A DNA stretch of 28,952 bases from a virus (lineage: Duplodnaviria; Caudoviricetes), in the IMG/VR virus record IMGVR_UViG_3300017754_002785, positions 1-28,952 of that record. One strand, 5' to 3'. The first letter of the stretch is position 1. Each line of letters opens with the position of its first letter. Shown in pieces: positions 1 through 28,952 of the stretch. Below the pieces are notes generated by a model, which was not told where the DNA came from, made no database searches, and saw nothing but the letters and a program-made list of their open reading frames with translations. Position numbers and translations under genes: made by a program.

Positions 1-129
1 CGTCGTGGAGGCATTGAGGGTGAAGTCAATCACCGCCTCCGCCGTCGAACTAATCGTGTTCTGGGCGTGCGTCGTGCTGTTCTGGGGAATCGCCTGCGAG
101 GGCGTGTTGACGATGCGGGCGTTGGCCAT
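1..129 (-). CDS. Virion structural protein, N-terminal part only (runs off the left window edge)
   Basis: ATG at 129 lies 3 nt after the stop of 133..756. The frame is open to the edge (MANARIVNTPSQAIPQNSTTHAQNTISSTAEAVIDFTLNASTT...). It sits in the structural operon. Confidence 0.6.
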   Translation of the reverse strand, partial: MANARIVNTPSQAIPQNSTTHAQNTISSTAEAVIDFTLNASTT

Positions 130-132
130 AGC

Positions 133-756
133 TTAGCGGGTTGAAGAGTGGCGTGATTGCGTTGTCTGGTGAGAACGGATGCGCTTCCCAGCCGTATTGA
201 AATTACGCTGGTTCATCACATCCTCCAATTCTAGCACAAGAAGGGACTCGGCATACCCCTCTTCGGCAGCAGCCTTTTCGTTCTGCCCATCATACCGCAG
301 AAAATCGGCAAAGGCGCCGTGAGCGGCATAGTGGAAGAACTCCATCGGGACGAGGGAGTTGGTGGTGGAATTGTAGGGCCCGTCCCACCGCTTCTTGTAG
401 TCCACGTACACCGTGTCCAGCCCATCAGGCGGGGACACGATGTCGGCCCCGTCCGAAGTGACGTTGTACGTCAGCTCCGTCACGCTGTACGTGCCATACG
501 GGGCCTCGTCGTAGATGCGGAGGAAGCTGCCAATCGGGTTGAGGGTGGCCTGCGTGAAGGGCACCGACCCACCACTCACCGCCCGCGCCTCACCCAGCAC
601 CAGATAGCGGGGCCAGTAGTTGATCCGCCGGTAGGCATTGTAGATGCGCCGGTTGATAAACTGGTTGACTAGGGAGTTTTCCTCAGTTGTCAGGGCGGTG
701 TTGCCTGACAGGGCCTTCACCAACTCCAGCAGATTGCCGTAAGTGTCGGTAGTCAT
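133..756 (-). CDS. Putative head-tail adaptor / tail tubular protein A-like
   Basis: 207 aa, located downstream of the capsid genes. N-terminal TYGNLLELVK..FINRR..WP and C-terminal VPMEFFHYAAHGAFADFLRYDGQNEKA resemble podovirus adaptor proteins. Called on synteny plus recognition. Confidence 0.55.
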   Translation of the reverse strand: MTTDTYGNLLELVKALSGNTALTTEENSLVNQFINRRIYNAYRRINYWPRYLVLGEARAVSGGSVPFTQATLNPIGSFLRIYDEAPYGTYSVTELTYNVTSDGADIVSPPDGLDTVYVDYKKRWDGPYNSTTNSLVPMEFFHYAAHGAFADFLRYDGQNEKAAAEEGYAESLLVLELEDVMNQRNFNTAGKRIRSHQTTQSRHSSTR

Positions 757-1058
757 TACACCTTATTGGGACAGAGATGGGGGAACTTCTTCTGGTGGTA
801 GCGAATGAACTCCTTGCTGTTCACTTCGTGCCGTCCATACTTGTTGATGAGGCGGAAGTATTCGTCAGCCGGATAGAACGCCACGGCCTTGCCCAGCCCC
901 GGAATCGTCTTGTGGCCCTTCCAACGGCTAGCCTCGTGAGCCGCAAGGACCTCCTCCTTCTTCTCGTTCACCTTGATGAGCTCAAAGCCCGTGCGAATCT
1001 CGCGGATCAGGGCGTCCTTCACAGCCCCTTCCCCGGGCAGCTTGGTGATGATGTGCAT
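756..1058 (-). CDS. Hypothetical phage protein (head operon)
   Basis: 100 aa. Its stop overlaps the next start (TAATG), which indicates translational coupling. Confidence 0.75.
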   Translation of the reverse strand: MHIITKLPGEGAVKDALIREIRTGFELIKVNEKKEEVLAAHEASRWKGHKTIPGLGKAVAFYPADEYFRLINKYGRHEVNSKEFIRYHQKKFPHLCPNKV

Positions 1059-1093
1059 AAAAAAGGAGGCGCACCCACCTAGGATGCGCCCCC
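1059..1093 (-). terminator. Rho-independent terminator after the capsid genes
   Basis: On the minus strand a GC-rich GGGGGCGCATCC / GGGTGCGCCTCC stem is followed by TTTTTT. This is the typical position after highly expressed capsid genes. Confidence 0.7.
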
Positions 1094-1115
1094 ATTCTAT
1101 CAGCCGAGTGTGGTC

Positions 1116-1541
1116 TTAGCTGAACTTCGACAGGTCGATGACGCGAAGGGCGATGATGATCTCGCCAGCCGTCAGCGACGCAACAGCGGAGTCGGTCACC
1201 TTGACCAGCACATCCGTCTCAGACGTAACGGCCTTGACCGCCTTGCTGTAGCCGGAGGTGAACTGGTCACCCGTGTTGAACACCGGAACCGTCATCGCGT
1301 CCACATCGAGGGCGTCGATGAACTCGTCCGGGTCACCGGAGGTGGTGCCAACGTCGATCACCAGCGTGCTGGAGCCCGCGATGTCCACCGTGTTGGCGAC
1401 CGCCGCCAGCTCCACCGCCGAATGGGCGGGAAGTTTGGCAATGACGCGACTACCACCGTTGCCGATGGCGATCAGATCATTGTAGTCCAGACGAACGTAG
1501 TCCGTGAAGCCGCCCAGCTCGTTAACAGTAACTTTAGCCAT
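1116..1541 (-). CDS. Putative capsid decoration / minor head protein
   Basis: 141 aa, rich in V/I/T/G and likely beta-rich. It lies directly after the MCP and before the terminator. Confidence 0.6.
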   Translation of the reverse strand: MAKVTVNELGGFTDYVRLDYNDLIAIGNGGSRVIAKLPAHSAVELAAVANTVDIAGSSTLVIDVGTTSGDPDEFIDALDVDAMTVPVFNTGDQFTSGYSKAVKAVTSETDVLVKVTDSAVASLTAGEIIIALRVIDLSKFS

Positions 1542-1564
1542 TGTGATGTCTCCTTGGTTAGGGT

Positions 1565-2545
1565 TTAGCTGAGGACGGTGATCTTGCCGTGAGCGGCAGG
1601 ATGCGCCACCTTGAGGGTGCCGGTCCAGTCAACGTAGCCACGCTCGCCACCGCCGAGGTTCGGCAGGCGGGTAGAGCCGAGCGGGATGAGCTCACCCACC
1701 GCGTAGAAGTCGGGGTTGATGAGGTAGCCGGTGTCCTTGTTGGTGGTGTCCGGCGCGGTGTCGGGATTCATATCCACGATGGTGACAATGCCGTGATCCG
1801 ACTGGTACTGACCAACCGCCAGCTTGATGAGGCCGGACGAGCTGTTGGCGTTGTACTGACGGAGGGCGCCGGTGGTGGCGTCCGCACGGGCGAAGTCGGT
1901 CACCACCCGGCGCAGGGCGGTGTCAGCCAGCAGCGTGAGGCTGTTGGTCGAACCGTTCTGGCGGTAGATGGAGGTGATGAGGTTGTTCAGCACCGTCTCG
2001 TTGAACGTGCCCGAGCTGTGGATGGAGCCAGCCGGGGTGCGGTAGTCCGAAGGGACATCCGCAGGACCAGCCGAGTCAATCCAGTCACCGAGGCCGCGCA
2101 TCGTGTAGGCCGTGCCGCCACCGTTCTCAGCCGCACGATCCTGCGTGCCGAGGAGGACGGTTTCAACGTCACGCTTCAGCTCCTTGACGGCCTTCATCTC
2201 CGCACGGGCGATGTCCTGCGGGCCAACCGAGGAGACGGCCTGCTGGAGATCGGACACGCGGAAGGACCGGCGCCGCTTGTGGACGTAGTTGCCAAGGCGG
2301 GCCACGGAATCAAACTTGTCGTCGAAGTCGGTGACATCAGCGCCTTCGCTCACCGCCGTGGTGACGGGAGCGGACAGCTTGTCCACGCCCCACTCAACGA
2401 AGGTGGCGTTGCACTTGAACTTGTCAGCGGAGCTGAGGAGCGGCGTTTCGCTGGGAGCCAGCGTGCTAATGGCATCGTGGAGGTCCTCACGGTTGAGGGC
2501 CGCGCTGCCGGGCGAGGTGGTATCGTAGGTGTTGGAGAACGACAT
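1565..2545 (-). CDS. Major capsid protein (DUF5309/SU10-like family)
   Basis: 326 aa with the motifs NREDLHDAI..LAPSETP, EWGVDKL, RLGNY..K, KELKRDVE and RGLGDWI. It follows the scaffold gene. Confidence 0.85.
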   Translation of the reverse strand: MSFSNTYDTTSPGSAALNREDLHDAISTLAPSETPLLSSADKFKCNATFVEWGVDKLSAPVTTAVSEGADVTDFDDKFDSVARLGNYVHKRRRSFRVSDLQQAVSSVGPQDIARAEMKAVKELKRDVETVLLGTQDRAAENGGGTAYTMRGLGDWIDSAGPADVPSDYRTPAGSIHSSGTFNETVLNNLITSIYRQNGSTNSLTLLADTALRRVVTDFARADATTGALRQYNANSSSGLIKLAVGQYQSDHGIVTIVDMNPDTAPDTTNKDTGYLINPDFYAVGELIPLGSTRLPNLGGGERGYVDWTGTLKVAHPAAHGKITVLS

Positions 2546-2551
2546 AACTAA

Positions 2552-3622
2552 TTAGGATTTACGTTTCGAGAGTTGAGCTGCACGGAGGGCGATGAAGTCG
2601 TTGGCGCTTCCTGTTTGTTTGTATCGGCTTTCAATGTCCTTGAGCTGCCGGTCGAAGCGGTTTTCAGGACGCTCCGGGGCAGCCGCCGTGGAGGCGGGGG
2701 ACGAGGGAGGATTAAGCGTTACGCCCTTGGACTTACCGTCCATTGGCAGCTCGCGGCGCCCGTAGATGGAGTTGGCGGCGTGAGCCACCAGATACTCAAT
2801 CTGCGGGGCAATCTCAGGCACAAGACGCTTGGCCTGTTGCAGGCGGGGGTCATTGACCATCGCCTCATACCGCTTCCTCACATCGTTGTCTTCGCCATCC
2901 ATCCAAGACAGCTCGGTTTTGGCCAAGGTCTTGAACTGCTGTTCCATTCCCTGACGCTGTGCTCGGAGCTGGAGCTCCTTGTACTGCGCCGGGATGTATT
3001 TGGTCTGGCGACGACGGGCGTTTCGGAGCATCTCGCGCACCTGCACCTTGGTCCACTCCTTGCCGTCTTCCGCTGTGTAAACAACGTCGTTGGGGCCAAA
3101 GTCCTCCGCCTTGAAAAGGATGTCCTCTGCCGACTCGACGAAGCTATCCACCTCTTCCTTCTGTTTCTGAAGGTCTTCGACGGTAGCAATCGACTCGTAG
3201 GGGTTGTCCTCAACCTTGGCGTCAGGGAGTTGCTGCCGAGCCTGCACAATGGCAGACTCCAGCGCGGCTGCCTTCTCCTCGGCTAGCTTGCGCTTGGCCG
3301 TGAGCTCAGCAATCCGCTTGAGCAACCCGCTCTTGCCCTTTTGGGCAAGCTCAGCGATCTCCTCATCTGTGAGGTCCTCAATTTCCTTTGAAAGAACTTC
3401 CTTCTGGGGAGCGGCCTCGGCCTTGGGTTCGCCCTCTTGCGGGGGCTCCTTGGCTTCGGGCTCCTTCGGAGGAACCGATTCAGGCTCTTTGGGAGCAGCG
3501 GGGGGCTGCTTGCCAGTAAGCTTGGCAATACGGGAGGACAGGAAATCCTTGTCCGTCATTGGCTTGTTGGTTTCCACGGCAGGTTTAGCGTCCCCCGCGT
3601 CGGACGTTACGACTTCTGACAT
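2552..3622 (-). CDS. Capsid scaffolding protein
   Basis: 356 aa with an acidic, Pro-rich N-terminus, a coiled coil containing KRIAELTAKRK and a helical C-terminal tail. It lies between portal and MCP. Confidence 0.75.
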   Translation of the reverse strand: MSEVVTSDAGDAKPAVETNKPMTDKDFLSSRIAKLTGKQPPAAPKEPESVPPKEPEAKEPPQEGEPKAEAAPQKEVLSKEIEDLTDEEIAELAQKGKSGLLKRIAELTAKRKLAEEKAAALESAIVQARQQLPDAKVEDNPYESIATVEDLQKQKEEVDSFVESAEDILFKAEDFGPNDVVYTAEDGKEWTKVQVREMLRNARRRQTKYIPAQYKELQLRAQRQGMEQQFKTLAKTELSWMDGEDNDVRKRYEAMVNDPRLQQAKRLVPEIAPQIEYLVAHAANSIYGRRELPMDGKSKGVTLNPPSSPASTAAAPERPENRFDRQLKDIESRYKQTGSANDFIALRAAQLSKRKS

Positions 3623-3626
3623 ATTT

Positions 3627-3669
3627 CATCCGCCATCTTTGCGCCTTGGCGACTGCGATGGGGCGGATG
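3627..3669 (-). promoter_or_regulatory. Structured 5' leader of the scaffold gene
   Basis: The minus strand forms a CATCCG..CCATC / GATGG-CGGATG hairpin that ends 4 nt before the scaffold ATG. A -10-like TATGCT lies just upstream at 3672-3677. Confidence 0.45.
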
Positions 3670-3689
3670 CTAGCATAGCTTTTCCGTAC

Positions 3690-3719
3690 TTGACTTAATT
3701 GGTCATCCTCCGCCATTTT
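3690..3719 (+). promoter_or_regulatory. Candidate sigma70-type promoter for the tRNA-like RNA and the 3877..4095 ORF
   Basis: TTGACT at 3690-3695, an 18-nt spacer and a weak -10 CATTTT at 3714-3719. Confidence 0.4.
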
Positions 3720-3738
3720 GCGCCTGCCTCGTAGGAGG

Positions 3739-3870
3739 CGCCCAATGGTGCAAAGCATAGCATTTCGCCTGCTAGGACGCTAGCGACCCACCGGACTTCC
3801 GGCTCCAACAGCCGGAGAATGGCCAATCGGGGGTGTGGCGAAGATGCGGGTTGGAGCCCCGCTTGGGCAT
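3739..3870 (+). ncRNA. tRNA-like RNA with the anticodon loop replaced by a 67-nt structured domain
   Basis: Acceptor stem CGCCCAA/TTGGGCA, U8, D-stem GTGC/GCAT with A14 and A21, anticodon stem TCGCC/GGCGA, 4-nt variable loop AGAT, T-arm GCGGG-TTGGAGC-CCCGC. It carries a compensatory C19-G56 pair. Confidence 0.75.
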
Positions 3871-3876
3871 ACCTTT

Positions 3877-4095
3877 ATGAGCCCTAAGTCCCTAGAAATC
3901 CTTCAGAACAACGAGCACTTCCTTGAGTTTCTGACCTCCTTGCACGACGCCCGCGAGCATTGGATCGCCAACCTTGAAGACCGGCCCACGGAAATGCTCC
4001 AGCAGATCGCTGGGCGCATCTGCACCCTGAACGACATACTGGAGCGGTCCAACTACAAGGTCGCTAAGGAACGCTGGGAAGCGCTCAGGCGCTAA
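3877..4095 (+). CDS. Small helical phage protein, antisense to the head operon
   Basis: 72 aa (MSPKSLEILQNNEHFLEFL...LQQIAGRICTLNDIL). The ATG lies 6 nt after the tRNA-like 3' end. The stop overlaps the portal stop convergently. Confidence 0.65.
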   Translation: MSPKSLEILQNNEHFLEFLTSLHDAREHWIANLEDRPTEMLQQIAGRICTLNDILERSNYKVAKERWEALRR

Positions 4096-6160
4096 GGCCC
4101 TGCGTGCTCACCTCGCCCATCTGGGCGGGAGCCGTACCAATCCGCCCAATCTGGGCGTTCTGCATCTGCTGCATCTGGAATTGGTACTGCTGCATATACT
4201 TGTTGAGCCGGTCTTGGAACGGCTTGTCCTGCTGGAAGCGCTGACCAACGTCCGGCTGCTGCAAATACTGCTGGATGGTTTGCATCGCCACCTGAGCGCC
4301 ATTTGGGCGAGCCCCCACCTCGATGCCAGCGTAAATCTTGGACAGGTCGTCAGTCACCTGCTTGACGATCTGCTGCTGGGCCTCCTCGGCAGGCTGGAGA
4401 ACGGCATCGGCCAGCACCGGATTGACGGCTGAGGCCATCACTTCCAGCATCCGGTCCATATTGATGCGGCCATTCCGGTCGAATTGGACCAAGCTCACAA
4501 ACTGGTTGAGCTGGGTTTCGAGATTCTCGGGATCAGCGGCCAACACATCGTAGTTGACCACGATGTCGAAGTTCTCGTTCGGGTCGCCACGGCTGAAGCG
4601 CTGGGGATCGGACACGCCCGTGACGCGGAAGAACACCTGTTCAGGGCCAAACCGCTGGTAGCACTTGAAGGCCAGCCGGATGACATCACGAACGTGGTGC
4701 AAAAACTTGTCCACGAAGTGCTGCTGACGGATGCGGGACATCGGATTCTCGTGATCCAAGCCCATCATCGTGTTCGCCTGCTGGAGCATCGTCTGTTCCA
4801 GCTCCACGCTGCCCGGGTTGTACGGGGGCGTAGGCCCAAACTGAATCTCCCCCATCCGCCGGTAGGGGATGCGGGCCGCTGGACCGTAGTCCGTGGGCGG
4901 CTGACCCGTCACGGGGTAGAGCAGCGGCGGGATGGTCGCCATACTGTTGCGGTCGGAACGGCTGTCCCGCTCGCCCTTGATGGCCCATTGCAGGCCACGC
5001 AGCATCTCCGGCACCGTCGCCAGCTCGTACAGGCGCTTGTTGTCCTCAAACAGCTTGGTGACGACAAAAGGATAGTCGTCATAGCCGTTCAGGAGCTCAA
5101 ACTTGGCATACTTGGGCTCACCATCCCGGCCCGTCCACTTCTGGTTGAACACCGTGCAGTAGATGCCCTGCGAGCCATCCTCCCGCTTCACCATCCGCTG
5201 GTAGGCGTAGATGACCTCGTACAGCTCGTTGGTCATCTGCTGGGCCGAGCGATTGGTCTCCGTGTTGGTACGGGGGTCGGTGAGATCGATTGAGACGGGC
5301 TGCTGAGCCAGCACGTTGTCCACCCAGTCGGAGTCCCATCCCTCCGTCGCCACCTTGTTCTCAAGCTGCTGGGCCGACATCAGGACGCGCAGGAAGCAAT
5401 ACGGCGCCTTCTGGTAGTCGGTGGTGTAGGCCGGGAAGAACACATCCCCGTCAGGGGCTAGGGCGTTCACCACCGGGCCATTCACCGACTGCCGCACCAC
5501 GGACAGCTCCGTCGTGCCCGTCTTACGCAGCTCCTTCACCGCCACCTTGGCCTGCTTCTCCGTTACGCCCTTAAACTGCTGGGTGAGCAGGATGGCAATC
5601 TGGTCGTCAGCCTTGCCCTCAATGATGAGGCTGGCCAAGTCGGGACTGGCCTGAGCAATCTGCGCCAGCTCCACCCGCTGACGGAACGTGCGGTCCTCCT
5701 TCTGCCACCCCACGTAGCTCACCATAATGCCACGCTCAAAGAGGTAGTTGGCCCCCAGCTCCATCTGACGCTTGAAGTCAGGGATGTACGCCGCCACCAT
5801 CCACTTCAGGAAGGCCGAAGTAACCCGAGCCCGCTGAAGGTCGCCCAGCTCTACCGGGTAGGCGCGGATGTTTGCCCGCGACAGCGCCGACATACACAGC
5901 GCAACGTAAGTGTTGATAAACTGGTCAATGAGGGGCACCTCCGTGTCCGAGGCTCCTTCAAAGGGGAAGGCGTCCGGGCCCCACTTACGCAGGTCTTTTG
6001 CTTTGTTCGGCCAGATGTTGCGTCGGTAGTCATAGCTGTCGCGGGTGGACGACAGATACCACGCCAAATCGTTCACCGTGCGGTCGTAGGCATTCTTCAG
6101 CGCAAGCACGTCGGGCTTGGCGCTTACATACGTCAAGGCCTCTTGAGTGTCATTTTCCAT
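4085..6160 (-). CDS. Portal protein
   Basis: 691 aa located between TerL and scaffold. It has the motifs PFEGASD and GYDDYPFVV and a Gln-rich C-terminal helical region like P22-type portals. Confidence 0.85.
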   Translation of the reverse strand: MENDTQEALTYVSAKPDVLALKNAYDRTVNDLAWYLSSTRDSYDYRRNIWPNKAKDLRKWGPDAFPFEGASDTEVPLIDQFINTYVALCMSALSRANIRAYPVELGDLQRARVTSAFLKWMVAAYIPDFKRQMELGANYLFERGIMVSYVGWQKEDRTFRQRVELAQIAQASPDLASLIIEGKADDQIAILLTQQFKGVTEKQAKVAVKELRKTGTTELSVVRQSVNGPVVNALAPDGDVFFPAYTTDYQKAPYCFLRVLMSAQQLENKVATEGWDSDWVDNVLAQQPVSIDLTDPRTNTETNRSAQQMTNELYEVIYAYQRMVKREDGSQGIYCTVFNQKWTGRDGEPKYAKFELLNGYDDYPFVVTKLFEDNKRLYELATVPEMLRGLQWAIKGERDSRSDRNSMATIPPLLYPVTGQPPTDYGPAARIPYRRMGEIQFGPTPPYNPGSVELEQTMLQQANTMMGLDHENPMSRIRQQHFVDKFLHHVRDVIRLAFKCYQRFGPEQVFFRVTGVSDPQRFSRGDPNENFDIVVNYDVLAADPENLETQLNQFVSLVQFDRNGRINMDRMLEVMASAVNPVLADAVLQPAEEAQQQIVKQVTDDLSKIYAGIEVGARPNGAQVAMQTIQQYLQQPDVGQRFQQDKPFQDRLNKYMQQYQFQMQQMQNAQIGRIGTAPAQMGEVSTQGLSA

Positions 6161-6404
6161 AGGAATACCTGCGCTTAATGTCTACGATGATGCGATTAGA
6201 GAAACCCTTGCCCACCCCAAGCTTGTCGCCCAGCCGCTCAGGAGAGACGGGCTGGTAGCAGGCTGACAACGCTCGCGTCAGGATTTCAAAGCCCAACAGC
6301 CGATCCACCTGCTCAGCCTGCCACTCAGGGCAAAGTGACAGGTCACTTTCCTCCGAGGGCTTCGTGCCGGTAGGTTTTGCCGCCATTGGCGTCTTCGATG
6401 ACAT
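6150..6404 (-). CDS. Hypothetical protein (start uncertain)
   Basis: The ORF fills the gap between 6343..6738 and the portal, and its stop overlaps the portal start. The C-terminus is HTH-like (PERLGDKLGVGKGFSNRI). Confidence 0.55.
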   Translation of the reverse strand: MSSKTPMAAKPTGTKPSEESDLSLCPEWQAEQVDRLLGFEILTRALSACYQPVSPERLGDKLGVGKGFSNRIIVDIKRRYSYGK

Positions 6405-6738
6405 CTACGTTGATTAGCTTGCCCACCAGCCTATCACACCAGCTCGGTTTGACGGCCACCAACACCTTGTCGCCCAAGCCCTTCTCGGGGATGCAATACA
6501 GCCAATGCGGGTTGGGAGCAGCCTTCAGGGCCCGCATCAGCAGCCGCTTGGGCACCGCCAAGGGCACGGCCACGGCAAGGCGCACCTTGTCGGCACCTTC
6601 CTCTGTGAAGTATTGCCGTCCCTTCACCAGCTTCCAGTCCTTGTCGGACAGCTTCTCGTCCCTAATCTTGGCTAGCTGGAACTTAGTAATCTTCAGTTCC
6701 TTGGCCAAATCGGCAAATGGAATCTCAGTAGTAGGCAT
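6343..6738 (-). CDS. Hypothetical protein, possible N-terminal HTH
   Basis: 131 aa overlapping the TerL stop. It begins FADLAKELKITKFQLAKIR. Confidence 0.7.
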   Translation of the reverse strand: MPTTEIPFADLAKELKITKFQLAKIRDEKLSDKDWKLVKGRQYFTEEGADKVRLAVAVPLAVPKRLLMRALKAAPNPHWLYCIPEKGLGDKVLVAVKPSWCDRLVGKLINVDVIEDANGGKTYRHEALGGK

Positions 6739-8338
6739 TTTTAGGTCTGGTAGTGGCCATCTGGCCGGGGGCTATGTAACGAATGTCGGCCACGGCGGCG
6801 TAGCGGAGAACGTCAATCGGGTCTTTCCACGCCTCATCCAACCCACCTTCCGCCGTATACTCCTGAAAGGCTTGGATGATGTTCTCGCAGCGGTCTGAGA
6901 TGTACAGGTGCGGGCGGTTGAGGGCGTCCATCGGGGCCTTCCGGTTGTAGGCCAGCTTCGTCTGGATGGCCTGCAAGCCCTCCTCGATGTCCAACCCCGG
7001 GGCAGGCATAAACACCAACCCGGCATCCTCAAGGTCAGCAATAACGGACGATACGCCGGTTTGTGTCTGATATCTGGCAGCACCAAGGCGGGGGTCAATC
7101 AGCCGCTCAAAGATGGCGTCCCCCGTTTCGGCCTCCATCCCGGTGATGAGGTCAACGTAGTCACGTATCCCGTAACCAAGGCCCTTGGACCCTTCCGCGC
7201 CCACCCACTTGCCGCCCTGCCACTTAGCCCAGTCGCCCACGTTGATGTCCGGCCACTCCCGATAAACCCACCACGTATCCGACTCATCCACCGCCACCCA
7301 CGCCATAAACCAGTTCTTCCGGCCAGCAGGGTCTAGGATGAGATACTTGGTCGTACCCTTCAGGTTGATCGACTTGTGCTCCACCACGTTCACTTCCCGG
7401 CTGAAGTTGGGAAAGCGAGTGGACAGCGACTTGGTCGCTATGCCGTAGGCACGGGTGAGGATTTCCGGCTCCGGCCTGTTCGCTAGGTCCTTGGCGATAC
7501 GGTCGTAACCACCGAAGGGGTTGTCCCTACTGTGGAAGTAGATGATGCCTGCATCCCGGTTCCTTGAACGCTGTAGGTATGGGACGCTCCGGCCACCCAG
7601 AAGCTCGGCGGGCTTAGATCGGAAGGTTTCCGCTCCCTGCACGTAGTCTCGGACAACCTCGGTGTATCCGTCGATAGGTGTAAAAGTAACGACCAGCTTG
7701 CTGTTGCGAGTAGCGAGGCGAAAACGAAGAGTCCCAAGGAGCTCCGGGCCGACGAGATATTCGTCACACCAAGCGCCAATGTTAAGCCAGCTAGGACTCC
7801 GGCTACCAAGCTCAGCACCCTCAAGGATTGTGTCGTTGTTAAGGAATTGGGCATAAGTCTTGAATATGATCGAGCTCTTGCTGACGGGCAGGATGAGGCT
7901 GGACTTGGAGAACCCGTTCTTGCGGGTGTAGGACACGTTCTCCTCCGTCCCCAGCACCTTGGTCTTAAACTCCTCGGGCAGGGCGTCGTACACCGCACTC
8001 TGCTGCTGTCGGATGGACACATCCGCATTCTGGGCAAAGCACATTATGACCGACCCCGGGTTCTCCACCGCCGCCTTCACTACGGCGTGGGCCGCCCAGC
8101 TCGTCTTCCCGCTCCGATTGCCCCCGCTCACCAGCAGCTCGGAATGCACCGTCAGCAGCTCCTCTGCATCCTTCCAATGGGGCAGCTTCCAGCCATACCT
8201 GTACGGGTCCCGCTTGCTGTTCGCAATGGCTGAATGGTAGACCTCGTGAAGCTTGAGGACATCCTCCGGCTTCATTGCCGCCAACTCCTCGTCAGTCGGC
8301 GGCTTTAAGACCTCGTGCGGTTCCCAGACTAGGGCCAT
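6725..8338 (-). CDS. terL: Terminase large subunit
   Basis: Walker A GGNRSGKT, Walker B AWCDE, coupling motif TFTP, and nuclease motifs ILDPAG and KDPIDVLRY. Confidence 0.92.
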   Translation of the reverse strand: MALVWEPHEVLKPPTDEELAAMKPEDVLKLHEVYHSAIANSKRDPYRYGWKLPHWKDAEELLTVHSELLVSGGNRSGKTSWAAHAVVKAAVENPGSVIMCFAQNADVSIRQQQSAVYDALPEEFKTKVLGTEENVSYTRKNGFSKSSLILPVSKSSIIFKTYAQFLNNDTILEGAELGSRSPSWLNIGAWCDEYLVGPELLGTLRFRLATRNSKLVVTFTPIDGYTEVVRDYVQGAETFRSKPAELLGGRSVPYLQRSRNRDAGIIYFHSRDNPFGGYDRIAKDLANRPEPEILTRAYGIATKSLSTRFPNFSREVNVVEHKSINLKGTTKYLILDPAGRKNWFMAWVAVDESDTWWVYREWPDINVGDWAKWQGGKWVGAEGSKGLGYGIRDYVDLITGMEAETGDAIFERLIDPRLGAARYQTQTGVSSVIADLEDAGLVFMPAPGLDIEEGLQAIQTKLAYNRKAPMDALNRPHLYISDRCENIIQAFQEYTAEGGLDEAWKDPIDVLRYAAVADIRYIAPGQMATTRPKNAYY

Positions 8339-8393
8339 TAGTAAAGGAAAGCCTCGTTTTCTTTAATGCCGAAAATCGTAGTTAAAGGAAAGC

Positions 8394-8588
8394 TCACTTT
8401 CCTTGGCGTATCTCCAGCTTCCAGCACCAGAAGCCTATGGTGCACGACCAGTAGCCACCCCCCGTAAAGGAATACTGACCGTAATGGCGCTTGCCCGTAG
8501 ACACATCCGTCCAAGACGACGTAACTATCGCCTTGGTAATCCAAATGCCAAGGCTGGGCCTATTGCAGGGAAGCCAAGAGACTCTCAT
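8394..8588 (-). CDS. Small Trp-rich hypothetical protein between terS and terL
   Basis: 64 aa. Its ATG overlaps the terS stop as ATGA. Confidence 0.5.
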   Translation of the reverse strand: MRVSWLPCNRPSLGIWITKAIVTSSWTDVSTGKRHYGQYSFTGGGYWSCTIGFWCWKLEIRQGK

Positions 8589-9112
8589 ACACCCTCCACA
8601 GGTTTCGTCACCACCTCAATGCTGCTCTCCTTCAGCTTGGCCTTAGCCTCCTCAATAGCCTTCATCGCATCCTCCAAGCTAGGGGCACTACTCTTGTGCT
8701 CCACCGTCACCCTGTTCCCCTCCGTCGCCATAAAGAACTTGTCCGCATAGATGCCATAGCTCATCGCCAAATCACGTAAGTTGGTACGAGCCAACATCTT
8801 GTCGTCCTCAGCTAGCATCTTCATCTTCTCCTGCTGGAGCATTCTCGCGCCCTCAATCAGCTCCATTGCATCCTGTGCCACAATCTCCTTCCTCTTGTCT
8901 ATCAAGCCCTTATGCCGGGACCTAAGCCCCACCAGCGTGTACCAATCCACGTTCTCCTCACGCACAATGCTCTTCCAGCTCTTCCCCTCGGCCATCAGCT
9001 CCAACAACCTAGCCGCCCGCTCAGGCTGACGCGCCTCAATGCTACGGCCATTCTCCCCAGCAGCCACTATGGCCCTAGCCACTTCCTTCCTGATGGCAGC
9101 TCGTTCGCTCAT
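8585..9112 (-). CDS. terS: Terminase small subunit (putative)
   Basis: 175 aa located upstream of TerL. It has an HTH-like segment (LLELMAEGKSWKSIVRE) followed by long helices. Confidence 0.65.
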   Translation of the reverse strand: MSERAAIRKEVARAIVAAGENGRSIEARQPERAARLLELMAEGKSWKSIVREENVDWYTLVGLRSRHKGLIDKRKEIVAQDAMELIEGARMLQQEKMKMLAEDDKMLARTNLRDLAMSYGIYADKFFMATEGNRVTVEHKSSAPSLEDAMKAIEEAKAKLKESSIEVVTKPVEGV

Positions 9113-9117
9113 ACCCC

Positions 9118-9147
9118 CATATGGGGACTATTCCCCATACCTGTCAA
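9118..9147 (-). promoter_or_regulatory. Candidate terS promoter containing an operator-like palindrome
   Basis: TTGACA on the minus strand at 9142-9147. The palindrome ATGGGG-N6-CCCCAT (9121-9138) lies downstream of it. The -10 is weak. Confidence 0.4.
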
Positions 9148-9295
9148 TCCGGGACAGGCAGGCCCATAATAGGACTTTTTTAAAAAATCTTCGTTCTTCG
9201 TGTAACTTTCCACCCTTCTGCCCCGTCCCTGAATACCATTCAGTTACAGGAAGCGTTTGTAAAAAAGTTTAAAGGTCGGATTGACCCAATAGTTC

Positions 9296-9346
9296 TGGAA
9301 CCCACGGGCGAAGCCCGACCCCCTCCCCCCCCTGCTGAGTTCGCCG
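9296..9346. repeat. Inverted repeat, left copy (pairs with 13662-13713)
   Basis: TGGAACCCACGGGC-GAA-GCCCGA-C5-T-C8-TGCTGAGTTCGCCG. It is the reverse complement of 13662-13713 except for 2 loop bases, 1 substitution and 1 C in the run. Confidence 0.92.
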
Positions 9347-9560
9347 TTACCCCGGGTGACGCGAGCGAAGTAGGACGAGTTGTACAGGTGATTGGACGAC
9401 GGCTTGGCCGTGTTCTAGATTCGCCCGGGGTCTTTGAGCCGAGGCCCCTTCTGAGGGGCGCGTGCGATCCATCGGCTGGCTTGGCAGCGTTCTGATCCAA
9501 GGGCCTAGGGGCTGGCCCCTAGGCACATAGTTGAAGCCTAAATGCGTGCAACGGCACAAC

Positions 9561-9591
9561 AAAAAAGCCCTAGGGGGTGAGCCTAGGGCTT
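9561..9591 (-). terminator. Rho-independent terminator of the accessory cassette
   Basis: The minus strand reads AAGCCCTAGG-loop-CCTAGGGCTT-TTTT, about 30 nt after the last cassette gene. Confidence 0.75.
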
Positions 9592-9622
9592 GCGTGTGCG
9601 AGGGATGCGTTAGGGTGTCAAC

Positions 9623-9781
9623 CTATCTCCCGGGGTCCTCGTACCCCTTTTTGGGCTTGGGTCTGGTGGGCTTATCAGGCCCGCCGTAGAGGATGAGATA
9701 GAGCAGAACGCTACAGATGGCTAGCAGGGCTGCGAGAGCGCCGAGGGCGAAGTCGGCAAATCCGCCAAGCATATGCTTCAT
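9623..9781 (-). CDS. Small single-pass membrane protein
   Basis: 52 aa (MKHMLGGFADFALGALAALLAICSVLLYLILYGGPDKPTRPKPKK...). It has an ATGA overlap with the amidotransferase stop. Confidence 0.6.
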   Translation of the reverse strand: MKHMLGGFADFALGALAALLAICSVLLYLILYGGPDKPTRPKPKKGYEDPGR

Positions 9782-10590
9782 GATCCGAAGAGGTCCTGAT
9801 AGGACGCGGCGTTGTGGTGGGAGGGGGAGGAGTTGGCGTGCTCGATGGAGCCGTAGTATTCCTTGGCGGAGCGCCAGTTGGTGGACTTGGGCGCAATGTA
9901 TACCTTCTCCTTCTTGACGAAGGAGGAGATGGACAAGGGCCGGTGGGGCTTGCGGGTGGACCATTCAAGGGCGGTGAAGTCCTTGACGGGTGAGCAGTCG
10001 AGTGGCGTGGCGCAAGCTACGGCTTCCCTAGTGGTGCCGAAGGCGTAGCCGTAGCCCGGGATGCGGGCGGAGACTAGGCTGGCTTGGTCGTCCTTGACGA
10101 TGGTGAGGCGCTTGGCCTTGGCATCGAGGAGGGCGAAGGCGAAGTAGCCTTCGATGGAGGCAAGGCCTGCCGTGCCCTTGTCCTGCATGGCGCGGAGGAG
10201 AAGTTCCGAGTCGCAGGTGGTGGACGAGTTCTTGTAGTGGTCAGACTCGACGATGCCGTTGTGGACGAGAGCTTGCTCTACGTCCAGCATTGGATGCGTG
10301 TTGTCGAGGGACTTGCCACAAGTGGCCTTTCGCCCGTGAATGATGAGGGCGGAGCCATCGGAGGGCTCGTTGTAGCCCACTTGGTCGTGCCAGCCTTCCG
10401 ACCAGTCGGTGAGGCGATTGGTGAGGAGTGGGTTGGATGAGCGGATATGGGCGAGCTTGCCGGAGCGTGAAATCCACGCTGCGCCGAAGCCATCGCGTTC
10501 GCCAGTGCGCTCGAAATAGCGCCAAGCGTGGCGGATGATGGAGTTACGCTGGGAGGGCTTGTGGCCCGTGAGGAAGAGAAGCTTACACAT
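9778..10590 (-). CDS. Class II (Ntn) glutamine amidotransferase
   Basis: The start at 10590 gives MCKLL with the Cys2 nucleophile. Motifs RDGFG, HGRKAT, NTHP, HNG and CDSE are present. Confidence 0.9.
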   Translation of the reverse strand: MCKLLFLTGHKPSQRNSIIRHAWRYFERTGERDGFGAAWISRSGKLAHIRSSNPLLTNRLTDWSEGWHDQVGYNEPSDGSALIIHGRKATCGKSLDNTHPMLDVEQALVHNGIVESDHYKNSSTTCDSELLLRAMQDKGTAGLASIEGYFAFALLDAKAKRLTIVKDDQASLVSARIPGYGYAFGTTREAVACATPLDCSPVKDFTALEWSTRKPHRPLSISSFVKKEKVYIAPKSTNWRSAKEYYGSIEHANSSPSHHNAASYQDLFGS

Positions 10591-10606
10591 TGTAGTGATA
10601 GTAGGA

Positions 10607-11746
10607 TTATTCGCTGTCGGTGGTCGTGTCGGTAGCAGCAGTGGTGTATTGCGCTGGATTGAGTTCTCGATGGCGGGCTCGCCAGAATGCGAGGTCGTGC
10701 GCGGGCAGCGGAAGCTGCTCAAGGGTGGCGATACACGAGCCAGCCTTGGGGCCGCGAGACACAGCACGGATTAGTTCGACGAGTCGGAGCCAGCTAAGCA
10801 CCTTGGTGTAGTCTAGGGTGGCAGAGCCGCATCGAACTTCGATGGTCTTATGCGCAGTCCACGACAGCACGTTAACGGCGCGGTAGCGGTCGTGAGGGGA
10901 AACGCCCCACTTGCAGTAGGTGTTGTCTCGACGCGAGGCTGGCAGCAGTTCCATTAGGGCGTGTAGCCACTTGTCCATCACCTTTGCGCGGGCAATGACC
11001 TCTGAGTATGACAGGCTTCGTGCGTCGAGGTGTACGTGCAGCCCGCACGACTTGTTGACGCGCAGGCCAAGCGTTGCGAAGCGCTTGCACAGGTTGAACA
11101 GACGGGGTTCCGCAACTGCTCGGTCGAGCAGGACGCGAATCTCGTGGCCCTGTGCGTCGCCGGGAGGGCGAATTGATCCGTCACTTGCAACCCGTGTCCA
11201 TATCGGAAGTGCTTGGATCAGTTGCTTGCGCTCGATTAACCCGTAAGATTCGAACTCTAAGCCTACTGCGTGTTGGTAGTTGTACAGATCGCAGCTTGTA
11301 TTGCGGGACCATAGCGACGAGAACTGCTTGCCCGGGGCAAGCGGGATGCTCGACAGCAATTCGTACACGCGCTCTGTGAATGGCTTGCGCAGGGGGTCCG
11401 GTACGCTGTCATTGAAGCGGCGGACCCGATAGTTGCGTATGCTACTGCAATTGTTGGGTGCCATACAAAGTGTCTTTGGATTGGTGACCCTGCCGCGCAG
11501 TCGCCGGAATCGCTTGGGCGTGTTTTTGCGGAATAGGCAATCTGGCACGAAAACCATTTGCTGGTTCGCCTCTCGCAATGCAACGGGATACGAACTTGTG
11601 TCCATTAGGTCTGCAATGTAGTTGGCGGCGCATATGCCGGTGTGCTCGTCGGCTGGAAGGCCCGAGGTAGTGGACCAAACAAGTCCAGAGTGCTGGATAA
11701 CGTTGTCGAGGTGGTGACGGATGGAATACCAAGTGATGGTTTTCAT
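10607..11746 (-). CDS. Putative amidoligase (COOH-NH2 ligase, Amidoligase_2-like)
   Basis: Motifs VGLEFE, SDGSI, GHEI, VNKSCGLHVH, RYRAVN and TIEVR are present. It is adjacent to a class II GATase. Confidence 0.88.
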   Translation of the reverse strand: MKTITWYSIRHHLDNVIQHSGLVWSTTSGLPADEHTGICAANYIADLMDTSSYPVALREANQQMVFVPDCLFRKNTPKRFRRLRGRVTNPKTLCMAPNNCSSIRNYRVRRFNDSVPDPLRKPFTERVYELLSSIPLAPGKQFSSLWSRNTSCDLYNYQHAVGLEFESYGLIERKQLIQALPIWTRVASDGSIRPPGDAQGHEIRVLLDRAVAEPRLFNLCKRFATLGLRVNKSCGLHVHLDARSLSYSEVIARAKVMDKWLHALMELLPASRRDNTYCKWGVSPHDRYRAVNVLSWTAHKTIEVRCGSATLDYTKVLSWLRLVELIRAVSRGPKAGSCIATLEQLPLPAHDLAFWRARHRELNPAQYTTAATDTTTDSE

Positions 11747-11764
11747 AGGTAGGGTGATAGTAGG

Positions 11765-12025
11765 TTAGGCGCCGATGCAGTCGTTGTCGTTGGGATTGGC
11801 GAGGCAGATGGCGTCCCAAGTGCTCTCTTTCTTCTTCAAGTGGGCGCGCATCAAGTCGCACAGCTTGGTGTAGGTCGCGTAGGCGCCAGCCTCGTCGATG
11901 GTTTCGATGGCGTTGGAGCCGAGCCCGTAGGCGAGGCGGAACAGCGCCCGCTGGGCGTTGTCGTATTCCTTGTAGGCGTTGTAGTTGGCGCGCTCGGTGG
12001 CGCTCAGCTTGTACTTAGCTTTCAT
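11765..12025 (-). CDS. Hypothetical protein
   Basis: 86 aa starting MKAKYKLSATER. It has an A/C-rich leader and codon usage consistent with its neighbours. Confidence 0.65.
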   Translation of the reverse strand: MKAKYKLSATERANYNAYKEYDNAQRALFRLAYGLGSNAIETIDEAGAYATYTKLCDLMRAHLKKKESTWDAICLANPNDNDCIGA

Positions 12026-12053
12026 TGTCGTGTGTCGCGTAGTCACGCGCCAG

Positions 12054-12332
12054 TCAGGCGCGGCCCAGAGCCGGGCGAGCAACCCCCGAAGAGGGGGAAA
12101 AGAAGAAGGTGTAGGTGCACACATCGGCAATCTGCCGGTTGTGCTGCGAACGGGCGAGGAACTGCTCGCTTACGTCGATGAGCTCGGAGGCGTCGTGGCC
12201 CCATTTGGCGAGGAAGTCGTCGCACTCTCGGCACTCGTGGTCGGACAGGTCGCCCTGCTCGCCATAGGCGATGTAGCACGCCCAGTAGGCGGGTAGTTCG
12301 TACTTGCGGGTGTTACGCAATGTGAGCTTCAT
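12054..12332 (-). CDS. Hypothetical early protein (DUF6926-like)
   Basis: The pattern YELPAYWACYIAYGEQGDLSDHE..DDFL is recalled from small phage early proteins. The family name is from memory and unverified. Confidence 0.6.
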   Translation of the reverse strand: MKLTLRNTRKYELPAYWACYIAYGEQGDLSDHECRECDDFLAKWGHDASELIDVSEQFLARSQHNRQIADVCTYTFFFSPSSGVARPALGRA

Positions 12333-12390
12333 ATGTGGAAGAGTCGTATGGGGGCGATACCCCATTAGGAGGTGATAGTAAGTACGAGGG

Positions 12391-12819
12391 TTAGTTCTTG
12401 CGGAAACCATACGAGAGGAGGGTCTTGTAGAACTTCCGAGCGCTTTCGATGGACAGCTCGACCTCAACGTCCTCGGAGTTGAAACGAACGGTGGTGACGG
12501 TGGCCGTGTCTTCGCGATGATTGATCGCGAAGATGTGGCGGACGTAACCCTTTCCGCGAATGTATTGCCCTAGCGTGTGCGTTTCCTCAAAGGCCTCGTC
12601 GTCGTAATCGCTCCGCGACCGCGTATCGCGCCGGTCGTTGGAAGCCGACTTATCCATGATGCTCGACGCGCTGTGCCTATCGGCCTCGTCGTTCTTGCGG
12701 TCACGAATGTTGTTACGCGAACGAATAGAATCAAAATCCATACTTACGTCGGGCGCCTCGGAATCGGGCGCCGTGGTGTTTGTGGTAGCTGTGGAGGACT
12801 GGGTGAGCTTGTGGGTCAT
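12391..12819 (-). CDS. Hypothetical protein, first gene of the accessory cassette
   Basis: 142 aa with a low-complexity, charged N-half and a globular C-half. It starts 7 nt from the long hairpin. Confidence 0.7.
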   Translation of the reverse strand: MTHKLTQSSTATTNTTAPDSEAPDVSMDFDSIRSRNNIRDRKNDEADRHSASSIMDKSASNDRRDTRSRSDYDDEAFEETHTLGQYIRGKGYVRHIFAINHREDTATVTTVRFNSEDVEVELSIESARKFYKTLLSYGFRKN

Positions 12820-12826
12820 ACGAGCC

Positions 12827-12932
12827 CCCGGAACACACAGACGGGGCCCTAAAGCAATTCGTAGTTTTACGTGGCGCGCTTGCGCGCTACGTAATAACTA
12901 TGAGTTGCTTTGGGGTGGATGTGTGTTTCGGG
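12827..12932 (+). other. Long strand-specific imperfect hairpin (about 46 bp)
   Basis: Three stacked stems of 13, 21 and about 12 bp with six G-T wobbles and no A-C mismatches on the + strand. It has one T bulge and one internal loop. Confidence 0.85.
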
Positions 12933-13315
12933 TATGCAGGGGCCGGATGACCCACAAGCGATCCGCGTCCCCTCAGATACCACTTACCACGGTGCCCGAT
13001 TCCTGCCCGACCTGCTAGCCCCTGCTCGGCTACGAGCGAAGCTCCAGCCGAGATATTGAATTGACAGACCCCTTGAGGGGGCTGTCTTTACGGGGTGACC
13101 CTAAAGACTGCGGAGGGCGGTTGGGGCGAGGGGCCCCAATCCGGTCCCGGAGCCGTACTGGAGTTGCGCGTGAGCCGCAGCGAACGGCAGCAGGGGGGCG
13201 TCGCGGGGGGCTGCAAGCCCCCTGCGTCTCCGCCCATTTTCTGCGGCCCGCGTGAGCGGGACGCTTGCACACCGTCGCGGAGCCCCAAAGAATGCGGGAT
13301 GTGATAGTATTAGGG

Positions 13316-13597
13316 ATGCGTAACAAGCTTGCTGGCAAGTATACGGGGAAGAGCGAGAGCAGTCGTTACTATGCTACGAACCCGGAGGCGAGGCGTAGGA
13401 AGAACGCCTACAATAAGCGATATCACGCGACGGAGGAGAGGAAGGAATACCGGGCGGAATTGAACGCTGCGAACCGCAGGATGGGCAGCGAGGGCGACGG
13501 GAAGGACGCTAGTCACACGAGGAGCGGGCGTATTGTCCTGGAGCGGGCGACCAGTAACCGGGCAAGGAACGGCAATGGTGGACGACGGCTGTTGTAG
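13316..13597 (+). CDS. Small basic phage protein, possibly degenerate HNH-like
   Basis: 93 aa, Arg/Lys-rich, containing GDGKDASHTRSGRIVLERATSNRARNG. An extended -10 (TGaTAGTAT) ends 5 nt before the ATG, which suggests a leaderless mRNA. Confidence 0.7.
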   Translation: MRNKLAGKYTGKSESSRYYATNPEARRRKNAYNKRYHATEERKEYRAELNAANRRMGSEGDGKDASHTRSGRIVLERATSNRARNGNGGRRLL

Positions 13598-13661
13598 GCG
13601 ACGGTCGGGAACGGGGCCGCAGCGCGGCCCGGTTCGGGGGTTTGGGCGGGGTAGGACGGGG

Positions 13662-13713
13662 CGGCGAACTCGGCAGGGGGGGGGAGGGGGTCGGGCTGAG
13701 CCCGTGGGTTCCA
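13662..13713. repeat. Inverted repeat, right copy (pairs with 9296-9346)
   Basis: CGGCGAACTCGGCA-G9-A-G5-TCGGGC-TGA-GCCCGTGGGTTCCA. Confidence 0.92.
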
Positions 13714-13804
13714 CAATAAACGGTCACAACCCTATGATAGTGAATATCATAATTTCGGTCTGTGCTTTCCGCGCAGAAAAACACCCCGGCGGGATCAACT
13801 TTGC

Positions 13805-13832
13805 TTGACAGACGAAGGTTGCGTGTTACGGT
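13805..13832 (+). promoter_or_regulatory. Sigma70-type promoter of the replication module
   Basis: TTGACA at 13805-13810, a 16-nt spacer and an extended -10 TG-t-TACGGT at 13824-13832. Confidence 0.6.
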
Positions 13833-13887
13833 GAGTATCGCCAGTCGTTCTATGTGTTAATCGTATGGGAGTGTCGCCCTGTACGGT

Positions 13888-13928
13888 GGAACCCACCTCA
13901 CGCTTAGCGGGGGTGGGTTTTCCGTTTC
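13888..13928 (+). terminator. Terminator/attenuator-like hairpin
   Basis: GAACCCACCTC..GGGGTGGGTTT stem followed by TCCGTTTC, about 55 nt downstream of the promoter. Confidence 0.5.
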
Positions 13929-13931
13929 TTA

Positions 13932-14268
13932 GGTTAGAAGGGTAGATGGTCTGGCTCCGACCTGTGCAAGGCGGTTCTTGGGCCTACTGGCGGGGAGCCT
14001 GACGAATTTACCAACTCCCCTTAATGTTGGCTCCTTTGGGAGTGAACGTGCCGAGAACCACGGGCAATGGCCTACCAGCGTGGCGGCAGCACCCGGAAAC
14101 CTCGTCTCTCGGCAGACAGCGTTCTAGTGGTTCATCCAGCAATGGGTGAACTCTGCCCCCGTGTTCCTGCATCAGCACCAGCGTCCTATAGGGAGCTAAA
14201 GTGTGATGTAAGTCGATGAATGGGAGAGCGAAACAAATCTCCTAAAGAAAAAGCTCGTAGACCCTAAC
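13932..14268 (+). ncRNA. Candidate large structured non-coding element (RNA or ssDNA origin)
   Basis: The interval contains no ORF of 60 aa or more. It has at least 7 stems, several with G-U pairs on the + strand, and a GCAA tetraloop at 14139-14142. Confidence 0.55.
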
Positions 14269-14290
14269 AAAAAGTGATTGGGTGGTGGGG

Positions 14291-14563
14291 ATGAAAGACA
14301 ACACATTGAACCTCACCTGTGAAGATCAACTTCAGCTTGCTGTGAAGTTTATGGCGTGTGAATACGCCATTGACGGGATGCTGCGGCATTTCCCGGCTCC
14401 TGAGTGCAAGGAGCAGGAGCACGCTGTGAATTGGGCCAAGGACACGCTTGGCTGGCTGAAGGAGTGCCGTGAGGCGGCTGGGCTGCCTTACGACTACAAG
14501 GACATCACCGAATTTTCCCTCCCGTTCTTGGGGGGCAATGACCAAACCAACAACCAAAACTAA
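14291..14563 (+). CDS. Hypothetical protein
   Basis: 90 aa. It is the first ORF of the + strand module and ends 4 nt before the SSB-like gene. Confidence 0.65.
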   Translation: MKDNTLNLTCEDQLQLAVKFMACEYAIDGMLRHFPAPECKEQEHAVNWAKDTLGWLKECREAAGLPYDYKDITEFSLPFLGGNDQTNNQN

Positions 14564-14567
14564 CCAT

Positions 14568-15191
14568 ATGCCAATCGTAAAAGCTGAGAGTAAGGGTATT
14601 GATCCGGTGCCTGCTGGTGTCCATCAGGCCGTTTGCTATGCCGTCATTGATCTGGGGACGCAGGACCCGGGCAACCCGCAATTCCGGCCCAGCCGGAAGG
14701 TGATGCTGATGTGGGAGCTGCCCCACGAAACCATCAGCACGCCGGATGGGGTGAAGCCGCGCATCATCTCGTCTGAGTACACGATGTCCATCGGCAAGAA
14801 GGCTACGCTGCGTGGCGTGCTGGAGAGCTGGCGTGGGCGTCCGTTCACGGCGGATGAGCTGAATGCGTTCGACCTGAAGAACATCCTTGGGGCGAATTGC
14901 CAGCTCAACGTGGTACACAAGCCGGGGAAGGCCGATCCCAGCCGCGTGTATGCCCGCATTCAGGGCGTGGTGCCGCTGGTGAAGGGGATGGCCCCGCTGA
15001 AGCCGGTGAGCGATGTCATCCTGTACGACATCCCTGAGAATGGTCCCATCACGCTGCCCAAGGCGCTGCCTGAGTGGATTGGGGCGAAGATCACGGCCTC
15101 GGATGAGTACAAGCAGCGCACCGGGGGCGGCATCACGGAAGCCACTACGGAGAGTGGTGGAAATGGTGTTGACGAAGACATACCCTTCTGA
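14568..15191 (+). CDS. Phage single-stranded DNA-binding / replication protein (NGO0469-like)
   Basis: Motifs GVHQAVCYAVIDLGTQ, KATLRGVLESWRGRPF and FDLKNILGANCQLNV, plus an acidic SSB-type tail DEDIPF. Confidence 0.75.
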   Translation: MPIVKAESKGIDPVPAGVHQAVCYAVIDLGTQDPGNPQFRPSRKVMLMWELPHETISTPDGVKPRIISSEYTMSIGKKATLRGVLESWRGRPFTADELNAFDLKNILGANCQLNVVHKPGKADPSRVYARIQGVVPLVKGMAPLKPVSDVILYDIPENGPITLPKALPEWIGAKITASDEYKQRTGGGITEATTESGGNGVDEDIPF

Positions 15192-15198
15192 TCCTACT

Positions 15199-15230
15199 GA
15201 GGGGGAGGCGACACCTCCCCCTCTTTTTTT
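15199..15230 (+). terminator. Rho-independent terminator
   Basis: GAGGGGGAGG-cgaca-CCTCCCCCTC-TTTTTTT, directly after the SSB-like gene. Confidence 0.85.
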
Positions 15231-15233
15231 CCT

Positions 15234-15437
15234 ATGAACACAAAGAACGTCAGATTCAAACTACTGGCTAGCCCGCTGCACAATCTGGGCTATTGGCTGG
15301 CCAAGGCCTGCACGCACCGGACGAACGCTCTCTATTCCACGGGCTGGGAGAAGGAGGAGGAGCGCAAGTCGATGCGGATGGCCGCTCGGCACGTTTCCCG
15401 TTGCCTGAAGACCGCAAAAGCGGAGGGGCTGCTGTGA
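15234..15437 (+). CDS. Hypothetical protein
   Basis: 67 aa. Its stop has a GTGA overlap with the next ORF. Confidence 0.6.
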   Translation: MNTKNVRFKLLASPLHNLGYWLAKACTHRTNALYSTGWEKEEERKSMRMAARHVSRCLKTAKAEGLL

Positions 15438-15532
15438 TCGTCCTTCTCTGCCTGCTTGCGTTCGCCATTGGGGTGAACGTGGGCGTCATCATTCAAAGCG
15501 AATCTGGTCCTGACAACAACGACTATGACTGA
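15434..15532 (+). CDS. Very small membrane peptide
   Basis: 32 aa (MIVLLCLLAFAIGVNVGVIIQSESGPDNNDYD). It overlaps both neighbours in a coupled way. Confidence 0.45.
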   Translation: MIVLLCLLAFAIGVNVGVIIQSESGPDNNDYD

Positions 15533-15911
15533 CACACCAAGAACGGAAGCGGCCAAGCTGGAGGTGCTGCAAGTGGGACGCCCCGCACGGGTGAAGGCCT
15601 CCTTTGCGGAGGAGCTGGAGCGTGAGAACGACGAGCTCCACATAGCCGTAAATGTGGCAAGAGACCTCATCAAAACACTTCAGGGCGAGAATCAGATTCT
15701 CCGCGAGGAGCTTGAGCAGCAGGCCATCTGCAATGGGGCAGGGGCCTCGCGGGAGCTGTCCTTGCGGGCCACCATTGACGCCCTTCAGAAGGAGCTCTGC
15801 GTGCTGCGGGAGCGCATCGTGAAGGAGGGCTACATCGTCACCAACTTTGATGGGACGATTGAGCTGGCCATCGACCCGTGGCATAAGCGGGAGAAGGAGG
15901 TGAAGCCGTGA
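15525..15911 (+). CDS. Coiled-coil hypothetical protein (TPRT...FAEELERE type)
   Basis: 128 aa with a heptad pattern. It is translationally coupled to its neighbours. Confidence 0.7.
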   Translation: MTDTPRTEAAKLEVLQVGRPARVKASFAEELERENDELHIAVNVARDLIKTLQGENQILREELEQQAICNGAGASRELSLRATIDALQKELCVLRERIVKEGYIVTNFDGTIELAIDPWHKREKEVKP

Positions 15912-16123
15912 GCAAAGGACTAGTCCCGAATCGCCGGATACACGTAATTCCGGTCGGCGGAATTGAGCCCATCCACGCAGCATCCGAAAACTGCGAGTGT
16001 CAGCCGTATTGCGAGGAAGGCGGGACGACCGTGCATCACGCTTTTGATGCGCGAGAAGTCCGTGAAAGGCACAATCATCAACGACCCGACGAAAAGTGGG
16101 TATTAGTAACGGAGCTGTCGTGA
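15908..16123 (+). CDS. Small His/Cys-rich hypothetical protein
   Basis: 71 aa with HVIP..H..CECQP..VHHAFDARE, suggesting metal binding. It has GTGA overlaps at both ends. Confidence 0.65.
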   Translation: MSKGLVPNRRIHVIPVGGIEPIHAASENCECQPYCEEGGTTVHHAFDAREVRERHNHQRPDEKWVLVTELS

Positions 16124-16380
16124 AACCAAACGCAATTACAAGCTATCACATTAGTCTCGACGGACTCCCTTATCAAGGCGAGCAAGATGCCGTTGAGCCA
16201 GCGCCGCCACGCAATGCCTATCATTCTCCCATAACTCGAAATAAGATCAAGATTGGGCATCTGCTCGACCAGCCGCTTTTAATTGAAGGAAATCGCAACC
16301 TGCGGAGCCATATCGACAGAATCCTAACTAGATTGAGCGAAGGCCAAAACATTTCAACAATTAAAATCACCAGATTATGA
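16120..16380 (+). CDS. Hypothetical protein
   Basis: 86 aa with a GTGA overlap at the start and an ATGA overlap at the end. Confidence 0.6.
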   Translation: MKPNAITSYHISLDGLPYQGEQDAVEPAPPRNAYHSPITRNKIKIGHLLDQPLLIEGNRNLRSHIDRILTRLSEGQNISTIKITRL

Positions 16381-16727
16381 CCAAAGCTAAAGAAGCGGCG
16401 CTTTTTCTCTCGACTTTCAACTCTTGGAGGCGAGGCAATGACAGTACGGAAGCTTTCGACCCTGCGGAGGTTGGTGCCGCAATCGACGACGCTGTAAACC
16501 TGCTCCGCCGGTACGACGAAATGGAGCGCGAGAACGCCGCGCTGCGGGAAAAGGTAGATGACTGGGAGAATGCGGTAGCGCACGCCCTAGATAATCGGTC
16601 CGAAGAGCAACACTGCACGTGTGTTGCTCCCTTAGTCGGAAAGGTAAAACAACTGGAGCGCGAGAACGTCGTGTTGCACGCTACGCTCTCCGTGTTTGAA
16701 GCCGTAAGCAAGGAGGCACAGTCTTGA
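16377..16727 (+). CDS. Hypothetical coiled-coil protein
   Basis: 116 aa containing FNSWRRG and two EREN motifs. It is coupled to thyX. Confidence 0.65.
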   Translation: MTKAKEAALFLSTFNSWRRGNDSTEAFDPAEVGAAIDDAVNLLRRYDEMERENAALREKVDDWENAVAHALDNRSEEQHCTCVAPLVGKVKQLERENVVLHATLSVFEAVSKEAQS

Positions 16728-17386
16728 ACGCCAAGCTCATCAGCATCACCCAGCCCTGCGCCGACCTGATTCAGCAGGGCATAATCACGGCGGATGACCT
16801 CATCGCCTACTGCGCTCGGGTCAGCAATCCCAGCAACCAGCTCAACACAGAGACGGCTCCTCGCCTCCTCGCCTACTGCATCAGGCACGGCCATTGGTCC
16901 GTGTTTGAGACGGCGAGTATGACGGTTGAGGTGGAGACCAGCCGGGCCATTGCCGCCCAGCTTCTGCGTCATCGCTCGTTCACGTTCCAAGAGTTCAGCC
17001 AGCGCTATGCTACGGCCTCTGAGTTTGAGCCCGTAAAGCTACGCAAGCAGGACACGAAGAACCGGCAGGGCAGCGGCGAGCTGGTCAGCGACTCCCAGCA
17101 ATACGCAGAAGTGGAGGCGTCCATTCAGGACGCGCATCGCACCTACCAATACCTCATCGCCTGTGGCGTTAGCAAAGAAACCGCCAGAATGGTGCTCCCT
17201 CTGTGCACCCGCACTCGGCTGTATATGACCGGCTGTGCTCGTTCTTGGATACACTACTTCGACCAACGCTGCGCGGAGCACACCCAGAAGGAACACCGTG
17301 AGCTGGCCTGCCTCATCCGTGAGGTATTTGCCAAGCAATTCCCCAACGTGTGGAATGCGCTGCAACTAAGGGAGGCCAAGCCTTGA
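16724..17386 (+). CDS. thyX: FAD-dependent thymidylate synthase ThyX
   Basis: Signature RHRSFTFQEFSQRY plus YCARVSNP, HWSVFE, ARMVLP, RSWIHY and TQKEHR. Confidence 0.95.
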   Translation: MNAKLISITQPCADLIQQGIITADDLIAYCARVSNPSNQLNTETAPRLLAYCIRHGHWSVFETASMTVEVETSRAIAAQLLRHRSFTFQEFSQRYATASEFEPVKLRKQDTKNRQGSGELVSDSQQYAEVEASIQDAHRTYQYLIACGVSKETARMVLPLCTRTRLYMTGCARSWIHYFDQRCAEHTQKEHRELACLIREVFAKQFPNVWNALQLREAKP

Positions 17387-17739
17387 GCGAACTGGCCCTT
17401 GCCGCCCTGTTCCAAGCCATCGTGCAGATTGAGAGCGGCGGCAACCTCAAGGCTCGCAACGGGGACGCCTACGGGCCAGCCCAGATCAAGCCTGTCGTGG
17501 TGGAGGACCTGAAGCGTGCAGGCTACGATGTCTCCCTGCGCGAGCGGGGCACGATGGACGGGTCCTTTCGCCTGTTCAAGCTGTACACCCAGCATTGGAT
17601 ACAGCGGCGCAAGCTGAAGGACTCCGCTAGGACCCGGGCGAACATCTGGCGTTATGGCCCGTTCAACGCCAAGACCACGCACAACGACGCCACCTACTAC
17701 TCCAAGCAGGCGGAATTTTTGATGAGCAGGAAAAAATAG
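17383..17739 (+). CDS. Lysozyme-like / lytic transglycosylase-fold protein
   Basis: AIVQIESGG supplies a catalytic Glu-Ser motif, followed by GDAYGPAQI. The TTG start overlaps the thyX stop. Confidence 0.65.
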   Translation: MSELALAALFQAIVQIESGGNLKARNGDAYGPAQIKPVVVEDLKRAGYDVSLRERGTMDGSFRLFKLYTQHWIQRRKLKDSARTRANIWRYGPFNAKTTHNDATYYSKQAEFLMSRKK

Positions 17740-17791
17740 TCTTTACTTCTGACGCTTCCGGCGTCAGCAACGACACGAACACATAACACAT

Positions 17792-18565
17792 ATGAGCGAA
17801 CATTGGTACACACGCGACGGAAAGAGCAGCCACACGCGGCTTACGAAGAAGGGCACGGAAAGGGCCACCACCCTCCGTGACGCACGGGTTGAGGGCTTGC
17901 TGCCCTCGGTCTCCTCCATCCTCAACGAGGCGCACAGCCCTGAGCTGGAGCGCTACAAGCAATCGCGCCTGCTGGACGCCTGCCTGAAGTTCACGCCCGA
18001 CGCCTTCTCGACCACGGAGGAGTGGAAGAAGGCCATCCGCGAGGAGGCTGACCGCGAGATGGTGGAGGCCCAGCAATTCGGCACCGCCTTCCACAAGGCG
18101 ATGGAGACGGGCGAGCAGATTGACGGGATGGATGTCTTGGTCGCCTCCACCAAGGGCGCTATGGATAAGCTGGCCCTCGATGGGCTGGAGATTATTGAGC
18201 AGGAAGTGGTTCTCGTCAGCAAGGATATGGGCTACGCTGGCACCACGGATGTCCGTTACATCCGCAACGCCCGCAATGGCATCCTCGACTTCAAGACCAC
18301 GAAGACCACGGCGGGTGAGCCCGTGCTGCTGAAGATGTCGCACAAGGCCCAGATTGCGGCCTATCACCACGCTGCCTTCCCGTGGCTCAACCCGTGGGAG
18401 CGCGAGGGCATCAACGTCTACGTCAGCAAGACCGAGCCCGGGCGCGTCGATGTCGTCAAGTATACGGCTGAGGAGCTTGAGATTGCGTGGCAATGGTTCG
18501 ACGCCTGTGCCCGCCTGTGGCGCATCCGTCGTGGCTACGACCCGCGCAAGGAGGTGGTGTCTTGA
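17792..18565 (+). CDS. PD-(D/E)XK exonuclease (phage RecB/Cas4-like family)
   Basis: Motifs LPSVSSIL, GTAFH, E..L, GYAGTTD, ILDFKT and QIAAY. Confidence 0.85.
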   Translation: MSEHWYTRDGKSSHTRLTKKGTERATTLRDARVEGLLPSVSSILNEAHSPELERYKQSRLLDACLKFTPDAFSTTEEWKKAIREEADREMVEAQQFGTAFHKAMETGEQIDGMDVLVASTKGAMDKLALDGLEIIEQEVVLVSKDMGYAGTTDVRYIRNARNGILDFKTTKTTAGEPVLLKMSHKAQIAAYHHAAFPWLNPWEREGINVYVSKTEPGRVDVVKYTAEELEIAWQWFDACARLWRIRRGYDPRKEVVS

Positions 18566-19896
18566 GCGCCGACCTTCCGCATTCCGAGGAGGGTGAGCGC
18601 ATCATCCTCTCCTGCATCCTTCTCGATGGCCCGCCTTCCTTGGCCAAGGCCATTGACGGGCGCATCGACGAGGGCTGCTTCTACCTGCCCCAGCACCGCA
18701 AGCTGTGGCGTGCCATCCAATGGCAGCACAAGAACAACCATCCGCTTGAGCTTCACGCCTTGGCTGAGGAGCTGAAGAAGATGGGCAAGCTCGACGAAGT
18801 GGGCGGCATCCCGGGCCTCGTGGAGATGACGCAGCTCGTCTGCACCACGGCCCAGCTCAACCATTGGATTGATGTTGTGCGCCAGCACTACGTGATGCGT
18901 GAGCTGCACTCTACCTGCACCCGGATGGCTGAGAAGACGCTGGCCCATAGCGGCGGGGTGGAACCGTTCGTGCTGGAAGTGAATAACCTCCTGACAAAGC
19001 ATCACGCTGGCACCAAGCAAGTGACGCTGGCCGACGCCTCGGACGAGGCCATTGCCCTCATCGGGCGCATTCAGGACGGCACGTACACGGACAAGGACAC
19101 GGGCATCGACTTCCCGTGGCCCGAGTGGAACCGGCGCTTCGGCCTAGCCAAGCCCGGTGAGCTCATCATCCTGTCCGCCCGCCCGGGTATGGGCAAGAGT
19201 AGTTGCTGCCGCCAGATTGCCCAGCATTGGTGCAAGCAGGGCAAGGTGTTGCTGTTCAGCCGCGAGATGCCCGTCAAGCAGATGGCCCCGCTGTTCGCTC
19301 AGACCACCACGGGCATCAGCTTCCGCGACATCCTCGCTGGTCGCTCGACGATGGACGACATCGAAACCTTCAAGCGTGAGCTTGGCAAGGTGAGGGCGCT
19401 TCCCATCGAAATCTACGATCAGGACCGGACGCTCAGCCACATCGTCACCCGGGCCAAGGCCTTCGCTCAGGTGAGCAAGCCCAAGGCCATCTGCGTTGAC
19501 TACCTCCAGCGGTATGACGCCCAGCAGGAGCGCGGGGAAACCCGCGATATGGCCCTTGGTCGCTTCACGATGGCGATGAAGGACCTAGCCATCGAGCTAC
19601 AGGTGCCTGTGGTCCTGCTGGCCCAGCTAGGCCGCAGCGTGGAACGCGAGAACCGCGAGCCCCGGATGTCTGACCTCCGCGAGAGTGGTAATCTGGAACA
19701 GGACGCCGACCGCATCATCTTCCTGAACGCGCCGGACCACCGGCCTGACGGGGTAATGCAGCAGCTCACGGATAATGACTTGCGTTTCATCTACGTGGAC
19801 GCCATCCAAGCCAAGGGTCGCAGCGACGGCACGGGCCGTTGCGGAATGATGTTCGACCGTCCCATCACCAAGCTAATGTCCCACCAGCCCGCCTGA
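18562..19896 (+). CDS. dnaB: Replicative DnaB-like helicase
   Basis: N-terminal domain LPHSEEGERIILSCIL, Walker A ARPGMGKS, FSREM, VDYLQ, LAQLGR and SDLRESGNLEQDAD. Confidence 0.93.
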   Translation: MSADLPHSEEGERIILSCILLDGPPSLAKAIDGRIDEGCFYLPQHRKLWRAIQWQHKNNHPLELHALAEELKKMGKLDEVGGIPGLVEMTQLVCTTAQLNHWIDVVRQHYVMRELHSTCTRMAEKTLAHSGGVEPFVLEVNNLLTKHHAGTKQVTLADASDEAIALIGRIQDGTYTDKDTGIDFPWPEWNRRFGLAKPGELIILSARPGMGKSSCCRQIAQHWCKQGKVLLFSREMPVKQMAPLFAQTTTGISFRDILAGRSTMDDIETFKRELGKVRALPIEIYDQDRTLSHIVTRAKAFAQVSKPKAICVDYLQRYDAQQERGETRDMALGRFTMAMKDLAIELQVPVVLLAQLGRSVERENREPRMSDLRESGNLEQDADRIIFLNAPDHRPDGVMQQLTDNDLRFIYVDAIQAKGRSDGTGRCGMMFDRPITKLMSHQPA

Positions 19897-20195
19897 TGAA
19901 CTCTGAAAACCTTTCCGAAAAGTCCCTTGAACTCATCCTCGGGGACCGCAACGACTCCTACGGCACGCCCGCCGACGACTTCAACGGCATTGCCCTCATC
20001 TGGAGTGGCATCCTCAACCAGAAGCTCAAGGACGAGATTACTGGTGAGGATGTCGCCCTTATGATGGTAGGCCTCAAGCTGCGCCGCGAGGCCCACAGGG
20101 CCAAGGAAGACAACCTCGTGGACGCCCACGGCTACCTTCATTGCCTGCAATGGCTACGCACCGGCCTGCGTCCGGCACGGGGGTACGAGCAATGA
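19896..20195 (+). CDS. DUF6378-like phage protein
   Basis: Pattern GDRNDSYG.P...F..IA..WS...DVALMMVGLK..R.....DNLVDAHGY. Confidence 0.75.
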   Translation: MNSENLSEKSLELILGDRNDSYGTPADDFNGIALIWSGILNQKLKDEITGEDVALMMVGLKLRREAHRAKEDNLVDAHGYLHCLQWLRTGLRPARGYEQ

Positions 20196-20539
20196 GCTTC
20201 GGATTCGACGTATCTGAGACGATGCGGTCCATCCGCACCATCTTGGAGAGGCACACCAAGAATATGGATTGGAACGAGGCGCTGCCCGACGAGAAGCAGA
20301 AGGACCGTACATTCCGGCGCATCACCGATCCAGAGATCATCATCGCCATCGACAAGGCCATCAGGGAGCCCGGTGCCCAGAACCAGCTTGTGGCCGAGAA
20401 GTATGGCGTCAGCCGCACCACGGTGTCCAACATCCGCAGGCGAGGGTCCCAGTATAAGGGGATGCCTGAGACCGAGGCTGGCATCCGCAAGTGGCTGAAG
20501 GCCAAGGATAAGAAATACCGTGAGAGGGGCAAAGTCTGA
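20192..20539 (+). CDS. HTH DNA-binding protein
   Basis: NQLVAEKYGVSRTTVSNIRR is a helix-turn-helix motif. Confidence 0.7.
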   Translation: MSFGFDVSETMRSIRTILERHTKNMDWNEALPDEKQKDRTFRRITDPEIIIAIDKAIREPGAQNQLVAEKYGVSRTTVSNIRRRGSQYKGMPETEAGIRKWLKAKDKKYRERGKV

Positions 20540-21038
20540 ACTAACTAGGGCTGGCGGCAAATGGACAGAGGCACGCTATTGGTCGTTCTTGCGAAGCGCC
20601 TTACGGCGTGCCTTTGTTCGCTGGCCCGTAAACTACGACGCTCGAAACGGCTCCCGCAGGCCATACGTGGGCCCGTCCAAGCAGCAGAAGTGGGAATACG
20701 AGTGTTCGATATGCAAAGGCTGGTTTCCAATGAAGGCGACACAGTTGGACCACGTAAACCCGTGTGGGCGCTTGACAAGTCTCTCCGACCTCCCGGGTTT
20801 TGTGGAGAGGCTTTTCTGCGAAAGAGAGGGGCTCAGGGTGCTGTGCAAGCCGTGCCACCAAGAGGTGACCAATGCAGCTAGACATCTTCGGACAGAAGGA
20901 GGAGGCGCCCAAGCCATCCCCGAAGGAAATCCCGAAGCTTCCCCCGAAGCTCCACCACCTAAGCGCCCTGCAAAACGCAGAAGAGTGGATGTTCCAAAAG
21001 GCCCGGCCTTACACGGTAAGGAAGTTCGGACCGAATAA
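20520..21038 (+). CDS. HNH endonuclease
   Basis: FLRSALRR...YECSIC...QLDHVNP...LRVLCKPCH gives a CxxC pair plus the HNH core. Confidence 0.8.
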   Translation: MRGAKSELTRAGGKWTEARYWSFLRSALRRAFVRWPVNYDARNGSRRPYVGPSKQQKWEYECSICKGWFPMKATQLDHVNPCGRLTSLSDLPGFVERLFCEREGLRVLCKPCHQEVTNAARHLRTEGGGAQAIPEGNPEASPEAPPPKRPAKRRRVDVPKGPALHGKEVRTE

Positions 21039-21060
21039 GACGCTCATCGAGAATCTATGA
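20872..21060 (+). CDS. Small hypothetical protein overlapping the HNH C-terminal tail
   Basis: 62 aa starting MQLDIFG. Its stop overlaps the phosphoesterase start as ATGA. Confidence 0.55.
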   Translation: MQLDIFGQKEEAPKPSPKEIPKLPPKLHHLSALQNAEEWMFQKARPYTVRKFGPNKTLIENL

Positions 21061-21923
21061 AGACCACCGGCCTGTTCACCACGCACAAAGTAGCCATCAA
21101 GCAAGCCTCCGACAGGCCGATAAAGATCATCCCCTTTGGGGACGTACATCGTGATAGTGATATGCATTGCGGCACGAAGTGGCGGGAGTTTCTGGCCTAC
21201 GCCAAGAGCCAGAAGGACGCCTACTTCATCGGGATGGGGGACTACTTCGATGGGATGTCCACCTCGGAGCGGGAGGGGCTGAGCCGCAGCAGCCTGCACA
21301 ACACCACGATCAAGAACATCGAGAAGCTCTACAGCGAGTGGATTGATCGGATGAGCAAGGAGCTGGCGTTTATGAAGGGCCGCATCATCGGGATGCTGGG
21401 CGGCAACCACTTCTTCGCCTTCAACAGCGGGATGAGCAGCGACACGATTCTATGCCAGAACTTGGAAGCCCGCTTCCTAGGCGTCTGCTCCTTCATCCGC
21501 CTGAGCATTCAAACGCAGACCAAGAGTAGGGGTAGGTCTGCCTGCTTCGACATCTTTGCCCATCACGGGGCAGGGGGAGGGAGTACTCCGGGCGCTACGT
21601 TTAACACCATCGAGAAGATGCAGCAAACTGCCGATGCCGACCTCTATTTGATGGGCCACGACCACAAGAAGGGGTGCATTCCTTCATTTCCTAGGCTTCG
21701 TTTGGCAGAGGGGAAGGGGAGCCTCACCATACGGGAAAGAACCCCTTGGCTGGGACGCACGGGCAGTTTCCTGAAGGCCTACGAGGACGGCACGGTGAGC
21801 TACAACGTGGATGCCGCCCGCTCAGCCTGTGCCCTTGGCTGGATTGAGTTCGACGTTGCCGTCAAGCGGATATCTGGAGGCGGCAATGACCATCTGGAGG
21901 TGTCCGTCCGTGGGACCTGCTGA
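21057..21923 (+). CDS. Calcineurin-like metallophosphoesterase
   Basis: Metal-binding motifs GDVH, GDYFD, GNH, HHG and GHDH. Confidence 0.88.
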   Translation: MKTTGLFTTHKVAIKQASDRPIKIIPFGDVHRDSDMHCGTKWREFLAYAKSQKDAYFIGMGDYFDGMSTSEREGLSRSSLHNTTIKNIEKLYSEWIDRMSKELAFMKGRIIGMLGGNHFFAFNSGMSSDTILCQNLEARFLGVCSFIRLSIQTQTKSRGRSACFDIFAHHGAGGGSTPGATFNTIEKMQQTADADLYLMGHDHKKGCIPSFPRLRLAEGKGSLTIRERTPWLGRTGSFLKAYEDGTVSYNVDAARSACALGWIEFDVAVKRISGGGNDHLEVSVRGTC

Positions 21924-22179
21924 GGACAAGGGCAGCCCCCTGTTCCGCCTTACAGGGGTGATGGAGACGGTCCTTACTACGGACGGCAGCGGAGGCTACG
22001 CCAAGTGGTATCCCGGCAAGAACTGCTTCGTTGTCACCAGCCAAGCCCCCCGCACGGATGGCGGCTACTACCTGCGCTGCGAGGTAGTGGGAGGGCCTGA
22101 ATGCGGCAGGCCATTCCTCATCGACTGTGAATGGGACTGTCCCGAGGAGTGGGACAAGATGTGTACGTGGGCGGGCTAG
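21910..22179 (+). CDS. Hypothetical protein (start uncertain)
   Basis: Last ORF of the + module. Its stop overlaps the convergent stop of the large virion protein at CTAG. Confidence 0.5.
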   Translation: MGPAEDKGSPLFRLTGVMETVLTTDGSGGYAKWYPGKNCFVVTSQAPRTDGGYYLRCEVVGGPECGRPFLIDCEWDCPEEWDKMCTWAG

Positions 22180-25100
22180 CGCGAAGTAAACCCGTTGCGT
22201 ATCTGATACTGCACCTCTGGGGTGAGCACGCCATCCCGGCGTAGGCGCTGCACAAACTTGGCCGCAGCATCCTCCCCCCCCTGCTGCCGCAGGGCCTGCG
22301 TGGCCTGACCAATGGCCCGAGCCCGCTCCCCTGACTGAACAGGCAACTTGGCAAAGATGTCCGATAGGGGAGCCTTGTTCCGAAGGTCTTCCCGCAGGCC
22401 AGAACTCATAGCCTCGTACAGCCCCTTGCGCCTCACCCTATTGTCCCCAGCCATCTGGAACAACTCCTTCTCTATCTTGGACTTCCGCATCGGGTCTCCC
22501 TTGTACTTCTCCTTCAGGCGATCCACGATTTCGGAATCGCTCTCCTCGATGCCTCGGGGCATCGGCTCCGTGTAACCAATGGCAGCGGCAGCAATGAGGC
22601 GACTGGGCACACCTGCTTCCTCCATAATCGCTATGGCCTTGGCGTCCCCATCCTTGCCTGAACGCCTCACGGCAGAAAGGTAGAGATCGCGGAGCTGGCG
22701 TTGGGCCGTAGCATAACGGGCCGAGCTCTCCTGATAGAGGAGGGCTTCGTTCACGTTGTCGTAGGCGCCCGTCTCTCGGTTGATGCGGTCACGAATGATG
22801 CGGCGGTAGCCTTGAAGCTCGCCCGCAATCGGGGTGACGGCATCCTTGAAGGCAGGCAGCATCGCCTTGTCGTATTGCAGGGTGGTGGTGCGGATGCCTG
22901 CAAGGCGACGGGCAACGTCCTTCTCCGTGAACACCGTGCCCATCGGGCTGACGACATCGCGGGAGGCTTTCTCCGCACGGGCAAGGGTGCCAGCAAAAAA
23001 CTGAGGCAGGAAGGCGCGACTGGCGAAGCGCTCAAATAGGGCCACCTTGTCGTTGGTGGGGCTGATCTCGCTGTTGCTGCCGTAGTACTTGTTGGTAATC
23101 ATCTCGATAGCTGGTGTGGCCAGCGGACCGAGATCGTCACCAAAGATGATGCTCTTGGCGTAGGGCAGGGGGTTCTCTCCGCGAAAGGCCTGCGCCAAGA
23201 CGTTGCTCATATTGGCGTAGGGCATCACGTAGTTCATCGGGAAGTAGGCAAACTCGCCCTTTTCTCGATTGGTGTAGAAGAAGGCGTTGGCCTTGTTCCG
23301 GTCGAAGCTCGGGATGGCCTTGGCCAAGTCCTTCTCCTCGTCTTCAAGGATGCCCTGTGAGCGATTGAACAGGGTGACGGCAGCAGCCGTGCCAGCGGCT
23401 ACGCTACCCATCGACGCCAGCCGCTTGAGGCCGATGAGCTGCATCGCCTGATTACCCGTCTGGGACCCCTCCTGAATCAGCTTCACGGCATATCTCACCT
23501 GCTTCACAGCGGTGCGAGCCACCTCAAACTCAAAGGCACCGAAGTTATTGGCCAGCGTGAGGGCGGAGGCCTGACGCAGGCGCCGTGGCACCATCTCCTG
23601 CGTGACGAAATCGTCCATCGTCTGGCGTGCTGCCATCCGCTTCATCGCGTCCAGAGGGATGCCCGTGCTGCCATACATCTGCTTTACCTCCGTCAGATTG
23701 CCACGGTAGATGGCGTAACGGGCGGCAACGTCGGCAAAGCCGTAAATCTTGCTGAACTTGTCCAGCACCTTGGAGGCATCCTTCTCCCGTGCCGCCATCG
23801 ACATAAAGCTGCGAAGTTCCTCGCTGTCGGTGCCTCCACGAAGAACGCCCAAGGCACGCAGCTCCTTCAGTTCTTCAATAATCTTCAGGTTCCTTGCAGG
23901 GTCGCCTCCGGTCCAGCCTAGGTCGCGCATCGCCATCTTCACGCCCATCGCCAGATTGCTGATGTTGATCTTGCCTGAGGTGGCGGCCAGCAGGAGATTG
24001 CCAAGCGCCTGCGGGGCCAGCGCTTCTGGCAGGTTGCCCACGGTCTTCATCGCCTTGGACAACGTAGCCGCCTTCATAAAGTTGGCCATCACCGGACCGT
24101 CGCCAAACAGGTTGGGGCTCATCACCTCGCCCAGCGCCTTGGCAAACTGCTCAGGCACGTAAATATTGGCTAGCTTCTCCCCGATGATCGGCCTGTCTCC
24201 AAAACTCATCTTTACGAGACCCTTTTGCGTTCCCGGTGTAGTCGTACCAATGCCAGAGTTGATGATGAAGGCGGCCATCTCATCGTCATACTTAGCGTGT
24301 ACCACCAAGCGCGACTGAGCGCTCAGGGTAGACTTCATCACCATAAACGGGTCCTTCACCTCACCCAACCACTCGCGTGCAAGAGGGGAAAGTTCGTGGC
24401 GACTCATCAGCGGAGAGCCCACATTGGTCCCCGTCTTGACGCCCACCTTGCCGCTGGCGGCATAGTAGACATCGTTCATCATCCGATGCATCGTGGCCGA
24501 TGCAGCCACCTCGGCGTCCGCCATCGTGAAATACGGAACACCGGCCCCTTGTTTGGGGTTCCTCATAACCATTGCCCCAGATGGGGCATTCGACCCAGCG
24601 CCTTGGGCCTGTCTCAACCAGTTGTCATAAATCTGCTGTGATAGCTCCTTGTGGTAGGCCTCTCGAACATCGTCCCTGTCGTAGTCTACGCCTCGCTTGG
24701 CGTTTGGGTCGTGAGCCGCATAGCTTCGACGGAGATAGGACTCCTCGATTGTCTTTCGATCAATCGTCTCCCGAACGTCGGGGGCTAGGTTGTCGTAGTT
24801 ATCCAGAATGTACTTGGAGTACTCTGCACGACTTTGACGCCATTTCTGGACGAAGGGGGCCACCGGCGTCGGGAGGATGCCGTAGCTCGCCCTTCCTTCC
24901 ATAACGCTGAGGAGGTCTGCATCGGTCACCTGTGCCGCCGGATTGGCCTTGTTCCACTTCTCCGCTTCTCGCTTGGCCATCGTTGCCAGATCAACGGCAT
25001 TGTCCTCTAGGGCCTTGGCCGTATTGATGCGCTCCACCGATTGCGTCTTCACCTCGCCTCCCACCACACGCTCGGGGGACACGGCCCGATTGAGGGCGTC

Positions 25101-25883
25101 CTTGTCCATTTTGGCCAATAGGCTGGGGATGTGCGTGGCTCCATACGCGGCAATGCCAGCGGCAGCAGCCGAAGTGAGGGCGTTTTCGTTGCCGCGCTCT
25201 CGCTCCCGGTTGTAGACGTATGCTCCAACGCTGGCACCCGTACCGATCTGTGCAGCTTGTGCCGCAGCATTGTTGGTGATGAAGCGCCCTGCTTGGGCAT
25301 AGCGCCGCTCCACGCCACCGGCCACGCCACCAAAGGCAGCGCCCATAGCGGCAGATGGCAACACCTCGTCATAGAACGCGGGAAGGCGCCCCTCGTCGAT
25401 GGCCTTTTCAGCCGTGGTGGAGATAGTAGCCGCTACCCCGCCCTCGGTGGCGCGGATAAGCATAGGGCGCAGGAAGCCCTGTGCCTTCATCACGGCCTTG
25501 GTGGCCACGCCACCCGGGATGGCTGCGCCAATGCCAGCCCCTGCCACCTGACCGAGCTTCACCTCGCGGCCCGTCTCCCGCTCCTGTAGCTTCTGGTCGA
25601 TCCAGTTGCCTATTCCAGCGCCACCACCAGCACCGGCGAAAGCACCTACGGGTCCACCTACCGCAAAGCCGCCCAAGCCGCCCAGAAGGCCGCCGCCAAC
25701 CTCAAGCAGGGTGCCACGGGCCTGAGTGAGGAGGTTGGTATCCTCGGCCTGAGCGGCCATCTGCATAGTATCCTCCCTAGCACTCGGCCCAGCCACCAAC
25801 TGCTCGGCCTCTTCTTGGGTAGGCTGACGGTTGGCGTCTACTTCAAACGTGCCCCTGCTGGTTTCTATCCTGTAGATTGGCAT
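22176..25883 (-). CDS. Large internal virion / DNA ejection protein
   Basis: 1235 aa with Gly/Ala-rich hydrophobic N-terminal segments (GGGLLGGLGGFAVGGPVGAFAGAGGG), YLRRSY and a mostly helical body. It is the last of three ejection-type genes. Confidence 0.7.
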   Translation of the reverse strand: MPIYRIETSRGTFEVDANRQPTQEEAEQLVAGPSAREDTMQMAAQAEDTNLLTQARGTLLEVGGGLLGGLGGFAVGGPVGAFAGAGGGAGIGNWIDQKLQERETGREVKLGQVAGAGIGAAIPGGVATKAVMKAQGFLRPMLIRATEGGVAATISTTAEKAIDEGRLPAFYDEVLPSAAMGAAFGGVAGGVERRYAQAGRFITNNAAAQAAQIGTGASVGAYVYNRERERGNENALTSAAAAGIAAYGATHIPSLLAKMDKDALNRAVSPERVVGGEVKTQSVERINTAKALEDNAVDLATMAKREAEKWNKANPAAQVTDADLLSVMEGRASYGILPTPVAPFVQKWRQSRAEYSKYILDNYDNLAPDVRETIDRKTIEESYLRRSYAAHDPNAKRGVDYDRDDVREAYHKELSQQIYDNWLRQAQGAGSNAPSGAMVMRNPKQGAGVPYFTMADAEVAASATMHRMMNDVYYAASGKVGVKTGTNVGSPLMSRHELSPLAREWLGEVKDPFMVMKSTLSAQSRLVVHAKYDDEMAAFIINSGIGTTTPGTQKGLVKMSFGDRPIIGEKLANIYVPEQFAKALGEVMSPNLFGDGPVMANFMKAATLSKAMKTVGNLPEALAPQALGNLLLAATSGKINISNLAMGVKMAMRDLGWTGGDPARNLKIIEELKELRALGVLRGGTDSEELRSFMSMAAREKDASKVLDKFSKIYGFADVAARYAIYRGNLTEVKQMYGSTGIPLDAMKRMAARQTMDDFVTQEMVPRRLRQASALTLANNFGAFEFEVARTAVKQVRYAVKLIQEGSQTGNQAMQLIGLKRLASMGSVAAGTAAAVTLFNRSQGILEDEEKDLAKAIPSFDRNKANAFFYTNREKGEFAYFPMNYVMPYANMSNVLAQAFRGENPLPYAKSIIFGDDLGPLATPAIEMITNKYYGSNSEISPTNDKVALFERFASRAFLPQFFAGTLARAEKASRDVVSPMGTVFTEKDVARRLAGIRTTTLQYDKAMLPAFKDAVTPIAGELQGYRRIIRDRINRETGAYDNVNEALLYQESSARYATAQRQLRDLYLSAVRRSGKDGDAKAIAIMEEAGVPSRLIAAAAIGYTEPMPRGIEESDSEIVDRLKEKYKGDPMRKSKIEKELFQMAGDNRVRRKGLYEAMSSGLREDLRNKAPLSDIFAKLPVQSGERARAIGQATQALRQQGGEDAAAKFVQRLRRDGVLTPEVQYQIRNGFTSR

Positions 25884-25892
25884 CCACCTACT

Positions 25893-27782
25893 TTATCGGC
25901 GTTTTTCCATCTCCTCAAAGCGGGCCAGCATTTCGTCTAGCGTCGCCCCGGGCCCCCTGAACGCCTTCCTGAGCTTGGTCCTTTGCTCATCGGTCATACG
26001 GCGAAGAATCCAACCCGGGGACCTGTCCTCACGCTTTTTGGTTTGAGGAAGTTCCTGATTCAAAACCGCCTCCAGTATCTGCCGCTTTCGCGCATCGGCC
26101 TCCGACTCCTTGCGCTTTTGGGCCATCTCTTTGGACAGCTCGTCTATCTGATTGCTAAGGCGGACAGCCGTAGGCGATTTTTTATTGGAGAGCGAATCAT
26201 ACCTAGACATCAGGGTGTCCAGCTTGGACTTGTCCGTCAGGTAAGTTTTCTGATTTTCATCAGTTCTCCAGCTTTCAGGCGTAAGAACCCGCTTGGCCTC
26301 AAGGCCAAATGCACGAAGGGCATCTGCAACGGCCTCGTTTCGATCAGCGCGAACCTGTGCTGTGCTGCGTTCGGAGGCAGCATCCTTCATAGGGGAGGGC
26401 GCATTTGCCGAAACTGCGGGCGAAGGGGCGCTCTCTGGGCCAGAGAACGGACGGGTCTGGCCCATAAAGCCCGTGGGGGTCCCAGCCAAGGACAGATTTG
26501 AGGTCTGGGAAGGGGCTTGGGCAGGTGGCTGAGCAGGAGCCTGCCCGGAGTCTGAGAAGGGCCGAATGCCGCCAGTAAAGCCTGTGGCAGCCGCAGCCAA
26601 GGATAGGTTTGCGGGCTGAGCGGGGGTCTGTACAGTCTGCTGAGCGGGGGTCTGAGTGGAAGTCTGGGCAGAGGCCTGAGCGGGGGCCTGAGTGGAGGCC
26701 TGAGCGGGATTGGCAGGCTGCGTCGCCTGCATGTCCTGAGCCGAAGGCGCTGGCTCAACACTAACAGGCTTTGGCTTTCCCTTAACTAAAAGAGCTCCCT
26801 TGCCAAAGTCGCGCAGGCGAGAGGCCAGCTCCTCTCGGGCTTCCAGCTTGCCAGCATCTCCAAGGGCGGATCGCAGATTCTCGACCTGAATATCCTGCTC
26901 AAGGGCGTTTCCGTCCTTCTCGGCTTGCTGGAACGCCTTTGCATAGGCAGCAATCTTTTCTCCTTGGGTCGCAGGAGGCGGCTTCCCGGTGTCGATCTGA
27001 GTCGAAATACCCCTTACCTTGTCGGTAAGGATTTCTCGACCATTGGCGTCCACGCTAATCCCGAAGCCCTTTTCCGTGCCATCTCGCACACGTTTTAGGA
27101 AGTCCGAGTTGGCAGCGTCCTCCTTTAGCTTCTGATCGGCCAGCCTCTTATCCAATGCAGCCCGCTCACGAGCCAGCCCAAGCTGCTCAGCATTAATGAC
27201 ATTGCCAAGTGCGCGGCTAGCCGCTTCAGGCGGGAGACCGGCTTCGGCCACGGCCTTCACCTTCTCGTCGTAGGTCGTGTCCTTCGTGAAGCCACGAGAC
27301 AGCTCGGAATACCTGCCCCAAGCCTCATCCGTCTGCTTGGCCTGATCGAGGTCGTAAGCCATCTTTTTAACAGATGCCTCCGCCTGTTTGGCGTACAACT
27401 GCTTCATCTGGGCCTCGCGAGCCTTCTCGGCCAAATCCACCGTAGTTTGAAGCTCGGCGTTGAGCTTCATATTATCATTCAGCGTCAGCCCGCCACCCTT
27501 GGCCATCTTTGCCATCAAGCCATCCAACGCCTTCTGGTCAGGAGCAAAGTTCTTGAGGGTGGGGTCTTGTGCAAACGCCCTGATGAGGGAGGCGTTGCGG
27601 CCTTCCAGAACAGCATTCTGCTCACGCTTCTTCAGGTAGTCCTGAAAGCCCTGTGAGACGCCCTCGGATAGGGCTGCTGAGCCCTGCATCCGGCCCTGTG
27701 CAGCCATCTGCGCCCCTTGCAGGAAGGGAGAATAGTCTACACGGCCAAGGGCCGGATTGATGCCTGAGCCAATAGCTGCCAT
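25893..27782 (-). CDS. Internal virion protein with a low-complexity Q/A/P/T linker
   Basis: 629 aa starting MAAIGSGINPALGRVDYSPFLQG, with coiled coils and a repeat linker. Confidence 0.7.
   Translation of the reverse strand: MAAIGSGINPALGRVDYSPFLQGAQMAAQGRMQGSAALSEGVSQGFQDYLKKREQNAVLEGRNASLIRAFAQDPTLKNFAPDQKALDGLMAKMAKGGGLTLNDNMKLNAELQTTVDLAEKAREAQMKQLYAKQAEASVKKMAYDLDQAKQTDEAWGRYSELSRGFTKDTTYDEKVKAVAEAGLPPEAASRALGNVINAEQLGLARERAALDKRLADQKLKEDAANSDFLKRVRDGTEKGFGISVDANGREILTDKVRGISTQIDTGKPPPATQGEKIAAYAKAFQQAEKDGNALEQDIQVENLRSALGDAGKLEAREELASRLRDFGKGALLVKGKPKPVSVEPAPSAQDMQATQPANPAQASTQAPAQASAQTSTQTPAQQTVQTPAQPANLSLAAAATGFTGGIRPFSDSGQAPAQPPAQAPSQTSNLSLAGTPTGFMGQTRPFSGPESAPSPAVSANAPSPMKDAASERSTAQVRADRNEAVADALRAFGLEAKRVLTPESWRTDENQKTYLTDKSKLDTLMSRYDSLSNKKSPTAVRLSNQIDELSKEMAQKRKESEADARKRQILEAVLNQELPQTKKREDRSPGWILRRMTDEQRTKLRKAFRGPGATLDEMLARFEEMEKRR
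26440..26745 (-). repeat. Intragenic degenerate tandem repeats
   Basis: CTGAGCGGGG(G/T)CTG-like units encode QAPA/QAST/QTPA. There is also a duplicated NLSLA..TGF.G..RPFS peptide. Confidence 0.7.
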
Positions 27783-27794
27783 AGTTTTGTTTAG

Positions 27795-28952
27795 TTAGCG
27801 TCCGCCTCCGTAGCTGAATCCTCCTCCGGGGGCGCTCCACGGGGTTCCGGTCTTGGCTAGTGAAGGAGGAGGCGTGGAAGCAGTAGTGTTGCCTCCAAAC
27901 ACATTTCCCCAGTTGATGTTCCCAGCCGCAGCTCCAAGGCCCTTGGCGATGTTGCCGTACATATCGCCGGTGACCTTTGCATTGGCCCCAGCAGCCGCAC
28001 CAGCAGCGCCAGCCACGGCAGCGTTGTAGTTGGCCGTGTTGGCGTTGTTGGCAAGGGCCAGATTGACGCCAGCATCGAGGTTGAACAGCTCAGGCGTGTT
28101 GCGCGTGGACATATTCATCGCCGTGTTCAGGGCGTTGCCCCCCATCGAGATGGCGTCCGCATTGCGACCAATGCCAGACAGGGCCAGCGCAGCAGGCGTG
28201 ATGTTGCCATACTGGTTAGCCAACTGATTGGCGAACGAGCGGTCGGCATTGAGCATATTCTGCTCCATCCCTGTCGTGGTGTTGAGCCGGTTGAATCGAG
28301 CAGTGAGTTCGTCCAGACCAAACTGACGATTGGCCAGTTGGGCCTGCATATCCTGCTGGGAGCCAAACTGGGACACATTGAAGCCCATCTGCTGATTGGC
28401 CAGATTGGCTTGCAGATTGGCCTGCTGATTGAGCCGCTGTACGTCCTGAAGGTTCTGGATGTTGAACATCCCGGCCTGCATTCCGGCTTGCTGGTTGGCA
28501 AGTGCAGCCCGCAGGAACGCATCTTGATTGGCCAGATTGGCCTGAAGGTTGGTCTGCTGATTGGCGAGGTCGCCACGCAGCATAGCATCCACGTTGAACT
28601 GACCAGCTTGAAGCTGATTGCCCACGTTGGCCTGCTGGCGCTGGATGTCCGTGCGGAGGACATCCGTAGCAAGCTGCTGGCCCATCTGCTGGGCCCCAAG
28701 GAGCTGCTGGTTAATCTGCTGCGCCATTGCAATGTCCTGAGCAGAACGCTCACGGGCCGCACCTGCACGGGCAAGGGCCTCACCCGTGATGGAGGCATTG
28801 TCCATCAGTCGGCCAGAACTGGCATAGCCCTCTCGGGAGCCCTGCGTAGCCGCACGGATTTCCTCAGCAGAGAGCTGGCCCGGAGTAGCCGCCCGAGCCA
28901 AACCCTGTTGCTGAAGGGCTTGCGAAAGGGGGCTTAGTTGCTGGCCCTGAAG
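27795..28952 (-). CDS. Internal virion / DNA transfer protein, Gln/Asn-rich (start lies beyond the right edge)
   Basis: The frame is open to the window edge. It has repeated (Q/T)ANLQANLANQ(Q/D) motifs and a Gly/Ala-rich C-terminus. Confidence 0.7.
   Translation of the reverse strand, partial: LQGQQLSPLSQALQQQGLARAATPGQLSAEEIRAATQGSREGYASSGRLMDNASITGEALARAGAARERSAQDIAMAQQINQQLLGAQQMGQQLATDVLRTDIQRQQANVGNQLQAGQFNVDAMLRGDLANQQTNLQANLANQDAFLRAALANQQAGMQAGMFNIQNLQDVQRLNQQANLQANLANQQMGFNVSQFGSQQDMQAQLANRQFGLDELTARFNRLNTTTGMEQNMLNADRSFANQLANQYGNITPAALALSGIGRNADAISMGGNALNTAMNMSTRNTPELFNLDAGVNLALANNANTANYNAAVAGAAGAAAGANAKVTGDMYGNIAKGLGAAAGNINWGNVFGGNTTASTPPPSLAKTGTPWSAPGGGFSYGGGR

Follow-up and report, generated by a model that had tools for sequence, protein, structure and literature searches.

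A long imperfect hairpin, hereafter the rod, covers the start of the first gene of a minus-strand gene cassette in the genome of a tailed phage. It is a real, conserved and strand-specific fold-back element, larger than the preliminary description of this DNA made it, and in each relative that carries one its second arm copies that phage's own first gene. We put at roughly 50% the probability that the rod is an Frpo-like fold-back promoter, one that would exist only when the + strand is single-stranded.

Genomic context of the cassette

The window, as we call the whole stretch of DNA analyzed, is a 28,952-base phage record with an estimated completeness of 79%. It encodes an SU10-type major capsid protein, a terminase, DnaB, ThyX, and a PD-(D/E)XK nuclease, and its nearest annotated record is phage C75C1 (capsid 57%, terminase 44%). 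The 24 listed sequencing runs in which the region is present are freshwater or lake metagenomes, none of them RNA, and a host search with the capsid protein in genome contigs confirmed none of 108 candidates.

The cassette lies between a putative terS (8585–9112, minus strand; named by position and gene order) and replication genes on the + strand. Its first gene (12391–12819, minus strand, ATG at 12819) encodes 142 aa and belongs to no Pfam or PHROG family; twelve homologous proteins share 52–99% identity with its product, and the best ESM Atlas score (0.85) fell on chromo-shadow clusters, which we treat as a lead only. The rest of the cassette (9778–12332, minus strand) comprises a DUF6926-like gene (12054–12332; below the cut-off), an 86-aa gene for which no family could be named (11765–12025), an amidoligase gene (10607–11746), and a class II glutamine amidotransferase gene whose ORF ends at 9778. 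On the other side of the rod, a divergent phrog_6437 gene (13319–13597, within the part 13302–13597) is encoded on the + strand.

Two further features of this neighborhood were recorded in passing. A short palindrome (12036–12049) immediately precedes the 86-aa gene, and a similar sequence precedes the amidoligase gene in three relatives (L023, L024, L182). Farther downstream on the + strand side, an apparently non-coding block (13890–14190), preceded by a terminator-like hairpin (13886–13923) and devoid of Rfam matches, is 75–85% conserved in relatives whose neighboring genes are more divergent (L098, L121, L123).

Families of phage RNA polymerase, DNA polymerase, primase, relaxase, HUH Rep, and reverse transcriptase were not recognized in 39 window and locus proteins or in 75 of 77 long ORFs from three relatives, the records scanned being 79–100% complete. 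A search with PF00940 matched none of five records, and its control likewise matched nowhere. Virion proteins of 1.2 kaa carry no assigned family, and a PDB sequence search with one of 1235 aa gave no significant match.

A 244-nt rod spans the start of the first cassette gene

Self-BLAST and folding delimit the full imperfect hairpin to 12760–13003 on the + strand, with 94 Watson-Crick pairs, 7 G.T pairs, no A.C, and 12 other mismatches; a basal helix (12747–12754/13004–13011) extends it to 12747–13011. The preliminary description had recognized a 106-nt hairpin (12827–12932), better folded on the template strand and separated by 7 nt from the start of the adjacent minus-strand gene. That hairpin exists, with its three stems as placed (13 + 21 + 12 = 46 bp) around a CTTG loop (12879–12882) and the ATG at the distance given, and it is the tip of the 244-nt rod; it is also interrupted by a bulge of one base and by an internal loop that holds a G.A mismatch. 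Its six G.T pairs, all on the + strand and accompanied by no A.C, were likewise correctly reported, and taken alone they are weak evidence of a strand preference (binomial p 0.03).

The rod takes in the start codon and the first 20 codons of the 142-aa gene. Its left arm (12760–12878) is the template for the leader and these 20 codons and bears single bulged A residues after G. The right arm (12883–13003) is a degenerate, frameshifted inverted copy of the same gene start, with a copied ATG at 12947, that falls out of frame after a few codons; in the folded form it would serve as the non-template strand. An 8-nt bulge in this arm (12933–12940) may act as a pre-opened bubble.

Compared with 200 shuffles, the real sequence of the 106-nt hairpin folded better than all of them on both strands, and better on the + strand (z −10.9 against −7.2 for DNA folding and −14.1 against −8.5 for RNA folding). 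For the rod as a whole, the RNA fold energy was −174 kcal/mol on the + strand and −140 kcal/mol on the minus strand. Since contigs spanned the rod in all four sequencing runs examined, and self-inverted matches of at least 100 nt occurred in just 2 of 104 control loci (923 kb), both at contig ends, the rod is not an assembly artefact.

The 300 nt adjoining the rod are strongly structured as well. This cluster of short hairpins (13012–13290, + strand) holds a GCGAAGC motif (13036–13042) and a GC-rich hairpin (13194–13227) whose motif recurs in seven IMG/VR contigs, every one of them rod-bearing. A DNA pattern built from the rod matched four contigs, all of them among the sequences compared here, and against 50,697 phage records the rod had no match and the adjacent spacer chance matches only.

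Rods recur in relatives and copy each phage's own first gene

Queries with the first gene, the amidoligase, terS, and the flanking phrog_6437 gene yielded 183 loci, many of them redundant. Among relatives with a terS of at least 70% identity the content of the cassette varies while its orientation is constant. Five relatives share the rod type of the window (W-type: L013, L019, L014, L179, L181), and further rods occupy the same place in L171/L172/L176, L180, L015/L175, L121, and L120, with lengths of about 200–650 nt overall. In each case the right arm copies that phage's own first gene. The copy embraces a whole 62-aa gene in L176, and in L180 it takes in a complete 58-aa gene and runs into the beginning of the one after it. 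L171, L172, and L176, whose first gene differs from that of the window, share the window's tip (12827–12932) and not its outer arms. Rods are not universal, because six cassette-bearing relatives that were folded or scanned (L024, L182, L178, L098, L122, L123) have only clusters of shorter hairpins.

Several of these loci carry peculiarities of their own. The 62- and 58-aa first genes, which lie entirely within the rods of L176 (3521–3709) and L180 (393–569), resemble each other and, by eye, small DNA-binding proteins; neither has a PHROG match. In L186 (16682–18779), L098, L120, L122, and L123, an AAA ATPase gene and a gene of about 460 aa (phrog_33218 in L186) replace the amidoligase cassette, with orientation and skew unchanged. 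At the rod position L098 has a very G-rich repeat tract on the + strand (~3050–3350, in window orientation from terS) that could form G-quadruplexes. The relative G003 encodes a family 1/4 glycosyltransferase and a PAPS reductase-like protein amid its structural genes (L186 5591–6625, L185 8330–9127).

Rod identity to the window is 93–97% in four W-type relatives. In the three more distant ones (L014, L179, L181) the rod is 93–96% identical, against 62–85% for the rest of the gene and 53–77% for the spacer; L019 is ~97% identical throughout, and its rod is not set off from the flanks. Across the six W-type sequences, 98.8% of alignment cells pair. Four of 100 pairs have changed on both sides, a count reached by 9 of 500 shuffles, and in all six pairs that have changed on one side only, the exchange is between Watson-Crick and G.T; one basal pair is broken in three relatives. 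These compensatory changes, together with the mismatch asymmetry described next, support the view that the structure has been selected on the + strand, which is the template of the gene.

Mismatch classes favor the template strand

Of the possible mismatches, G.T, G.A, T.T, and G.G are the more stable classes, and every mismatch of these classes on the + strand is matched by its weaker counterpart on the minus strand. We pooled counts over six rod types using a strand-neutral aligner, leaving out L172 because it is close to L176. On the + strand, G.T exceeded A.C by 31 to 7 (p 1e-3 against rod composition) and G.A exceeded C.T by 46 to 8 (p 8e-7), p-values that are overstated because the six types partly share ancestry; T.T outnumbered A.A by 25 to 3, and G.G outnumbered C.C by 10 to 2. 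The bias had the same direction in all six types. In the window rod alone, 18 mismatches belong to classes more stable on the + strand and one to the opposite classes (p 8e-5), while in the excluded L172 the ratio of G.T to A.C is 6 to 6 by BLAST and 6 to 2 by the arm aligner. Single-base bulges in the left arms, here with L172 included, are A in 25 of 41 cases; these A bulges usually follow a G, and many of them lie two pairs away from a mismatch. The preliminary description had suggested homologous leaders as the place to seek covariation and a G-T bias; both are present and bear out its claim that folding prefers the template strand.

This asymmetry weighs on one competing explanation, namely a translational lock in which the leader of the minus-strand mRNA covers the start codon by folding back, the promoter being an upstream one in duplex DNA. 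The minus strand does still fold well (RNA z −8.5), and a message started upstream of the rod would have its ATG buried: the probability that the ATG is unpaired is 0.23 in a read-through message versus 0.75 in a leaderless one. However, most mismatches on the minus strand are of weak types (A.C, C.U, A.A, C.C), and pairs on that strand are broken by the one-sided changes observed. A minus-strand sigma-70 consensus that could serve as the upstream promoter is missing from all 14 spacers inspected, an absence that does not discriminate between readings because six of these spacers are rod-less and lack it too. We judge such a lock very unlikely.

Structural signs favor single-stranded DNA over RNA

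Strand preference by itself would suit a + strand RNA as well as + strand DNA, given that G.U, G.A, and U.U are also tolerated in RNA. The preliminary description had named a + strand antisense RNA as its alternative, and an antisense or otherwise structured non-coding RNA controlling the first gene would be compatible with the lower + strand fold energy, with the G.U-type changes, with the structured 300 nt next to the rod, and with the window tip, whose G-CUUG-C loop we take to be a stable RNA tetraloop. Other observations weaken this explanation. An antisense arm fully paired to its own sense copy would presumably be inert unless processed, G.A mismatches are more frequent than G.T (46 versus 31), no Rfam match was found up to an E-value of 5 in 8500–15000, and no + strand promoter consensus occurs between 9170 and 13302.

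The hairpin tips speak against RNA, too. Tips or tip branches of other rods read C-GGA-G (L171, L176) or C-GAA-G (L180), and GCGNAGC motifs favor the + strand both on the rod side (23 versus 8 in 14 dereplicated 1-kb stretches) and upstream of terS (40 versus 9 in 39 stretches), some of these matches lacking a longer stem; the bias thus reaches the far border, 3.5 kb off. In the flanks, the + and minus strand counts are 22 versus 47 and 31 versus 41. Within the window alone, C-GNA-G hairpins give a small signal (5 versus 1 in the cassette; 14 versus 10 genome-wide). According to the available text of PMC13037366, mini-hairpins of the GCGNAGC type have a far higher stability as DNA than as RNA, and they occur at the G4 origin, at RSF1010 ssiA, and in N4 promoters. 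Because of the GNA triloop tips and the GCGNAGC strand bias, we consider it likely that the element acts in single-stranded + DNA rather than in RNA, and an RNA that forms the rod correspondingly unlikely.

A skewed + strand runs from a conserved border to the rod

The DNA-type signs coincide with a wider asymmetry. When both strands were folded as DNA in 18 segments across 9101–13750, the + strand did better in 16 of them, a bias absent elsewhere, and the G+T skew turns positive at a C-tract (9318–9333). This tract and a GACCCAA motif form a conserved left border upstream of terS (9283–9333, + strand) that is probably a genome end or an origin. Among near relatives 24 of 27 have the C-tract, as do 23 of 24 far ones (47 of 51 dereplicated, C75C1 included); it is a candidate packaging or origin signal. 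Positive skew extends for ~3.5 kb where the cassette points to terS and for ~0.5 kb in the far group, whose genes upstream of terS are reversed in the eight loci inspected. At fourfold sites, the A+C share on the coding strand of the window cassette is 306/506 (0.60) versus 1226/2576 (0.48) in structural genes on the same strand, and in relatives it is 0.64–0.75 versus 0.25–0.45, with the same direction in 10 of 10. In the window this skew arises from A versus G (C versus T, p 0.28), and it could alternatively stem from the origin of the genes or from mRNA selection; the available portion of PMC13478746 gives no account of a comparable coding-strand skew. All of this would be consistent with a + strand that is single-stranded from the C-tract through the cassette.

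There are hints that the genome ends near 9340. Two distant capsid relatives, LUZ24 and phiM5, have annotated terminal repeats within ~1 kb upstream of their terminase genes, and a 12-mer located 63 nt from the LUZ24 right end, chosen after the fact, recurs in 14 of 56 near loci, a count that includes redundant ones, where it stands ~45 nt to the left of the C-tract; the window has only a 7-base core of it. An end at this place would put the cassette at the end of the genome with the 5′ terminus of its template strand outermost, the geometry described for plasmid leading regions in the available parts of PMC11541004, PMC9849209, and PMC12672017. An origin at the C-tract would explain the skew equally well. 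Contig ends were considered as markers of a fixed genome end and are scattered upstream of terS. Contig depth over cassette and flanks (~51–56 versus 26–38 in run X1; 19–26 versus 18–27 in run X2) showed no dip over the cassette in four runs, and it is uninformative on single-strandedness or a terminal repeat because strains co-occur and library types are unknown.

A 91% inverted copy of the left border (9293–9346) lies at 13662–13716 on the minus strand, in a 120-nt strain-specific stretch (13598–13719), in whose place contigs from runs X1, X2, and X4 have 16 nt. Terminal inverted repeats of a transposon or an invertible segment were rejected as an explanation, the right copy being missing in close strains and no inverted cassette occurring among the mapped loci. 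Inverted copying thus happens in this region, as it would if fold-back copying close to a genome end had left the rod behind as a neutral relic; yet a neutral sequence would show neither the conservation above the flanks nor the compensatory changes and the skew among mismatch classes. We regard a relic, jointly with the N4-type hairpin discussed below, as highly improbable.

The folded arm holds a candidate extended −10 box

In agreement with the preliminary description, which saw no obvious canonical −35/−10 boxes, the rod arms contain no correctly spaced pair; sigma-54, Bacteroidetes-type, and spaced −35/−10 readings of the arms were also tried by eye and did not fit. What recurs is a candidate extended −10 element. 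With the rods aligned on the ATG, TG-n-TA is present in the folded arm of 10 of 12, versus 4 of 12 for the non-template strand of the duplex, and its hexamer ends 7–8 nt ahead of the ATG, counted in template register. The box is nearer to the consensus in the folded arm than in the duplex in 9 of 12 rods, its A being found solely in the arm in seven rods and its final T in two; a full TAnnnT is present in 2 of 12 arms. The second hexamer position is never Watson-Crick paired in W-type rods, and a bulge or internal loop separates box and ATG in all rod types aligned. The window itself has TG-n-TT (12924–12932, + strand), a putative promoter element in which the conserved −11 A is replaced by T, as in L001 and L003; G stands there in L002 and L019, the latter carrying the −11 A on the duplex strand instead. 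For the window and L019, the −10 sequences therefore count against a promoter. Such a promoter layout does occur in the phage: the divergent gene (ATG at 13319) is preceded, at a distance of 5 nt, by an ordinary TG-n-TAnnnT box.

These features suggest how a fold-back promoter might operate. Once folded, the rod would offer the polymerase a non-template arm in which an extended −10-like box is combined with a mismatched melting position and a bulged start site, followed by 60–330 bp of downstream duplex. Host RNA polymerase could then start at or near the ATG, producing a leaderless message whose ATG would stay mostly unpaired, unlike that of a read-through message, and proceed through the cassette to the border on the terS side; the transcript may additionally prime the complementary strand. 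The regular bulges and mismatches would prevent extrusion or deletion of the palindrome in duplex DNA. The single-stranded DNA could come from a virion end that is single-stranded, from asymmetric entry, from resection by the host, or from a phase of lagging-strand or rolling-circle synthesis that the phage DnaB drives. The preliminary description had also allowed for transcription or priming from extruded duplex DNA, which is unlikely because perfect runs in the rod are at most 13 bp long.

A rod that folds in single-stranded + DNA need not be a promoter. If it served instead to prime synthesis, to block replication, to shield the DNA from nucleases, or to signal packaging, it would account equally well for the strand and DNA-type evidence, and it would sit well with a phage that has DnaB and no recognized primase or polymerase, with a skew flip at the C-tract that resembles an origin, and with a −10 that is weak and, in the window, without its A. 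A plasmid ssDNA stem-loop can, moreover, stall complementary synthesis, as described in the part of 10.64898/2026.01.09.698686 available to us. Such a role leaves unexplained why every rod is in register with the ATG of the first gene, even though that gene differs, and why TG-n-TA lies 7–8 nt upstream with a bulge in between; we deem it unlikely as the sole function. The same source credits plasmid ssDNA promoters with the ability to prime or stall synthesis of the complementary strand as well, so the two kinds of role are not mutually exclusive.

Comparison with known systems

In its presumed mode of action the rod is most like the Frpo/ssi (ssp) promoters, which the available sections of PMC9849209, PMC12672017, and PMC11541004 place in the leading regions of F, ColIb-P9, and pESBL. 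The preliminary description had called the hairpin Frpo/ssi-like, and the likeness holds in several respects: a long imperfect stem-loop, whose preferred folding strand is the one that templates the genes downstream; a position upstream of a variable cassette pointing to a fixed border; and promoter elements that in most relatives are better when folded, with no duplex promoter consensus. It does not extend to membership, because the rod has no sequence similarity to plasmids and no spaced −35/−10 pair; in a blastn search of rod and adjacent spacer against 72,556 plasmids, only chance matches of 21–39 nt appeared (E 0.2 or higher). The rod further differs in that its stem spans the start codon and up to a whole gene, that its second arm copies whichever gene comes first, and that its carrier is a tailed phage with no recognized relaxase.

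The early promoters of phage N4, also invoked at the outset, are template-strand DNA hairpins with GNA loops (described in the available text of PMC4496689 and PMC13037366), and GGA or GAA triloops closed by C-G occur at the tips of L171, L176, and L180. The comparison nevertheless fails on size, with a rod stem of ~100–280 bp against 5 bp in N4, and on the virion RNA polymerase that N4 promoters require, in the account of PMC4496689: no phage RNA polymerase is recognizable among the 39 window and locus proteins or the 75 from three relatives. The window tip is CTTG and lies ~60 nt from the ATG, whereas the N4 triloop is centered ~11 nt upstream of +1, and the perfect runs of the rod are probably too short for extrusion by supercoiling.

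Single-strand origins such as the G4 origin and RSF1010 ssiA share with the rod region strand-specific mini-hairpins of the GCGNAGC type beside a larger stem-loop (PMC13037366, available text). They are primase sites of ssDNA phages and plasmids, unlike the rod, which is tied to a start codon in a phage with no recognized primase. Retron-like reverse-transcribed DNA was dismissed, as the scanned proteins, from incomplete records, include no reverse transcriptase family.

C75C1 (OQ984151) and LUZ24-like podoviruses resemble the window in the SU10-type capsid protein, the terminase, an amidoligase near terS, and, in C75C1, the C-tract upstream of terS. In C75C1, however, the amidoligase region is directed away from terS, and there is neither a long inverted repeat nor a G+T skew of this sign; a long inverted repeat is absent from Venkman, phiM5, and the LUZ24 right end as well. 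We found no paper on C75C1.

Implications for tailed phages

Single-stranded promoters read by host RNA polymerase have been described for conjugative plasmids (PMC9849209, PMC12672017, and PMC11541004, as far as available), and a literature search of titles and abstracts, with most subscription papers outside its scope, returned nothing on ssDNA promoters or long single-stranded ends in tailed phages. More tentatively, and with less than even odds in our estimation, the whole clade may possess a conjugation-like leading region, in which ~4 kb at the first-entering end would be delivered or exposed as a single + strand, 5′ first, and early genes would be driven by a fold-back promoter; the second strand of that promoter, a copy of the first gene in inverted orientation, would be rebuilt whenever that gene is replaced. 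The rod is short and can be tested in vitro without a host. If the fold-back promoter is real, a tailed dsDNA phage would express an early cassette from single-stranded DNA, which may bear on what such phages can do before or during attack by defenses that target dsDNA.
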